Positions 1 through 64,000 of a stretch of 64,000 nt of DNA are shown here, one piece after another. Location of the stretch: positions 6,937-70,936 of IMG/VR virus record IMGVR_UViG_3300003320_000410, one strand, 5' to 3'. The DNA comes from a virus. Position 1 is the first letter of the stretch. Each line of letters starts with the position of its first letter. The translations under genes were made by a program, and so were the position numbers. The notes beneath the pieces were generated by a model. That model made no database searches. It was given only the letters and a program-made list of their open reading frames with translations, and was not told the DNA's origin.

Positions 1-100
1 TGTTAAATAAGTTTAACAAAAATCTTTAAAAAATAAGTATCATTTTATTTCCAAAGTTGAAAGTTGAATAGTATCTTAGCAGTACCAATAACGAATAATA

Positions 101-280
101 ATGAAACAGACAGTAACATTCATCGAAAAGTCAGTCTACGGACGGACGCTTATATATCCAAAATGCGATAAGGCTAATATTTTCGCCGGGCTTATTGGCA
201 CAAAGACTTTTACCATGAGTCAATTAAACCTCATCGAAGGGCTCGGATATAAGATAGTGCTAATCGCGTTACCGGCATAG
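101..280 (+). CDS. Small hypothetical phage protein (59 aa, MKQTVTFIEKSVYGRTLIYPKC...), not in ORF track
   Basis: ATG after A-rich leader, TAG at 278-280; translated by hand. Confidence 0.7.
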   Translation: MKQTVTFIEKSVYGRTLIYPKCDKANIFAGLIGTKTFTMSQLNLIEGLGYKIVLIALPA

Positions 281-348
281 CCATCAGTAACCAGCAGGAC
301 ACCCGCTACCGATAAAAATGGAGCGGGCTTTCTGGGCAAAACTAAGTT

Positions 349-564
349 ATGAATACTAATGAATTCTCTCCAAAAACACTACGACAGTTAGCAGCGAAGG
401 GCATTTCTATAATTGGGAAACAGGCAATACCGGGATTTGAAGGAGACAAATATTTCTCTGGGACAGCTTATAATTTAGAATGGAACCATCACGGTTTCAT
501 GCGGACCTATTCGCAAGTTATTGTATTAGCATCTTCATCTTGGAATCCTGAAACTGATCTTTAA
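349..564 (+). CDS. Hypothetical early protein
   Basis: ORF track; part of co-oriented small-ORF string. Confidence 0.7.
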   Translation: MNTNEFSPKTLRQLAAKGISIIGKQAIPGFEGDKYFSGTAYNLEWNHHGFMRTYSQVIVLASSSWNPETDL

Positions 565-600
565 TTAACCTCTCTATTAAATGCTTTAAATTAATTAGCT

Positions 601-930
601 ATGAATAAGCTATCAAATGTGGTCATTGGGAATAATGGGCTGGATATCTATACAGCGGATGAACATTTCACTCCCATCTGTACATGTGAATCTAAGGCAT
701 ACGCCAGCGAGATTAAGCATGCCATAAATAACGGCACCAAACTCCAACAAGAGCACGATACAGAGATACTAGAATTTGTCCCGTGGCTTACTAAATGGTA
801 TCTACATACAGGATATGGCACATACGTCCATATAAACGATGCCACTCCCGGCTTCTTGGCTAATGATAAATATCATAGCCTTAAAGAGTTACTTGACTTC
901 TTCCGTAAACAACAAATACCTCAGTTATGA
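601..930 (+). CDS. Hypothetical early protein
   Basis: ORF track; ATGA overlap with next ORF. Confidence 0.7.
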   Translation: MNKLSNVVIGNNGLDIYTADEHFTPICTCESKAYASEIKHAINNGTKLQQEHDTEILEFVPWLTKWYLHTGYGTYVHINDATPGFLANDKYHSLKELLDFFRKQQIPQL

Positions 931-1112
931 ATCTGCAATTATTCATTTTTAGTTGTAAAAGAGCTGAACTTACGGCAGGCGTAGCTTATACTGATTATGT
1001 TATAATGCACCAAAAAGAAAAAACCGGATTGCCTCCATTAACACTAACCGAGTTTTCAAAGAAATACAATTCATCTTTTGCATATATGCGAATTAAAAAA
1101 TCCAATCGATGA
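927..1112 (+). CDS. Hypothetical early protein
   Basis: Start/stop coupled on both sides. Confidence 0.65.
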   Translation: MNLQLFIFSCKRAELTAGVAYTDYVIMHQKEKTGLPPLTLTEFSKKYNSSFAYMRIKKSNR

Positions 1113-1327
1113 AAAAAGAAATTCCATGCGAATATAGAGGTTCTAATGGAGTGTGGTTTAAGGCAACATTTCATAGCAGAGCTAGACAGACCGCGACCAT
1201 CCTTATAACTATGCAGGATGGCTCTAAAATAAAATCCAAGAGGTCCGTATTTGATGTAAGAATTAATGGTGAAATATTGCCATATAAATCCAGATATGAA
1301 TTCACCAATAGATTCAATCCTTTTTAA
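1109..1327 (+). CDS. Hypothetical early protein
   Basis: Coupled to upstream ORF. Confidence 0.65.
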   Translation: MKKEIPCEYRGSNGVWFKATFHSRARQTATILITMQDGSKIKSKRSVFDVRINGEILPYKSRYEFTNRFNPF

Positions 1328-1346
1328 AATAAAAACTAAAACACCC

Positions 1347-1460
1347 ATGAAAAAACTACTGATCCAAACCCTAGTACAAGCTATTTTAATCTTTACTGTT
1401 ATCTGTGGTATAGCAGCATTAGCAGTATCTTTTTATCCTAGTATTTCTAAAACTTTTTAA
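1347..1460 (+). CDS. Small single-TM peptide (MKKLLIQTLVQAILIF...)
   Basis: Internal ATG of track ORF 1266..1460 after A-rich leader; hydrophobic stretch. Confidence 0.55.
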   Translation: MKKLLIQTLVQAILIFTVICGIAALAVSFYPSISKTF

Positions 1461-1491
1461 ACAAATATTTTTAACAATTAAAAGTACAATT

Positions 1492-1641
1492 ATGATTAAT
1501 GTATGGGGCAAATTGCCCAATGAAAGTGAAGTTTTGCTGGCCGTTGTAGAACGTGCAGGAGAAGCCAAACAGGTAAAAGATGAATACAATACCGTATTCA
1601 AAGACGAAGGCATTACTTTCCGCATGGAAGCAAAAAAATAA
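1492..1641 (+). CDS. Hypothetical protein (49 aa, MINVWGKLPNESEV...), not in track
   Basis: ATG after A-rich leader; fills gap in + strand string. Confidence 0.6.
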   Translation: MINVWGKLPNESEVLLAVVERAGEAKQVKDEYNTVFKDEGITFRMEAKK

Positions 1642-1707
1642 TCATTTTTCACTTGCTGGACAACCGGGATAATACCCGGTTTAAGGCATTAGTAAAACTT
1701 AATAATT

Positions 1708-1935
1708 ATGAAAATAGAACTTAAAGAAGAGCGAGAAGTAAATGGTGACATTTATTACGCCATTTTTTCGGACGACACGAGACTGCAAGGTTTTTATGGG
1801 GGCACTATATTCGATAAAGACCTTACTATGCGAGGGAAGGCCAAAAATGATGCCTATGCAAAATATGAGGAGATCATAGAAGCTGGCACTGCACCCAAAA
1901 AATCCATATGCACCCTTGAATCAACAGAAATATAA
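1708..1935 (+). CDS. Hypothetical early protein
   Basis: ORF track; A-rich leader. Confidence 0.7.
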   Translation: MKIELKEEREVNGDIYYAIFSDDTRLQGFYGGTIFDKDLTMRGKAKNDAYAKYEEIIEAGTAPKKSICTLESTEI

Positions 1936-2110
1936 ATATCTCATGCAAAACAATTCAGACCTTCATTACCCTGCAAACGTACGACAAGTAGAAAGGCAGA
2001 TAGCCCGTAATAAGGCTGCCTTTAAACGTATGATACGCCGATTTTTAATTGCTCTGGCTATATTTGTAGTACTGTATGTAGGGCTTATTGTTTACATTTT
2101 AAATTCTTAA
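1916..2110 (+). CDS. Small protein with C-terminal TM helix (start may be a later Met)
   Basis: Hydrophobic FLIALAIFVVLYVGLIVYIL. Confidence 0.6.
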   Translation: MNQQKYKYLMQNNSDLHYPANVRQVERQIARNKAAFKRMIRRFLIALAIFVVLYVGLIVYILNS

Positions 2111-2113
2111 ATC

Positions 2114-2437
2114 ATGAGACACGTTTTCACCACTCATCAAACATTGAATGTTTTGACAGGTCATTTGCACACCAACATGGATGACATTTACAAGTTCTTT
2201 AACGATGTAATAGAACCGGGCATTATGACCCATATGTTACCTCGTGCATTTAGATCAATAAAGCCTATTTTAGAAAGCAAGCTACCCAATTTGCCGCATG
2301 ACGGATACCATCCTGAGTTACCCAACGACGATGTGGCATTTGAGTTCACAGATGCCGACAAGCAAACATTCTGGAAGTCATATTTAGAGATGCCGAATCC
2401 ATTGGAAGGGAAAGAAGTCATAGCTGTAAAAATATAA
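2114..2437 (+). CDS. Hypothetical phage protein
   Basis: ORF track. Confidence 0.7.
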   Translation: MRHVFTTHQTLNVLTGHLHTNMDDIYKFFNDVIEPGIMTHMLPRAFRSIKPILESKLPNLPHDGYHPELPNDDVAFEFTDADKQTFWKSYLEMPNPLEGKEVIAVKI

Positions 2438-2474
2438 CCCATGCCACACATTAAATCCACTGTAAACTTAAATT

Positions 2475-2738
2475 ATGTCAAATAGATTATCATGCGGGTG
2501 TATCCCCGATGCTTCAGGATACGGCTATTGTCCGGAATGTGAACGTAAACTCCGTGAAAAGATTTGGCGTGAAATGGGAGAGAATCGCAGGCGTTATGAC
2601 CGGCATTTCGATCCTGTTGGAAGTGCGGCACTAGATGATGCTGTATTCCCAGATGGACCACCTTCCGGTTGTTCCTGTCACATTAACCCACCTTGCAGTT
2701 ATTGCGTAAATAAAAACAGCGAAGATGAGAACGATTAA
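2475..2738 (+). CDS. Cys-rich, probably Zn-binding protein
   Basis: CGC, CPEC and CSCHINPPCSYC motifs. Confidence 0.7.
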   Translation: MSNRLSCGCIPDASGYGYCPECERKLREKIWREMGENRRRYDRHFDPVGSAALDDAVFPDGPPSGCSCHINPPCSYCVNKNSEDEND

Positions 2739-2979
2739 GGATACCAGTCCCGCACTTCAGCGAATTGACAAATTCAAAAGAGACATTCTTAAAGAGTTAT
2801 TACAGGAATGTACGGAGAGCCAGCACATGAACTTTAAAAGGATGTATTCTCACAAGGCATTAGATATACCAATTAACGAGGCCGTTGATAAAATGGCTGA
2901 CGACAAAATTGATTGGGCTATATGCCAGTGCGAAACTACCGTCAAAAAAAACAAAACCAGCGCCAATGCCCCACATTAA
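2725..2979 (+). CDS. Hypothetical phage protein
   Basis: ORF track; overlaps neighbours by a few codons. Confidence 0.65.
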   Translation: MRTIKDTSPALQRIDKFKRDILKELLQECTESQHMNFKRMYSHKALDIPINEAVDKMADDKIDWAICQCETTVKKNKTSANAPH

Positions 2980-3178
2980 AAGCTCCATCAACTTAGAAAG
3001 AGCCTCTAAAAAGCTCGTTAAAGACATTCTCCCTGATCCATTCTTAACCTGGATGAAAGAGCGCGGTATAAGCTTTAAAAACGGCTATTGGAAAGACTAC
3101 ACAGGTAAGAAACTATGTGAAAGCTATGATGAGTTACTGATTATATTCAGGGAAGAAGAAAGAGAACAATACTTATAA
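2966..3178 (+). CDS. Hypothetical protein (MPHIKSSINL...)
   Basis: In-frame ATG at 2966 within track ORF 2885..3178. Confidence 0.6.
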   Translation: MPHIKSSINLERASKKLVKDILPDPFLTWMKERGISFKNGYWKDYTGKKLCESYDELLIIFREEEREQYL

Positions 3179-3202
3179 AGGCTACTGGCAAACCGAAATA
3201 GT

Positions 3203-3228
3203 CCCCGGCAAAAAAGTCGGGGCTTTTT
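3203..3228 (+). terminator. Intrinsic terminator ending the early + strand block
   Basis: CCCCGGC/GTCGGGG stem followed by T-run. Confidence 0.7.
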
Positions 3229-3286
3229 ATTAACTTTATTAAAACACTATTTAAGAAAGAAGATTGAGTGTACCAAATAAAAAAGG

Positions 3287-3315
3287 AAAGCCCCGGTAGA
3301 AACTGGGGCTTTTTT
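3287..3315. terminator. Bidirectional intrinsic terminator at convergence of early and late blocks
   Basis: AAAGCCCCGGT-AGAA-ACTGGGGCTTT with A- and T-runs on the flanks. Confidence 0.8.
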
Positions 3316-3334
3316 CGCATTTATCACTTGAAAT

Positions 3335-3445
3335 TCAAAAGCCGGAATAAGTACGATGCACTTTACCGCACATAGTTCTATCCGATCTACAGGCGGAGAT
3401 CATAAACATACATAAAATTCCTACTAAAAAGAGAATGCGTTTCAT
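3335..3445 (-). CDS. Tiny lipoprotein (36 aa, MKRILFLVGILCMFMISAC-RSDRTMCGKVHRTYSGF), not in track
   Basis: Basic N-region, hydrophobic h-region, lipobox ISAC; followed by the 3287 terminator. Confidence 0.7.
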   Translation of the reverse strand: MKRILFLVGILCMFMISACRSDRTMCGKVHRTYSGF

Positions 3446-3636
3446 TGTATTTTTGATTTTAGGGGTTACAAAATTGAACACCCCGCTGGGAACAGTAGGG
3501 TGTTTTTGATCATAGACTAATCAAAGTCCATTAATCATTAAACCTAAATCCTATGAATAATTATCAACCCGCGAAATAATCTAAATAGATTGCCGGGCAC
3601 TGTGTCCTTGCTATTCCAACACATTCAAAAATTTTT

Positions 3637-3668
3637 AAAAGAGGGGCCGCATCCGCTAACGGCCCTCT
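3637..3668 (-). terminator. Intrinsic terminator after ORF 3706..3909
   Basis: AGAGGGCCG/CGGCCCCTCT stem then T-run on minus strand. Confidence 0.65.
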
Positions 3669-3705
3669 CTATCAGAACCATAACCCGAAAAGAAACCGTC
3701 CGTCC

Positions 3706-3909
3706 TTAATTATTTTGACCCGTTTTGGTTTTCCAAGCTGGGTAATTATCTTCTGTTACTGAGTATTCAGGATCGTCGCTGGCCGGGAACATCCTCTTTA
3801 CTTTTGCATCTTCAATAGGGTCTTTTTCAGTTTTAAAGATGACCAGCAATAATACTCCGGTTCCGGTTACCGCCAATCCTGCTGCAATACAAGTGACAAG
3901 ATGAGACAT
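3706..3909 (-). CDS. Small N-terminal TM protein
   Basis: Hydrophobic N-terminus; own terminator. Confidence 0.55.
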   Translation of the reverse strand: MSHLVTCIAAGLAVTGTGVLLLVIFKTEKDPIEDAKVKRMFPASDDPEYSVTEDNYPAWKTKTGQNN

Positions 3910-4070
3910 GGCTTTAAAGATTTTAGCGTTAGGATAATAGAGGACGGATTAAAAAAGGTCGGTCGTCGAGTATTGCAACTCTCTGTTTCTCTAAACGGCA
4001 TCGTACCCACACCGTTGGGAATTAACCCACTTAGTTAGACACATCCCAAGCATCTGACTTAGGGCGAAGT

Positions 4071-4237
4071 TTTGCGGGGCAGGATTGTTTCATACTTGCA
4101 TGGGCGTTTTTACCCTCTGTTTTTGGGTCTACAGCTGACATCTATATACTTATTTCACTCTCGCCAGCATACTTATGAGCCAAGCACACTCCCGCTGACG
4201 ATCAATACATGATAGCGTCTTATTCCGCCACCCGCAA
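4071..4237 (-). ncRNA. Candidate expanded tRNA-like structured RNA (167 nt)
   Basis: Perfect 7-bp TTGCGGG/CCCGCAA closing stem, D-arm-like GCG-GAATAAGA-CGC, T-arm-like GCAAG/CCTGC, GGCTCAT-loop hairpin; lies in an ORF-free gap. Confidence 0.4.
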
Positions 4238-4335
4238 TATATTCATTCAAAGAACATTTTAAAAATTAGCCCAATTGAGACCAATCAGGCTGTCTAACGA
4301 TTGCTTGCCAATATGAAAAAGTTTTAAAGAACTAT

Positions 4336-4536
4336 TTAATCTTCTTCCCATCCAGAGCGAAGACCATATCTCCTTTTTTCGTCTCTTGTCAATCTCCGTT
4401 CGCTCCCGGCCGGATCATTCCACGGCTTGGTAGGGTCATCTTTTTTGCATGGATCATTATGTGGCGCAAAAGGATCATCCCGATACATAGGATCATTCCA
4501 AGGCGCAAATGGGTCTGTATTACGTGGATGTGACAT
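4336..4536 (-). CDS. Small protein with three DPxxP(W/H)NDP repeats
   Basis: DPFAPWNDP, DPFAPHNDP, DPTKPWNDP. Confidence 0.65.
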   Translation of the reverse strand: MSHPRNTDPFAPWNDPMYRDDPFAPHNDPCKKDDPTKPWNDPAGSERRLTRDEKRRYGLRSGWEED

Positions 4537-4549
4537 ATCTGTAAATTTT

Positions 4550-4699
4550 TTATCTTGATATATAATCGTAAAGCAATTCGGCCATTTTAGTAGAAATCGT
4601 TTTGCCTTCTTCTGCGGCTTTTATCCTGAATGCCTTTTTATTATCCTTTGTTACCTTAACTGATATTAATTCCTCTCTTTTCTGGCCTTTTTTCTTCAT
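4550..4699 (-). CDS. Ribbon-helix-helix DNA-binding protein (49 aa), not in track
   Basis: MKKKGQKREELISVKVTKDNKKAFRIKAAEEGKTISTKMAELLYDYISR: strand-helix-G-x-S-helix pattern. Confidence 0.7.
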   Translation of the reverse strand: MKKKGQKREELISVKVTKDNKKAFRIKAAEEGKTISTKMAELLYDYISR

Positions 4700-4704
4700 G
4701 AACT

Positions 4705-4721
4705 CTAAGGTATGACCTTAG
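4705..4721. promoter_or_regulatory. Palindromic operator candidate upstream of RHH gene
   Basis: CTAAGGT-ATG-ACCTTAG perfect inverted repeat 5 nt upstream of the RHH start codon. Confidence 0.55.
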
Positions 4722-4756
4722 TACGAAATATCAAAACTTTTTCTGATTTTTTTTTG

Positions 4757-4788
4757 AAAAAGGGCCACGATCTTTTCAGACCGCAGCC
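4757..4788 (-). terminator. Intrinsic terminator after endolysin
   Basis: GGGCTGCGGTCT-GAAA-AGATCGTGGCCC then TTTT on minus strand. Confidence 0.8.
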
Positions 4789-4816
4789 CCACCCCTAAAA
4801 ACCCTATCGAAAATCT

Positions 4817-5281
4817 TTAAATATCAACATATTTAGTGCCGGGGATAACCCTCCCTTGCTGGTGTAATTGTAATAAATCTCTCCAATTATACCCAAATCT
4901 ATTCTCAAAATGCGGGGTATCAAGAATGCTTTTGAAATCCCCTCCCCATGCCATCCCGTGTTTTTTCATTATTTCAACTACTTTCATCCAATTAGGCCCC
5001 ACTACCCAATCTGGTTTGCCATTGGTGATCATTTCGAAATCGAATGCAAGGCCGTAATTATGATAACTCTGCCCAGCTTTGGAGTTAGTCACTCGTGGCC
5101 CTGGCTCTGTTCTACCTTTTGCATACAGTTTGTCGCTCTCTTCAAAAGTCCTATACCCTTGTGTTACTATAATTTTCACATTATCAGGCATGGCAGCTTG
5201 GGCTTCTTCCCATGCTTGTATAGCTGAATCCCTGAATTTTGGATGCAAGGTGGTTAGCTGTGTTAGTGATTGTTGATCCAT
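4817..5281 (-). CDS. Endolysin, M15-family L-Ala-D-Glu peptidase
   Basis: GYRT..E...LY..GRT, SYHNYGLAFD and DTPHFE motifs. Confidence 0.9.
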   Translation of the reverse strand: MDQQSLTQLTTLHPKFRDSAIQAWEEAQAAMPDNVKIIVTQGYRTFEESDKLYAKGRTEPGPRVTNSKAGQSYHNYGLAFDFEMITNGKPDWVVGPNWMKVVEIMKKHGMAWGGDFKSILDTPHFENRFGYNWRDLLQLHQQGRVIPGTKYVDI

Positions 5282-5651
5282 TATAAAACCATAAAAATAT
5301 TAAGAATAATAAATACAGCCAAAGCTCCCATGAATACATAAGGATAGCTGTTGCCTATTTTTGAATCTAGCCAACTTCCGTTAGGGCTGGAGTGCGTATA
5401 AAAAACGGCTTACGTGGTTTTCGTAAAAAGTTCAGCAATGGGTTGAATGCGAAAATCCGTTCCATTACCAACGCACCACATAAGAACCAATCCCATCTAC
5501 TTACCCACGTGAACATTCCGATAACAATGCCTACTACAATCGCCCAGAAAGTATGATTGATCTTTTTATTGGCATCAAATCTTTCGGCATGGTAGCTGGC
5601 AATGGCTAAATTCACACAAAGGAATAGTATTTCATCTATAATTTGTGCCAT
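5281..5651 (-). CDS. Membrane protein apparently split by a -1 frameshift at the T6 run 5400-5405 (track shows only 5367..5690)
   Basis: The -1 frame continues YTHSSPNGSWLDSKIG...FMVL with an extra TM helix and ends in TAATG overlap with the endolysin start. Confidence 0.6.
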
Positions 5652-5652
5652 T

Positions 5653-5931
5653 TTAAAAGCCGATAAATACGCCTCTCTTCGATTGTTCAACCGTTGTGTT
5701 CTGAGCTACATTGGCCGGATTTTTAAATATAGCGCCCATAGTCAGAAAGGCAAAAACAATCACCCATATCAATTTTAAAGTGTCTAGGCTCTTATTCATT
5801 TTAACGGCCATTTTTTCAATTATGAATAAGCCAATAAAATGAGCTGCTATAAAAGCTCCTATCCAAATCCAATAAGAGGCGAACGAAGCGCAGTACTTCC
5901 ACGCTTCACCGAAAGATATGTATTCAGGCAT
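5653..5931 (-). CDS. Two-TM membrane protein (lysis region)
   Basis: Two hydrophobic helices. Confidence 0.7.
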   Translation of the reverse strand: MPEYISFGEAWKYCASFASYWIWIGAFIAAHFIGLFIIEKMAVKMNKSLDTLKLIWVIVFAFLTMGAIFKNPANVAQNTTVEQSKRGVFIGF

Positions 5932-5934
5932 AGA

Positions 5935-6033
5935 TTAAAGTTTTACTTTGTTGCCATTGTTTCGTACAAGATAGCCAGCTACAAAAGAGCCAGCAAGTAA
6001 TGTAATAAATAGCCAAATGGGAAGATGCATCAT
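5935..6033 (-). CDS. Single-TM peptide (MMHLPIWLFITLLAGSFVAGYLVRNNGNKVKL), not in track
   Basis: Fills the gap between neighbouring ORFs; hydrophobic. Confidence 0.55.
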   Translation of the reverse strand: MMHLPIWLFITLLAGSFVAGYLVRNNGNKVKL

Positions 6034-6048
6034 ATAAATATGTGTTGA

Positions 6049-6579
6049 TTAAAAAATGCTTCGGATACGAGCATAGGCATCAGGTTTATAAGGTCGCACT
6101 AGTGATCTGCCTACAATATAAATGAAAAGTATTAAAAATTCATATACCATAGGCCATTCATTGAAATTTACCCAATAGAAAATAAGGTCAATAATGATAT
6201 ATGCCAAGACTAGGATAGAGGCTAAAAATACAGTAGTACTATATGTAACCGCCGTTTTACAAAAGGCTATCATTCTTACTATCCACGCTAAAGACGTGGA
6301 ACTATCTTTATAATACCAGTATTCGGCCTGAACCCTATTAAACCCTGGCAATAGAAACCAATTGCAATTATGGGTATATACCGAAGGTTTCAAGTAATGA
6401 ATATAAGTAGGAATCTCCGGTATCTCTATGCTAATGAGTAGCAGTGCTACTGTCCATACCACCCGTCTTTTGTTTTGATCATCATTTTGGCGGCGGCTTT
6501 GGCGGGGGGTTACTTCCATTGCTACCCTCATCTTCCGTCTGTTGGCCATCTGGTTTTGGTTTGGGTTTCGGCTTATCAC
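6049..6579 (-). CDS. Multi-TM membrane protein (start uncertain)
   Basis: About four hydrophobic segments. Confidence 0.65.
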   Translation of the reverse strand: MISRNPNQNQMANRRKMRVAMEVTPRQSRRQNDDQNKRRVVWTVALLLISIEIPEIPTYIHYLKPSVYTHNCNWFLLPGFNRVQAEYWYYKDSSTSLAWIVRMIAFCKTAVTYSTTVFLASILVLAYIIIDLIFYWVNFNEWPMVYEFLILFIYIVGRSLVRPYKPDAYARIRSIF

Positions 6580-6610
6580 CTTTAATTTTCTTCCCTTTGT
6601 GATATATCAT
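6482..6610 (-). CDS. Pro/Lys-rich peptide (42 aa, MIYHKGKKIKGDKPKPKPKPDGQ...NPPPKPPPK), not in track
   Basis: ATG after leader at 6610, TGA at 6482-6484; overlaps the uncertain 5' end of the next ORF. Confidence 0.45.
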   Translation of the reverse strand: MIYHKGKKIKGDKPKPKPKPDGQQTEDEGSNGSNPPPKPPPK

Positions 6611-6622
6611 ATAAGTAAATTT

Positions 6623-6916
6623 TTAAGCTGCTCGATTATTTTTTCTTTTTCCTGTAGGGTTTGGGCTTTTTTTTTCCTTCCATTTGTCAAATTTATAAGA
6701 GACGTAACAACTCATGAGTGTAGTGCCTCCTGTCAATATGATTGTTCCTGCCCCCTTCAATAGATATATCAAAATAGATGGAATACCCTGGCCGCTCCAA
6801 AAAAGACCAAGGCTTCCAAACAACCCAAGAAAACTTCCTTTAAAAGCAGTTGAAAACTTTTCCTGATAACAGTATTTGACAAATCTGGCAAACTGTTTCC
6901 AAATTGATGATTCCAT
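6623..6916 (-). CDS. Holin-like two-TM protein
   Basis: Two TM segments, basic C-terminal tail, lysis-region position. Confidence 0.5.
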   Translation of the reverse strand: MESSIWKQFARFVKYCYQEKFSTAFKGSFLGLFGSLGLFWSGQGIPSILIYLLKGAGTIILTGGTTLMSCYVSYKFDKWKEKKSPNPTGKRKNNRAA

Positions 6917-6974
6917 TGTGGTAAGGGTGGCTCTAATAGATTGGGAATATTGTTTTGCTCATAATTTTTCATAC

Positions 6975-7649
6975 TCAAAATCTTATAAGTGAATAAGTAA
7001 TACCAATGCCAGGAATGATTTTTATCTGTCCTCCTATTATACCCGCACCCACAAAAGGTCCAATACTAAATCGTTTCGGCTTTGTGTTTATCTTCTTATA
7101 GTCTGCATACAATTGGCTGTACTTTAACTGCGTTTGGAAAAATCCATTATTGCAATCTATTAACTGCTGATTGAGACGGTTGGCTATTTCTGTTTTGGTT
7201 GCAATAATTTCGTCATTTACTTTCCGTAGTGAGTCATTCGAAAAGATATAATACCCCACTACAGCCTTGGCATTGATTACAGCATCCCGTAGGCTGTCGC
7301 AACGATTGAGAGTGCGTAAAGTATCTTTCTGAGCTTCAGCATCATTTAAATCGGCTATCAATTCGCCTATGTCGTTGGATTGTTTGGCAAGGTTTTTCTC
7401 ATATGACACAATAATGGCCGTTAGACTATCCTTATCGTTTTTAAAGGAATCAGCCTTTTTGCTTATGGAGTCTATTACGTGCTTGCTTTGCTGGTCATGC
7501 TGCTGCATTACGAAGGCAATGCTATCGATACTCTTTTTATCAGACGAATGATCTGGCCCGGGATTTTTATTGCACCCATTTTCCCACAAAATGACACAAA
7601 TAACCACCACAATGGCAAATCCTATCCCATATGGTAATGGGCTTTTCAT
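6975..7649 (-). CDS. Spanin-like protein: N-terminal anchor, long coiled coil, C-terminal beta-hairpin-like segment
   Basis: TM helix, heptad-rich middle, C-terminal RFSIGPFVGAG...IGITYSLIRF; about six D-S/T-x sequons. Confidence 0.55.
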   Translation of the reverse strand: MKSPLPYGIGFAIVVVICVILWENGCNKNPGPDHSSDKKSIDSIAFVMQQHDQQSKHVIDSISKKADSFKNDKDSLTAIIVSYEKNLAKQSNDIGELIADLNDAEAQKDTLRTLNRCDSLRDAVINAKAVVGYYIFSNDSLRKVNDEIIATKTEIANRLNQQLIDCNNGFFQTQLKYSQLYADYKKINTKPKRFSIGPFVGAGIIGGQIKIIPGIGITYSLIRF

Positions 7650-7918
7650 TTATTGGTGGTATCAGTTGAGGTGCTATTATTGTTTTGCGCCATTTTAATA
7701 TCTCTGTACTTTTCATACATATTGACACCAAAAATGGTACACAAAGCCATAAGCATAGCATAATATAATTGATCTCTAAGCGTAGGATCAGCTATTTTGC
7801 CCCAAATAAAGCTAACCGGAAATTGCGCCAAAAAGGCTAAGAGAAGAATGAAAAAAGCTACCCGCTTGCTGGAAGGACTTCCATTTTCGGAAAGAGTCTC
7901 TTTAATAAACTTTATCAT
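7646..7918 (-). CDS. Holin-like two-TM protein
   Basis: SSKRVAFFILL N-terminal motif, two TM helices, polar tail. Confidence 0.6.
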   Translation of the reverse strand: MIKFIKETLSENGSPSSKRVAFFILLLAFLAQFPVSFIWGKIADPTLRDQLYYAMLMALCTIFGVNMYEKYRDIKMAQNNNSTSTDTTNK

Positions 7919-7961
7919 TATTGGGATTTTAGCGTTAAGCGAATATAAACTTTTTTTGGAA

Positions 7962-8765
7962 TTACGGAAGGGTTTGCTGTGTATTATCCGAATACGTTAT
8001 AAGTATGGATTTTATCGTCTTGGCAATCGGCGGCGGAACAGCTACCGGTGGGGTTACGACGGGAGCGGGTGTCGTAGCTTGTATTACATCGTCATAAATA
8101 TTCAATCCTTTCGGTCCTTTGTAATTATTATCATAGAATTGATTCCACCCGCTATGACCAGCATTGTATGAGATAAAGTCTTCATTGTATCCAGCGCCTT
8201 TCAATAGGACTGTAAAGAATCTTTGCATAGATTGAAAGAATGAGTCTTGCGTACCACAAAATCCTATACTCCGCATTTTGGCCAGTCGGAGATCATTGCC
8301 GCCTAATGAGTCGTTGGGAGAAGTGCCTGCCGATCCGCTCATGGCCATACTCATTACGATTATCCCGGCTATGGGCACATAATGAGCATCATCTTCGCTT
8401 TGGATATATCGCATTACATGGTCGGCTCCATAGGAAAGGCCGGTTAAATAGATTTTGGATTTATCAACGGGGAGATTGCTAATTACGGCCTGAATAGCTG
8501 CTCTTAAAAAGGGAATAGCTGCCGGATTGTTGTATGTTCCGTAGGTATATGGAGTTTGAGCAAAAGCTATTATAAAGTTAGGCGTCCACCCATTTTTAAC
8601 GAAAGCCATTGGCCCATTCACATAGGCTCTTGATGGATCATTACCAGATTCCCCGCTGCCTGGGAACATGATAAATACCGGCAAAGTCCCTGTTGCATTA
8701 TCTGGGACATAATACACCAGATTAAAATTACCAATTGGTGAAGAAAATACTTTTGTCGTTATCAT
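7962..8765 (-). CDS. Alpha/beta hydrolase (esterase/peptidase-like) with Pro-rich C-terminal linker
   Basis: FPGSGE oxyanion region, nucleophile elbow TGLSYGA, candidate Asp (GTQD) and His (AGHSGW). Confidence 0.8.
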   Translation of the reverse strand: MITTKVFSSPIGNFNLVYYVPDNATGTLPVFIMFPGSGESGNDPSRAYVNGPMAFVKNGWTPNFIIAFAQTPYTYGTYNNPAAIPFLRAAIQAVISNLPVDKSKIYLTGLSYGADHVMRYIQSEDDAHYVPIAGIIVMSMAMSGSAGTSPNDSLGGNDLRLAKMRSIGFCGTQDSFFQSMQRFFTVLLKGAGYNEDFISYNAGHSGWNQFYDNNYKGPKGLNIYDDVIQATTPAPVVTPPVAVPPPIAKTIKSILITYSDNTQQTLP

Positions 8766-10375
8766 AACTGTTTCGATTTAAATTTCTTTTTATGAATCCA
8801 CTGCCCAACGCCACTAGGCAACGATACAATTACTTGCGCTTGTACAGTATCTTGTCCGCTGTTATTATCGGATATTAAATCCTGGAATACATATGTGCCG
8901 TTGATCATGTTGGATACACTAACCGTTTGCGAACTAGTATTGGTGAGCGTGGCGGTATTAGGTCCGCTCTTTTGCGTCCAAGAATGGGAGATAATAGAAC
9001 AACAAACGGTATCTACCCCGTTCGCTGCTGGCTGAGAAACAGCAAACACCTTTAACATATTACCGGTGGCTGTAATTGTGGTACTGGACGTACTGATATT
9101 CTGATTGGCTGCATCAACAGTAGGTGGAGTCCCATTATAGGTTTGCGTACGCGCCGTTAATACCGTCACTTGAGTTGGTGAAAGAATATCTAAAGCATCA
9201 TAATGAAACTGATCCATATTAGACCCATCCGGAGTCCAGATATTAGCAGCAAATCCATTGCCCATTACATTTGCTTTATTCCTTCCCCATGAAAATACGC
9301 TATCTAATTGATCTGTGGCATACGTATAAAGTCCGAACCAAGATGTTTTATAAACATGCTTCCAATTTGTTTTTGAACCAATTTGAACTGGGATACCGGT
9401 TGGATGTTCTCCATTAGTAAAAGACCATCCATAATTTGGATAGCCCGGATAATCATATCTCCCAACGAATTCTTGTCCATTTCCCACCTCTCCGAAAGAG
9501 TTCCAACCACATCCATACAGCTTACCGGTTGAGTCTATGTAATGGATGGTATTCCAATCAACCGCCAATTCTTTTATAGGTATGGTTAATCCCCAAAGAC
9601 TTTGAATGGAGGTAGGAGTAGTGAAAGCAGTAGAGCCGCCGTATAGACTTACAGAAGTTCCTGCAACGAAAGGGTAGCCCATTGTTTGAGAACCTGTAGC
9701 AGCAGGCATAAGATACCCCCAAAAATCAACAGCAGCGGAAAATATATCAATTGCGGGGCGAACTGTATTATATATAGTAGGCGTCTGACCTTGTATTCCC
9801 GGCACCCATTTATATACATGCAACCCATCACCTGTTAGTCCCAATATAGTATTACCACCCATCGCCACTTTTTTAAAATGGACTCCGCCCGGTGAAAGCT
9901 GCGTATAATTCATGGTTTGCCCGGTAAATGTTGTTAGATTGCCGCCGGGATAGAAAAGGGAGTAAGCATCTTTCCCGCCATAATAAATAGCAGAGTCAGA
10001 CCCTCGGATATAGGTTTGAGCAGCAGAATAGAAGGTTGCGTAAAAAAGACCTGTTATAGCATTGCCTAAACTATCGGTTGTTAATTCATAAATTCCGTCC
10101 GTTGGGTCTGTAAATATTTTTGTGTACCAGTAATTCCCCGCTTGATCCAATAAAATAGCATAGTTAAATCCACCGGTGGTAAAAGACCAAGATGTTACCC
10201 CTGCTGGCATCGACCATTTCTTTATGAAAGTTCCTCCGTTATTACTATACCCGTACATATTCCCATCTGACATGATGTAGTATACACGGTATTCGCATAC
10301 CAATACACTCTTAACCGTCAATTGAGCTTTAACAGAAAAGGACAGAAACAATAATATAGATAGAATATACTTCAT
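8762..10375 (-). CDS. Signal-peptide protein with RCC1/BLIP-II-like repeats and C-terminal PKD-like domain
   Basis: Start MKYILSILLFLSFSVKA-Q at 10375 (TAATG overlap); YGCGWNSFGEVGNG and FSWGRN repeats; SWTQKSGP...GTYVFQ PKD pattern. Confidence 0.75.
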   Translation of the reverse strand: MKYILSILLFLSFSVKAQLTVKSVLVCEYRVYYIMSDGNMYGYSNNGGTFIKKWSMPAGVTSWSFTTGGFNYAILLDQAGNYWYTKIFTDPTDGIYELTTDSLGNAITGLFYATFYSAAQTYIRGSDSAIYYGGKDAYSLFYPGGNLTTFTGQTMNYTQLSPGGVHFKKVAMGGNTILGLTGDGLHVYKWVPGIQGQTPTIYNTVRPAIDIFSAAVDFWGYLMPAATGSQTMGYPFVAGTSVSLYGGSTAFTTPTSIQSLWGLTIPIKELAVDWNTIHYIDSTGKLYGCGWNSFGEVGNGQEFVGRYDYPGYPNYGWSFTNGEHPTGIPVQIGSKTNWKHVYKTSWFGLYTYATDQLDSVFSWGRNKANVMGNGFAANIWTPDGSNMDQFHYDALDILSPTQVTVLTARTQTYNGTPPTVDAANQNISTSSTTITATGNMLKVFAVSQPAANGVDTVCCSIISHSWTQKSGPNTATLTNTSSQTVSVSNMINGTYVFQDLISDNNSGQDTVQAQVIVSLPSGVGQWIHKKKFKSKQL

Positions 10376-13300
10376 TAATTTTCTTTGTACCAAAACGATG
10401 GGCCAGCGACTATGATAACAGAGCTTCCTGCTGCCACAGTTAAAGAAGTAACAGAAGAAGTGTCGTATATATTATCTGAACCACTCCGAGAAATGGTCAA
10501 ATTACCACTACCTGCATTTTTTATAAAATATTTTCGTCCCTGATTAGCATTAAGAGACGGTAAAGTATATGTGGCTGTTGATCCGTTGAAAACGTAGTCG
10601 GTGGCCGTTGCTAAGGTTATGCTTGTGGAGCCTTCTAATACAAGTCCAATTCCAGGGCTTGCTGATTTCAAATTCCATCTTGTGCCATCAGAGGTGATAT
10701 TATAAGCTCCCCCTGTGGCTAAGGAAGTAATAGAATCATATGGTGAAATATAAAATGCAGATGAGGGCGTCCATTTATTTGTAGACGCTGTGGCATTCTG
10801 TATATATATTCCCAAATCAACACCACTTACATTAGTCGCAGATGGGGATGGTATGGTAACGGTTCTGGTAGCTGTAATATTACCACCCAAATAAAAATCT
10901 CTCGAATCAGAGGTAGTATAATTGGCATCTGTTGTGGTAGCCCCATTACCATATCCTACCGTTCCAAACATCTTTAAAAATCCGTTTTGTCCAACTATAG
11001 GCCATAGCGTTATATTATTAGCCCTCCCCGTAAGTGATCCTATTGGACTTCCAGAAGTTCCCAACAACAAATTAAAACTACCTCCCGACAATGTTCTATT
11101 GGCGGTCAATGTTCCATCTGAATTAAATATATTACTCCCTCCTGTGCCCCCTAAATCAATCCACCCGGACGGGGTTTTTAGCTGTAAAGAATCTACTGTA
11201 GAGTTGTAGATAAGCATCCCGTTTTTCGGCCCGGATACATTCACGGTTACGGTGCTTCCTGAGCCTGTTCCACCCGTTAGCGTTCCGGTCACCGGAGTTC
11301 CTGGGACATAGTTGACACCGCCTTCCACTACATCCGCGCCGATACTACTGCCGCCCGCTAAATAACAGTTTACTACCGCACCAGTACCAATGCCGGGCGT
11401 AGACAGTGTCAGCGTAGGGGCCGCACTCCATGAACCGCCAGTGATGGTAATGGAGCTTACACATCCCATGCTGTCCCGTTGAGCAGTTGTCATCCGAGGC
11501 GGCAAAAAACCTCTGGTTGTGGAGCGCATTTCCACCAGCGCATTCCAGTTGTTCGAGCTATCTCCGCCTATTAATGTTCTTCCGCCTGCTGTGTTGAAAT
11601 AATTGTTGCCGTACTTATTTCTAAGGCCCAATAATTCCGCTCCTCCCTGGCTCGTGATAGTGGGATTGTAATCTATACCACCTAATCTATTACCTCGCTG
11701 GTTTACGCTCGTATTATTAAAAGTGGGCGTCAGGTCCAGGGTTGTGACAGTATCCAATGTCCCGGTCAGGTTATTTACATCGAATTTTATCCGTGTCCCA
11801 GGTGACCTTCCGTTCGATCCGATCTGATTTATACCGGTCGTATAATATTGACCTAAAAAGACCCCGGGAGTATTCGCCGTAGAATAAGTCGCATCCAACC
11901 GAAGCGTATTGCTCACCACGCCAATGCCATATCCTAGAGCGGAAGCAGCTGAGGTGTTACCTGCCTGAAGACTGCCGAAAAAGCTGCCTATACTTGTTGC
12001 GGTTGTTTTTATTGGCGATGTACCGGCAGCAGAATTAACAACCATATTGCCATTTAATGTATCATATCCGCCAATTACCATACCCCCAGACGCGCCGGCA
12101 ACCATTTTGAGTAAATTAGTTGTATCCGCATATCTAAATTGCCCTACTATACGACCCGCATTGAAATCTGGTGCAGTAACTAGCAATGTAGCTATATCCT
12201 GCTGTGCTTTAGTAGACCCGTTATAATTGCTTCTTTTGGTATAATAAATGTTATTATTGGGATTGTTATCCAAATACGACATGATGGAGGAGAATCCAGT
12301 AAACGAAGACCCTGTTACATTGGTTACACTATTAATTTTTATCCATACACTATCAAAAGGCAATGGCGCGATGACATTAAGGGTATCCGTACTTTTAGAG
12401 ATAGTATACCCAGACACACCTCCTATCGTAATGCTTGCTGGACGACTATATCCAGTAAATCCAGCCGGGTCTAATTCGTTGATGAATATAAGTTTTCTTA
12501 AAACCGGCAAGTTGGCCTGCCTAAAGGCAAAATAGGCCAAGCTATCATACCCTGTTTTAGTAGGATGGATATCGTCTGCGATTAAAGCATTATGATGTAT
12601 ATTGTCGAATCCTGCGTCTGTCCGATAGGTGCTATCCCCCCACCACCCTTCATAATCTACTACCGATGCCCCATATTGATCCAAAATACCTAGCCTTAGC
12701 TTGCCATTTACGTATTTAACTTGTTTTAACATTGCTTGATTTGAAAGCGCATCTCCAGGCAGGTTAAATACAACGCATTTAACACCTCTCTGTTGACACT
12801 GGCTTGCCATCCACTCCAAATTCAAAAGAGTTTGGTCGGGAGTAATATTAGCAGGTACGTCGTTTATCCCGGCTATAATCATTACGCATACTGGGCGGCG
12901 GCTTAGCGTTTGTGATCCCCTAGCATCATTCGGGTTACTTACTTCACCAAACGCATCTCGTAAAAATCTTTTTCTTATATCATTAGTAGTTTGTCCCCCA
13001 ATCCCTCTATTTCTCCATGTATAATTAGTGATTTGACTAAGGCGGTAACTTAAAGTTCCGGGCGAATCAGGGTAATCATATTTATAGGTATTTTGAGGGA
13101 CGCCAGACAAAAGCCAATGTTCTGGCCCATGCAAAGCAGGATGCCCTTCCGCCTGGGAATCACCTATTACCACCCCGAATGGAAGCGTTATGTACACGCT
13201 ATCGCCGGTTAATGTACTAGTAAGCCAACCCCCATATTCCGTAGAACCAACAGTTCCCGCACGCGTAGTACTGAATCTATAAACTACGGAATCTATCGAA

Positions 13301-15615
13301 GTGTAGCTATAATTTGTAACCGACGAACCAGCATTCACGCCGTTTGCAAATACCAAGATTTTAGTCTCACTCAGTGGTCGTGGTAATATACCATTAGATG
13401 GCTGATCTTGAATTAAGGTTGTGTCTTGTGCTTTATTGAAGCCATTGCCCATAAAAATATGGGTAGCGGACAAATTAGAGGTCAATTTATTGTTAAATGT
13501 TGACCAATCGGTGCTAGATAATTTACCGGAATGCGTGGGGTCGGCTGTAGGTAAATTAAACGTATGTACCGTACCAGTTGAAGAAATGCCAAAATCCGTC
13601 CCGGTAGTCCCAGTAGCAAATGTTTGCGTTGCTCCGGTAAGCCCATTTAAGGAAGTAATTCCACTTGCCCCCCCGGCTGCCGATATAGTAATAGAACTGT
13701 CTGGATTATGCGTTATAGTTATATTCGTTCCAGCCACAAGGTTATTTAAATATAATGTATCACTCGAAATATTTCCTATTTGAACGCCTGTTCCGGAGAC
13801 TCTATTTTTTACAAATAACGTATCTGGTGCTAAAGAAGCAGGATTGCCGGACCCGTCATACCCTATAATATTACCCGCTGTTCCATTAGCTATTTTCAAA
13901 TTCAATTGATTGGTAGTGGCCGAATCCAATGCTAATAAAGAGCCTACTGTAAATGTCTTTATATTATTCGTATTAGGGAGTGCCCATCTATATCCTGCAC
14001 CTACGTTCGAGTTGGTAGCGCCGCCAGATGCAGCGTTAAGCACCCCAGCCGTCATAGACAATCCTGTACCTAATGTAATTTCCTGATAGTTTCCGGCTGA
14101 TTGCGCACCCAATAATACACTCCCGGCAGAGGCTTGTTGAAATTTGCCGTAGGTAACTTTATTGTTTCCGATAATTAAATTAGGGGTTAAAGACGTTGCA
14201 CCACTAGCAGTTCCTGTTACATCCCCTCCCGCATTAGGGGTAAAAGTAATCGTTTGGTTTGCCGTTAAATAGGTTGAATTATCGTAACTTATGGTCGTAC
14301 CGGAAGCTTTTACAAAACCTGTTCCATTTAATTGATTTTGCTTTAAGCTGTTTTGGTAAAGTGTAGTAAGACCCGTTATAGAGTTTACGGTATCACCTCC
14401 ATAGTTTGGGATATTTAAATTGGGAGAAGAAAAGGTTGCCGCCCCACTTACCCCCGTAGTTGTAAAAACTATTGCGGCCTGTTTCGCATTGAATGTATTA
14501 TAATCTGAATTACTGATGGTGCCGGATGTCACACTGCTAGATGATGCTAATGGTATATTCAGCGTGTGAGTGCTGCCAGAACTTACAAAGGCAGGCGTTG
14601 TCCCGGATGCGCCATTGGCAAAAGTTTGAGTACTTGTAGTGAGGCCATTTAAAGAAGATATACCCCCTCCGCCACCGCCAACAATAATATACCTAAAATA
14701 TCTAGTACCATTTCTGAATTCATACACGCTGTCATTGCTGATGGTTGTACTGTCCACCTTATTATTCCAAGTGTTGAATAGTGTGGGATTGGCGATGCCG
14801 CTTGCAGAAGCGCTTACAGTTGGTATGTTCAAAACAGCCGTTCCGCCTAGATTAGCTGAAGTCGCTCCCCAATTGGGAGCACTACCGGAAGTCCCTATTG
14901 AAAAATTAATAGACGAGTTAGCCAGATTGCCATTAGGTATCCCAGTGGGCAAATCAGCCGTTACCAACGTTCTGAAAGAAGGCGTACCTGGGCTACCTAT
15001 GGATGGCCCAGCAAAGAAAGTATTAGCACTTTGATTGGCTAAATTCATTGTTCCGGTCCATGCCCCCCCACTATTATTAAATGTAACCGGGCTATTGAAC
15101 ACTCCGCTGGGAACCGTAAAAACTAAAGAGCTTATGCCGCCCCCTGATGTTCCCCTTAATAAAACACTCGTCGTAGTTCCATTTAATTGATGGAAATTGA
15201 AAACAGAATCATTGACTCTATAAATAGTATCTACTAAACTCAATGGAACATTTGTAGAGTCCACATACACTTTTACTAAATTACTGTCAGCTACTCCGTT
15301 TCTATACCACCATAAAGTTGTTATACCTCCGGTATATGTTCCGTTCCCATTCAACGTGCCTCCCTGATGTACAGCCATGAATTCATGACCAAAACGGGAT
15401 GCAGATGTTGGCCTATTTAGTCGCACCTCTGTTGTATCCCTAAAATCCCTATACCTGAAATTGATAGTATCATAATACATTAAACGCCCATTAAAGGGGG
15501 CATTTTGAGAAGGGAATATAGCATCATTTATTGGTATGTGTTTGGTCGGTAAGTATCCTTGAGAATACCCAACAATGGATGCGAGAACAAATAATATAGT
15601 TAGTATTTTCTTCAT
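10375..15615 (-). CDS. Tail fibre/spike-like protein (1746 aa) with signal peptide and internal SGNH hydrolase domain
   Basis: G/S/T-rich fibre repeats; SGNH blocks GDSQ, RGIGG, GIND, DIHP; C-terminal TLP...GRKYFIKN fibre domain; N-terminal MKKILTILFVLASIVGYS-Q. Confidence 0.8.
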   Translation of the reverse strand: MKKILTILFVLASIVGYSQGYLPTKHIPINDAIFPSQNAPFNGRLMYYDTINFRYRDFRDTTEVRLNRPTSASRFGHEFMAVHQGGTLNGNGTYTGGITTLWWYRNGVADSNLVKVYVDSTNVPLSLVDTIYRVNDSVFNFHQLNGTTTSVLLRGTSGGGISSLVFTVPSGVFNSPVTFNNSGGAWTGTMNLANQSANTFFAGPSIGSPGTPSFRTLVTADLPTGIPNGNLANSSINFSIGTSGSAPNWGATSANLGGTAVLNIPTVSASASGIANPTLFNTWNNKVDSTTISNDSVYEFRNGTRYFRYIIVGGGGGGISSLNGLTTSTQTFANGASGTTPAFVSSGSTHTLNIPLASSSSVTSGTISNSDYNTFNAKQAAIVFTTTGVSGAATFSSPNLNIPNYGGDTVNSITGLTTLYQNSLKQNQLNGTGFVKASGTTISYDNSTYLTANQTITFTPNAGGDVTGTASGATSLTPNLIIGNNKVTYGKFQQASAGSVLLGAQSAGNYQEITLGTGLSMTAGVLNAASGGATNSNVGAGYRWALPNTNNIKTFTVGSLLALDSATTNQLNLKIANGTAGNIIGYDGSGNPASLAPDTLFVKNRVSGTGVQIGNISSDTLYLNNLVAGTNITITHNPDSSITISAAGGASGITSLNGLTGATQTFATGTTGTDFGISSTGTVHTFNLPTADPTHSGKLSSTDWSTFNNKLTSNLSATHIFMGNGFNKAQDTTLIQDQPSNGILPRPLSETKILVFANGVNAGSSVTNYSYTSIDSVVYRFSTTRAGTVGSTEYGGWLTSTLTGDSVYITLPFGVVIGDSQAEGHPALHGPEHWLLSGVPQNTYKYDYPDSPGTLSYRLSQITNYTWRNRGIGGQTTNDIRKRFLRDAFGEVSNPNDARGSQTLSRRPVCVMIIAGINDVPANITPDQTLLNLEWMASQCQQRGVKCVVFNLPGDALSNQAMLKQVKYVNGKLRLGILDQYGASVVDYEGWWGDSTYRTDAGFDNIHHNALIADDIHPTKTGYDSLAYFAFRQANLPVLRKLIFINELDPAGFTGYSRPASITIGGVSGYTISKSTDTLNVIAPLPFDSVWIKINSVTNVTGSSFTGFSSIMSYLDNNPNNNIYYTKRSNYNGSTKAQQDIATLLVTAPDFNAGRIVGQFRYADTTNLLKMVAGASGGMVIGGYDTLNGNMVVNSAAGTSPIKTTATSIGSFFGSLQAGNTSAASALGYGIGVVSNTLRLDATYSTANTPGVFLGQYYTTGINQIGSNGRSPGTRIKFDVNNLTGTLDTVTTLDLTPTFNNTSVNQRGNRLGGIDYNPTITSQGGAELLGLRNKYGNNYFNTAGGRTLIGGDSSNNWNALVEMRSTTRGFLPPRMTTAQRDSMGCVSSITITGGSWSAAPTLTLSTPGIGTGAVVNCYLAGGSSIGADVVEGGVNYVPGTPVTGTLTGGTGSGSTVTVNVSGPKNGMLIYNSTVDSLQLKTPSGWIDLGGTGGSNIFNSDGTLTANRTLSGGSFNLLLGTSGSPIGSLTGRANNITLWPIVGQNGFLKMFGTVGYGNGATTTDANYTTSDSRDFYLGGNITATRTVTIPSPSATNVSGVDLGIYIQNATASTNKWTPSSAFYISPYDSITSLATGGAYNITSDGTRWNLKSASPGIGLVLEGSTSITLATATDYVFNGSTATYTLPSLNANQGRKYFIKNAGSGNLTISRSGSDNIYDTSSVTSLTVAAGSSVIIVAGPSFWYKEN

Positions 15616-16490
15616 ACCGTGCTTATTGTAATGAGATTCGACGGGTTTACTGTGAAAGGATTTCCTGAACGACTAAATACATACTTCTTACTGTTGAATG
15701 CATTTATTTCAAATACAAATCCAGGAATAGGGCCGTTATCTACTGGTGGGTTATCGAAATGATTTTTGGTTGGTTCGGTATCTGGATATTGTATAACGAT
15801 GTATTTGGCAGAAATAGCTTCCGGGAATTGAATAGGGAATGGATTGCCCGGTGTTACTGTTAAGCTAAATATATATGGTACATTATCTACCCCACTTTCC
15901 AGATCAGCGCTATAATCCGTATCTCCATAGTATACACGTACTACAGTCGCGCTTGTAACGGTCAATGTCGCGATAGACGACGTGGCTGTTTTCCCATTTG
16001 AGTCTACTACTTTCACATAAAAGGTTTTACCGGAGTCAGATAATTGAGCATTTGAGAGCGTATAAACAGATGAGGTAGCACCCGATATTGGGTTACCTAA
16101 TGAATCATACCATTGATAAGAGAAAGGAGAACTTCCCGTAACCGCAACCGAAAAAGAGGCATTTTGCCCCGCCGTTACTGAAATTGAATTAGGCCCAGTT
16201 ATAACCGGTGCTCCCAATGCAATGTTATCTATGATCACCAATGCTTTTTGAAGATACGGCCAGCACAACGCTAATAGGTAATTAGCCATATCATTCATAA
16301 ACTGAGCAGATGATCCGTATGTATAATACCATTCTATGGCTTTACGTTCCATATAAAGCATCTGTGGCAATCTGGGGTCCGTTGGTTTCTTATTGTAGAA
16401 GTCTGCCGCCCGAACATCCTGACTAGCCAATACTTGACAAATCTTAGCTATCTGTATGGTCTCCGGTATGGTATATGGTACGGCTCCCAT
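15612..16490 (-). CDS. Virion accessory protein with immunoglobulin (I-set-like) domain
   Basis: PVITGP..ISVTAGQNASFSVAVTGSSPFSYQWY...DSG.FYV.V pattern. Confidence 0.75.
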   Translation of the reverse strand: MGAVPYTIPETIQIAKICQVLASQDVRAADFYNKKPTDPRLPQMLYMERKAIEWYYTYGSSAQFMNDMANYLLALCWPYLQKALVIIDNIALGAPVITGPNSISVTAGQNASFSVAVTGSSPFSYQWYDSLGNPISGATSSVYTLSNAQLSDSGKTFYVKVVDSNGKTATSSIATLTVTSATVVRVYYGDTDYSADLESGVDNVPYIFSLTVTPGNPFPIQFPEAISAKYIVIQYPDTEPTKNHFDNPPVDNGPIPGFVFEINAFNSKKYVFSRSGNPFTVNPSNLITISTV

Positions 16491-17011
16491 CAGAAATAAA
16501 CTTGTTGATTGCTGATTAAATTATAGGCTTCATCCAATGAATTTTGTGCTAAATATACATCCTGCATTTCGGTTACCGATTGTACGGCATCATCAATAAA
16601 TAATCTCAATTTAGACTTGTTAGAATAAAAATTATTATCGCTCACCAATAATGGATTAGATGCCTGCATGCGCGTAAGCCCGGCGTAAAAGTTCTCACTG
16701 TTGGAAGTGAAGGCATTTAAGATAGTCTGTGTATACGTGCTGGGGCTGGGTAATGGGCTGGAAGATAACCAATCGCATTCTATCCTTAGAGCGTAATCCC
16801 TGTCCAAAAGATTAATAACAATAGAGGATTGAGAAATGGGCCAATCTATGTATGCATTGGACGCGCCAATGGGAGTAAGAGTAGTCCCATCTGCCTTAAA
16901 AAGGTAAACTTTTCGATCAATCAAGCTAGGATCGGTGCCTGTGCTTGTGTCTGTCAAAGTGAAAGATTGATAATCAACCCCTTGCGATATTGAAAAGTTC
17001 CCATTAAACAT
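16490..17011 (-). CDS. Putative virion structural protein
   Basis: Position between head genes and fibres; beta-rich N-terminal half. Confidence 0.55.
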   Translation of the reverse strand: MFNGNFSISQGVDYQSFTLTDTSTGTDPSLIDRKVYLFKADGTTLTPIGASNAYIDWPISQSSIVINLLDRDYALRIECDWLSSSPLPSPSTYTQTILNAFTSNSENFYAGLTRMQASNPLLVSDNNFYSNKSKLRLFIDDAVQSVTEMQDVYLAQNSLDEAYNLISNQQVYF

Positions 17012-17018
17012 TTTTTAT

Positions 17019-17747
17019 TTATTGTAGATATTTAAAAATATATCCTTTGGTTGATTTTTGCCGTCCATTAACAACGAAAGAAATCAAATTTCTATTGATT
17101 GATAATTGTTCTGATGCTTCGTTTATGCAGACATAATCCCTTATCTTATTATTATTTAAATCATACTGTGTTATTGCTTTCCCCCTGAGTTTTGTATTTT
17201 GTTTTTTATATTGAAGCCGCATTTCCTCTGTCATTTTTCTGCCTCTTAATTTAGACGCTCTTTTTTCTTTTGTATACTGAGATTGTCTAACACCAAGAGA
17301 GTTTTGTTTGCCTTTCATGCTTTGAGATATCTTCAATTTAACTTCAGCAGGAATTGTTTTGCCAATATTTCTTTCTCTTGCTTTTTTCCTAAAATCTTCA
17401 GATTTCTTAACTCCCAAAGTCCCGCGCCCCCCTTTGGTCAAATTCATTCCGTTTTGTTCTGGCCATTGTTTTCTAAATGACATCATAGTTCTAATCCAAA
17501 ATATCTCTTTTCCGTTAGCATAATGTATATCGGATTTGAAGGAATCTATAACTTCAAAGGAATGAGACTTGAACCCATATTTAATGATTGATCTGTGTAA
17601 TAATCTTTGATCTTTACTAAATCCTTTTTCATAAAATCGTATTCTTTTTTTTAAATTAGAGGTTAGACCTATATAAATACGACCTTTTGGATTTGTTATT
17701 TTATAAATATCCCAATGTCTAACGATATTAAAATTGGCCTTCAGCAT
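17019..17747 (-). CDS. GIY-YIG homing endonuclease with NUMOD3/NUMOD1-like repeats
   Basis: IYKITNPKGRIYIG; C-terminal ITQYDLNNNKIRDY; start moved to ATG 17747 because 17783 lies inside a terminator. Confidence 0.85.
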   Translation of the reverse strand: MLKANFNIVRHWDIYKITNPKGRIYIGLTSNLKKRIRFYEKGFSKDQRLLHRSIIKYGFKSHSFEVIDSFKSDIHYANGKEIFWIRTMMSFRKQWPEQNGMNLTKGGRGTLGVKKSEDFRKKARERNIGKTIPAEVKLKISQSMKGKQNSLGVRQSQYTKEKRASKLRGRKMTEEMRLQYKKQNTKLRGKAITQYDLNNNKIRDYVCINEASEQLSINRNLISFVVNGRQKSTKGYIFKYLQ

Positions 17748-17760
17748 ATTTGAAATTTTT

Positions 17761-17798
17761 AAAAAAGGGACGGCAACCTGCAAATGCAGTCAGCCATC
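17761..17798 (-). terminator. Intrinsic terminator after head genes
   Basis: GATGGC...CTGCA-TT-TGCAG...GCCGTC then T-run on minus strand. Confidence 0.7.
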
Positions 17799-17830
17799 GG
17801 ATCACTAAGTAAATCAACTTAATAACCAAT

Positions 17831-18715
17831 TCAAACTTTTGTCAAAGACTCGATCTTTTTGAATATCTCATCCGCTTTGGTGCCGCCCGTGCGTAAAAAT
17901 TCTCCAAAGCGTTCTACTTCGTTTTTAACTCCATCACCCGCACCCAAAACGGTTATAACCTGCTGGTTTGATCCCCACAAAAACTTTCCACCTACCGGAT
18001 CAAACGAAACAACTCCTTTTGACATAGCCCGCTTAATAGTGGACTGATATTTTATGTTTTCGCTCTCCACCAAATCGATAAACATCTTAGGATCATCTTC
18101 CGCCATTTGTTCTATCCGGTTCCTGAGAATGTCCACATCTTCGTTTTCATCCCATACCATAGCGGCGGCAAAGTCTTTTACCTGCTGATTGGACATTCTT
18201 TCGGCGGCTGCAAATGCCTTTGTTTTTGCCTTACGAATCTCTCTTTCTTTACCGGCTTCAGCCTTTTCGTCTACCGGCGTAACTACTGGATTCCTTTTCT
18301 TATCTTGGAATAAGCCGCCGTTTACCTTGGGATGCAGTTCCAAGTACATGGCATCGGCAAATCCTTCTGGCTCCGTTAAATCCAATTTCATAACGCCTTC
18401 GTTTTTGCCATGAATGCGGATGCGTCTAAACCGTTTTGGCAATCCCTTTTCATCAACCTCTTGGACAAGCCCTATTTTTTTTACTTTTGACTTATCCGGC
18501 CTATTCTCTTTTTCATCGATAATATCAAACACTACGGGGTCCAAAGTATAATTAGCGGGCCAAATTATTTTCCCATTTACTTTTTCAGGGTCTGGGTTTT
18601 CATTGCTGATGGCAAATTTGTAAACACCTTCTTTACCTTTTGCCCGTACCCTTTCTTCTAATGATTTACGAAGATCGGGCGATAAATCATTGAAATGTGC
18701 TACTTTTTCAAGCAT
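17831..18715 (-). CDS. Head-associated protein downstream of major capsid
   Basis: Position; helical C-terminal half. Confidence 0.55.
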   Translation of the reverse strand: MLEKVAHFNDLSPDLRKSLEERVRAKGKEGVYKFAISNENPDPEKVNGKIIWPANYTLDPVVFDIIDEKENRPDKSKVKKIGLVQEVDEKGLPKRFRRIRIHGKNEGVMKLDLTEPEGFADAMYLELHPKVNGGLFQDKKRNPVVTPVDEKAEAGKEREIRKAKTKAFAAAERMSNQQVKDFAAAMVWDENEDVDILRNRIEQMAEDDPKMFIDLVESENIKYQSTIKRAMSKGVVSFDPVGGKFLWGSNQQVITVLGAGDGVKNEVERFGEFLRTGGTKADEIFKKIESLTKV

Positions 18716-18752
18716 AAAAATTTTTTGAATTGGTTATTAAATTGATGCACTT

Positions 18753-20108
18753 TTAAACTACGCGATACTTCAGGAAAAGTTTCACGCCAAGGCATTCAAG
18801 ACCTTGGGCGGTGAACCAGTCAGTGTGAAGATACATCTGGCTGTTGGTGGGAACGTCCGCCAAAGCACCTGTCCTCCATTCTTTGATAATCCCATTGGAC
18901 GAACCGGTAGCAGGATTACCGTTGAAAGGGCTAGGTGTATGGCGAATCTGCATACGTGGCTCCCGGCCACCGTCTACCGTCTCCAAGGAATCCTTGGGAA
19001 CAAAGAAGATAGAGCCGTTGATATCTGGATTAAGCGTGGCCGAAAACAATTGCGGATGATCGAAGATGGGAATATGCACGAAGTCGATCTTATAACCGCG
19101 ATAGCTGATCTGGTCAACTTCCAGGTCTACGCTACGTCCGTCGATGACCATACGGACAGAGGTAACACCCGAAGAACCCAAGTTCTTGAAAAATTTATCC
19201 AACACAGCCTTGGAACGAGACCCCATGAATCCCATTTGATCGGTGGGGGATTTGACAGCAATCCAATCATCTACGATGTCGTCCAATTCAGTAAACCCGA
19301 ATGTACCCAGAACGGCGGCTCCATCACTTGTACCGTAGGTCGTTACATACCAGTTTAGACCGCCGGTAGTTTGAATAGGAAGGCCGCTGGTGGGCTCAGC
19401 CAAGAATGGGTTGGCATCATTGAAGCTGGTGGAAGATTGAACACCGGCAATCATCTGGTAGGAAATATCTCCGTTCAGCTTGATAACCTTTTGTATCAAT
19501 TGGTAAGGCAGAATATGATAATCGCCGTTTACCTCTACTTCCACTTTAGCCACTTTCTGAACGTCGGTAATTTCATCTACTTCCCGGAAATTCTGAATGA
19601 GGTTGAAGTATTTGGTAAGTCCGTACCGACGATTAACAGGAGCATCCGATTTTTCCGGAAACGAGTTAGAGCCAAAGGCCACCAAATCATTGACGGTTGC
19701 AAAGAAAGGAGCAGCATTACCACCTACGGAGCGAACGGTTAAGGTAGCTGTGCCGGACCCGAAAGTAACCGCCTGTACACGGGCCTGTTTGCCTACGTTG
19801 TTGATGTTGGACGTTTGGATCAAATCACCTACGCGCGGAAAGGTAGCGGCGGTGTTGATCGTAAACTGGATTTGGGCCAGACCGGTAGATGTCACGGCGG
19901 AAATAGTACCCACTTCATAAACGTCATTGTTTACAAAGTTGTGGTAGTTGAACATCTTAGCAGGCTTGTAGCGGCCTACTATTTTCATGATGTCTGTAAA
20001 AGCACGGTCGCGGGATTGATCGTAAATATTAGGATCGATATCCCTCTGATCCAAAAAGTCGATGGCTGAAATGTACGATTTAATCATCGTACCCTGTGTA
20101 ACTGGCAT
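18753..20108 (-). CDS. Major capsid protein
   Basis: 451 aa after portal and scaffold; capsid-like motifs YFNLIQNFRE and TTGGL. Confidence 0.8.
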   Translation of the reverse strand: MPVTQGTMIKSYISAIDFLDQRDIDPNIYDQSRDRAFTDIMKIVGRYKPAKMFNYHNFVNNDVYEVGTISAVTSTGLAQIQFTINTAATFPRVGDLIQTSNINNVGKQARVQAVTFGSGTATLTVRSVGGNAAPFFATVNDLVAFGSNSFPEKSDAPVNRRYGLTKYFNLIQNFREVDEITDVQKVAKVEVEVNGDYHILPYQLIQKVIKLNGDISYQMIAGVQSSTSFNDANPFLAEPTSGLPIQTTGGLNWYVTTYGTSDGAAVLGTFGFTELDDIVDDWIAVKSPTDQMGFMGSRSKAVLDKFFKNLGSSGVTSVRMVIDGRSVDLEVDQISYRGYKIDFVHIPIFDHPQLFSATLNPDINGSIFFVPKDSLETVDGGREPRMQIRHTPSPFNGNPATGSSNGIIKEWRTGALADVPTNSQMYLHTDWFTAQGLECLGVKLFLKYRVV

Positions 20109-20159
20109 GGCTATAGATTGTAAATGTTAAATAATTTTTCATTTACAACCCTAGTGCTC

Positions 20160-21344
20160 TTATTGTCCGCCGGAGACTAATCGACCGCGTTTGGCTGCTG
20201 CTGCTGCTGGACTCATATTTTCTATCTCAGCTTTAGCGGGTGCGCCTGGGTCTTTCGGTTTGGCGTTCTCTATGGGTTCGATGGCTTTCTGGCCGCCAAG
20301 AGATTTGTAATGTTTTGCGTATTGGGTGAGGAAGTCTTTTCCGTGAATGGCTATCATGGCTATGAGGGCCTGCTTTTCTACGTCGGGAACAAATTGAGTG
20401 GAACCGTCTGGTTTATCTTGCTTGATAAACATATGCTCACCCCATTTATTCTGATCGAAAAGGACTTCTAACAGATTGTTGGGATCAACGGGGTAACTGA
20501 ACTTGTCATCACCCTCCCCAAAGGTCATTTTCTTATCTGCTAAAACGCCTCTTATATATGGATTGTCGTTCACGAACGACTGATACGCTTCTCTCTCTTG
20601 TTGACGCTGCTGTTCCTGTGGGTCAGGTACAGCGGGCTTCGGCTCTGGCGCGGCGGGGAGTAAATACTTTTGTTGTTCTGTCGTTAATTGAGTCCGAATG
20701 GCTTTTACATCGGCCATTAATTCGATCTTGCCATCTTCGTATTCATCTTCTGAATACAATTGCGGGTCAAGTTTGTACCGGTCAATTACTTTCAGCTTGT
20801 ACAACCGATCTAACTGTTTAGCATCCAATTCCGGATTCTGCTCCCTCAGATGATGTCTCATCACTTCTTCGGGGGCCATCTTCTGGAAATCGGTGTCTAA
20901 GGCAGCTAAATACTGTCTTACATTGCCGTTTGACTTGTAGTGATGTAAGAGCCCTAAAACTTTGGGGTCCAAATCTTTCAAGTCGGCCAGTCTTTCATCA
21001 AACCCCAGCTCCTTCAAAATTGCACTGGGTTGTTGACTTTTAAGAACTTCTTGCCAAGTGGGAATCACCGGTTGCGGAGGCTCTGTATGAGGTGTTGCCG
21101 CTGGTTCTTCTTTCTTTGGCGTAGGAGTACTTGGTTTTGCCTCAGCTTTCGGCGTCTCAGTCGCAGGCGCGGGTGTAGACGGGGTGGCTGGTGTAGGTTC
21201 TTCCTTTTTCTCCGTTGTATTGATAGATGGCACGGGGCCGTCATCTCCTGGTTGTCTCAACACGCCTGACTTTGCCATTACTGCCGCTAAATTCGGGGCT
21301 ACTTCTGCGGGCGCGTCGATATCGTAAAACTTTCTTATGTACAT
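20160..21344 (-). CDS. Capsid scaffolding protein
   Basis: Pro/Glu/Lys-rich disordered N-terminus plus helical body, directly upstream of MCP. Confidence 0.65.
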   Translation of the reverse strand: MYIRKFYDIDAPAEVAPNLAAVMAKSGVLRQPGDDGPVPSINTTEKKEEPTPATPSTPAPATETPKAEAKPSTPTPKKEEPAATPHTEPPQPVIPTWQEVLKSQQPSAILKELGFDERLADLKDLDPKVLGLLHHYKSNGNVRQYLAALDTDFQKMAPEEVMRHHLREQNPELDAKQLDRLYKLKVIDRYKLDPQLYSEDEYEDGKIELMADVKAIRTQLTTEQQKYLLPAAPEPKPAVPDPQEQQRQQEREAYQSFVNDNPYIRGVLADKKMTFGEGDDKFSYPVDPNNLLEVLFDQNKWGEHMFIKQDKPDGSTQFVPDVEKQALIAMIAIHGKDFLTQYAKHYKSLGGQKAIEPIENAKPKDPGAPAKAEIENMSPAAAAAKRGRLVSGGQ

Positions 21345-21413
21345 TTGAATTGGTTAGTTAAAGTTAGAATAATTTTTGATTATCCAAAAAAATTGTGCAT
21401 TTATTTTCCCGGA

Positions 21414-21860
21414 TTAGGAAATTTCCGCCTCAATAATGAGATTGGTCAAGTCCCAGTAATGGGTCCGTCCGGTCGCCTGATCGGGGAAATGAGCTTTCCC
21501 TAACCGTTCGTATTGGTGTTCGACTAGCTTTAAAACACCCTCGTTATTAAGCTCTCGCAAGGTTATCCGCAACCTCTTCATAACATCTTGTCTGATGTAT
21601 TCTGGCTGAGCCGGGGGTTTTACTATCGGATATAGAGACTTTAAAAAGTCATTCAATTTTATCCTACCCTTCTTTCCTTGTGCAAAAGCTTTAATTCTTT
21701 CTTTGTGCGAAAGGGCTGGATTCATTTCTGGCTTTAATTCTGTAGTTACTGGTTTTTCTTCCGGCATTATGGGAGTGTCGGCTTTTACTTCTGTAACTAC
21801 TACTTCTTGAACAGGTGATGGCTGTTCGTTTACATTTTGTGTGTTTAATTCTGTAGACAT
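21414..21860 (-). CDS. Hypothetical protein between portal and scaffold
   Basis: ORF track; acidic disordered N-terminus. Confidence 0.65.
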   Translation of the reverse strand: MSTELNTQNVNEQPSPVQEVVVTEVKADTPIMPEEKPVTTELKPEMNPALSHKERIKAFAQGKKGRIKLNDFLKSLYPIVKPPAQPEYIRQDVMKRLRITLRELNNEGVLKLVEHQYERLGKAHFPDQATGRTHYWDLTNLIIEAEIS

Positions 21861-21862
21861 AT

Positions 21863-24208
21863 TTATTCTGATTTAGTTGTGGGTTCTAAAAGTTTGGGTA
21901 TGTTTTGGATATGACTCGCCGCAATCTTCGCCGTTCCTGTTGTGTCAGCTACCGCTTGCTTCGAAAAATTACTCTCCCTAGCTATCTGTAGGGCATACTG
22001 CTGTCTTAATTGCTCTTTCTGAAGTTCGCCGTCTACTTCCATTTTCTTTTTCTGTAATTCAACTTGGGCCTCAAGCTGCTTTTGTTGCATCATCGATTGT
22101 GCGGCAATTTGAGCGGCCATTTGCGATTGCTGCCCTTGTGTTTGCAGTTCGGCTTGCTTTTGCATGGCCATTTTATCTTTAGCCTTTTCAACACGGTAGG
22201 CCAAAATTCTCATTGCTTGTTTTGCGTTATGAGTGCTTATAATAAATATTGCATCTGCGGTAGATAAAAAACCATTCGCTATGTCCTGCTGAACGAGATT
22301 CATTAGCCATGCTTTTTCTTGTTCTGTGCTGGCCTCTTGTAGCATAATTCCATGATCCCTAACACTCAAGTCGGAATCCAATTTCAAAAACGTAAGTGCA
22401 TTAGAATTGAGGGCACCTTTATATGGCATTACCCCTTCTACGTCTCCCTTGCGTAAACCTTGTTTTTGACGGCAGAGCACATCTTCCGCTAATTTACAAG
22501 TAAGCCAATTCTCTGCTGCTGCTAACGGATAAAGTGCGTCGTCTGTGCTGATATTGGCGGTCTCATATCCTGGCGTAAGCGTTTTCGGGTTAGGGTCTCC
22601 TGCCGTAATAGCATTATATCCAGTGGTTGCTTCTATGGATTGTACCGTATTTAAAAGGTCTTGATATAGTCCTGCCAATTCCGATATAGCTGAGTTGGTA
22701 ATGGGGATAACCGGTTTCCAGTTTGGCCCCATTGGATTGCCGTCTTCGCCTTTGCTTCGCCCCAATAAGACTCCCGTATCGAAGAACATTTGCAAAACTT
22801 CTCGTGGGGTCATGTTCTTGCCGCCCTTGTTCAAAGCGATATTTTCCAGCGCATCCAAATCTATCCACCAACCAGAAGGAACGGCCCTATTTTTCCAGTT
22901 CTGTATTTTATAAATAGTAAGTTGATAGTCGTCCAGGTAAGGGATAAGACGTTCCATAACGCCTTGTGCCCGCATTTCATAGAAATTGAAGGCATAGAAC
23001 TTATAAGATAGAGTTGTCTGAGCCTTCTTTTTAGGGTCGTTGCTCCTTTTTTGATCATAGGCCAGCCCAAAATCATATACATGATCCGTTCCTACTATCC
23101 ATTTTACTTTATAGATAGATTTCACTCGTTTGCGGGTGTATTTATCTTTAGCTACTTTTCCCCGGCCATAATCGGCCCGTCTAAAATCCAGTTGTCCGGA
23201 TTCATTAACAACCATTTTGTAATTGTAATCGTCGTAGCTTTCAAACTCCAAGTCCAGCACCTTGCACTTGAACTTATCATATGGACGGTACATCCCCACA
23301 ACGCGACCATAGATGTTAGGATTTCCCCATTTACCAGCCAATGACCCTGCAAATTCTTGTAACTCATCCTCGCTAAAGCGTGGCGTTCCATCTTCATTTT
23401 TAATCAATGCCAAATCATTCAGTGATACATCTATGACCTCTCCGGCATGCACCATATCTGTAAAGTCACCCTTACGACATAGGTTAGTGATAACACATTC
23501 CACATTGGCGCGGCGGAATTTCGCTTTATTGTCGTCACCCAACCATTCTTTGTATCCGGCTATCCCGTAATCGAAAAGGTCTTCATAAATGCTTTTTCTC
23601 CATTGGATATAATCATTTTCATAAAATCCTAATTCGATGGCATTTTCGGCATCCTCACTACGCATAAATTGTTCTCCCATCATAATTCGCATTTCCAATT
23701 CCTCTACGTCCATTGGTTCGCCTGATTGTAAGGATATGAGCGGGTGATTCGCCATTTCAGGATTTTGCTGCTGCATCAATTGACGAACGGCTAATTTTGC
23801 CTTCATGCCAGCATAGTATTGATCCAATTCTCCTTTTGCTAAGGAATCTACAGGGGTAGCAACAATCCCCATTACCTGCTTCATCAAACGAGACAATGCT
23901 CTATCCCTATATCTGGAAACGATCGGTCGTACGGTCCAGTCCACAGAAAGCCATGTTTCATCCGTCTGCTGATCTACCCCCAATTGCTTCTTGTATTGAG
24001 ATATGACCTGTTTTCCTAATGCATACATTCTGAATTTTTCGTAGTCCCCATTGTTGTTGTATAATACTCCCTTTGGATAGGCGTAACACCAATCATAAAA
24101 TGCTGCCTTAGCATATGCCATACAATATTCTGCACCCTTTTTTGCCGGGTCTATAGCGGAATCAGGAAAAGGATAACTCCCACCCGCAGCTATTTGTACA
24201 TACCGCAT
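21863..24208 (-). CDS. Portal protein
   Basis: 781 aa following terminase; Gln-rich coiled-coil C-terminus. Confidence 0.8.
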   Translation of the reverse strand: MRYVQIAAGGSYPFPDSAIDPAKKGAEYCMAYAKAAFYDWCYAYPKGVLYNNNGDYEKFRMYALGKQVISQYKKQLGVDQQTDETWLSVDWTVRPIVSRYRDRALSRLMKQVMGIVATPVDSLAKGELDQYYAGMKAKLAVRQLMQQQNPEMANHPLISLQSGEPMDVEELEMRIMMGEQFMRSEDAENAIELGFYENDYIQWRKSIYEDLFDYGIAGYKEWLGDDNKAKFRRANVECVITNLCRKGDFTDMVHAGEVIDVSLNDLALIKNEDGTPRFSEDELQEFAGSLAGKWGNPNIYGRVVGMYRPYDKFKCKVLDLEFESYDDYNYKMVVNESGQLDFRRADYGRGKVAKDKYTRKRVKSIYKVKWIVGTDHVYDFGLAYDQKRSNDPKKKAQTTLSYKFYAFNFYEMRAQGVMERLIPYLDDYQLTIYKIQNWKNRAVPSGWWIDLDALENIALNKGGKNMTPREVLQMFFDTGVLLGRSKGEDGNPMGPNWKPVIPITNSAISELAGLYQDLLNTVQSIEATTGYNAITAGDPNPKTLTPGYETANISTDDALYPLAAAENWLTCKLAEDVLCRQKQGLRKGDVEGVMPYKGALNSNALTFLKLDSDLSVRDHGIMLQEASTEQEKAWLMNLVQQDIANGFLSTADAIFIISTHNAKQAMRILAYRVEKAKDKMAMQKQAELQTQGQQSQMAAQIAAQSMMQQKQLEAQVELQKKKMEVDGELQKEQLRQQYALQIARESNFSKQAVADTTGTAKIAASHIQNIPKLLEPTTKSE

Positions 24209-24209
24209 A

Positions 24210-24359
24210 TCATGCTATATTTAAATGTTTCCAACTTTTTTTTGATATAAGTTCTCCAACGTGTTGCCGACCAAGAGTACTTATTTGATAATCCCCATCA
24301 TATCCTACTATATCTCTCCATATTTCCTTTTCTCCCGCTGCGATCTGAACGTATCTCAT
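24210..24359 (-). pseudogene. Internally deleted NUMOD4 homing endonuclease relic (49 aa) fused to a copy of portal codons 1-9; not in track
   Basis: MRYVQIAAG-EKEIWRDIVGYDGDYQISTLGR-QHVGELISKKSWKHLNIA. Confidence 0.75.
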
Positions 24360-24361
24360 AA

Positions 24362-26476
24362 TTAACTAGCTTTATGCATTGGCAAAATAGATTCAATATC
24401 TCTGTGTGCTTCTGTTGGTCGTTTATACCTTGTTCCTCTAACGTTAATGAGTGTAAATCCAGCTGCCATAGGTTCATCGAACTTTTGAGTATCCTCCACC
24501 GCAAAACCTAACCACCCGGTATCTTTTCTTATTAATGACTTAAACAGTATTTTTTTATGATGTTCATTGATATACGATTCTGTATAATTGCATATCATTT
24601 GCACCACATTGCCAGTTCCGTCTGTATAAATTCCTGGTTCTGCTTCTCCCGGCAACCATACTAAGAATCCGCCGCATCCCATTTCATTAAAATAATCCTT
24701 CCAGTGGTTAACGTTCCTTTCGAATAATACCTTGCACCCGCATAGCCAGGCCATTTTAAGAACATCATCATTTGCCTCCCTAGTTGATCCGGGTCTGAAA
24801 CAATATCTAAGAACAAACATATCATTAAACTCATTTTCCAAGTCTAACTGATCTTTTACTTGATAGGCAAATGCTGCACAATTTGATCTTCGTTTATCCT
24901 TTGTCTTATCATACTTAAACGGGTCCGCTCCTATTCGAATGGCGAAATTATTGTTCGGAATAAATTTACCATTGTTTTCTACAACCTTATTAGGGTCCTT
25001 CGGCCACCAATCTTTTACTTTTTCAAATCTACCATTTTCATTTGGAATCCATACAATTTCATTGACGACTAGTTTTTCTTCGCCGCGTACATCTTTTTTT
25101 ATTTGGAATGGCATTCCGTCTTTCCATTTCAAATCCCCTTTTTCAGTCAAATCATTTCGCCAAGAAATAGCGTCTAACTGATTATTCAATAGTTCCGGGT
25201 CATACAAGGCATGTTCTCCGTCACCAGAAAATGCCTCTTTAAAGGTCATCGGATTTTTTCTCTTGAAAGAAGATAGCGCCCTGCTATCCCCATCATTTTC
25301 GTACTTCTGCCTAGTATTCAGCAAAAACTGGATAGCCCTTTCTTCATCCGCATAACCATACTTATCAAAGAACATGGCTTTTTGGGCGGGTACAAAGAGT
25401 GTATACAATCCCGTCCCCGTTCGTCCATTGGCATCTCGTTCCAATGGGTTTGATTGAGCCGTCATTTCTTGGAAATCATAATTCTCTGGTTCCCCTTTAT
25501 CAGGTTCTACTGTAGTAGTATATATAGCTTTTCTTCTTCCAAACTCCCCGTCAATTTCACTACAATACCGTACTATATTTTGTCGTTCTTTGATGCTAGT
25601 TGGCTTTTTAGTTTTACCAGCCTCATCCGCTACATAAGAGTCCACCTCCGGACCGTCCAGCGCGTTTTCATGGGATGCATAGAAGTTAATAAAAGAATTA
25701 AGCGCTTCTTCCGTTTGTTCCTGTTCCGCGCTTGATCCTCTACGAGAAGTATTAAAGAACCTAAGCTCTTCGCTTGGGTCGTCCCCTTTCATTACGTCGT
25801 ATGTCGGCCTAAAGAAGTGAGGTAATGTTTTCCACGGATGCACCACTCCTTTTTTGAACATTTCCCATGCATCATCATCGGTCTTGGATTGGCAGGTAGC
25901 ATGATGATTCTCTTGCCTAGAAGCTCTTTCATACATCCAACAGCCGGACTTTGCCGTCTTACCGCTTTTCCTTTTCTCGATATCGTTAAGACCTAAACAA
26001 TTTGGATCATCCTCGCAATATTTTACCACGTACCAGTACTTCATGTCTGGTATTCTGAATCCAAAATATTTACCTTGAAACTTCCAATAAGTCAACATGA
26101 AATAATGTACTCCTACAATATATTCCAATTGACTTTCTTTGGTATATGGATTGTAGTTCCAAAACCATACCCCGCACAATCTCCTATGCCATTCCCTTAC
26201 TCTAAATTCCTCTAACTCAATATTGATAAATAAAGGATCGAACTTTTGCCTTTCTTCTTCTTGTTTTCTTAGTAATTTGTAGTTTTTTGGCAATTCAGGT
26301 TTCTCCCAAAATTGTTCTTCCGGAATATCGGAACGCTTTAAAATGTCTGTCTCTTTAACTTGGCCATCAGAAACATCTACGCCATACCCAAGAGGAGGTC
26401 GCCAGCACCGGTAAATGAACCCAAATGCATTATCTGGTATTTCGTATACACTCCCTCCTAGTATCTCTTTAAACAT
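24362..26476 (-). CDS. terL: Terminase large subunit
   Basis: Walker A-like KRKSGKT, Walker B VADEAGK, nuclease-domain GADP and KFDE. Confidence 0.9.
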   Translation of the reverse strand: MFKEILGGSVYEIPDNAFGFIYRCWRPPLGYGVDVSDGQVKETDILKRSDIPEEQFWEKPELPKNYKLLRKQEEERQKFDPLFINIELEEFRVREWHRRLCGVWFWNYNPYTKESQLEYIVGVHYFMLTYWKFQGKYFGFRIPDMKYWYVVKYCEDDPNCLGLNDIEKRKSGKTAKSGCWMYERASRQENHHATCQSKTDDDAWEMFKKGVVHPWKTLPHFFRPTYDVMKGDDPSEELRFFNTSRRGSSAEQEQTEEALNSFINFYASHENALDGPEVDSYVADEAGKTKKPTSIKERQNIVRYCSEIDGEFGRRKAIYTTTVEPDKGEPENYDFQEMTAQSNPLERDANGRTGTGLYTLFVPAQKAMFFDKYGYADEERAIQFLLNTRQKYENDGDSRALSSFKRKNPMTFKEAFSGDGEHALYDPELLNNQLDAISWRNDLTEKGDLKWKDGMPFQIKKDVRGEEKLVVNEIVWIPNENGRFEKVKDWWPKDPNKVVENNGKFIPNNNFAIRIGADPFKYDKTKDKRRSNCAAFAYQVKDQLDLENEFNDMFVLRYCFRPGSTREANDDVLKMAWLCGCKVLFERNVNHWKDYFNEMGCGGFLVWLPGEAEPGIYTDGTGNVVQMICNYTESYINEHHKKILFKSLIRKDTGWLGFAVEDTQKFDEPMAAGFTLINVRGTRYKRPTEAHRDIESILPMHKAS

Positions 26477-26813
26477 CGTTCGTTCTTCTCGCTATTGATT
26501 GTGGTGTTATAGGAATAATTCGCTTGGCGTCCTTTTCTTCATCTCCCGTAATGCCAGCAGCATCGCCTAATGTTTTTATAGCAACTGCCAAATCTGCGGC
26601 ATCTTTCCAAATTACTTTCAATCTATCAAACGTCTTAGACTTTGGGTCATCCAATTCTATTTTTATCAAATCTGTATTATTTAATAATTGGGCCATTTCC
26701 CACGCCTTTCTAACTAAACTATAATATAGTTTAGCAGCTCCGTTTTCTTCATACTTAGCCACTAATTTTTCAAGTTCATCAACCCTATTTTGAAGCTCTT
26801 CAATTCTGCTCAT
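26469..26813 (-). CDS. Putative terminase small subunit
   Basis: Small helical protein overlapping the terL start. Confidence 0.45.
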   Translation of the reverse strand: MSRIEELQNRVDELEKLVAKYEENGAAKLYYSLVRKAWEMAQLLNNTDLIKIELDDPKSKTFDRLKVIWKDAADLAVAIKTLGDAAGITGDEEKDAKRIIPITPQSIARRTNDV

Positions 26814-27705
26814 TACAAATATTTTTCGTCTTTTTATTTCTATAATTCACTCCATCATATTTAGCCCCTTTGCTTATATTATCCACTTTCCACAATGGCT
26901 GTAAATTAGTATAATGGAAACATTTCAATTGTTCTTCAACCTTCGTTAGATCAAAGCTAGAGCATGGCTTTATGTGATCAATGTGAATATCAGATATATT
27001 AGCCCAAGTCATCCCTTTTTTAAATTTACTTTCTATGTGAACCTTAAGAGTTTCTTTGTCGCACCCAACCAATTCTGAAAAAGAATTTCTTTTATACTTT
27101 TCACCTCCAAGACTCTTTATGGCTGTCCTCAATCTAAATCTTAATCTTCTAGTAATTATATATGCAGGATCATTATCCTTTCTATAATTATGCCTTTGCA
27201 TCCGCCTGGCATTTAATTTTATTTTATTCTTCTGCACATACTTTTTTCTACTTTCTTTATTTTCAGGCTTATCATTCCATTCTTTTTGCTTTCTTAAAAC
27301 CTCCTCTCTATTTTTTAAATATTTTTCCCTTTTTTGTTTTTTTATCTTTTCTTTATTCAAAGGGTCAGAAATATATTTTTTATAGTGGGTTTTAGTGTAC
27401 TCTTTCCCTTCTTCACTATTTCTCCATTTAGCATTATTGCATAATAATTCATTTCTATTCTCCCAATATTTTCTCTTTCTGTACTCTTTCATTCGTTCTT
27501 TATTTTCTGGTCTGCTTCTCCATTCTAATGATCTTTTTATTTCCTCTTCCCTGTTATTCAAATATTTACTCTTTTTATATTCAGCTGAGCAGACTTTACA
27601 CATCGGCTGAACTAAGCCTGTTATAGAAGATTTTTTGTGGTATTCATTTTTATTCTTTTCAATACCACATTTTGTGCATACTTTTGTTTCTTTCCTTTTT
27701 CTCAT
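26800..27705 (-). CDS. HNH-type endonuclease with N-terminal CxxC fingers and charged repeats
   Basis: CTKC..CKVC; C-terminal HIDHIKPC...CFHYTNLQPLW..DN. Confidence 0.8.
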   Translation of the reverse strand: MRKRKETKVCTKCGIEKNKNEYHKKSSITGLVQPMCKVCSAEYKKSKYLNNREEEIKRSLEWRSRPENKERMKEYRKRKYWENRNELLCNNAKWRNSEEGKEYTKTHYKKYISDPLNKEKIKKQKREKYLKNREEVLRKQKEWNDKPENKESRKKYVQKNKIKLNARRMQRHNYRKDNDPAYIITRRLRFRLRTAIKSLGGEKYKRNSFSELVGCDKETLKVHIESKFKKGMTWANISDIHIDHIKPCSSFDLTKVEEQLKCFHYTNLQPLWKVDNISKGAKYDGVNYRNKKTKNICNEQN

Positions 27706-27708
27706 TTT

Positions 27709-28800
27709 CTATAGAAATTTTTCATCTTTTAACATTTTGGCTGCTTGTAATCTGGCCTGAACATTTTTATAAATACTTCCATACGAAGCAGGACGAAAAT
27801 TCATATCAAGAAAATTGTCATTTTTTAAATAACCCTTCTCCTTATAAGACTGTATCATTTTACGAACATTCCCAGCCCCCCCGTTATATGCAGCCAATAA
27901 AAAAAAGTCTCTTTGTCTAGGTGTCAAAATAATATTATTTTTAGATAAATAATTATCTAAATCATCACCTGCTGCTCGTAAAACAGCACTTTTAGCCATC
28001 AATGCATCAGCATCGGTCTTGAAGGCAGCCGCATTTAACTTCTCTCCTTTTTCGTTTTCGGCATAGAACTTAGTAAATCTATCTGAAAATCCTTTTGGCA
28101 AATAGCCCTTCTTTTCCAAGGCAGCGGCCTGATCTGCAAACATGTCAAGGCCATAGTTATAGAATGAATCGACCGGATATTCAGCAGCTTTTTCTTTATT
28201 TTTTTCTGACCAATTTACATAGGCTTCACTAGCATTATCTGAGTATTTGGGGTCTACAGCGCCAGACATACCCTCTTCCATTGCAGAACCATACAATAAT
28301 GCAGGGTCAATTTTGTTGAATTGTGCAGCTTGCGTAACTGCATCCCTAACTTTGCCACCTGCTATAGGAAATTCGTTGTCCAATTTATTACCCCAGTTAT
28401 ATCGTCCTTGTTCTCTTAAATAAGGATTGGATGCATATTTTACTTTTAACTGATCGGCGGTGGGATGTACTGTCGGTGGGGTGGTGCCGGGTGTTGTTGT
28501 CGGAGGGGCAGTAGCTGGGATGCCTAAATATCTCTCCATATCTGTTCCAAAATCAATTGATCCTTTTTTGAATTCCGGGTACTTCATGGAGTTACCACTT
28601 AAATAAGAGTCGGGCAATCCTTGTTTGGCGTACGATAATTGCTCGGGTGTTAGATTACCGAAACTATTACCATTCTTGAATTGAGATATTTCATACTGAG
28701 CATGTGGGGCCAATTCAGGCGGGGCATTATTATTCCAATCCGTTCTTTGTTGAACTGATAAAGGAGTATAGTTTTCTGGTTGTAATAGTTCGTCTGTCAT
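27709..28800 (-). CDS. Virion-associated lytic transglycosylase (SLT-like)
   Basis: IDPALLYGSAMEEG, YGL and LAAYNGG lysozyme-fold motifs; follows ejection proteins. Confidence 0.7.
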   Translation of the reverse strand: MTDELLQPENYTPLSVQQRTDWNNNAPPELAPHAQYEISQFKNGNSFGNLTPEQLSYAKQGLPDSYLSGNSMKYPEFKKGSIDFGTDMERYLGIPATAPPTTTPGTTPPTVHPTADQLKVKYASNPYLREQGRYNWGNKLDNEFPIAGGKVRDAVTQAAQFNKIDPALLYGSAMEEGMSGAVDPKYSDNASEAYVNWSEKNKEKAAEYPVDSFYNYGLDMFADQAAALEKKGYLPKGFSDRFTKFYAENEKGEKLNAAAFKTDADALMAKSAVLRAAGDDLDNYLSKNNIILTPRQRDFFLLAAYNGGAGNVRKMIQSYKEKGYLKNDNFLDMNFRPASYGSIYKNVQARLQAAKMLKDEKFL

Positions 28801-31800
28801 CTTCCTGGTGTTATTATGTATTGTTCGCTTGCGCCACCGCCGCCTCCAGAACCGCCGCCTTTAGATTGATATGTCTGTACTCCAACACCAAACATAGAAG
28901 GAATACCCACGCCTAAAGCACTCCCTATTCCACCATCATCGTAAGCGGTTTTTATATCACCCAATACCAACGGTAGATTTTTAGATGCTTCACTGGTAAA
29001 GGTTGCGGGTTGCCCGGTTACATCCGTCCCTTTTAAAATGTCTATCGTTTCGGCAGGTACAGGCGCAAGTTTGCCTCTTAGGAATTGGAATAACACATCG
29101 GCCCTTGTTTGTCCAAATTGCCCCTCTCCTGTTAATTCTTTAATGTTTCCAGATGTAGTTGATTTTTTTTCGCCAGTTATTAGCTGGGCAGCCAATCGCA
29201 CATACTGCTGAAATCCACCCCATATATCCCATCTTGTATTGCCGACTTTTATTTTTCCGAAATCGGAACTACGCGGGTCGTCTTCTACATCCGCCCCTCC
29301 CATCTTTGCCAGTCCTAAGACCATTGTCCCCAATCCTATGAATTTAGCCATGTCTTTAAAATATTGTACCCGCACTTCTCTGGGTACTTTTGAATAGAAT
29401 TTAGGGTTTGCCCAATTCGTCAGCAAATTTAATCGAGAGGCTATCAAACGTGGAGAGAAAAACATAGCATTCAAAATAGGAGCCGATTTTTCCATGACTT
29501 CCGGCATTTTACCCCGCCCTGTTGCGGCTCCTACGTAATCGGCCATAGCTTGGTAAAGTTCAGGGCTATTGTCAAAGGTTTTACCATCGGCCAAAAATGC
29601 GTCTTGTGCCCGCCTAAATATGTCTACCCGCATTTTATTCAAAAATCCTACATATGCCCGTTCAGAGCCTTTTATAAGTTTACCTATTCCCAAGGGTAAT
29701 TTCTCTGCAAAGTTACTCATGAAGGCTTCCTCTTTTGCCGTAAGTTTTGGATCGTGCGGATCAGATAAAGGTAGTCCCACCTTCTGCATAATCTCATAAT
29801 CTGGTGCTTCTTTCAAGTCTGCGAACCATCGGTCGAATACTTTCTGAGAACCCGCCATTTTGAACATCGTAACAAATTGGCTTCCCAAATCTTTTCTCCC
29901 CTTAGAGTCAAACAATTGTTTCGTTACGCCCCATATACCCTGTCTCAGCGGGGCCGAAAAGTCCATAGACGACATTAACGCCCTGGGTGTATTGAGCACT
30001 TCCGCTCCCGTATCTATCAATTTCTGAACTTTGGGACGGTTGGCGTATTGCTGCTTTAATAAACCAATTTCCCGATCTGATTTAGCCTTATTTAAGGCAT
30101 CTCTTGCTTTTACCGCGTCCTTGTATAGATTAGGATATTTTTCTCTTACTTCTGGATTATCCAACAATGGCACCTTTTTTTCATCCGGCCCAAAATCACC
30201 CTTTGCAATTTTTTCTTGCACCTCTTTCAATTCCTTCTTATTCCTATTGATCATGGATTCCAGCCGCTGCCTTGTTTCTGTTTTGGGTTCCGTGTAAAAA
30301 GTATTGGCCTCTTTTTCATCTTTTCGACGTGTACGAATAATATCAGCTATTTGCTTTTTTAAATTCGTTATCTGCTTATTTCGTTCGACCTTCTTTTTTT
30401 CGTTCTTTGGCTCTTCCCCTCTTTGTAGTTGTCCCAACCGGTTCAAAAGAGCGGCTTCATCTTTTAGGTCTCTGGCTTTGGCGGCTAATTCATTTTTGGT
30501 AGCTTTTTTAGGATTGTACTCTCCGGCTATAATATCGTGTACATCCTTTTCCGTAATGCCGGGGAGAATATCCTTTAAATCGGAGTGGATGCTTTTTACG
30601 ACATCCTCCAATTTATCAATACCCTCTTCAAGAAGGCTTTTCATCAACTTACCTACATGCGGCGCAATAGCCGTTAATTGAGCAACACCAGGAACGGAGG
30701 CTGTTAATCCTCCTTCTCCTTTGGCTACTTTTAACAAATCAGCCCGCATGTCCGCCAATATATCTTTCCGCTCTTTTACATAATCAGCATGGGATTTTTT
30801 AGAAACTCCTTTTTTGCTCCCCGATTTTTTAATTTCATTCTGAGCTTTGAGTTTAGCGTTTTCTTCTTCCAAATCTTTAATCTTTGCCTCGTAGTCTGCT
30901 TGCTTTTGTTTAATATCGTCATATTGTGCCTTAACATCTGCTTTTTGCTGGTCTGTTAATTCATCTACTCCCAATGCATCTTTTTCTTGTTGGATATAGT
31001 CCGACAGAGATTCATCATTTAATACGAATAGCCGTCTTGCTCGAAAGGCCGCCCCTTCTTCAGAACCTACTTTATCGCTGGCCCTGGAAAGTAGTTCCCG
31101 CATGTCCTGTAATCGGTCGAACTCAGGATCAGAAATATCCATATGGTTCAACTTCGCTTTTAATGCCCCTACCATTTTTGAAAAAGCTACCTGTTCAGTA
31201 TCCGTAAACCCTTCATCCGTATCCAATACGCGGTGCGCTTTCCCTACAAAATCATATCCTTTTTTAATAAGATCGTCCGCTTCTGATTCTAGCTTAACAT
31301 CGTCTTTAGTAGGTCTTGGCACACGCCTGCTGATTCCCATTTCTTCATAAATCTTTTCCGTATCGGCATGGGCTAATCGGGTTACATCTTGTGGTTCCGG
31401 TTCGAAGGGAAGATCATGCATGTTGGGCGGGATAGACCCTACTTTGCCCCCTTCTTGTTGCTCAGTTTCGCCATCCCCGGATGCAGGCTCCGAAGATGCT
31501 GATATATCATTGCCGCGTGTTTCTTCGCTTCCTTCAGCGGTATCCCCTCCTTCTTGAATTTGTCGCGGATTTTTTCGTACACTTCTGGCATTTTGTTTAA
31601 TTTTTAAGGTTATATCATCAATTGGTATTTCATGTACATGATGGTCTTGCGCTCCTTCTACATAGACAGTTTTCCCGTCTTGGCTTACACTTCTTACTTT
31701 CTGCGGTCCTTCGAAATGGGGGGAAACAACGGTATCGCCCGGCTGAATGGAGTTTTCTTTTTTTACTAACGTAGCCGGCTCCGGAGTCTTGGCATTTAAA

Positions 31801-34235
31801 TAATCTTGGGCAGCCTTTTCATTCCACTGCCTGCCATTTTTTTCATAAGCATCCCACAACATCATATTATTGGAATGATTCACAACAAGGGTACTAGGTG
31901 GTTCATTTTCTAATTCGGTACGCGCCTTTATTACCCGATCCTTATATTCGTTAAAAGATTCATTGATATGCTTTCCTTCAAATTCTTTTTCGTCCGGATG
32001 AGTTACGAAGTATTCTTGCGCCTTTTTAAATTCTTCGTCGCTGGCCTTATCGAAATCTCCAATATCCCATGTATTCAATTCAGGGCGGCTTTCGGTTTTT
32101 GCCCCTGTTTTTTCAGATACAATATGTCCCGTTTCCTTCGCCCGCTCTAAATCGGAAGTAATGATCTTTGTTACCCCTTTATCCTTTACCTCTTCTGCTA
32201 AACTATTCGCATCTTTCTTTCCTTCGGCGGATAAAACATTATCATTGGGGCCGCTCACTTTTCCTTGTTCATCGTCCTTGGTATTGGCATGGCGGGATTC
32301 CAAAAAGCCTTCATTTTCTGTTATATTATCATTTTCATTAATGTTTCCACGTGAAACGTTTGTCTCATTTTGGGAAACTTCTTTAGGCTTTTTATCCCTA
32401 GACAACTCTAAAATGTCATCATTGATAGCCTTGATCTTTTCTTTTATTTCAGTATGAAAGGCTTTGTCTGCGCTTTCTAACTGAAGTTCTAAGTCATCCC
32501 GGCGTTTGATCTTGTCATAAATTTTGGCCCTTGATTCATCGGTTACATTGTCGGGGATAGAAGTAGCCAACATTTTATGCTCTTCTATTTCCTTGGCGGC
32601 TGTTTGGGCTTCATCCGGCGTAATATGTCCTTGTAATATCTGGTTGCCCAATTCTTGGTTTATTTGTTCGGGGGTAGCTTTAGACAGCCCTTCCAATACT
32701 TGTGTCTTAACTCCTTTTGACAAGGCTCCCGTTCCTTTCGCAATAGCCGCCAATCCCAACGTAAATAACGCTCCACTCTCCATTGAATGAGCTATATCTT
32801 CTCCCGATGTATCATGCTGAATACCTTTCATGTCGGCCAGCTTGTTCTTAGCATCCTGAGCAGCACCTTGAATGAGTCCGACGGCCCCGGCTTCCCCTAC
32901 GCCTGTTGCTACTTGTTTTAAGGCCGATTTAAGAGCCGTTTTATACCCCTGCGCCAAACTAAACTTTGGGATCGGCATTTCTCCTATTTTGCCACCCATA
33001 TACATCATAGCGGCTCCTGAAATGGCATCAACGGCAGATTCATCCTTAGCCTGCCCATTAGCTTGCTTGTATGCATCCTCTGGGCTCATCCCCTCGTTAC
33101 GGAGCTGGTTGTAATATTTTTGAAGGGCATTTGCATAGGAGAGCTTTCGGAAGTCATTGCCGGATACGGCAGCAGATACAAACTTATCGGTTGCGGGAGC
33201 GAATTCTTCAGCGCCAGGGACCATAGCGGTTGCTGCACCTACTGCTTTACCAGCAAGCAATCCTTTTAAGGGTTGAGCAGCCATGCCGCCCGTTAATTCA
33301 GAAACAAATCCTTTGGGAACGGGAGTTGGTTCGTCAGGATCATACTCCGCCCTCCTTTTTTCCAATTCTTTTATGGCATCTTCTGGGGCCAGACTAGTGA
33401 AAAGACTATAATCTGCAAATCCTTTATTCTTTTCCTGCAATCCTGTTGCAATACTTTCCCAAGCATCCTCTGGCTTCATTAAATGACCGCCTTGTATATT
33501 GTACGTCAACTTGCCCTTTTCTATCTGTTGGGCATTGTGCAATATTTTGGAAGCGTTTTGTTCTCTATTGGCGGCATCTGCTACATATAAAGAAACTTGT
33601 ATTTGCTTGGCTTTATCTGGCTTTTTGTCGGCTATATTATGTAGAAATCCCCTAGCGGCTTGTTCGTTATTTTGAAGGTTTTGCTGAAACGCTTGTACAT
33701 CTTCAGGTGTTATTTGTACTTGTGGGACCGGAGCTGCTAATTGCTGTGCTGACTGCTGGGCTGCCGTTAATGGCTGATCGGTTTTAGGCTGTTGCGAATA
33801 TTGTAATAAACGTTGTTGTTCAGCGGCGCGCGCTTTTTGCTTGTGAATGATGTCCGGTATAATATCCTGATTGCTTTGAAATTCAGCATTCAGATGTTGG
33901 GCTGCCTTGTCTTGTACAGCTTTTAAATGATCTGCTGTAGTTCCGGGCAGCATTTTAGGCGTAGGACGTGGTATATTGGTTGCTTCGGAAAGAGGCTTTT
34001 GTTGAGGGATATTAGGACTTAGTTTCGGGATAGCGACTGAATATTTTGTCTTAAAATCATCCACCACTTTCTTGATATTCTCTTCCGGCTCTTTATTATC
34101 AATCATCTTTTGAACGATACCGTCTAATTTCTTCCTATTATCTTCAGATAATACAGATTTGGGGCCAGGGCCTTCTTGGTTATCCTGTCCTTCTCCTATT
34201 TCAGGCGCATCCATTATTTCCTGCTCTTCTGCCAT
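28797..34235 (-). CDS. Giant putative ejection/polyvalent protein (1812 aa) with internal histidine-phosphatase domain
   Basis: Size, position after muzzle; RHA, SDLERAKET and LVVNH motifs at about aa 643-800. Confidence 0.75.
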   Translation of the reverse strand: MAEEQEIMDAPEIGEGQDNQEGPGPKSVLSEDNRKKLDGIVQKMIDNKEPEENIKKVVDDFKTKYSVAIPKLSPNIPQQKPLSEATNIPRPTPKMLPGTTADHLKAVQDKAAQHLNAEFQSNQDIIPDIIHKQKARAAEQQRLLQYSQQPKTDQPLTAAQQSAQQLAAPVPQVQITPEDVQAFQQNLQNNEQAARGFLHNIADKKPDKAKQIQVSLYVADAANREQNASKILHNAQQIEKGKLTYNIQGGHLMKPEDAWESIATGLQEKNKGFADYSLFTSLAPEDAIKELEKRRAEYDPDEPTPVPKGFVSELTGGMAAQPLKGLLAGKAVGAATAMVPGAEEFAPATDKFVSAAVSGNDFRKLSYANALQKYYNQLRNEGMSPEDAYKQANGQAKDESAVDAISGAAMMYMGGKIGEMPIPKFSLAQGYKTALKSALKQVATGVGEAGAVGLIQGAAQDAKNKLADMKGIQHDTSGEDIAHSMESGALFTLGLAAIAKGTGALSKGVKTQVLEGLSKATPEQINQELGNQILQGHITPDEAQTAAKEIEEHKMLATSIPDNVTDESRAKIYDKIKRRDDLELQLESADKAFHTEIKEKIKAINDDILELSRDKKPKEVSQNETNVSRGNINENDNITENEGFLESRHANTKDDEQGKVSGPNDNVLSAEGKKDANSLAEEVKDKGVTKIITSDLERAKETGHIVSEKTGAKTESRPELNTWDIGDFDKASDEEFKKAQEYFVTHPDEKEFEGKHINESFNEYKDRVIKARTELENEPPSTLVVNHSNNMMLWDAYEKNGRQWNEKAAQDYLNAKTPEPATLVKKENSIQPGDTVVSPHFEGPQKVRSVSQDGKTVYVEGAQDHHVHEIPIDDITLKIKQNARSVRKNPRQIQEGGDTAEGSEETRGNDISASSEPASGDGETEQQEGGKVGSIPPNMHDLPFEPEPQDVTRLAHADTEKIYEEMGISRRVPRPTKDDVKLESEADDLIKKGYDFVGKAHRVLDTDEGFTDTEQVAFSKMVGALKAKLNHMDISDPEFDRLQDMRELLSRASDKVGSEEGAAFRARRLFVLNDESLSDYIQQEKDALGVDELTDQQKADVKAQYDDIKQKQADYEAKIKDLEEENAKLKAQNEIKKSGSKKGVSKKSHADYVKERKDILADMRADLLKVAKGEGGLTASVPGVAQLTAIAPHVGKLMKSLLEEGIDKLEDVVKSIHSDLKDILPGITEKDVHDIIAGEYNPKKATKNELAAKARDLKDEAALLNRLGQLQRGEEPKNEKKKVERNKQITNLKKQIADIIRTRRKDEKEANTFYTEPKTETRQRLESMINRNKKELKEVQEKIAKGDFGPDEKKVPLLDNPEVREKYPNLYKDAVKARDALNKAKSDREIGLLKQQYANRPKVQKLIDTGAEVLNTPRALMSSMDFSAPLRQGIWGVTKQLFDSKGRKDLGSQFVTMFKMAGSQKVFDRWFADLKEAPDYEIMQKVGLPLSDPHDPKLTAKEEAFMSNFAEKLPLGIGKLIKGSERAYVGFLNKMRVDIFRRAQDAFLADGKTFDNSPELYQAMADYVGAATGRGKMPEVMEKSAPILNAMFFSPRLIASRLNLLTNWANPKFYSKVPREVRVQYFKDMAKFIGLGTMVLGLAKMGGADVEDDPRSSDFGKIKVGNTRWDIWGGFQQYVRLAAQLITGEKKSTTSGNIKELTGEGQFGQTRADVLFQFLRGKLAPVPAETIDILKGTDVTGQPATFTSEASKNLPLVLGDIKTAYDDGGIGSALGVGIPSMFGVGVQTYQSKGGGSGGGGGASEQYIITPGR

Positions 34236-36061
34236 CAGTAGTTATATTTCTTTCTTAAATCCTCTGTATTTCCGGATGAGTTTTGTTTTAGATAAGCGGA
34301 TAGTTTCTCTTTATCTGGAAAAGTAACTTTCTTCGTTTTACCATCTGGTGTTTCTACGGTCAATGCATATTTGTCTCTTCCGAAGAAAGTAGTTACCGTT
34401 CTTACATCAACATCTTTAATGGTCCCGTCCGGCGTTCCTATTCCTTTTAAATCTCCGAAATTATCACTTTTCAGGGCCGTATCTATTTTGTTTTGATGCT
34501 CTTCATTAATACGATCAGAGGCGGCCGTAGGATTACCGGCTTGGGTAAACTTAGCGCCCTTGTACCCCATTTTATCAAGTAGGCCACTGACTTTATTGGG
34601 GTCAATGCCATTAGCTCCGGCAATCCTATTCATGAAGATGCCTATTCTGTTTTCTGGCCATTCTTCCAAGGTGACAGGTTTATTACCAGAAGCATCTTTC
34701 GTTTTGGACTGCTTCTCTACTAGGAGTGCCCGTTTGGTCGGATCATAGTATATGGATTTGAATATCTCTCCTTCGCTTCTACCTGATTTTAAACCACCAC
34801 CGGGAAAATAAGGAGTTACATCAATTACATTCCGACCATTCACGTCTTTTTGTTCTCCTTCCAAATAATCCGGATCATTATTGAAGATATTTCCAATAGA
34901 TTCAAGGGCGTTTGTCTTTACCTGTTTGCCTGATTTTGGAGTTTCTATATAATAATCTCCCTTTAGCTTTGTTGCCTCTTCGTATTTTTGGAGTTTTTTA
35001 AGCATTTCAGGATCACCACCTATATCCACCTTGATAGCCGGAGCTGTTTCTTTTTGTTGATCCACAGTTCTGAAGGTGCTTCTTTTTCTACGTTCCAATT
35101 CATCATGTAATACAGAACGAGCCATAGCGTCCCATTGCGGAGAGCCTTCAGCCGGTAATTGCTTTACGCCTGCTGCCCGGAAATGCGTATTCACTTGTCC
35201 CCTTATGTAATCCGCTATATCGGGATTGTGCTGCATAATGGCATTGAAATAACCTTTATCCAATGCTTGGTAGGGTTGGCCTGTTTCCGGATTGATCATG
35301 GGCTTGTTATCATCTCCTACTATGGGGCTCCCGACAACACCCAAACCTACAGGATTCCCCTGCTGATCTACCGCCACATTCCCATTTTGATCTCTCTGCA
35401 AATCTTCCCAGAATGGATGTTTGGCTTCGTATTTAACGTTTCGAGACCGCCCGGCATACGTCGTGGTGACATTACGGGAATAATCGGCCATCGGGGTTTT
35501 GTTCACAAAGTCATCTAATCCCTTGGATGTAGTGATGGCTTCCGGATTATTTTTAGCCACTTCCGTCACCCAGTTTGTTTCCGGGTCTACGGTTGTAATG
35601 TCTTTTAACTTTCCATCGGGTCCATAAAAGGCGGCTCTTTTGGCCTCTGTTTCTAACGCTTCTGGATTATATCCAGCATATCCTTTTAATTTCGAAATGG
35701 ATTCTTTTATATTTTGATTGATCAGTTTTGCCTTGGTGGAATATTCGTTCAATCGGGATACTTTTGGTCCCAGTGCCATCATAATATCGGGCGTAGATGC
35801 TCCTTGGGCGGCCAATTTTTGCCCTTCCTGTAACACGTCTTGAAATCCCGTTACGATTTGCGGATCGTAGGCAGTCCCGGTCAAATGATCTTTTGGATCA
35901 AGATAATCAGCCAGAAACTTTGATGTAGCGGATTTCCGGCCTTCTGCCTGACGAGCAACGGCATCTTGTTTATCGCTTTGCTCTTTAACTGTATCCGCAA
36001 GTCGATAAAGACCTTCTTGTTTATTTTCTGGCGTAATAAAATTACTTACATCCAATGGCAT
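34235..36061 (-). CDS. Putative ejection (DNA transfer) protein
   Basis: 608 aa between pilot-like and giant proteins. Confidence 0.5.
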   Translation of the reverse strand: MPLDVSNFITPENKQEGLYRLADTVKEQSDKQDAVARQAEGRKSATSKFLADYLDPKDHLTGTAYDPQIVTGFQDVLQEGQKLAAQGASTPDIMMALGPKVSRLNEYSTKAKLINQNIKESISKLKGYAGYNPEALETEAKRAAFYGPDGKLKDITTVDPETNWVTEVAKNNPEAITTSKGLDDFVNKTPMADYSRNVTTTYAGRSRNVKYEAKHPFWEDLQRDQNGNVAVDQQGNPVGLGVVGSPIVGDDNKPMINPETGQPYQALDKGYFNAIMQHNPDIADYIRGQVNTHFRAAGVKQLPAEGSPQWDAMARSVLHDELERRKRSTFRTVDQQKETAPAIKVDIGGDPEMLKKLQKYEEATKLKGDYYIETPKSGKQVKTNALESIGNIFNNDPDYLEGEQKDVNGRNVIDVTPYFPGGGLKSGRSEGEIFKSIYYDPTKRALLVEKQSKTKDASGNKPVTLEEWPENRIGIFMNRIAGANGIDPNKVSGLLDKMGYKGAKFTQAGNPTAASDRINEEHQNKIDTALKSDNFGDLKGIGTPDGTIKDVDVRTVTTFFGRDKYALTVETPDGKTKKVTFPDKEKLSAYLKQNSSGNTEDLRKKYNY

Positions 36062-36072
36062 AGTATATTATT

Positions 36073-36684
36073 TTAAGAACCTCCATAACCCCATGCGGCT
36101 GCTGGTGTTGGTGGCGTAGGTTTGCCGCCTCCAAAGCCTCCCGACAACCCGAAATTAGCAAGGCCGTATCCCATATTGGAAAAACTTTTCCAAGCATTAG
36201 CGGTGTTAGCAGACTGAGCGCCCCTTATTTGTGCCAGATCGTTGAACCGACGTACCTGATCTTGATAAGCCTTATCTCCTTCCTGAATTTCTCCCTCTTC
36301 AGCACCTACATAGTTGCCGTAACGACGCTGGTAATCTTGCGCTTCTTGTTCGCTCAGTTTTTCAAATCCGGCATTCGTATTGGCTTGTGCGGCTGCATTG
36401 GCGGCAAGAGCCTGAGAACTATCTGTAGCATTACGTTCTACACCGGCCATTGTGTTAGCCTGGGAGCCATATATATTTGCTTGGGCGTATGCGGCACCGG
36501 GGGCGCGGGCATTCAAAAGATTTTGCGCTAGGGCTAATCGACTGGCGGCAAGGGGATTTTTTTGATAAACCGGGTCTTGGCTTATCAATTCCTGAAGTCG
36601 TTTATTAGCCCCAAAAGAGCCTATTAGTCCCCCTATGCTTCCCACCACCCCTAAGCCTAGCCCGGCTATCATTGACGGGTCCAT
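36073..36684 (-). CDS. Putative pilot/ejection protein
   Basis: Gly-rich hydrophobic N-terminus, Ala/Gln/Asn-rich helical body. Confidence 0.6.
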   Translation of the reverse strand: MDPSMIAGLGLGVVGSIGGLIGSFGANKRLQELISQDPVYQKNPLAASRLALAQNLLNARAPGAAYAQANIYGSQANTMAGVERNATDSSQALAANAAAQANTNAGFEKLSEQEAQDYQRRYGNYVGAEEGEIQEGDKAYQDQVRRFNDLAQIRGAQSANTANAWKSFSNMGYGLANFGLSGGFGGGKPTPPTPAAAWGYGGS

Positions 36685-36711
36685 ATTATTCTATTTTTTA
36701 AAGTTTTTAAA

Positions 36712-39700
36712 TCATGTTGTATGCCCCAAGCTGATCGAAAATCCGAAGGTAAAAAAGCGGAGCTGCAAAGGTCCTTTTGTCGGATTAAATTGCAACATCG
36801 TTTTCAAAGCTAAGGCTCTCATTTTATTTCCTGTCAGCAATCCGTTAAAATCCATTCCGGTTGCTGTTGGTTGCAATTTGTTCCGATACATCGCCGCATA
36901 CATCTGCCCCTCTTTTATTTCGAAATCAAAATCCGTTAAATCACTAGCCTGCTCTTCCAGATCATATTGTTCAAATTCATCCAAAGAGGGTTCAGTGCGA
37001 AAATAAACTAATGTAGGTCGATAATTTCCTTCTATGGATACGTTGTTATAAACTTTGGGTCTATTCGGAATTTGGTTGCCCAAAAACATAATCTTTGGCG
37101 TTTTGGCTTCTCCGTAATACGTACAGGGGAATACATTGCTATTATGTTCGTATATCTTTCCGGCCTTGAATGAAAATACTTTATTCTGCATCCCCGTCAA
37201 CCATTCAGGCGAAAAACGGTAAACCCCTTGCCAATGATTGGGCTGGGCATTTAATTTATACACCAGCGTTTTCCCCTGTCCGTCCCATATATCGAATGGA
37301 TAAATCATATCGGGATAATCCGGCAAATATCCTTTCGGTGGAGTGGCTAATACTTTTGGAACCGATATTAAAAGCTCCCAGTTATTTGAATCGACACAAG
37401 AAAATATAAATGGACGGCTACCCAATGCTTCAATAACCGATTGTGACATAGACGCATATTGCGCACAGAATAATTTCCAATAACGAGTCATTTTGTAATT
37501 AGAGATAGGGAATAGCCCATTCGCCGAATATTGAATCACCTTTCCATTCAGCACATCCACCCAAAATACGTTCCCCCTGAATTCTACTACCGATTCCGGC
37601 GAAATAGTCCCAAAGTTTCCCTTCAGCACATTTATCGTTCCTATCACTCCACTGGCTTGAGCCAAAAATGCATCTCCCGTAGTGCTCAATACCTGTGTTT
37701 CTCCCATATAAAGAGATGTGGTATCTTTCACGCAAATCCCCAGCATGATAGTTCCTATCTCACCTTCTACCTTAGAGGTTAATTGCAGTTTTTTTAAGGG
37801 GCCACATTCCGGATAAATATCTTTAGTATCCAGCGCATCAAAAGTAGACAACCCATTGTTTTTTGAACCTAGAATAAAAGTATTGCTAAAGGCAATGCTA
37901 CCTGTTTTTGTTACCTGCCCAATGTCGTCGATAAAGTTGGGCCTCCCGGCTGAAGTAAACCAAGGAAAATAAAATTTATCGTTCGGACTCATCCCTTCCG
38001 TAAAGTAATTAGTAGTAGAGTTAGTCCTTGAAAAGATAAACACATCCCCTACAATACTGCCTGTCAGGGCGCTGTATTGTCTGCTATTGGTTCCGGGATT
38101 AAGGACGGGGAATATGTTATTTTCTTCGAAATAGGGTTCGTTCGATTGCCGTTTGTACGGTGTATAAATCTCATAAATTCCTTCCGTGGTGGCCAGAGAA
38201 CCGACATCCATTAATTGGCAGATAATCCATTTACCCGACTCCCCTATGATGGAGAGATTATAAAGTGTCCCATGTATATATGCTTCCACCAAATCTCCTT
38301 CAGAAAAAGAATACCCTTGCGCATGTGAATTTAAAAAGGTAAGATCAATGGCTATCCCTGCCAAATCAGAACTATACGCTGTTGTGGTAAAAGTATAATC
38401 GCCTGATGTATCTTTGTCAGCATAAATAAACACTCCTAAACTTTGCAGGAAAAACCGTGTTCTGAGACATTGGGTAATATTAATCGAATAGTAATACGCC
38501 CAATCCGGTATTTCATTTAAAGCATTTGCATTGCTCAATAGCCAAGTAATAGCTGTTATATAAGTATAAGCACTTAACCCAGTATCCGGAGTAGTAAACA
38601 ATAAAGAAGGATTAGTAAGAATACCGCACTCTCTTCCGTAATTATCTTTGAATGAAATGGATACTTGGTAAGAGGCATTTGATTTAAATGCCGTACCCAC
38701 TACGGAAGAAACGGGTGTTGCCGAACTTATTATGATACTGGCGGCCGATTGATTGATATAATCCGTAGGCGCAATAGCTATCGCACTTCCCCGAAAGCTA
38801 TTCACCATTTGACTGAATGTAGACCCACGGTATACTAAATCGGTAGCATTGACGCTGGGCGGGAAAGGAGGCACTGATCCGCCTGTCCATGTGTACCAAT
38901 ATTGGCCCGTAGGCGGATTGCCGCCAAAATTAGTAGTCGTAAATAACACATAGGCGCTTCCGGAAGCATCCGGCGCGGTGGTGTGATATTTCAACAAAAA
39001 CCAATTCCCGATTATATCGCTCGATGATCCTGAAAATGTTTGAGAAGTTGAAGAAAGAGAAAGAGATGTACTAATAGGTGTGTCGTACCCGATTTTATAA
39101 TTACCTAAGAAAAGCCTGTTTTTAGCTGTCTCTAATGCTTCAGCAGTTAACGGGACGCTATCGAATAATTTGACGCTATAGGCGTCGTCCAGTGGAACAC
39201 CAATCTGGTCATTGTAAAACCGGAATGTCAATGGTGTTGTTCCTGCATTGTGAGCGTTTATTTCAGCCAAATCCGTAGGATTCGACTTCTTCCATGACTT
39301 TATGACAAAGAACTTATTGGTAGCTAAAAACTTTACTACCATGTCTATTTGAATGACATCTTGATCAATTGGCTCTGCCGTTGGTATATTTACATCTATG
39401 CAGTTAAAAGTATCTCCATCAGCATTGTAATCGGCTAATAAGGATTGACCCGATAGAGTAGATATTTCGTATTGCGAATAGCCATACCGGTAGCAAAACT
39501 GTTGAGATGAATTAGCAATAAGATTGGCGAAAACCGTTGGCGTTGTCTGCGTTTGTTTAACTTGGATAGGTGGCAGCCCTGGTTGCCTCCGTATGATAGT
39601 CAAATTTGATTGATCCAGTGGGATAGTATAAGCGGGTACATCTGAAAAGGATGGCCCTCCATTCATTTTTATGCCAGCGTCGATATTGATTCGTCTGGGT

Positions 39701-40134
39701 TCATTTTGATCATCATTAACCCAATACACACACCCGTTTATGACGCGGGCTGAATGTATGATTTTATTCTTGTCCCAATTCAGGCCGCCTGTTATTTGGC
39801 TTTCCAGTAAAACAACATACCAAATGTTAGCCGTCAAATCATAACAATCTATTCGGCTTCCGGCTACATCGTACGTAAATTCAATGATTCGACTATTTAC
39901 TTCATCTTCAGCCGCACCAATGGTAACAGCAGTGGGTGAAGTTAATGCGGGATTGGGTATTAAAACATTCGCACCTAAGCTCTCTAAAATACCTGTTTCC
40001 CCGCTATCTGTCGTAAGAGTTCTAACCTCTTCGGCGTTAATCCACTCGTTCAATTTAACAGCCATGGGCGCATCGTCAAAGTTCCCCCCGAAACCTTGCC
40101 CTTCCCCACCAAAGTATTTTTTTTCTCTCTCCAT
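36712..40134 (-). CDS. Tail muzzle/stabilisation protein
   Basis: 1140 aa, beta-rich, directly after ring-like genes as in crAss-like and P22-like tails. Confidence 0.65.
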   Translation of the reverse strand: MEREKKYFGGEGQGFGGNFDDAPMAVKLNEWINAEEVRTLTTDSGETGILESLGANVLIPNPALTSPTAVTIGAAEDEVNSRIIEFTYDVAGSRIDCYDLTANIWYVVLLESQITGGLNWDKNKIIHSARVINGCVYWVNDDQNEPRRINIDAGIKMNGGPSFSDVPAYTIPLDQSNLTIIRRQPGLPPIQVKQTQTTPTVFANLIANSSQQFCYRYGYSQYEISTLSGQSLLADYNADGDTFNCIDVNIPTAEPIDQDVIQIDMVVKFLATNKFFVIKSWKKSNPTDLAEINAHNAGTTPLTFRFYNDQIGVPLDDAYSVKLFDSVPLTAEALETAKNRLFLGNYKIGYDTPISTSLSLSSTSQTFSGSSSDIIGNWFLLKYHTTAPDASGSAYVLFTTTNFGGNPPTGQYWYTWTGGSVPPFPPSVNATDLVYRGSTFSQMVNSFRGSAIAIAPTDYINQSAASIIISSATPVSSVVGTAFKSNASYQVSISFKDNYGRECGILTNPSLLFTTPDTGLSAYTYITAITWLLSNANALNEIPDWAYYYSINITQCLRTRFFLQSLGVFIYADKDTSGDYTFTTTAYSSDLAGIAIDLTFLNSHAQGYSFSEGDLVEAYIHGTLYNLSIIGESGKWIICQLMDVGSLATTEGIYEIYTPYKRQSNEPYFEENNIFPVLNPGTNSRQYSALTGSIVGDVFIFSRTNSTTNYFTEGMSPNDKFYFPWFTSAGRPNFIDDIGQVTKTGSIAFSNTFILGSKNNGLSTFDALDTKDIYPECGPLKKLQLTSKVEGEIGTIMLGICVKDTTSLYMGETQVLSTTGDAFLAQASGVIGTINVLKGNFGTISPESVVEFRGNVFWVDVLNGKVIQYSANGLFPISNYKMTRYWKLFCAQYASMSQSVIEALGSRPFIFSCVDSNNWELLISVPKVLATPPKGYLPDYPDMIYPFDIWDGQGKTLVYKLNAQPNHWQGVYRFSPEWLTGMQNKVFSFKAGKIYEHNSNVFPCTYYGEAKTPKIMFLGNQIPNRPKVYNNVSIEGNYRPTLVYFRTEPSLDEFEQYDLEEQASDLTDFDFEIKEGQMYAAMYRNKLQPTATGMDFNGLLTGNKMRALALKTMLQFNPTKGPLQLRFFTFGFSISLGHTT

Positions 40135-40887
40135 TTAGCTTTTAATAGATGCTCTATAGGTTGAACGAATAATATCTATGATATCAGTGACAGTGAGCGT
40201 GTTCAGACGTGCTCTTAACTTTCTTTTCTCGTTATAAAACGTTCTCGCTTCCGGTGAATCTTTTATAGCTGCCCTTGGACTCCTTTGCCAATCCGTATAA
40301 GTAAACAATGTCCTCGATGCTGCTGTTTCAATCTTGCTGGCGTTATCTACTGTTTGCCCATCTGAAATGTACATAACCACCGCCGTAGAACTAGTGAATG
40401 TTCCTGTCAATTGGATTTGCCTTCTTTCTTTAATCACATTATATGCATTCAATCGCCCATTTCCAGGCGCTCCAAAACGTCGGCCTGTTGGCTCACCCCA
40501 GTCCGACACATTCCAATACCAAAAAAACTCTCCATTAAATGTTAAAGAGTTCGGCTCATCCGTAGTAATGACCACGGGACTAGGAATGAATGAACCTGTA
40601 GAGTCATGCGAACGGATAGGTGTTATGCTAGCTCTCTGTGGTACGGGTTGTAGAAATCCTCCACGCGGCAAATATAAACCCACAACATCAACCAAATCGT
40701 CTGGAAAATCAATCGCATTGTAATTGTTGACTGGCAATGTGGCGGAATTTACTATTTGTAAACTGTCAAAATTCAGCTCCTTCAAACAAGTCGAATGGTG
40801 CAACAGGGTCTCCAAATAAAAATGGATCGGCAGACCGCGTTCAAGCAGGTATCGCCTTGTTAATGAATCTAAGGAGTCAAAAATCAT
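40135..40887 (-). CDS. Tail ring/tubular protein
   Basis: About 250 aa, immediately upstream of muzzle gene. Confidence 0.55.
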   Translation of the reverse strand: MIFDSLDSLTRRYLLERGLPIHFYLETLLHHSTCLKELNFDSLQIVNSATLPVNNYNAIDFPDDLVDVVGLYLPRGGFLQPVPQRASITPIRSHDSTGSFIPSPVVITTDEPNSLTFNGEFFWYWNVSDWGEPTGRRFGAPGNGRLNAYNVIKERRQIQLTGTFTSSTAVVMYISDGQTVDNASKIETAASRTLFTYTDWQRSPRAAIKDSPEARTFYNEKRKLRARLNTLTVTDIIDIIRSTYRASIKS

Positions 40888-40889
40888 TT

Positions 40890-41627
40890 TTACTTATATT
40901 TAAAAATGAAACCGTGCGATGTTTTATTTTTACCCTTTAATATGTAATGTATATTATTAGGATGGATTCCCAACTCCGACGCTGCGGCAAGAGTAGAAGG
41001 AAATTCTTTAATAAATATTCCATTACTATCAAATTGTATTATTGGTTTTCGGACAGATTCGCCTCCCTTTTTAAGGTTATTAACAATTCCTATCTTATCA
41101 TGCCTATTCTTTGCAGCAATCGACTGCTTTAATTTCACCACAGGATTTGCAAACACTTCTCTCATTTTAGCTTTCTCTTTTGGATCATTCCATCTTTTTA
41201 ATTGCGATGCTGATAATTTATTTCTGGACGCTGGATTAGCCCATACTTTTTTAGAGGCTTCTGATCTTCTAATTCTTGCCTCCTCTGTAAATTTTATACC
41301 AGAACCTCCATCACCTCCATCTGTTAAATTCATCCCATTTTCATTAGGCCACCTGTTTTTATTTGACTTATAAAAGTCTATCCAAAATTTTTCTCTCTCA
41401 AATGCGAAATATTCGGTTGAATGCATTTTTTCAATCTCCTCTTTAATATGCGCTTCCCACCCATACTTGCAAATGGATGCATACATAAGTCTTTGATGCT
41501 TGCACTCCAATCTCATGTATTTGCCCATCCTTTCATTGAAATCTCTTGTTTTACCAATATAAACGCGCCCTTTAGGGTTCGTTATTTTGTAAATGCTCCA
41601 ATGTCTGAGTTTCTTTTCTACGCTCAT
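40890..41627 (-). CDS. GIY-YIG homing endonuclease with NUMOD1-like C-terminus
   Basis: IYKITNPKGRVYIG; IIQFDSNGIFIKEFPS..AA. Confidence 0.85.
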   Translation of the reverse strand: MSVEKKLRHWSIYKITNPKGRVYIGKTRDFNERMGKYMRLECKHQRLMYASICKYGWEAHIKEEIEKMHSTEYFAFEREKFWIDFYKSNKNRWPNENGMNLTDGGDGGSGIKFTEEARIRRSEASKKVWANPASRNKLSASQLKRWNDPKEKAKMREVFANPVVKLKQSIAAKNRHDKIGIVNNLKKGGESVRKPIIQFDSNGIFIKEFPSTLAAASELGIHPNNIHYILKGKNKTSHGFIFKYK

Positions 41628-42301
41628 TACGTTTGTTTTTGCTCTGTTAGGGGTATTCCTTTCAATTCCTTTCTGCCAGGATCGACCACCTTATCGCTAA
41701 CTGGTTCTGGCGCATATAATGCTACTACCATTTGCTTAATCTGAAACTCCTGCTCAGGGAGCAGGGGCAGTGGATCGAAATCTCCATATTGGGAGATGTC
41801 CATTATCACTAGTCTCATACTTACCTTAAATGGCGGATCGGTTGGTGCAGGTGTCAAGTTCTTGGTGAATAATACTTGATCTCCATACACTTCATACCCA
41901 CACTGCCCCATTAAATCACTTATCAATCGTTGGGATTTAAGTAATCCAAACTGTCCTAGCTGTAAGGGGATGTACTCTTGGGACGGTTCCCCATCTGGAA
42001 ATACACTCCACACTCCCATGTCACGAGGCAATTTAATGGGTTTAATTGGAAGTTTTGCAGCGGTGCGTCCGTTGAATGTAGTTGTAGGTATGCCCGTATA
42101 AAGCCCCAATACGCTACCGTTGGGAATGGTTTCTCCTAGTCGTCCATTGACCTGAAAATAGTCAACCTTCAATAATTGGTTAATGGCTTGGCCTACGGCT
42201 ATTTTCAATTCGTATATAGATACTTTCCCTGCAATAGGAATATTGCCGCCATATATTAAGCGGCCACACTCTTCGGCCAAGCGAAAAATTGTCGTTGCCA
42301 T
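41627..42301 (-). CDS. Tail ring/adaptor protein
   Basis: About 224 aa in tail block. Confidence 0.5.
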   Translation of the reverse strand: MATTIFRLAEECGRLIYGGNIPIAGKVSIYELKIAVGQAINQLLKVDYFQVNGRLGETIPNGSVLGLYTGIPTTTFNGRTAAKLPIKPIKLPRDMGVWSVFPDGEPSQEYIPLQLGQFGLLKSQRLISDLMGQCGYEVYGDQVLFTKNLTPAPTDPPFKVSMRLVIMDISQYGDFDPLPLLPEQEFQIKQMVVALYAPEPVSDKVVDPGRKELKGIPLTEQKQT

Positions 42302-42307
42302 TATTTT

Positions 42308-42538
42308 TTATTTAGCTTCCTCATACCAGTCCGAACAGTATGAATCTGCTGGTGCTGGTATAATATCACTTCCCATCCACAGTTGAAAATATTTATTTGA
42401 ACATTTTTGATTCCCTTTGTAATACTCGCATGATGCACATGAACTTCCGCCCTTCGGCACTCTCATCCCCGGCTTATGGTCAGGCGGGTATTCAACTTTA
42501 CCTTTTTTGTTTTGCATAGCAGATATCGGATTCATCAT
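42308..42538 (-). CDS. Small four-Cys protein, HiPIP-like motif
   Basis: CASCEYY...C...YCSDWY. Confidence 0.55.
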   Translation of the reverse strand: MMNPISAMQNKKGKVEYPPDHKPGMRVPKGGSSCASCEYYKGNQKCSNKYFQLWMGSDIIPAPADSYCSDWYEEAK

Positions 42539-43191
42539 AGCTTCATAGTTTGCATAAGGTTTTGATTATTTTTTGCATCTGACCACTGAAGGATATCATT
42601 TTCGGATAAATTGATACCGATACTTTCAAGACTGCACAAAAGCAAACTTTCTATTTCATCGTCCGACCATAAAAGTTGTGTAGATGCCGATTGATTATAA
42701 ACTATGACCCGTCCGCTGACTGTTGTATAAACAAACTTGGGTGGTTGAGGGCGTGAAAAATAGGAGATGAATCCCGATTGGGTCACTTTGGGATAAAGCT
42801 GAAAATCCCATCCGGCTGTTATTTCTGCAAAGGGGGCTGTGATAGAATTAGGGATTACCTGCGAATTGGCCCTATTGGTTATTTCGTCCTCGTTCAAAAC
42901 TGGGCATGGTACTCTTTTACCGTCAACCATAGGGATAATGTCTATTAAATCCATATAGTCGTCGGGGGCCGTAAGAAATCCGTTTGTGTCTGTGGTAAAT
43001 GCAACGTTCTTTTTGAAAGGGGCCAGGGCATCCGTCAACCGCTGGCCAGTCCCATATTTTATGAAGCAATTTTTGTAGTATCGGAGCTGCCCTTTGTCTG
43101 TTATAAGGTCTAGTTCTTCAGGTGGATAGAAACCCCCTTGGGCTTTGTTTATAAAGAACTGTAAAAAGTTATAACATTCTTTTAAGTCCAT
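42535..43191 (-). CDS. Tail ring/adaptor protein
   Basis: ATG at 43191 preferred to TTG at 43203; SRPQPPKFVY pattern; size about 220 aa. Confidence 0.55.
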   Translation of the reverse strand: MDLKECYNFLQFFINKAQGGFYPPEELDLITDKGQLRYYKNCFIKYGTGQRLTDALAPFKKNVAFTTDTNGFLTAPDDYMDLIDIIPMVDGKRVPCPVLNEDEITNRANSQVIPNSITAPFAEITAGWDFQLYPKVTQSGFISYFSRPQPPKFVYTTVSGRVIVYNQSASTQLLWSDDEIESLLLCSLESIGINLSENDILQWSDAKNNQNLMQTMKL

Positions 43192-43257
43192 GACGGGGCA
43201 CAAAATTTGATGGGTGTCCCAAATTTACCCCAATTTCCGAATTTAGGAAATCTTTTT

Positions 43258-43914
43258 TTACATAACGTGCCCGAAATCAGGTTGGTTGCGCTTGTAGCCC
43301 ATGATGTGTGTCTGTGTGATAATGCCGAATTTTTTCTTCCCTATTTCATATTTCTGCAATTTTCTGGGATCAAAAAAGACTGTGTCTCCTTCTTTGGCAT
43401 CGATGCTTTTTAGATGAGTGAGATTGTTCCCGATGCCCGTTAATGTGGCCCACCCAAGGCCGTCTATGTTTTTCATGTTGGCCGGAAGGATAATGTTCAT
43501 GGGGTTGTTGTAGTCCTCTACCATACAATAGCCGTTTACCATGATAATTTGTCCTTGGCGGATAACTGCAAATATTTTATCAATCTTCCCGCTCCAATAT
43601 TCTTTCCCGCGATACCAAAATGCGTTTCTAAATCGTTGGCTATCATTCGTAAATTCATGTATTAGGTCATATCGGAAGATAGCCGTATCTCCCACCTGCA
43701 TGTCCTTGATAGAAAAACCCCTGAGCCAGCCGTTTTGTCCTTCGATAACTGTTTTGGGTAAGGCAATAATCTCTCCTACGATATTCACCATGTCGGCAGA
43801 ATTTATATCTGATGCCTGGGAATACATGGCAGATGTTCGAGCCACCGCGCCGTATTGTTTAACGAATGTATCGCCGATTTTAAGCAAAAGATTGTTGAAA
43901 GGAGATTGAAGCAT
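43258..43914 (-). CDS. Tandem GroES-like beta-barrel protein
   Basis: Two GroES-like units (SPFNNLLLK...GEIIALP...VGDTAIF; GYCMVE...EGDTVFF); ATG at 43914. Confidence 0.5.
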   Translation of the reverse strand: MLQSPFNNLLLKIGDTFVKQYGAVARTSAMYSQASDINSADMVNIVGEIIALPKTVIEGQNGWLRGFSIKDMQVGDTAIFRYDLIHEFTNDSQRFRNAFWYRGKEYWSGKIDKIFAVIRQGQIIMVNGYCMVEDYNNPMNIILPANMKNIDGLGWATLTGIGNNLTHLKSIDAKEGDTVFFDPRKLQKYEIGKKKFGIITQTHIMGYKRNQPDFGHVM

Positions 43915-43929
43915 GTGGAAATATTTTTT

Positions 43930-43952
43930 CAAAGATAGGTAAATTGCTTTAC
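43930..43952 (-). promoter_or_regulatory. Bacteroidota sigma-A -7 element (TATCTTTG) for the late block, with adjacent GTAAA-N4-TTTAC palindrome
   Basis: CAAAGATA at 43930-43937 matches TAnnTTTG on minus strand; palindrome at 43939-43952. Confidence 0.65.
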
Positions 43953-43965
43953 TTTTACTTACACA

Positions 43966-44169
43966 ATGGAGACAATGACAATTCGACCCGGCAAAAAATA
44001 TGCAGGGATTGTGAAGAAATTACAGAATGCTGCAAGTGATTCCGGAAGGTCATTGAATAATTTTGTTTTATTCTTACTTGACAATCATTTAAAAAATAGC
44101 ACGAATGAGCACCAAAATGCCGGACAAACTGCTGGGGGGACGCCTCCTAGTGAAAGTATTAAAGAGTGA
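43966..44169 (+). CDS. Ribbon-helix-helix (Arc-like) protein
   Basis: TMTIRP...KKLQNAASDSGRSLNNFVLFLL. Confidence 0.7.
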   Translation: METMTIRPGKKYAGIVKKLQNAASDSGRSLNNFVLFLLDNHLKNSTNEHQNAGQTAGGTPPSESIKE

Positions 44170-44395
44170 AGAACATGAAATGGAGAGCGGGCTTGTAATT
44201 CCAAAAACAGCCAATTCGCAATTGACCGAGGGTCTTGTGGTAAAGATAGATGAATCAATAAAAGACTTCACGCCAGTAGGTAATATAGTTGTTTTCCCTA
44301 CTGGCTCTGGGGTGGGACAGTTTATTGACAATGCGCCACACTTATGGCTTTCGGTTAATGACGTGTGGGGAACCTTCTCAATGGATAATGAATGA
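44105..44395 (+). CDS. groES: Co-chaperonin GroES homologue
   Basis: LLGGRLLVK...ESGLVIP mobile loop, EGLVV, VGNIVVF; 96 aa. Confidence 0.85.
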   Translation: MSTKMPDKLLGGRLLVKVLKSEEHEMESGLVIPKTANSQLTEGLVVKIDESIKDFTPVGNIVVFPTGSGVGQFIDNAPHLWLSVNDVWGTFSMDNE

Positions 44396-45087
44396 ACAAT
44401 CCATTAAAGATATTATTTAAGTTCCCTACCCGTGGCAGGCCGGAATATTTCATCAAAACGATGGAAAATATTTATAGCAACATAGCTTACGGCGATGATT
44501 ATTTAATTTGGGTAACGGCTGATTCAGACGATGCGTCGATGAATAATGAAAATATTAGATCTAAATATCCATACGATTTTCCAAACTCCATAGTGAGTTT
44601 TGGCAGATCGACATCGAAGGTAGATGCTATTAATAGAGACATGGGTTTAGCTTCTCAACGTTTCGACTGGGATATACTTATAGTTGTATCAGATGACATG
44701 GAATTTACCTTTTATGGATTTGATAAAATCATAAGAGATCAATTCAGTGATGGCGATCTTGACAAATTAATTCATCTACCCGATTCTGATGCGAAAGATG
44801 CATTAGCTACTATGTACATAGCTGGAAGAACATTTTATGACCGCTTTGGCTTTATATACAATCCTTGTTATCATAGCTTATTTTGCGACAATGAAATACA
44901 GGAAATAGCCAAACAGTTAGGATGCTACCGATACGTAGATATTCCCGGCATCATTTTTCATCACAACCCAGCGTATGGCCATAGAGAAAAAGACCAAATG
45001 TTTATAGAACAGCAAGAAATAGGATGGGATAAAGATCATAAAACGTTCTTAGAAAGACAATCCAAAAATTTTTATTTGAATATATGA
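44392..45087 (+). CDS. Glycosyltransferase, GT-A fold (GT2-like)
   Basis: FPTRGR, DSDD, SDD, CDNE motifs. Confidence 0.75.
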   Translation: MNNPLKILFKFPTRGRPEYFIKTMENIYSNIAYGDDYLIWVTADSDDASMNNENIRSKYPYDFPNSIVSFGRSTSKVDAINRDMGLASQRFDWDILIVVSDDMEFTFYGFDKIIRDQFSDGDLDKLIHLPDSDAKDALATMYIAGRTFYDRFGFIYNPCYHSLFCDNEIQEIAKQLGCYRYVDIPGIIFHHNPAYGHREKDQMFIEQQEIGWDKDHKTFLERQSKNFYLNI

Positions 45088-45680
45088 TCCCATTACTAAC
45101 TATAATGATCCCAACCACCGTAGACAGGCAAGACCTTTTCAGGCCCTTGATTTCGGAATTATGGCGTCAAATATATGAAAGTGCGTGGCTCCCGGCTGTT
45201 GATATAATTTCTATGGAGGACGACAAACGAATTTCTGTAGGCTATAAACGCCAGCTTTTATTAGAAAGGGCCACAGGATTATTTGTAGTGGGGTTTGATT
45301 CCGACGACTGGCCAGCCGAAGATTATATTTCTTCCATAATGGGGGCCATTTCTAACCATCCAAATACTGATCATGTTGGATTTTTAGAGCACTGTACGAT
45401 AGATGGCAAAGAAAGCATATCCTGTTTTTCATCTAGTCATTTGAAATGGGAAGAGAATGCTCACGGGTTTGACCATATTCGTTGCGCTAACCCAAAATCG
45501 GTCATCCGCCGTTCGATTGCTTTAAAGGTAGGGTTTCAGGATTTGAGATACGGAGAGGATAGAATATTTTCAGAAGCAGTTACGCCATTAATCAAATCAG
45601 AAGTTTTTTTGAATAAGGTTTTATATTATTATCGCCACACTTCAAATATGACTCATGAAAAAAGATACGGCATTATTTGA
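45084..45680 (+). CDS. Glycosyltransferase family 2-like
   Basis: LTIMIPT, FDSDD, GED, LYYY motifs. Confidence 0.8.
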   Translation: MIPLLTIMIPTTVDRQDLFRPLISELWRQIYESAWLPAVDIISMEDDKRISVGYKRQLLLERATGLFVVGFDSDDWPAEDYISSIMGAISNHPNTDHVGFLEHCTIDGKESISCFSSSHLKWEENAHGFDHIRCANPKSVIRRSIALKVGFQDLRYGEDRIFSEAVTPLIKSEVFLNKVLYYYRHTSNMTHEKRYGII

Positions 45681-46389
45681 GATTGTTTGTAGAGTTTGTC
45701 AAACTGTTAAGGGTGTTGAATCGTTTATTGGTAAAACTAAAAAAAATGGTCGTTTTTACTATGATAAAATATGCAAAGAATGCCTGAATAAAAGGCTTAG
45801 GTCAAAAAGGGTTATAAAAAGACAAAACATCCCAGAAATTCCAGGAGAGATTTGGGTGCACCTTCCTGAATTTGAAGGTCACTATCAAATTAGCAATTTA
45901 GCCAGAGTAAAGTCTATTGATAGGGTTGTGATGAGATCGGATGGATTTGCAGTTAGAAAACCATCTCAAATCAGAAAGGTTAGAATTAATCAAGATGGAT
46001 ATTTGCAACTAGTTTTAATTAAGGATGGTAATTTTTATAATACCTCTCTCCATATACAGATGGCAAAGGCTTTTGTTCCGAACCCAAATAATCTGCCTGA
46101 AGTTAACCACATAGATGGCAATAAACAAAATTGCTTACCCACTAATCTCGAATGGAACACCCACCTATGCAATATGCAGCATGCTGTTAAAAACGGCCTT
46201 AGAAAATACGCAAAAGGAGGCCCCTCAATCAGATACAAAATACCATTAAATGACGTTCTTTATATTTACAGAAGTGATGAAAAAACTGGTGTATTAGCCA
46301 AAAAGTACAATGTAACTAAGTCCGCCATTCAAAGGATTAAAAATGGACAAACATATTCAAAAGTAACTAATCATGGAGCTAAAGAATAA
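45655..46389 (+). CDS. NUMOD4-HNH homing endonuclease
   Basis: EIWVHLPEFEGHYQISNLARVKS; VNHIDGNKQNC...NLEW. Confidence 0.9.
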   Translation: MKKDTALFEIVCRVCQTVKGVESFIGKTKKNGRFYYDKICKECLNKRLRSKRVIKRQNIPEIPGEIWVHLPEFEGHYQISNLARVKSIDRVVMRSDGFAVRKPSQIRKVRINQDGYLQLVLIKDGNFYNTSLHIQMAKAFVPNPNNLPEVNHIDGNKQNCLPTNLEWNTHLCNMQHAVKNGLRKYAKGGPSIRYKIPLNDVLYIYRSDEKTGVLAKKYNVTKSAIQRIKNGQTYSKVTNHGAKE

Positions 46390-47053
46390 GCCATGCATCA
46401 TATCGGCAGGTATAGGAGGACATTACCCATTTGGAATTGATCGACTAGAAAAGTCTTTGAACTATCATGGCTGGCCGGGGGCGACAATGTTTTGGAAAGA
46501 CTATCCGAAAGGATGCCCAGCCCATATAGGTGATGGCCAATACAATTTCAAGTTATACTGCTTCAATGAAGCCTTCAAGGCAGGTCATAAAGTAGTACTT
46601 TGGTTAGACAGTTCGATTTACCCAATCAAAGATGTTATGCCAATCTTCGACTACATTAATGATAATGGGTTATTTTTTTTCAAATCCGGATATCCGTTGA
46701 GTGCGACCGCTACAGATAGACTTTTAGATTACATGGATTGCAAAAGAGAGAGATTAGTTGATGTTCCTGAGTTTGCAACCGGTTGCGTAGGCATTCGCAT
46801 TGACAACCCTAAAGGAGCACATTTCTTTGCGGCTTGGGAAAGAATGATGCATGCGGGATTATTTGGAGGAAGCAGGACGCACAGCAAAGAAGATAGCCCT
46901 CATCCATTGTTCAAGTTTTCGCGCCAGGATCAGTCAGCGGCAAGTGCAGTACTTCATGAAATGGGCATCACTACAGCCGGAGAAGATAAAGACTGGGTAT
47001 CTTACTACCCTCATTCAACAGATAAGACAATCCTGTTTATAAAGGGTATATGA
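46373..47053 (+). CDS. Glycosyltransferase-like protein (GT-A fold)
   Basis: YNFK...VLWLDSS, RQDQS motifs. Confidence 0.6.
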   Translation: MELKNKPCIISAGIGGHYPFGIDRLEKSLNYHGWPGATMFWKDYPKGCPAHIGDGQYNFKLYCFNEAFKAGHKVVLWLDSSIYPIKDVMPIFDYINDNGLFFFKSGYPLSATATDRLLDYMDCKRERLVDVPEFATGCVGIRIDNPKGAHFFAAWERMMHAGLFGGSRTHSKEDSPHPLFKFSRQDQSAASAVLHEMGITTAGEDKDWVSYYPHSTDKTILFIKGI

Positions 47054-47092
47054 CTTTATTAATAATGTTAGCCATCATTTTGTGTATTTTAT

Positions 47093-47923
47093 ATGGCTAT
47101 ATTTCAAGTAGACACAATGAAAGCGATAATATCGAGCACGGAAGATGATAAGTATTTATTCTTTATCCCAATAGTGGCTTGGTGCTGGAAGAAACTCGAT
47201 GTTCAGACTATTTGTTTTATCCCATCGGGGCGCATTTCGGCATTGAAGATAGATTTGATATTTGAAGTGTTGCAAAAGGTAGATACCCCTGTAGAATTTC
47301 ATGTTTTTGATTGCGCTGAAGGCAAGGAGGCCACTTACGCCCAATGTTCAAGACTATATGCGGGGGCCTTGGATTTATTAGATGATGAAATACTTGTAAC
47401 TTCCGATGCAGACATGGCGCTTTTCAAGTTACCTATTCCAGAACTTATTGATTCCTCTGTACAATTTAATGTATTTGGATCAGACTTAGTTCCTCCAAAG
47501 CAAATTCCAATGTGCTACGTTTCCGCAAAGGCTTCAGATTGGAAATTAGCCTTTTCAAAAGGACGCTCACTTCAACAGTGTTTGGACGAATTATTAAAAA
47601 ATATAGAATCTGCCACAATGAAATCAGACTATTGGGGCAAAGATCAAGAAGAGATGTTTAATAGCCTTTATCTGCATCCAATAGTAATTCAAGACAATCC
47701 AAGGGCTAGGCCCGGCACACAATTCGCTTCAAACCGGTGCGACAGAGACGACATAAATTGGCGTTCATATTTAGGGGGGTATTTAGTCGATGCCCATCTA
47801 TGGAGGCCGGGGTACACAGACGAAAACTTTGCTAATATCCTTGAATTACTACAGACGCAATATCCGAATGACCATTTTGATTGGTTAATAAAATATAGAA
47901 ATGATTATGTCAGTCTTTTATAA
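47093..47923 (+). CDS. Glycosyltransferase-like protein
   Basis: QCSRL, ILVTSDADM (DxD), WGKDQ motifs. Confidence 0.55.
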   Translation: MAIFQVDTMKAIISSTEDDKYLFFIPIVAWCWKKLDVQTICFIPSGRISALKIDLIFEVLQKVDTPVEFHVFDCAEGKEATYAQCSRLYAGALDLLDDEILVTSDADMALFKLPIPELIDSSVQFNVFGSDLVPPKQIPMCYVSAKASDWKLAFSKGRSLQQCLDELLKNIESATMKSDYWGKDQEEMFNSLYLHPIVIQDNPRARPGTQFASNRCDRDDINWRSYLGGYLVDAHLWRPGYTDENFANILELLQTQYPNDHFDWLIKYRNDYVSLL

Positions 47924-48473
47924 TTCTCCACGTTTTTATGAAATAAAACCTCTGCAAAAAGAGAAGTGGTTACCTTTGGGTGATTTTGAAAATAACATCT
48001 GGGTAAGCAACATGGGGAGAATAAAGGCCATTGCTTGTCAAAATAGGAATAATCGAAAAAGGGGAGAAGAGTACATAATACCACAATTTATCTGCGGTAG
48101 AGGATATTTGACTATAGGATTTTGTTATAATGGCAAAAACTATATGAAATCTGTTCATAGGCTAGTTGCATTGCTTTTCATTCCGAATCCTTTAAATAAA
48201 AAGACGGTAAATCATAAAAAGGGAATAAAAATCGATAACAGGGCCACTGAACTTGAATGGGCCACTTATTCAGAACAAGAAATACATTCATTAAAATTGG
48301 GTCTTAGAAAAACAGGGTCAGCCCATTTTGCTACAAAATTAACAGATGAAGATGTTTTATTTATTAAAACATCAAATATGAAACAAAATGAATTAGCTAA
48401 AAAATTCGGTATTTCAACAGCTCATATTAATAATATAATAAAAGGTAAAAGAAGAAAGAATGAATATTCCTGA
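47901..48473 (+). CDS. NUMOD4-HNH homing endonuclease
   Basis: WVSNMGRIK; VHRLVA..F, VNHKKG.K.DNR..ELEW. Confidence 0.9.
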   Translation: MIMSVFYNSPRFYEIKPLQKEKWLPLGDFENNIWVSNMGRIKAIACQNRNNRKRGEEYIIPQFICGRGYLTIGFCYNGKNYMKSVHRLVALLFIPNPLNKKTVNHKKGIKIDNRATELEWATYSEQEIHSLKLGLRKTGSAHFATKLTDEDVLFIKTSNMKQNELAKKFGISTAHINNIIKGKRRKNEYS

Positions 48474-49032
48474 GCTTGTAGAATGGCAAAGAGTTGATCC
48501 AGACAATGGATTAGTAGAGCCTTGGTGGACATGGCCCTGCGTGGAAGTTATTAAAACATGGAATTTAAAAGATAAATTATGGCTTGAATTTGGGGCGGGT
48601 TTATCTACAGCGTGGCTTAGGGAAAAATGTAAAAATGTAGTCAGTATAGAAGCGAATACAGAATGGGGCGAAAAAGCTTTGAATTACTGTATAGATGCCG
48701 GGAAAGACAATGGCATTATCTTTTATTCAGATTTAGCAGACGGAATTCCAAATAACTGGCCACTATATATTAGCAATGTCCCGAATTGGAATTTCGATAT
48801 TATCAGCGTGGATGGCATTTTCAGAAACGAATGTCTACAATGGGCATTGGATCACTTTAAAGGCCGTGGCGGCATTTTGATTGTGGACAACCTAGATCAG
48901 GACTATGTATGGATCAGCCCGGCAGCCAATGAATTAATGGCCCCATATCCTTGTGAAATTTATTATCAGCCAGACCACACCAACCACGAGGGTAAAAAAT
49001 GGAACACAAGAATTTATAGGATACCAGCATGA
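48460..49032 (+). CDS. Class I SAM-dependent methyltransferase
   Basis: LEFGAGLST, SIEAN, DIISVDG, LIVDN. Confidence 0.8.
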   Translation: MNIPELVEWQRVDPDNGLVEPWWTWPCVEVIKTWNLKDKLWLEFGAGLSTAWLREKCKNVVSIEANTEWGEKALNYCIDAGKDNGIIFYSDLADGIPNNWPLYISNVPNWNFDIISVDGIFRNECLQWALDHFKGRGGILIVDNLDQDYVWISPAANELMAPYPCEIYYQPDHTNHEGKKWNTRIYRIPA

Positions 49033-49589
49033 TTCAACCGCAAATAATTTACGACGACCGCCATCCGGAGAAATGGCAACCGTTAATCGATGGCTTAAAA
49101 GAGCAAGGAATTACAGACTTTAAGATATGGGAGCCGGTTTTTGATCCCAATAGTGTAATAAAGTCGATCAATTTAAGCCATAAACAGATAGTGCAATGGG
49201 CTAAATTCCACAATTTACCGGAAGTCTGCATATTTGAGGACGACATTTTTTTCACTTCTACCGGCGCATGGCAACGGTTTTTGGACGAAACACCTGTTTG
49301 GCCCTTTGACATCTATCTGGGTGGCACCTACGGCCTAAATAAGCCCATTACAGGAAAGATAGATAAAATTAATGGGCTGCATTGCTACATCTTAAGACAG
49401 CGGTTTTATGACACGTTTCTGAGCGTTCCAGACGATATTCATATTGACGTAGCGCTGGACAATCTAGGGTGCTATTACATCTGTTATCCGTTTGTTGCTT
49501 TACAAAGACCAGGGTTTTCAGCAAATTCTCGCGCTTTTTCTGATAAAAATACTGATTTGTCTAAGGAGGACGTCTACACTGGATTATGA
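49029..49589 (+). CDS. Glycosyltransferase family 25-like
   Basis: SH...I, CIFEDD, HCYI, HID, ALQ motifs. Confidence 0.7.
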   Translation: MIQPQIIYDDRHPEKWQPLIDGLKEQGITDFKIWEPVFDPNSVIKSINLSHKQIVQWAKFHNLPEVCIFEDDIFFTSTGAWQRFLDETPVWPFDIYLGGTYGLNKPITGKIDKINGLHCYILRQRFYDTFLSVPDDIHIDVALDNLGCYYICYPFVALQRPGFSANSRAFSDKNTDLSKEDVYTGL

Positions 49590-49900
49590 GCCCCTATATT
49601 ACGTACAAAGACACGAATAAAAACGGGGATTTATGCCTGTACATCCTTCAGCGAGAATTTCCCCATTACCAAGGTGTCATTTGCTACCTTCCTATCCATG
49701 ATTCTATTTGCTGTATCCCGATAGCCGGGCATAATCTTTATTTGGCTTTTGCAGGTACGATCCGGGGGAATTACATCATGTCAAATCCAGAATATGAAAA
49801 ACAAGTAGGTCTTATCTTTGAATCTATGGCGGCGTGGTTTTATGAAAACAGGATACGGACTGACCCTAAGCGTTACAAGAAATGGGCTATTCATCCTTAA
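49586..49900 (+). CDS. Hypothetical protein ending the GT operon
   Basis: ATGA coupled; tail-to-tail overlap with next ORF. Confidence 0.65.
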   Translation: MSPYITYKDTNKNGDLCLYILQREFPHYQGVICYLPIHDSICCIPIAGHNLYLAFAGTIRGNYIMSNPEYEKQVGLIFESMAAWFYENRIRTDPKRYKKWAIHP

Positions 49901-50369
49901 AGAGGTCTCTTTCTATTCTGTGTTCCCAGATTTTTTCAACTACCGCGTTGAGGCCGTGGCGCGTATCCCTATCAAATAGAGTTTGCAATCCTCTCTCTTC
50001 TTTCCAGCAGTAGTCATAAAGTTTTTTGGCTTTCTTGTACTGACTTTCCGGCTGCCCTTCGAATTGTTTAAGACGTTCCCGTAGTTTATTACACCAAAGC
50101 TGACAAATGCGCCAATGTACGTTTTCATGGGAAAGTGTTCTCTCATCATTGGTTGTAGTCCAGCATTTTTCTGGGACAAGCTGGCAAGATACATCAAAGT
50201 GCATCTTGCCTTTTTCATCCGTCTCTACTTCCATATTCCATTCGTATCCAGTGTTAGCTGAATATCCTCGGGCTATTTGGGCGGAATCCGGGACACCCTT
50301 ATAGAAATCCCATGTTAGTTGTTTAGGCCCTGTGTAAAGAGCCAATACAAGGTATAGTAGAGTGTTCAT
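49887..50369 (-). CDS. DUF922-like Zn metalloprotease candidate
   Basis: LTW..YKG.P start, HENVH (HExxH), N-terminal hydrophobic segment. Confidence 0.65.
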   Translation of the reverse strand: MNTLLYLVLALYTGPKQLTWDFYKGVPDSAQIARGYSANTGYEWNMEVETDEKGKMHFDVSCQLVPEKCWTTTNDERTLSHENVHWRICQLWCNKLRERLKQFEGQPESQYKKAKKLYDYCWKEERGLQTLFDRDTRHGLNAVVEKIWEHRIERDLFKDE

Positions 50370-51109
50370 GGTTGTGGTTTTGGTGATGATCTTTCACAAT
50401 GTTGATGCCATATTTTTGTTCCGTCCCAATCGCCAATAGCGGATGATTTAAAACCCCTCTTGCCGCATATGCAGCATTTATCCCAATATCTTCTTTTAAG
50501 TCTTTGAATTGGGTGAAATTGAATTTTCCAATGATGTATGTGCCAGCGGGGGTGATTATACCATTTTGTCGTAGACCTCAGAATCCATCCATAAATAATT
50601 TGTGCGTAATGATCTAAAGCCTCTTCTCTATTCCAATTTTCTCCTGTACCCTTTCGAAACATCCCGGTAATTTCAGAATATAAAGAATCTGTTGGGTTTT
50701 CTGCAAAATGCAAAATATCAAACAGGTTTTTATTCATCCATCTTCTGTGTTTCTTCCTGTTGTATTTAAAATATTCCCACGCAGATTTACTGAACATACA
50801 AAGAGCAATTCCATGAACCGACATAACAGGCACGCCGGTAATAGGGGTAAAATAGCCAGTCAAATACATAGTACCATTTGATTCCGAAATATAAGTCCTA
50901 TCAAAGTCAAATTCAATGGAGGATTTGATCTTTTTAAGTATTTCCTTATCACCATGTCTGGCTCTCTTAAACCACCCGCATGAATCATCTGTACCATCTT
51001 TTTCGGGGTCAACATGCCAAATGGTTATTAACGGCGTACGATATGACCCGTTTTTTCTTTTCTTGGCTCCCAAATAAATCTCATGGGCAACCGTCATTGG
51101 ATCATGCAT
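50366..51109 (-). CDS. Hypothetical phage protein with C-terminal CxxC..H motif
   Basis: ORF track; coupled stop/start. Confidence 0.7.
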   Translation of the reverse strand: MHDPMTVAHEIYLGAKKRKNGSYRTPLITIWHVDPEKDGTDDSCGWFKRARHGDKEILKKIKSSIEFDFDRTYISESNGTMYLTGYFTPITGVPVMSVHGIALCMFSKSAWEYFKYNRKKHRRWMNKNLFDILHFAENPTDSLYSEITGMFRKGTGENWNREEALDHYAQIIYGWILRSTTKWYNHPRWHIHHWKIQFHPIQRLKRRYWDKCCICGKRGFKSSAIGDWDGTKIWHQHCERSSPKPQP

Positions 51110-51112
51110 AGT

Positions 51113-51346
51113 TTAATCTTTAGGTTCACGTTCTTTGAATGAAAATGCTATGTAAGAGGATTTAAGACCTTCGGTTTCCACGTTTATTACCTCTCTTACT
51201 AGTTCTTCATTGGGGTATGTTTCACACTGAAAGATTAGCGTGTCTTTTGGCATAATGGTGCGAGATGTTTTCTCTACGAGCATATTTCTTCCGGTCTTAC
51301 TTATGGAGCCGTATAGGCTACTATCCAACTGAAATACATGAGTCAT
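51113..51346 (-). CDS. Small ASCH/PUA-like protein
   Basis: DTLIF...REVINVETEGLKSSYIAFSF resembles DUF3850-type pattern. Confidence 0.45.
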   Translation of the reverse strand: MTHVFQLDSSLYGSISKTGRNMLVEKTSRTIMPKDTLIFQCETYPNEELVREVINVETEGLKSSYIAFSFKEREPKD

Positions 51347-51406
51347 ATGACAACAATTTGAATTTTGACGGTTTTATTTTCTTGATCTGTTAGCTTATAC
51401 CAGTAG

Positions 51407-51679
51407 TTACGGATTGGTTTTTTTTGTTGAATCTACTTTCATTTGCTTTTGCACCTGAGCAATAAGCTCCTGTTGGAATACTGTAATAGAGTCTTTCCAC
51501 TGAGACACGACGTTGGCGGGCAATGTGGACTTGTCCATAATGGCTTTTGCGTTATCCAACATTTGTAAATGAGATTGCCATTGTTCCGCCGTGAAAGTTA
51601 CATGATACGTTTTACTTTCAATGAACGTAAAAGAAAAAATACTAAAGGCCAATGCTAAGAATAGAACTGTTTGTTTCAT
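51407..51679 (-). CDS. Secreted small protein
   Basis: Signal-peptide-like N-terminus; DSI and DST sequons. Confidence 0.65.
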   Translation of the reverse strand: MKQTVLFLALAFSIFSFTFIESKTYHVTFTAEQWQSHLQMLDNAKAIMDKSTLPANVVSQWKDSITVFQQELIAQVQKQMKVDSTKKTNP

Positions 51680-51692
51680 GTTTTATTTTATT

Positions 51693-52055
51693 TTAGTGTT
51701 TAATTGCTTTTTGTTTGTTTAAAGTCTGCCAGTCTTTTTGTGATAAGTACCCTATTATTGGGCTATCTATAGTAAACACAAGTGGAATACCAGAACCTTT
51801 TATTACTCGATTTGGATAGCTTTTAAAATTCACATCGCTATTGTAGATATTTGAGATATTTTGTTTTATTGATACAACAGAATCATACTGCCTTTTCGCC
51901 ATCCGCAAGGAATCCCTATATAAAATCTTCATCTTGGCATTATATTGCAAAGCCTCTCTGTATTCAGATATTTCTTTTTCCTCATGCCATATGGCACCAC
52001 AATAAAGACTAAGTAGAATAACGTATGCTGCAATTGCCCACAATTCTTTTTTCAT
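51693..52055 (-). CDS. Membrane-anchored protein
   Basis: N-terminal TM helix; DSL and DSV sequons. Confidence 0.65.
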   Translation of the reverse strand: MKKELWAIAAYVILLSLYCGAIWHEEKEISEYREALQYNAKMKILYRDSLRMAKRQYDSVVSIKQNISNIYNSDVNFKSYPNRVIKGSGIPLVFTIDSPIIGYLSQKDWQTLNKQKAIKH

Positions 52056-52068
52056 ATAATGAAGTCTT

Positions 52069-52374
52069 TTAAGCAGTTTTTAATTTAAGTCTCTCCATTC
52101 TCATTTGCTTGATGATCTTTCTTGTCCAATCCGGGGTTAGCTTAAACTCTTTTGCTATTTCTTTAAGTTCTACTCCATCCTCATGCAGTTTATACATCTC
52201 TCTCATATCTAGTAATGTTAGTTTTTGATTTCCTCCACCACCCTGTATAGAAGGAGTAATATGCTTATAAATCTCCCAATAACAATTCGTATTGCTCGCT
52301 ATCCTTCTTAGTTCCTTTTCTGATGAACTTTCTATCACCTGACCATCAAAGCACAAAGAATAGGTAACTTTCAT
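52069..52374 (-). CDS. HTH DNA-binding protein
   Basis: C-terminal GVELKEIAKEFKLTPDWTRKII. Confidence 0.7.
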   Translation of the reverse strand: MKVTYSLCFDGQVIESSSEKELRRIASNTNCYWEIYKHITPSIQGGGGNQKLTLLDMREMYKLHEDGVELKEIAKEFKLTPDWTRKIIKQMRMERLKLKTA

Positions 52375-52377
52375 AAA

Positions 52378-52575
52378 TCAGAAAAACATTTCCTTGAATA
52401 ATTTACGATCCTCCTTTCTCTCATTTGCATAGGCATTAGCTATGTCACGTCTACAAGGAATACAATACCCTTCTCTTCCATCTACGGTATCGTGTCTTTT
52501 TGCAAATTCTTCAATATCCTTTATACCTTTACATTTGGGACACTTCTTTTTTCCGGGAGGTAAATCTGTTCTCAT
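52378..52575 (-). CDS. Zn-finger protein
   Basis: CPKC...CIPC; ATG 52575 coupled to upstream stop. Confidence 0.65.
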   Translation of the reverse strand: MRTDLPPGKKKCPKCKGIKDIEEFAKRHDTVDGREGYCIPCRRDIANAYANERKEDRKLFKEMFF

Positions 52576-52856
52576 TGTAAGTAATATTCTAAAGTGATTA
52601 AACATTTCGCAATCCGATGCCGGATCATTTCGTCAGTTTGCCCGTTTGAAAATTCATCTACAGATTTCCAAAGGTTTACCTGATCCTCAATTTCATAGAC
52701 AGGTTTAATCTTTCCAGAGCGCAACAATTTACCATATCCCATCCCCATAATTTCCTGTATGGCCCAGGAACTTGCCATAGCACTCATCCAAGCAACGTTA
52801 TTATTTTGGAATAGGTCAACTTGCTTTTTTACTAAATCAGCAAAATAGCCAATCAT
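52572..52856 (-). CDS. Hypothetical protein
   Basis: ORF track; coupled. Confidence 0.65.
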   Translation of the reverse strand: MIGYFADLVKKQVDLFQNNNVAWMSAMASSWAIQEIMGMGYGKLLRSGKIKPVYEIEDQVNLWKSVDEFSNGQTDEMIRHRIAKCLITLEYYLQ

Positions 52857-53476
52857 TCGTCGCCGGTATAAGTGTTAAATAAATCCAATAAAGTAGCTGA
52901 ATCATCCCCTCTTTTCATATCACAGTGCTTTACCGTTGATCTGGCACTATGCCCCATTCCTTTTAAGGTAAGGTGTTGCTCATATCTGATTGCTTCCAAT
53001 GTCCTATATCGTTTATCCCGGTATTTTTCAAAATAATCAAAAAACATGGGCATATCCAATTTTTCTGATATTTTACCAAACTTTCCGGTTAAAAGGTCTT
53101 TCAGGAACAATAGAACATCTTCAATGGATAGTTGATCCTCATGGGCGCTATCTATGATACCATCCGCCAAATCCAATATCTGATCTGCTGACATCCTAGC
53201 CTTTTCTATATTATTAAAAGCGGAAAGTATTGAGGCAGATAGCGCAGCCTGTACCCTTTTCCGCCCTTCTGGTTGCTTTATAAGTTCCGGTATGCGTTGC
53301 TCAAAAGGGATTGCCAGGGTTTTTTCATATTTCACCATTCCTTGCTCTCTATAGACCGCCAAGACTTCGTTTATTTTAGCCGGACTACCCTTCTGTTCCA
53401 TTACGCTTAATATAGGCTGCGTATAGGTCGTCGGAAGTTGGTTTTTCTGTTGATTTTGTTGTGGTAGATTTTCCAT
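52853..53476 (-). CDS. Putative replication accessory (helicase-loader position) protein
   Basis: Follows replisome-organiser-like ORF; FLKDLLTGKFG pattern; start could be 53401. Confidence 0.45.
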   Translation of the reverse strand: MENLPQQNQQKNQLPTTYTQPILSVMEQKGSPAKINEVLAVYREQGMVKYEKTLAIPFEQRIPELIKQPEGRKRVQAALSASILSAFNNIEKARMSADQILDLADGIIDSAHEDQLSIEDVLLFLKDLLTGKFGKISEKLDMPMFFDYFEKYRDKRYRTLEAIRYEQHLTLKGMGHSARSTVKHCDMKRGDDSATLLDLFNTYTGDE

Positions 53477-53738
53477 TTTGATCTTTTTTAGGATTATGCA
53501 CCTTATAAAAGCCCTTCCAATTTCGGGAAATACTTCGGTTTACGATCCTCTTTGCATGTTCCTCATCTCCCTCCGAAAGGTCTACCAGTTCATTTAAGGC
53601 CGCCTGTTCGCTTATCTCGTTCTTATAGGCAAAGTGGTGCGTTTCCCACCTAAAACGTTTCCACATTATCCAAATTGGTTCAAACCCTTCCGAAAATGGA
53701 CTTTGTAATCCTTTCGTGAAAACATGCTCTTTATTCAT
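53385..53738 (-). CDS. Replisome-organiser C-terminal-like protein
   Basis: W..FR......Y....EQAALNEL..LS....A..I...SI...WKGFY pattern. Confidence 0.55.
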   Translation of the reverse strand: MNKEHVFTKGLQSPFSEGFEPIWIMWKRFRWETHHFAYKNEISEQAALNELVDLSEGDEEHAKRIVNRSISRNWKGFYKVHNPKKDQNGKSTTTKSTEKPTSDDLYAAYIKRNGTEG

Positions 53739-53746
53739 GGCTTTGT

Positions 53747-54643
53747 TTAATTTTTAATAATAACTTCTGCCCTCCCATATCTCAACTCCATTCTCTTTTG
53801 TACTACGATGTAGCCGTCTTGAATGAAAGCATACATTGGCATCAACCCCTGTATTTTCATTGCCTTTAAAAGGCCGTCCGCAGGACCCCCCCCGGAGGGG
53901 CCGCCGGAGGCTATCAATCTACAGAATCGCCGCTGTGAAGTAAGCAACCCAATGTTAATAAGTTTTGCCCTTATAGCAGCCCCCTGAGCCTGGGAGAGCT
54001 TTAATAATCTGCCAAACCCATTTGCAGACAGGCCAACATAACAACTGTTTATCCTTTCAGAGAAGTTATTGGGAACTTGGTTCCTTGGGCAGTTTTGTAC
54101 TCCGGACTTTCTGATGTTATATTCCTGTTGCTGTAGGTTAAAACGTATTATTTGCGCTCTTAATAAATTTAACTGATTTTTGTGGTCAACTGGCACACCT
54201 ATATTCTTGCTACCCCAAATCTGGCCTATTTTTCTTAGCCCCTTAAAGGTCAAATTCCCTGAATGATCTACGACCAATCCACTATTTCTCAATACCTTTA
54301 AATGAAAGGCGAGGCAGGCCGGAGAGCATTTAAGTATTTGAGATAGCCCCCGAAGATTGAAACGGTAATGTGTATTATTTACATATAAAGACTTCATTCG
54401 GACAAAATATCCCAATGACCGTAACCAGCCATATTCGTTGGCGTCCTTAATTAGTCTTACAGGTAAGAATACAGTGTCGCGCAATTCCTTGGATTTTAGC
54501 AATAAAAAAAGCCCCGTACGTATGTACGCGGCCCTGATTGCTAAATCTTTATTCCATTTATGAGAAAATGTCCGAAGTCGGACAGAGATGGACAAAAATA
54601 AGTTTTTTTGCTCATAAAATTGAATAAAAGATTTTAGCGGCAT
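53747..54643 (-). CDS. Winged-HTH protein, possible replication initiator
   Basis: Two wHTH-like segments (LSQILKCSPACLAFHLKVL; FGRLLKLSQAQGAAIRAKL). Confidence 0.5.
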   Translation of the reverse strand: MPLKSFIQFYEQKNLFLSISVRLRTFSHKWNKDLAIRAAYIRTGLFLLLKSKELRDTVFLPVRLIKDANEYGWLRSLGYFVRMKSLYVNNTHYRFNLRGLSQILKCSPACLAFHLKVLRNSGLVVDHSGNLTFKGLRKIGQIWGSKNIGVPVDHKNQLNLLRAQIIRFNLQQQEYNIRKSGVQNCPRNQVPNNFSERINSCYVGLSANGFGRLLKLSQAQGAAIRAKLINIGLLTSQRRFCRLIASGGPSGGGPADGLLKAMKIQGLMPMYAFIQDGYIVVQKRMELRYGRAEVIIKN

Positions 54644-54675
54644 AAAAATGAGAATTATTTAATACTCGACCAAAT

Positions 54676-55083
54676 TTATTTTTCCAACCCTCTCCACCAT
54701 AAAGGAGTAGAAGGACGTTTTTCGGAGTTTAGGGCCTTATTAAGCTCTGTTTTCTTCAGGTATAGATTGTCTAGATAGGGTGCTATGGCAATAATCAGTT
54801 TCCGGGTATTTTCCAACATAACTGAATATAATCCTTTTTGCCTCTTCCCAATCGTGCTGTCTATTTTACGATCTAGCCATTTTGCAAATTCATCTGGCGT
54901 TAAGTTGGATTTAGCTCCATTACACATATGACAGCAATACAAAATGTTGGTTTTACCTGAATGTCCTCCTTTACTACGTGGGATAATATGATCCTTTGTT
55001 CTGAGCAAAACTTTGCCCCCAACGGAAGCAGCTCCCATTGGCCTTTCACAATAAAAACATGTCTTTGCTTTATAGGTGTTCAT
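54676..55083 (-). CDS. HNH endonuclease
   Basis: CFYC, TKDHIIPRSKGG, CHMCNGAK. Confidence 0.85.
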   Translation of the reverse strand: MNTYKAKTCFYCERPMGAASVGGKVLLRTKDHIIPRSKGGHSGKTNILYCCHMCNGAKSNLTPDEFAKWLDRKIDSTIGKRQKGLYSVMLENTRKLIIAIAPYLDNLYLKKTELNKALNSEKRPSTPLWWRGLEK

Positions 55084-55120
55084 ATTTTTTACTGAACCGG
55101 GTCTGATACTTTATTAAAGC

Positions 55121-55462
55121 CTAAAATAGTTCTATTTGTTCAAGTAGTTTTTGTTCTTTTGCTTCTTTTTCGGTTCGCGGAGGCTTTTGGCTAATTTGCT
55201 GCTGCACATACTCTTCAATTAATTTAATACCAGGAAGATTATACTCGGTTCTGTTAAGTTTATATTCTGTCCAGGTACAAGGAACTTTATATCTACTTAA
55301 TCCTTCTTTTCTAGTTCTTGAAACAATAACACCAAACGGCTTTTCAATGCATCTACTTACTTCCCGGGGAACGTTGGTAATACCCAAGTTTTTGAAGCCA
55401 GTCATTATAGTAATAACTTCTCCTCTTAATAGGGCCATAGCCAGAGCTGCTTTAGCATTCAT
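55121..55462 (-). CDS. Putative HTH/wHTH protein
   Basis: LLRGEVIT...NVPREVSR pattern. Confidence 0.5.
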   Translation of the reverse strand: MNAKAALAMALLRGEVITIMTGFKNLGITNVPREVSRCIEKPFGVIVSRTRKEGLSRYKVPCTWTEYKLNRTEYNLPGIKLIEEYVQQQISQKPPRTEKEAKEQKLLEQIELF

Positions 55463-55842
55463 ATATCGAATAAGTTTTGAAGTCCTTTTTTCTTGTTTCT
55501 GGTGATCCTTGAATTCTCTTTATGTTGCTTAGAGTCTAACCGTAAATGATGTAGTTGACAAAGGGCTGCTAAATTTTCGTCAGAATTATTTGTTACATCA
55601 TGGTCCAAATGGGCTACGGTAAGAACTATCTTAATGATTTTCCAGCCTACCGATTTAGCCCATTCCGCATCGGCATCGCCTTGGTGTGAGCATTCAATCG
55701 GATGCCAACCACCAAGATCATCCCTATAACCGATATCGTAGTTTTTTACTCCGCATTCTTTGCAACAGTTATTTTCTCTTTGGAGGATTCTTTCCCGGAT
55801 TTGTTTCCAGTCTTTAGGATATCTGGAATAGTCACAAGGCAT
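55459..55842 (-). CDS. HNH-like protein
   Basis: CKECG, LTVAHLDH, NLAALCQLHH. Confidence 0.75.
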   Translation of the reverse strand: MPCDYSRYPKDWKQIRERILQRENNCCKECGVKNYDIGYRDDLGGWHPIECSHQGDADAEWAKSVGWKIIKIVLTVAHLDHDVTNNSDENLAALCQLHHLRLDSKQHKENSRITRNKKKGLQNLFDI

Positions 55843-55845
55843 ATA

Positions 55846-56148
55846 TTAATCTTTAAATAGTACTACCTTTACATTGCCATGACGGAAGTTCGAACTAATA
55901 ATTACGCCTGAAAGCCTTTCTTTATCTTCCTTTGTTAAGTTGTGCCATTTTGCAGCCGGTATATTATGCTGCTCGAAATTCCAAAAACCGATTGGATTAG
56001 GATGATCCATTCTTCCAACGACAAAGAATCTTTCTTTTAACCAATCTTCCGCTTCATATAATGCGCCCCAATCTACCTTACCCCCATTAGTGAAGATGCG
56101 TTCTTCCTGCACTTTATGTCCGTATATTCTTTTAGATACTGTTTGCAT
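55846..56148 (-). CDS. Hypothetical phage protein
   Basis: ORF track. Confidence 0.65.
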   Translation of the reverse strand: MQTVSKRIYGHKVQEERIFTNGGKVDWGALYEAEDWLKERFFVVGRMDHPNPIGFWNFEQHNIPAAKWHNLTKEDKERLSGVIISSNFRHGNVKVVLFKD

Positions 56149-56380
56149 GTTGTAAGTTTTTAAGGTAATCGAGAGCCATTTTTCTTGCGGTTAAGAGTAA
56201 AAACGCTCTTGTATTATGATCCCCGTCTAAGTCTTTGGAGATTTTTCTATATAGGATCATAAACGTCTCCGCTACTATTTCCTGAGTTTTTTCTCTTTCA
56301 TTTATTAACGAATATACAAGCTCATAGGTTTCTTGCCAGTATTTATCATAGTATTCCTTCAACACTGTTCTACGCTCCAT
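56132..56380 (-). CDS. ECF sigma-70 region-2-only protein (82 aa)
   Basis: YDKYWQETY..V...I...EKTQEIVAETFMILY...RAFLLLTARKMALDYLK; no region 4; ATG at 56380. Confidence 0.65.
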   Translation of the reverse strand: MERRTVLKEYYDKYWQETYELVYSLINEREKTQEIVAETFMILYRKISKDLDGDHNTRAFLLLTARKMALDYLKNLQHANSI

Positions 56381-56437
56381 AATCAAAGGCTTTTAAAAGG
56401 TGTGATGTAAAGCAACGAAATATATTTTGAATTTCCA

Positions 56438-56453
56438 AGTAAATTATTTTACT
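56438..56453. promoter_or_regulatory. Palindromic operator in divergent control region
   Basis: AGTAAA-TTAT-TTTACT; same GTAAA-N4-TTTAC core as at 43939. Confidence 0.6.
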
Positions 56454-56472
56454 TTACATAAAATTAGTTCAA

Positions 56473-56649
56473 ATGGCAGAGACAAAACAGATAAGCGCGA
56501 CTATTAATACGGATGTAGCAAACGATGTTACGCAACTGGCGAAAGATGACAAAAGAAGTTTTAGCCAAATGGTGGAAATGCTTTTGATGGAGGCGCTTGT
56601 GGCTAGGAGTAATTCAAAGATCAGGCAGAATAAAGAAAAAATAAGATAA
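56473..56649 (+). CDS. Ribbon-helix-helix protein (58 aa), not in track
   Basis: KQISATINTDVANDVTQLAKDDKRSFSQMVEMLLMEAL; TAATG overlap with next gene. Confidence 0.75.
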   Translation: MAETKQISATINTDVANDVTQLAKDDKRSFSQMVEMLLMEALVARSNSKIRQNKEKIR

Positions 56650-57161
56650 TGGGTTTGGAAGAAATTAGGCGGTTGAAGGATGCTTCAACTGAGCCGAAAC
56701 AAAAAAAAATATATCAAATCCCTAAAGTGTCTAAAAAGAAGGCAGAGAGAGCCGCCAAAGACAAGGAATTGATAGAGTCTGGAAAGGCTATTGTTTCCGG
56801 AGGCAGTGCTGATTTAAAGCGGTGGTTTGAAGAAAGGCGCAAGGAAATGACTGGTCGCTGCCTGCATTGCCAGGGTAAATCGTGCAAAGACTCTGATGAA
56901 TATTTTAAATTCAGCATCGCTCATATACTCCCCAAAAGGTTGTTTAAATCCGTAGCTACGCATCACCTTAACTGGATAGAGCTTTGTTTTTGGGGAAATT
57001 CTTGTCACACAAACCTAGACAATAACGCACTTGATTTGACAGACTTAAACTGCTTCGACACCGTAATTCAACGATTTGTAGCAATGTACCCTTCGATAGA
57101 CAAATCTGAAAGAAAATATATTCCTGATGCTCTTTTACAATATGTGGAGGTAGAAAAATGA
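56649..57161 (+). CDS. His-Me finger nuclease-like protein (NinG/Rap-like position)
   Basis: CLHC, AHILPK, NWIELC, CH motifs. Confidence 0.55.
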   Translation: MGLEEIRRLKDASTEPKQKKIYQIPKVSKKKAERAAKDKELIESGKAIVSGGSADLKRWFEERRKEMTGRCLHCQGKSCKDSDEYFKFSIAHILPKRLFKSVATHHLNWIELCFWGNSCHTNLDNNALDLTDLNCFDTVIQRFVAMYPSIDKSERKYIPDALLQYVEVEK

Positions 57162-57730
57162 ATAAAACGCATGGTCTTTCTAAGAGCCGTTTGTATAGGA
57201 TTTGGAATGGCATGATGATGAGATGCTATAACCCTAGACGAGAATGCTATCCGCGCTATGGCGGGAGGGGCATAAAAGTATGTATCAGGTGGCATAAGTT
57301 TGATAATTTTCTTTTAGATATGGGACCTACGTACATGGATGGCCTTACTTTAGAAAGAAATAAAGTAAACAAGGGGTATTGTAAGTCAAATTGTAAATGG
57401 ATACCGTTTTTGGATCAATCAAAAAACAGATCAAATACAATAAAATTATCGGTTAACGGCAGAAAATTGTCAATCCCGGAGTGGAGCACTATTAGCGGCG
57501 AGAGTGTTAAATTAATTTATCAGAGGATTAAAAATGGGTGGTCGGCAAGAGATTGTATATACGGGCGCGGGAATAGAAGGAAATTATCTTCCGAGCAAAC
57601 TGATATGGTGTTTTTTGAATATAAAAAGGGCACTAGCAAAAGAGCTATAGGTAGACTTGTCGGCGTAAGTCACAGTAGAGTTACATCCATCTTACAATCC
57701 AAACTTCTTAGTGCACGAAAAACCAAATAA
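57158..57730 (+). CDS. HNH-family homing endonuclease with C-terminal HTH
   Basis: THGLS.SRLY.IW..M..RC, YGGRGI, TLER, NC.W. Confidence 0.8.
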   Translation: MNKTHGLSKSRLYRIWNGMMMRCYNPRRECYPRYGGRGIKVCIRWHKFDNFLLDMGPTYMDGLTLERNKVNKGYCKSNCKWIPFLDQSKNRSNTIKLSVNGRKLSIPEWSTISGESVKLIYQRIKNGWSARDCIYGRGNRRKLSSEQTDMVFFEYKKGTSKRAIGRLVGVSHSRVTSILQSKLLSARKTK

Positions 57731-57794
57731 AAGGTCTTATTTCCTTTTACAGCAAAGAAGTGTCTCTAATGAAGAAAACCAAGCCCCTTAAGAT

Positions 57795-57986
57795 ATGACC
57801 CACCTTATACAAGTAGATATAAGGGGTATTCCCTACTGGCTTAAAGTAACTGGCCCCGGTTATTTGTACACATGGGTATGGCTGAAAGATAATGCTACTA
57901 AATTAACTCATGCCGAATGCCAAAACTGGAAATATAACCTCGCAAGAAATCATTGTGGATGGCCTCTTGAAATAATAAATACTTAA
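57795..57986 (+). CDS. Hypothetical protein
   Basis: ORF track. Confidence 0.6.
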   Translation: MTHLIQVDIRGIPYWLKVTGPGYLYTWVWLKDNATKLTHAECQNWKYNLARNHCGWPLEIINT

Positions 57987-57989
57987 TAT

Positions 57990-58760
57990 ATGAATGAAAA
58001 ACAGATGATAGTTGTGTGGTTTTCTTGTGGTGCAGCTAGTGCAGTAGCTGCAAAAAAGACATTGGAAATATACGGAGATAGGTATGATGTGCGGGTGGCA
58101 ACAAGTCATATAAAGCAGGAAGATGATGATAATTTCAGGTTTTTGAAAGACGTAGAAAAGTGGTTAGGAATAGACATATTATTGGCAATGAACCCAAAAT
58201 ATCCTACAGGTGATGCGGAAAAAGTTTGGGAGGACAGAAAATATATGTCTGGGATAAACGGAGCACCATGTACCTTGGAATTAAAAAAAGAGGCTCGTTA
58301 TGAATGGGAGCGCGTGCATAACCCCGATTGGCATGTGATGGGGTTTACCGTGGATGAAAAGGGGCGCTTTGATAGATTTAAATTAATGGAAAGGCCAAAT
58401 ACAATACCTGTTCTTATAGACCTTAACTTAACAAAACAGGATTGCTATAATCTTCTACTTGAAAATGGCATTCGACCTCCACGAACCTACGAAATGGGTT
58501 TTCCTAATGCCAATTGTATTGGATGCGTAAAGGCTACATCTCCAACTTATTGGAATCATGTAAGAAAGCATTTTCCTGAAGAATTTCGAAGGAGGGCGGA
58601 AATGTCAAGACGGTTGGGGGTTCGTCTGGTTCGCTATCAAAATAAGCGTATTTTTTTAGATGAATTGCCGTCAGATGCAAAAGGTAAACCAATGAATTCG
58701 ATGAAAATCGAATGTGGAATATTCTGTGACATAAATAAATCCTTAACGGTACAACGCTAA
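57990..58760 (+). CDS. PAPS-reductase-like PP-loop protein with conserved Cys cluster
   Basis: WFSCGAASA, APCT.ELK, NANCIGCVKA, ECGIFC. Confidence 0.75.
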   Translation: MNEKQMIVVWFSCGAASAVAAKKTLEIYGDRYDVRVATSHIKQEDDDNFRFLKDVEKWLGIDILLAMNPKYPTGDAEKVWEDRKYMSGINGAPCTLELKKEARYEWERVHNPDWHVMGFTVDEKGRFDRFKLMERPNTIPVLIDLNLTKQDCYNLLLENGIRPPRTYEMGFPNANCIGCVKATSPTYWNHVRKHFPEEFRRRAEMSRRLGVRLVRYQNKRIFLDELPSDAKGKPMNSMKIECGIFCDINKSLTVQR

Positions 58761-58778
58761 CAAATAAAAAAACTATAT

Positions 58779-59699
58779 ATGCCTGCATGGATAAAAGCGT
58801 CTGAAACATCACCGACCGAGACAATAATTAAGGTGCCTATTAAGATTCTTTGGGAGAACGGATTCACCTATTCCCTTGGAAGCTATAATGCCGATGATGA
58901 TGATTGGTGGGAACTTCCGAATAACGCCATTATTCCAGATGAACAAATAGAATATCTGAGCGAATCCCTTTCTTCCTCTCCATCTGGTTCTAGGGAAGGG
59001 CAGGAATATGGATCTAAGACACCAAAAGAGTTTTTGGACACAAGCCGCTCACCCGTTCAAGCCATGATCGACTATGCCCACCAGGAGGTGATGAACCATT
59101 CGCTAAGAAATACCGGACGTGCTGTCCATCCTGTTTATCGCGGCTGGGACTCAATAAAGCTCATAGGACGCTCGGAAGAAAGATTTAAGGAGCTAACGCA
59201 TAAGGGGTGGGATTGGAGTAGTTTTTATAATGGATGGTTGGAAGGTCGTTCTGATGCACTCGGAATCATGAAAGAGGAATATGACGCGGCGCATGCTTCC
59301 TCTCCATCTATAGGAATAGGACAGGTGGGGGATGAAATGCCAGAGGAAATAAAACTATGGGCGGAATCCCAGACGCAGGGACTTAGCTATCACTCAAAAG
59401 AATTGGTATTGTCTGGAATGAAAGTGCTTTGGGGCAAGATCGGACAACAGCTCACTTCCTGCCAAGCCGCCCGCGATGAAGCCATGAACGATGCGAATGT
59501 CTACAAAGAACTATATGCCAAAGCACAAAAGGACATTGCATCCCTCACAGAGCAATTAGGGAAGGTGATGGAGGAAAGGGATGCGTTCCGTTCCGTTCTT
59601 TTTGACATTGATAATGACAACGACGATGATTCTCATATTCTGTCGCAACCAGTTATGAAACATCTGCGAGAGACATTGGATAAATATCCCAAACAATAA
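58779..59699 (+). CDS. Mosaic hypothetical protein
   Basis: Modules separated by SSSPS linkers; C-terminal coiled coil. Confidence 0.65.
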   Translation: MPAWIKASETSPTETIIKVPIKILWENGFTYSLGSYNADDDDWWELPNNAIIPDEQIEYLSESLSSSPSGSREGQEYGSKTPKEFLDTSRSPVQAMIDYAHQEVMNHSLRNTGRAVHPVYRGWDSIKLIGRSEERFKELTHKGWDWSSFYNGWLEGRSDALGIMKEEYDAAHASSPSIGIGQVGDEMPEEIKLWAESQTQGLSYHSKELVLSGMKVLWGKIGQQLTSCQAARDEAMNDANVYKELYAKAQKDIASLTEQLGKVMEERDAFRSVLFDIDNDNDDDSHILSQPVMKHLRETLDKYPKQ

Positions 59700-59713
59700 A
59701 ACAAATACACATT

Positions 59714-60187
59714 ATGTCTACGATACTCAAAAACGAGATGGATATTCAATATGGTCAGCACGTGAACATGGTGCTCGTTCAGTGCTGTCGTTGCGGTGTG
59801 CCTTTTGCCATGCCGGCAGAATTGCAGCAACACTTCAGGGATGATCCCGAACGATATTTTTCCTGCCCTAATGGTCACCAGCAGCATTACTCCAAAAGCA
59901 CGGAGCAATCGTTGCGAGAACAGTTGGAAAGGCAAAAGAAAGATGCGGAGCAGAGAATCGCTTCTTTAAGCCAGGACTCCGCTTTCTGGCTGGATTACTA
60001 TACCAAGGCCGCCGAGGAGAGAAACAAGGTTAAAAAAGAGCTTGCCAAAGTAAAGAAGCGAGTCGCCAACGGTGTTTGCCCTTGCTGCAATAGAACTTTC
60101 CAAAATCTTGCGGAGCATATGTCTACGAAGCATCCGGAAATGAAACAAGAACCAAAGAAGCGCGGACGTCCACGCAAAAACCCATAA
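59714..60187 (+). CDS. Zn-ribbon, coiled-coil, C2H2-like finger and AT-hook-like protein
   Basis: CCRC, CPNGH, CPCCNRTFQNLAEHMSTKH, KRGRPRK. Confidence 0.7.
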   Translation: MSTILKNEMDIQYGQHVNMVLVQCCRCGVPFAMPAELQQHFRDDPERYFSCPNGHQQHYSKSTEQSLREQLERQKKDAEQRIASLSQDSAFWLDYYTKAAEERNKVKKELAKVKKRVANGVCPCCNRTFQNLAEHMSTKHPEMKQEPKKRGRPRKNP

Positions 60188-60199
60188 AACACCCTACCA

Positions 60200-60763
60200 A
60201 TGGAAAAGCAAGAAAAAGAAATAATGTACGAAAGCGATGAGGCAGCAGTCTTTAAAACCGGGATTTCGGGGTGGATAAGTGCTGATGGTCGTTTTTTTGG
60301 CAACAGCAAAGATGCGGAACACATGGCCAGATATGCAGGGTGTACACATCATATAGCAGAATGCGGCCATAAGGCGGAACGACATTGGTTAAAGTGTGAA
60401 AACTGCCGGGCAAAGCAGGATAGGGAAAGATTCTTTTCATACCCGGAAGTGCCCTGGGACGGCAGCACACCCATTGTAATATTCGATGATGATAAGTACT
60501 TCTTTAGCGAGGACGATCTTTTGGAGTACTGCGAGGATAACGAGTGCTCCCCGTCTGACCTTATGCTATGTCTTTGTAAGCCCAACTATCTGCGTCAAGT
60601 TGACGAAAGTTATTGGGAAGACGTTTTTCCCGAAGACCAATATTTGGATGACGTAGCTGATAAAGCTGTTTTGCAAGCGCTAAAGGCTCTAAATCTTGCT
60701 ATCAAAAACCAAGGCCCCGTCAGTTGGTCACAAGACAAGATCAGGATTGCTTACACGCAATAA
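60200..60763 (+). CDS. Hypothetical protein with Cys/His cluster
   Basis: CTH..AECG...CENC. Confidence 0.7.
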   Translation: MEKQEKEIMYESDEAAVFKTGISGWISADGRFFGNSKDAEHMARYAGCTHHIAECGHKAERHWLKCENCRAKQDRERFFSYPEVPWDGSTPIVIFDDDKYFFSEDDLLEYCEDNECSPSDLMLCLCKPNYLRQVDESYWEDVFPEDQYLDDVADKAVLQALKALNLAIKNQGPVSWSQDKIRIAYTQ

Positions 60764-60775
60764 CAATAAAACCCT

Positions 60776-60896
60776 TTCTCCGGGGTAATGCGGAGGACGG
60801 CATTGTTCCTAGCTGTGAGACAGGGACACTTCAAAGGGTATTGGACTACCCGGAACAGAAATAAACACGTCCTGCCTTTCTAGGTGGGACTCTTTT
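60776..60896 (+). promoter_or_regulatory. Candidate attenuator or structured leader upstream of the RNA-ligase pair
   Basis: Four hairpins; terminator stem GTCCTGCCT/AGGTGGGAC plus TCTTTT competes with AGGACG/CGTCCT pairing. Confidence 0.45.
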
Positions 60897-60900
60897 AAAA

Positions 60901-61137
60901 ATGGAGAAATATTCAGACTTCACTTTTCAAGACACCAACGATGGCTGGCAGATTGAAGCATGGAATGAATCAGAGGAAGAAGTTACAATCCTTAAAGTCT
61001 CATGGTACGAACTAAGAGACTTTGTAAGGAGATACTATGACTACTCTAAATCGGAAGCTACTTTGTTTTTGTCAAGGACAACGAATGATCAGGATGAAGA
61101 TTTATTAAGGTTGTATTTTCAAGAAAAATTTAAATAA
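60901..61137 (+). CDS. Hypothetical acidic protein
   Basis: ORF track; abuts ligase start. Confidence 0.65.
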   Translation: MEKYSDFTFQDTNDGWQIEAWNESEEEVTILKVSWYELRDFVRRYYDYSKSEATLFLSRTTNDQDEDLLRLYFQEKFK

Positions 61138-62157
61138 ATGGAAAGAAAATTAGCGTCAATTCAAGAGATTTTAGAAATTAATCCCATACCGGGAGCCGAT
61201 AATATTGAAGTGGCGACTGTAAAAGGTTGGAAATTAGTTGTAAAGAAAGGAGAATTTACGGTTGGAGAAAAGGCAATTTATTGTGAAATAGACAGTTTTT
61301 TGCCTATTAAAGAAGAGTTTGAGTTTCTCAGGAAAAGCTCCTTTAAGAGAATGGGCGAATTAGAGGGATTTAGATTGAAGACCATTAAATTGAGAGGACA
61401 AGTTTCTCAGGGTCTCTTATTGCCAGTTTTGGTATTGAAGGATAAAATATATGCAGATCAATTTAAGGCTCTGCAAATAGGGGACGACGTTTCAGAATCA
61501 TTGGGAATTTTTAAGTATGAGCCGCCCATCCCTGCCGAACTTTCTGGTATTATGAAAGGTGGTTTCCCTAATTTCATTCCCAAAACCGATGAGGAAAGGA
61601 TTCAAAATTTGACCGAGGTTTATCCGAATTTTAGGAAATCTAATTTTTATGTGACTGAAAAATTAGATGGCTCTTCAGCCACATATTACATGAACAATGG
61701 CATATTCGGCGTTTGTAGCCGTAATATAGACCTCTTGGAAGGAGATGGCAACACATTTTGGAAATTAGCCAGAGAGTTGCGTCTGGAAGAACAGATGAAG
61801 GAAAGCGAAAAGAATCTCTGTTTACAGGGAGAATTAATAGGCGAAGGAATACAGGGTAACCCGTATAAGTTGAAAGGACAAACAGTTCGTTTTTTTAATG
61901 GATTTGACATTGACGAGCAGCGGTATTTAACTCTAAATGAATTCTCTGAAGTTATGGAGCTTTTTGGCTTAGAGACTGTTCCTTTCGTTTTAATTGATTT
62001 TACACTTCCTGAGACTATTGACGAACTCTTGGTATTTTCAGAAGGGAAGTCCTTATTGAATCCCCAGGCAGAACGGGAGGGGCTCGTTATTAGAAATCAT
62101 ACAAGAACAATTTCCTTTAAAGTTATATCTAATAAGTTTCTATTAAAACAGGAATAA
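61138..62157 (+). CDS. ATP-dependent RNA ligase, DRB0094/Rnl5-like
   Basis: N-terminal RKLASI...PIPGAD.IE domain; nucleotidyltransferase motifs EKLDGSS, QGELIG, EREGLV, FKVIS. Confidence 0.88.
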   Translation: MERKLASIQEILEINPIPGADNIEVATVKGWKLVVKKGEFTVGEKAIYCEIDSFLPIKEEFEFLRKSSFKRMGELEGFRLKTIKLRGQVSQGLLLPVLVLKDKIYADQFKALQIGDDVSESLGIFKYEPPIPAELSGIMKGGFPNFIPKTDEERIQNLTEVYPNFRKSNFYVTEKLDGSSATYYMNNGIFGVCSRNIDLLEGDGNTFWKLARELRLEEQMKESEKNLCLQGELIGEGIQGNPYKLKGQTVRFFNGFDIDEQRYLTLNEFSEVMELFGLETVPFVLIDFTLPETIDELLVFSEGKSLLNPQAEREGLVIRNHTRTISFKVISNKFLLKQE

Positions 62158-62182
62158 AAAATCCCCGCACAATAGCGAGGAT
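62156..62182 (-). terminator. Hairpin terminator between convergent blocks
   Basis: ATCCCCGC/GCGAGGAT stem with A-run on + side. Confidence 0.55.
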
Positions 62183-62210
62183 TAAGTAAAGGTAGTTCTT
62201 TGTAGGCCGA

Positions 62211-62762
62211 TTACGAAAAGACCACGTCGAAGGTTACGCCGTCCTTAGAGGTAACGTTAAAGTTCTTTGTCACGGTGAAGTCGCCCTCTTGTGTGGAATT
62301 ATCTCCGGGATCAGTGTACTTTGCGTGTGTGGTGAAAGTAATTGCGCCGCTTCCTATCGCGATTGCAGTGGGCACTGCGTTGTTAGGATTAGCAGGATCG
62401 AGTGCAAAGGTGGCCGCCGCCGCGTTGGTGTTTAAACCAACCGCCTGATTAGAAAACTCTGCCGCAATGGGCTGCTGAGTCTTGTTGTCGAAAAGAGTAA
62501 AGATGCCGGGATTTGATTGTACGCCTACTGATAAAGAAATGTCTGCCATAATGTAAAGTTTATTTTGTATTTTAATAGAGAGACCAAAGATAGGTTTTCG
62601 ATCCGGTTTTGGCTTAGTGAGGTTTTCAATGATGTGGATTAATGACTTTTCATTATTTGCGAGGGTTTTGATTATATCAAGCTCCTCTTTGCAGTTGTGT
62701 CCAAACATATTGAATTGGAATAATTTACGAAACAAGTTACAAATATTTTGCCAGAAGTTCAT
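62211..62762 (-). CDS. Protein with C-terminal Ig-like beta domain (possible internal start MADISL)
   Basis: Beta-strand-rich, Ala/Thr/Asn-rich C-terminal 112 aa. Confidence 0.6.
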   Translation of the reverse strand: MNFWQNICNLFRKLFQFNMFGHNCKEELDIIKTLANNEKSLIHIIENLTKPKPDRKPIFGLSIKIQNKLYIMADISLSVGVQSNPGIFTLFDNKTQQPIAAEFSNQAVGLNTNAAAATFALDPANPNNAVPTAIAIGSGAITFTTHAKYTDPGDNSTQEGDFTVTKNFNVTSKDGVTFDVVFS

Positions 62763-63007
62763 TAAGGAATTGTTACTGTGGCCGTAACGAGAAGGGTGGC
62801 ATTTCCTGTTTTGGTAGCGCGGAATAAAGCTAATCCGGGGTTTTGAGCATTGGGGGTGATGTCACCTACCGGGTTGTCTAAGACATAAGACACTTCTGAA
62901 AATATCGCGTTAGGAACGATTACGCCGAATTTCCTGGCAACGAGGGTGATATTCTTGGTGCCACCCAAAAGAACATCTGCATGAGGTATTAGGGCTGTAT
63001 CTGACAT
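62762..63007 (-). CDS. Small Ig-like beta protein
   Basis: ATKTGNATLLVTATVT resembles bacterial Ig-like group 2 ends; TAATG coupling. Confidence 0.55.
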   Translation of the reverse strand: MSDTALIPHADVLLGGTKNITLVARKFGVIVPNAIFSEVSYVLDNPVGDITPNAQNPGLALFRATKTGNATLLVTATVTIP

Positions 63008-63014
63008 GGGAATT

Positions 63015-63191
63015 TTATTTTAAAGTACCGGGATTGTATTTGAGTCTTATCTTCCATCTCGCTGCTATCTTATTTTCATTTATAACAGTTCCCCATTGAA
63101 TGGCTAATGGTTCAGCTACTTCATAATCTGGAAGATCAGGACTGTATAGTCTATAAGAATTATGATGTTGATATGCTATTATAGTGTTCAT
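63015..63191 (-). CDS. Hypothetical protein
   Basis: ATG 63191 coupled to upstream TGA. Confidence 0.55.
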   Translation of the reverse strand: MNTIIAYQHHNSYRLYSPDLPDYEVAEPLAIQWGTVINENKIAARWKIRLKYNPGTLK

Positions 63192-63484
63192 GATTTTTCT
63201 TTGCGCGGTCTGAACTTTTGGCACCTTTTACATTTATACGGCATTTCTGAATCAAAGGTAGTAATCATGTAGATGCGATACCGGTGCCCGAGTATCTTAC
63301 ATAAAAAACGCTGCCATTTACTTGGCTTAGGAGGTTCATACGGCTTAATTGGCCATTCTGGAATGATCATAGCAAAATTGCTCATATGGCCGCCGTTTCC
63401 GAAATCATCCATAGAAAACGGCTTATATGACTTTATCTCAAATGATGATAATCCATATTGTTTTTTTCTTTTGAAAGGGCACAT
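63188..63484 (-). CDS. Hypothetical protein with C..LGH...CKRC motif
   Basis: ORF track. Confidence 0.6.
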   Translation of the reverse strand: MCPFKRKKQYGLSSFEIKSYKPFSMDDFGNGGHMSNFAMIIPEWPIKPYEPPKPSKWQRFLCKILGHRYRIYMITTFDSEMPYKCKRCQKFRPRKEKS

Positions 63485-63488
63485 ATCT

Positions 63489-63701
63489 TTACTTCTTTAG
63501 TTCTCTTTTGAAATTAAAATACTCTTTTCGATTAAGTCCGACAATGGTATGTTCCAAATTCCAATCTTCGAACCAACGGCTATCATTGCCACCTGTAATA
63601 CAGACTTCTAATTTGTTTTTCTCCTTATCAACCGATTCGACTCTGAATAGAAAGTTCGGCATATGAACATTTTCAAAAGTATCTCCGTATTGAAAATCCA
63701 T
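63489..63701 (-). CDS. Hypothetical protein
   Basis: ORF track. Confidence 0.65.
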   Translation of the reverse strand: MDFQYGDTFENVHMPNFLFRVESVDKEKNKLEVCITGGNDSRWFEDWNLEHTIVGLNRKEYFNFKRELKK

Positions 63702-63740
63702 TTTATTTACTAGTTTAAAGTATTGAAAGGCTATTTAATA

Positions 63741-63968
63741 TTATTCCAAAGAGGATGTCTTTTTTTTTAAAAATTCCGTAACAAGCAAATTCATTGTTGG
63801 GGTAATTTTGCGCCGCCGCCCGATTTTAAATGTAAGTTGGAGATTTATTTTCATCTCTTCTATCATTCTTGTCTGTGTTTCCAAGTTTTCATGTTCGGCG
63901 CATGCATATACCGCCATAGCGTATGACAGCAATTTATCTATTAATTCGGCTTGAGTTTCTTTCTTCAT
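63741..63968 (-). CDS. Hypothetical protein
   Basis: ORF track. Confidence 0.6.
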   Translation of the reverse strand: MKKETQAELIDKLLSYAMAVYACAEHENLETQTRMIEEMKINLQLTFKIGRRRKITPTMNLLVTEFLKKKTSSLE

Positions 63969-64000
63969 CCCTTATCCTCCTTTTTTATCCCCATTTTTAA

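Follow-up and report, generated by a model that had tools for sequence, protein, structure and literature searches.

A stand-alone ECF-type sigma region-2 protein at the head of an early operon in an uncultured phage of soil Bacteroidota

Every sigma-2 domain of the sigma-70 family docks on the clamp helices of the beta-prime subunit of RNA polymerase (RNAP), and sigma factors that are split or truncated are few and were mostly found by chance, i.e. RsoA, Sig8, gp55 and MtvS1. SigO-RsoA and Sig7-Sig8 of Tn916 are group-4-like sigmas, the Tn916 pair being located on a mobile element (PMC8103513; bioRxiv 10.64898/2026.10.01.756105). In both of them, a sigma-2-type polypeptide is separate from the part that reads the -35 element, and a sigma-4-bearing partner is required; the SigO and RsoA genes lie in one operon, yvrI-yvrHa (PMC8103513), and RsoA is listed at 9.0 kDa (PMC10141391). 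T4 gp55 (with gp33 and the sliding clamp gp45) and SPO1 gp33/gp34 represent phage factors that supply only the sigma-2 function, and in gp55-type systems recognition of the -35 element is dispensed with or passed to a co-activator that is not sigma-like (PMC12867686; PMC13627669). All natural stand-alone sigma-2-like proteins to which a role has been assigned, namely RsoA, Sig8, gp55 and, as a proposal, MtvS1, are positive initiation subunits that work with a second protein (bioRxiv 10.64898/2026.10.01.756105; PMC8103513; PMC13627669; PMC12867686). A sigma-derived domain with a role other than that of an ordinary sigma is found in PhyR (PMC8103513). The authors of the ECF reclassification named the search for split ECFs as a task still to be done (PMC7826278), and our searches of the full-text literature returned split sigmas and no description of ECF-derived phage proteins consisting of sigma-2 only.

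Here we analyse a gene for such a protein in an uncultured phage of soil Bacteroidota with a genome of about 72 kb. Compared by description with SigO-RsoA and Sig7-Sig8, this phage also has a small separate polypeptide that consists of sigma-2 only (82 aa), but we could detect no sigma-4-bearing partner, and the gene next to it is unrelated; the protein itself is plainly recognisable as an ECF sigma-2 of the Bacteroidota expansion family. Supplying only the sigma-2 function, as we propose for it, would be the feature shared with gp55 and with SPO1 gp33/gp34. However, gp55 is larger, highly diverged and essential and serves a repeated late-promoter motif, whereas the 82-aa protein is early, accessory and of ECF descent, no repeated motif was found in 33 upstream regions of the genome, and its late block has a host-type promoter. 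The best family match is to the full-length ECFs of Bacteroidota (TIGR02985), from which the protein differs in having neither linker nor sigma-4 and in belonging to a separate group of short proteins. PhyR has a sigma-4-like part in addition to the sigma-2-like one, the surfaces with which it would contact core and promoter are degenerate, and it is fused to a receiver domain; none of this applies to the 82-aa protein.

The source record comprises 72,437 bp and is 95% complete according to CheckV; the window, that is, the whole stretch of 64,000 bp analysed here, corresponds to its bases 6937-70936. The features discussed below are the following:

56132..56380, minus strand: stand-alone ECF-type sigma region-2 gene, 82 aa (Pfam, PHROG, NCBIfam, PDB match, AlphaFold/Foldseek)
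55846..56148, minus strand: 100-aa gene overlapping the end of the sigma-2 gene (ORF; not sigma-4-like)
52069..52374, minus strand: 101-aa protein, the candidate 'region 4' of the original prediction (generic HTH)
49887..56380, minus strand: leftward early unit, 16 tightly packed genes with the sigma-2 gene as the first (tiny or negative gaps)
56381..56472, no strand: divergent control region of 92 bp between the sigma-2 gene and the RHH gene (sequence inspection)
56473..56649, plus strand: RHH (CopG/Arc-like) regulator gene (Pfam RHH_5, E 4e-6; Arc-like repressor PHROG)

The sigma-2 ORF starts with ATG at 56380 and stops with TAA at 56132-56134, giving 82 aa; an alternative upstream TTG start at 56386 would give 84 aa. 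A prediction made earlier from the letters of this DNA (the original prediction) had described the gene as the first of a leftward early unit and as overlapping with the gene that follows. Indeed, it heads 16 minus-strand genes that extend from 56380 to 49887, and the ATG of the downstream gene (56148) is located inside the sigma-2 ORF, with an overlap of 17 nt that reads ATGCAAACAGTATCTAA. Among the other genes of the unit are two for HNH endonucleases and some for initiator-like proteins and for HTH proteins, in addition to small ORFs. The RHH gene and the sigma-2 gene are transcribed divergently from one control region, in which we found an imperfect 27-nt palindrome at 56405-56459 (outer arms ATGTAAAG/CTTTACAT), the element AAGTAAA-N4-TTTACTT at 56437-56454 and, on the minus strand, a near-match to the host -7 box, TATATTTC. 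The palindromes are probable operators, and the RHH protein is likely the repressor of this early divergent switch. The gene that follows on the plus strand (56649-57161) encodes a 170-aa Cys/His-rich protein that is present in four of the five relatives fetched, always at the early switch; its only Pfam match is a weak one to terminase-RNaseH, and the homologue in the relative G205 has an equally weak match to HNH_2. Stand-alone genes for HNH/NUMOD4-type endonucleases are abundant in the window (45655-46389, 47901-48473, 54676-55083, 55459-55842 and 57158-57730), and several of these proteins have a C-terminal HTH, which is the source of the only weak 'region 4-like' matches of the genome.

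The 82-aa protein matched Pfam Sigma70_r2 with an E-value of 1.9e-5 and 24.8 bits (cut-off 24) over profile positions 3-69 of 71, PHROG 1740 ('RNA polymerase sigma factor'), and NCBIfam TIGR02985 (Sig70_bacteroi1) with an E-value of 8e-9 over positions 4-73 of 162, i.e. the N-terminal half only. Its sequence match in the PDB was the ECF sigma BldN (6dxo, E 5e-4), and an HMM that we made from its nearest full-length ECF sigmas gave a score of 88 bits, in the sigma-2 part only. The AlphaFold2 model, based on an alignment of 17 sequences, had a pLDDT of 91 and consisted of three helices, and its best Foldseek matches in the PDB were sigma-2 domains of ECF sigmas with TM-scores of 0.67-0.81 by query: SigL, SigH and SigE of M. 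tuberculosis, region 2 of E. coli sigmaE, the N-terminal fragment of SigR and the dCas12f-associated sigmaE of a flavobacterium. Helices are predicted at residues 2-26, 29-46 and 54-79. The second of them corresponds to the core-binding region 2.1/2.2 and the third to region 2.3/2.4, and loop L3 comprises residues of about 47-59. The protein stops 8 residues past region 2.4, and the linker and the sigma-4 domain are absent. Searches with Pfam r4 and r4_2 across the whole 72,437-bp record gave nothing significant, the sole r4-type score, 11 bits, being due to an HNH/NUMOD4 endonuclease and its HTH. We also considered whether a sigma-4 lies downstream of the gene in a frameshifted or decayed form and rejected this, as no ORF of at least 40 aa in any frame there matched the sigma-4 HMM. 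Pfam, NCBIfam, the AlphaFold model and Foldseek thus agree with the earlier assignment of the 82 aa to an ECF sigma-70 region 2 with a clean end, and the predicted lack of region 4 held for the ORF as well as for the 72-kb record. We are highly confident that the gene encodes a stand-alone sigma-2 domain from the Bacteroidota ECF expansion family, which is kept at about 80 residues and is transcribed first from an RHH-controlled early switch.

The original prediction had pointed to the protein encoded at 52069-52374, the HTH of which could resemble region 4 but might be generic. With our own sigma-4 HMM this ORF was the best sigma-4-like ORF of the window, at only 9 bits (E 0.019 for about 600 ORFs). 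Pfam preferred the HTH of Mor and of resolvase, both below the cut-off, NCBIfam gave no match, and the neighbours in the ESM Atlas were generic HTH proteins. A single-sequence model (pLDDT 68) showed a small N-terminal beta/alpha domain, a Gly-rich linker and a C-terminal three-helix HTH, and no sigma-4 was among its matches in the PDB. The pairing with the sigma-2 protein is therefore unsupported but conceivable, and a partner with no likeness to a sigma may also exist.

For the 100-aa gene adjacent to the sigma-2 gene, one homologue is 84% identical and belongs to a cluster represented on JGI contigs of 28 kb and 54 kb, and homologues of 32-33% identity are present in two unrelated high-GC IMG/VR phages; no sigma-2 was found within the approximately 10 kb fetched on each side of the latter two. 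Since the family occurs in other phages without a nearby sigma-2, the 100-aa protein, which is not sigma-4-like, is probably no dedicated partner. The homologues in the two high-GC phages (L102:9926-10249 and L103:9959-10225) share conserved motifs including KWHNLT, and the genes around them resemble recombination genes by appearance. No anti-sigma-like gene was found near the sigma-2 gene, and no sliding-clamp gene was among the Pfam and PHROG matches in the regions examined.

To find homologues of the 82-aa protein, we used an exhaustive HMMER pass over 1.84 billion representatives, which yielded 60 matches at E ≤1e-3. The nine best matches were 77-87 aa long at 34-49% identity (a 978-aa repeat protein was left out), full-length ECF sigmas of about 190 aa appeared only from an E-value of 5e-7 on, and the 16 nearest relatives were all 66-92 aa. 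The short proteins align end to end, and all of them stop 3-13 residues past a conserved YLK motif. In a sigma-2 tree, 17 short proteins including the 82-aa protein formed a short-only group apart from the full-length ECF sigmas (SH-aLRT 97), in which the terminal branches measure 0.3-1.0 changes per site; this tree is unrooted and based on 75 columns, and a single origin of the short group is compatible with it, not proven. Four further short matches that are scattered among full-length sigmas in the tree are probably fragments. Members of the short group are found on contigs of 60,291 (P0015), 61,425 (P0190), 67,974 (P0038) and 78,315 bp (P0050), showing that the short ORFs are not gene calls cut off by contig ends; 60-78 kb is also the genome size of the phage group defined by the large terminase (TerL). 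Another member, P0062, is recorded on a contig of 26,103 bp. The GC content of the sigma-2 gene is 34.5%, compared with a mean of 39.4 ± 4.1% for the genes of this phage, and is thus within 1.2 SD of it, so the gene is not a fresh capture. One check attached to the original prediction was whether the homologues are full-length; the nearest relatives are consistently 66-92 aa long and form a group of their own, which favours a real short form. As its group is small and consists of proteins that are all similarly short, we regard the 82-aa protein, on sequence comparison, as a maintained mini-sigma and not as a decayed copy of a sigma gene.

Other collections gave no further members: neither IMG/VR scans with the family alignment, P0008 and P0038 nor the GenBank phages contained a short-group protein, the scan of GTDB genomes returned only full-length ECFs, 401 Chitinophagales genomes had no close match to P0038, and in 201 genomes of the family of G001 the best matches were full-length frames only. 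In a Niastella genome, 52 full-length ECFs matched the profile of the short family, the best of them with 73 bits. One short-group protein (P0036, 76 aa) and one TerL homologue (P0072, 69% identical) are each recorded on a contig of 15,250 bp; if this is one and the same contig, a mini-sigma may lie near the terminase in a relative.

A scan of JGI metagenomes returned a second family of stand-alone sigma-2 proteins, which is chromosomal and about 114 aa long (sigma-2 and a tail of about 35 aa, without sigma-4). It is found on large bacterial contigs from soil and rhizosphere metagenomes (L003-L013, e.g. L012:9974-10318 (+)) and is always preceded by a conserved 126-aa ORF (L012: 9573-9953). 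A LuxR-type response regulator is encoded nearby, in L004 also a hybrid histidine kinase, and some of the loci have a full ECF/anti-sigma pair about 1 kb downstream. This family forms its own group in the sigma-2 tree.

In structures of ECF holoenzymes, the region 2.2 helix binds the beta-prime coiled-coil, and the contact residues are conserved across sigmas (PMC6411747). This helix reads EIVAETF in the 82-aa protein and DIVAETF in P0011 and P0016, the full-length ECFs nearest to it. The 82-aa protein and the Sig70_bacteroi1 ECFs also have the motif N-[IV]-[KR]-A-F-L..TAR in common. In the HMMER alignment to SigL of M. tuberculosis, the invariant F60 corresponds to W68, the residue that stacks on the flipped '-11' base in SigL (PMC6372665), and residues of about 48-59 correspond to the specificity loop L3. 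Mapped by helix spacing, F60, T64, K67, L70 and D71 would be equivalent to W81, I85, N88, I91 and N92 of SigH, where N88 and N92 contact bases (PMC6411747). The most conserved positions of the short group are G53, N56, F60, L61, T64, R66, L70 and K74, with G53, N56, R66 and K74 being (near-)invariant. Position 67 is N in most full-length relatives (28 sequences), whereas in the short group it is N in six, D in four, E in three and K in two proteins, i.e. acidic in 7 of 17; position 71 is D in most full-length relatives (26 sequences), and D (five), N (four), R (two) or another residue in the short group. The pocket scaffold thus appears to be kept while the putative base readers 67 and 71 vary, a pattern that fits either a diversified -10 specificity or a partial loss of DNA reading. 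In ECF sigmas, the linker that joins sigma-2 to sigma-4 enters the cleft of the active site (PMC6372665).

Hundreds of homologues of TerL with 60-71% identity are known, and many of these are located on contigs of about 60-77 kb. The relatives were found with a TerL alignment, whereas single-protein scans with TerL or with a 298-aa early protein gave none. Two TerL homologues of about 1095 aa (P0127 and P0186) contain the homing-endonuclease/Hint domains PF05203 and PF05204, and P0127 only also contains PF01079; the large terminase of some relatives therefore carries an intein. The 41 loci of a PAPS-reductase-like neighbour were rejected as phage relatives, having no synteny with this phage. 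We searched the whole records of 12 TerL-relatives from IMG/VR, and the sigma-2 gene was absent from all 12. The only complete genome among them (G205; 71.6 kb, with inverted terminal repeats) encodes a full-length 210-aa ECF-type sigma with r2 and r4_2 (L078:1486-2118 (+), equal to G205:C1:58847-59479). Its gene is located directly downstream of the G205 homologue of the window gene 56649-57161 and thus at the same early locus. Of the genes in the early region near the sigma-2 gene, only four are shared with two or more of the five relatives fetched. The G205 sigma is not close to the 82-aa protein and groups with host-type full-length ECFs in the tree. As these two proteins at the same locus are unrelated, ECF modules appear to have been acquired independently, more than once, at one early locus.

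The original prediction had further proposed, besides an RNAP-core hijacker and an anti-sigma decoy, half of a split sigma that drives phage transcription, in line with the lack of a phage RNAP. The latter point was borne out: we detected neither a Pfam match to a T7-type or multisubunit RNAP nor a DxDGD motif in the giant proteins. Boxes of the Bacteroidota -7 type were found for the late block at 43930-43937 (TATCTTTG) and for the GroES operon at 44058-44065 (TAATTTTG), and both are of the host type TAnnTTTG. No repeated non-host promoter motif was found across 33 upstream regions, and generic scans for sigma-70 promoters and terminators gave matches no more numerous than in shuffled sequence. 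Host-type boxes in a phage with no detectable RNAP of its own mean that the phage depends on host RNAP, largely via the host primary sigma. These boxes, the absence of the gene from the 12 TerL-relatives and the unrelated full-length ECF that the complete relative has instead all weaken the proposal that phage transcription is driven by the 82-aa protein. We conclude that the mini-sigma is an accessory early function and not the core of the transcription programme of this phage group.

Our preferred explanation, to which we give a rough probability of 0.45, is that the 82-aa protein is a mini-sigma that binds the RNAP core and provides the sigma-2 subunit for an initiation factor that is either two-part or -35-less. 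Its region 2.1/2.2 helix would dock on the beta-prime clamp helices of the host RNAP core, and the retained loop L3 and the aromatic pocket would hold the melted non-template strand of the -10 element. The protein would then act like RsoA, Sig8 of Tn916 or T4 gp55, and part of the host polymerase would be diverted to a few phage or host promoters early in infection. We favour this explanation because of the base rate among known stand-alone sigma-2 proteins and because of the kept pocket scaffold. The identity of the domain and its fold, the maintained short form, the kept core-binding helix and the lack of a phage RNAP count in its favour as well, as does the full-length ECF of G205 at the same early locus, from which it follows that sigma-based redirection occurs in this phage group. 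Counting against it are the lack of a sigma-4 or a credible partner in the genome, the adjacent gene that is not linked to sigma-2 elsewhere, the lack of a linker, the variable residues 67 and 71, the lack of a repeated motif, the host-type -7 boxes and the absence from the 12 TerL-relatives. Since no partner, linker or repeated motif was found and the base readers are relaxed, other explanations have to be weighed.

The protein could instead occupy the beta-prime clamp helices without forming a productive holoenzyme and in this way leave less polymerase to those host sigmas that bind weakly, in particular the numerous ECF stress sigmas of Bacteroidota; stress or defence responses would then be blunted early, while the primary sigma, which binds more tightly, would still serve the phage promoters. 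We consider this rather unlikely. In its favour, the gene is small and the first of an early operon, a competitor needs no partner, and no sigma-4, linker or partner was found. The core-binding helix is conserved, the base-contacting residues 67 and 71 are relaxed in comparison with full-length ECFs and often acidic, the phage operons have host-type promoters, and about 50 ECF sigmas of this family are encoded by likely hosts. The scattered occurrence of this accessory gene in related phages is likewise typical of genes for host takeover. However, the scaffold of the flipped-base pocket (F60, T64, G53, N56, R66 and K74) is strictly kept, although a pure blocker would not need it, and a lone sigma-2, with fewer core contacts than a full ECF, would probably compete poorly unless it were very abundant. 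The literature searched contains no natural precedent, and to our knowledge no natural competitor consisting of sigma-2 only has been described.

A free sigma-2 might also serve as a PhyR-like decoy that binds a host anti-sigma, releases the cognate ECF sigma and switches on a regulon that helps the phage. This is very unlikely in our view: as a rule, an anti-sigma domain grips sigma-2 along with sigma-4, so that a sigma-2 on its own should be bound only weakly, the core-binding and pocket residues are not degenerate, unlike those of PhyR, and no anti-sigma-like gene was found nearby. What speaks for a decoy is the descent from a family of host ECFs that are normally under the control of FecR-type anti-sigmas, the sigma mimicry established for PhyR-NepR (PMC8103513) and the presence of PhyR sigma-like domains among the weaker fold matches in Foldseek. 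Finally, the ORF could be mis-called or the remnant of a captured host ECF sigma, a fragment that is not under selection; its absence from 12 of 12 reachable relatives, the lack of a homologue above about 50% identity and the Pfam score barely over the cut-off would agree with this. Nevertheless, we regard a remnant as improbable in view of the supported group of 17 clusters of 66-92 aa, which have diverged to 30-49% identity with their ends and functional motifs conserved, the predicted fold of high confidence, the clean start and tight overlap with the next gene, and a GC content in line with that of the phage.

To summarize, the proteins of about 80 residues form a small, undescribed group, and an ECF-derived family consisting of sigma-2 only is probably carried by phages of Bacteroidota. 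Tentatively, and with more doubt than confidence, we suggest that they represent a new class of RNAP hijackers, an ECF mini-sigma of sigma-2 only without any sigma-4, which would form either a minimal -10-only holoenzyme or the first natural sigma mimic that blocks the clamp helices. In the case of a minimal holoenzyme, the variable base-contacting residues would set a phage-specific promoter code, and a protein working alone would provide a very small orthogonal transcription part. If the protein is a blocker, the docking site on the clamp helices would be closed to the ECF stress sigmas of the host, and such a competitor would be a new kind of anti-host factor. With proteins this small and tractable, it can be asked how much of a sigma is needed to bind the core and to read a promoter, and how phages that lack a polymerase steer or silence the unusually large ECF repertoire of Bacteroidota.
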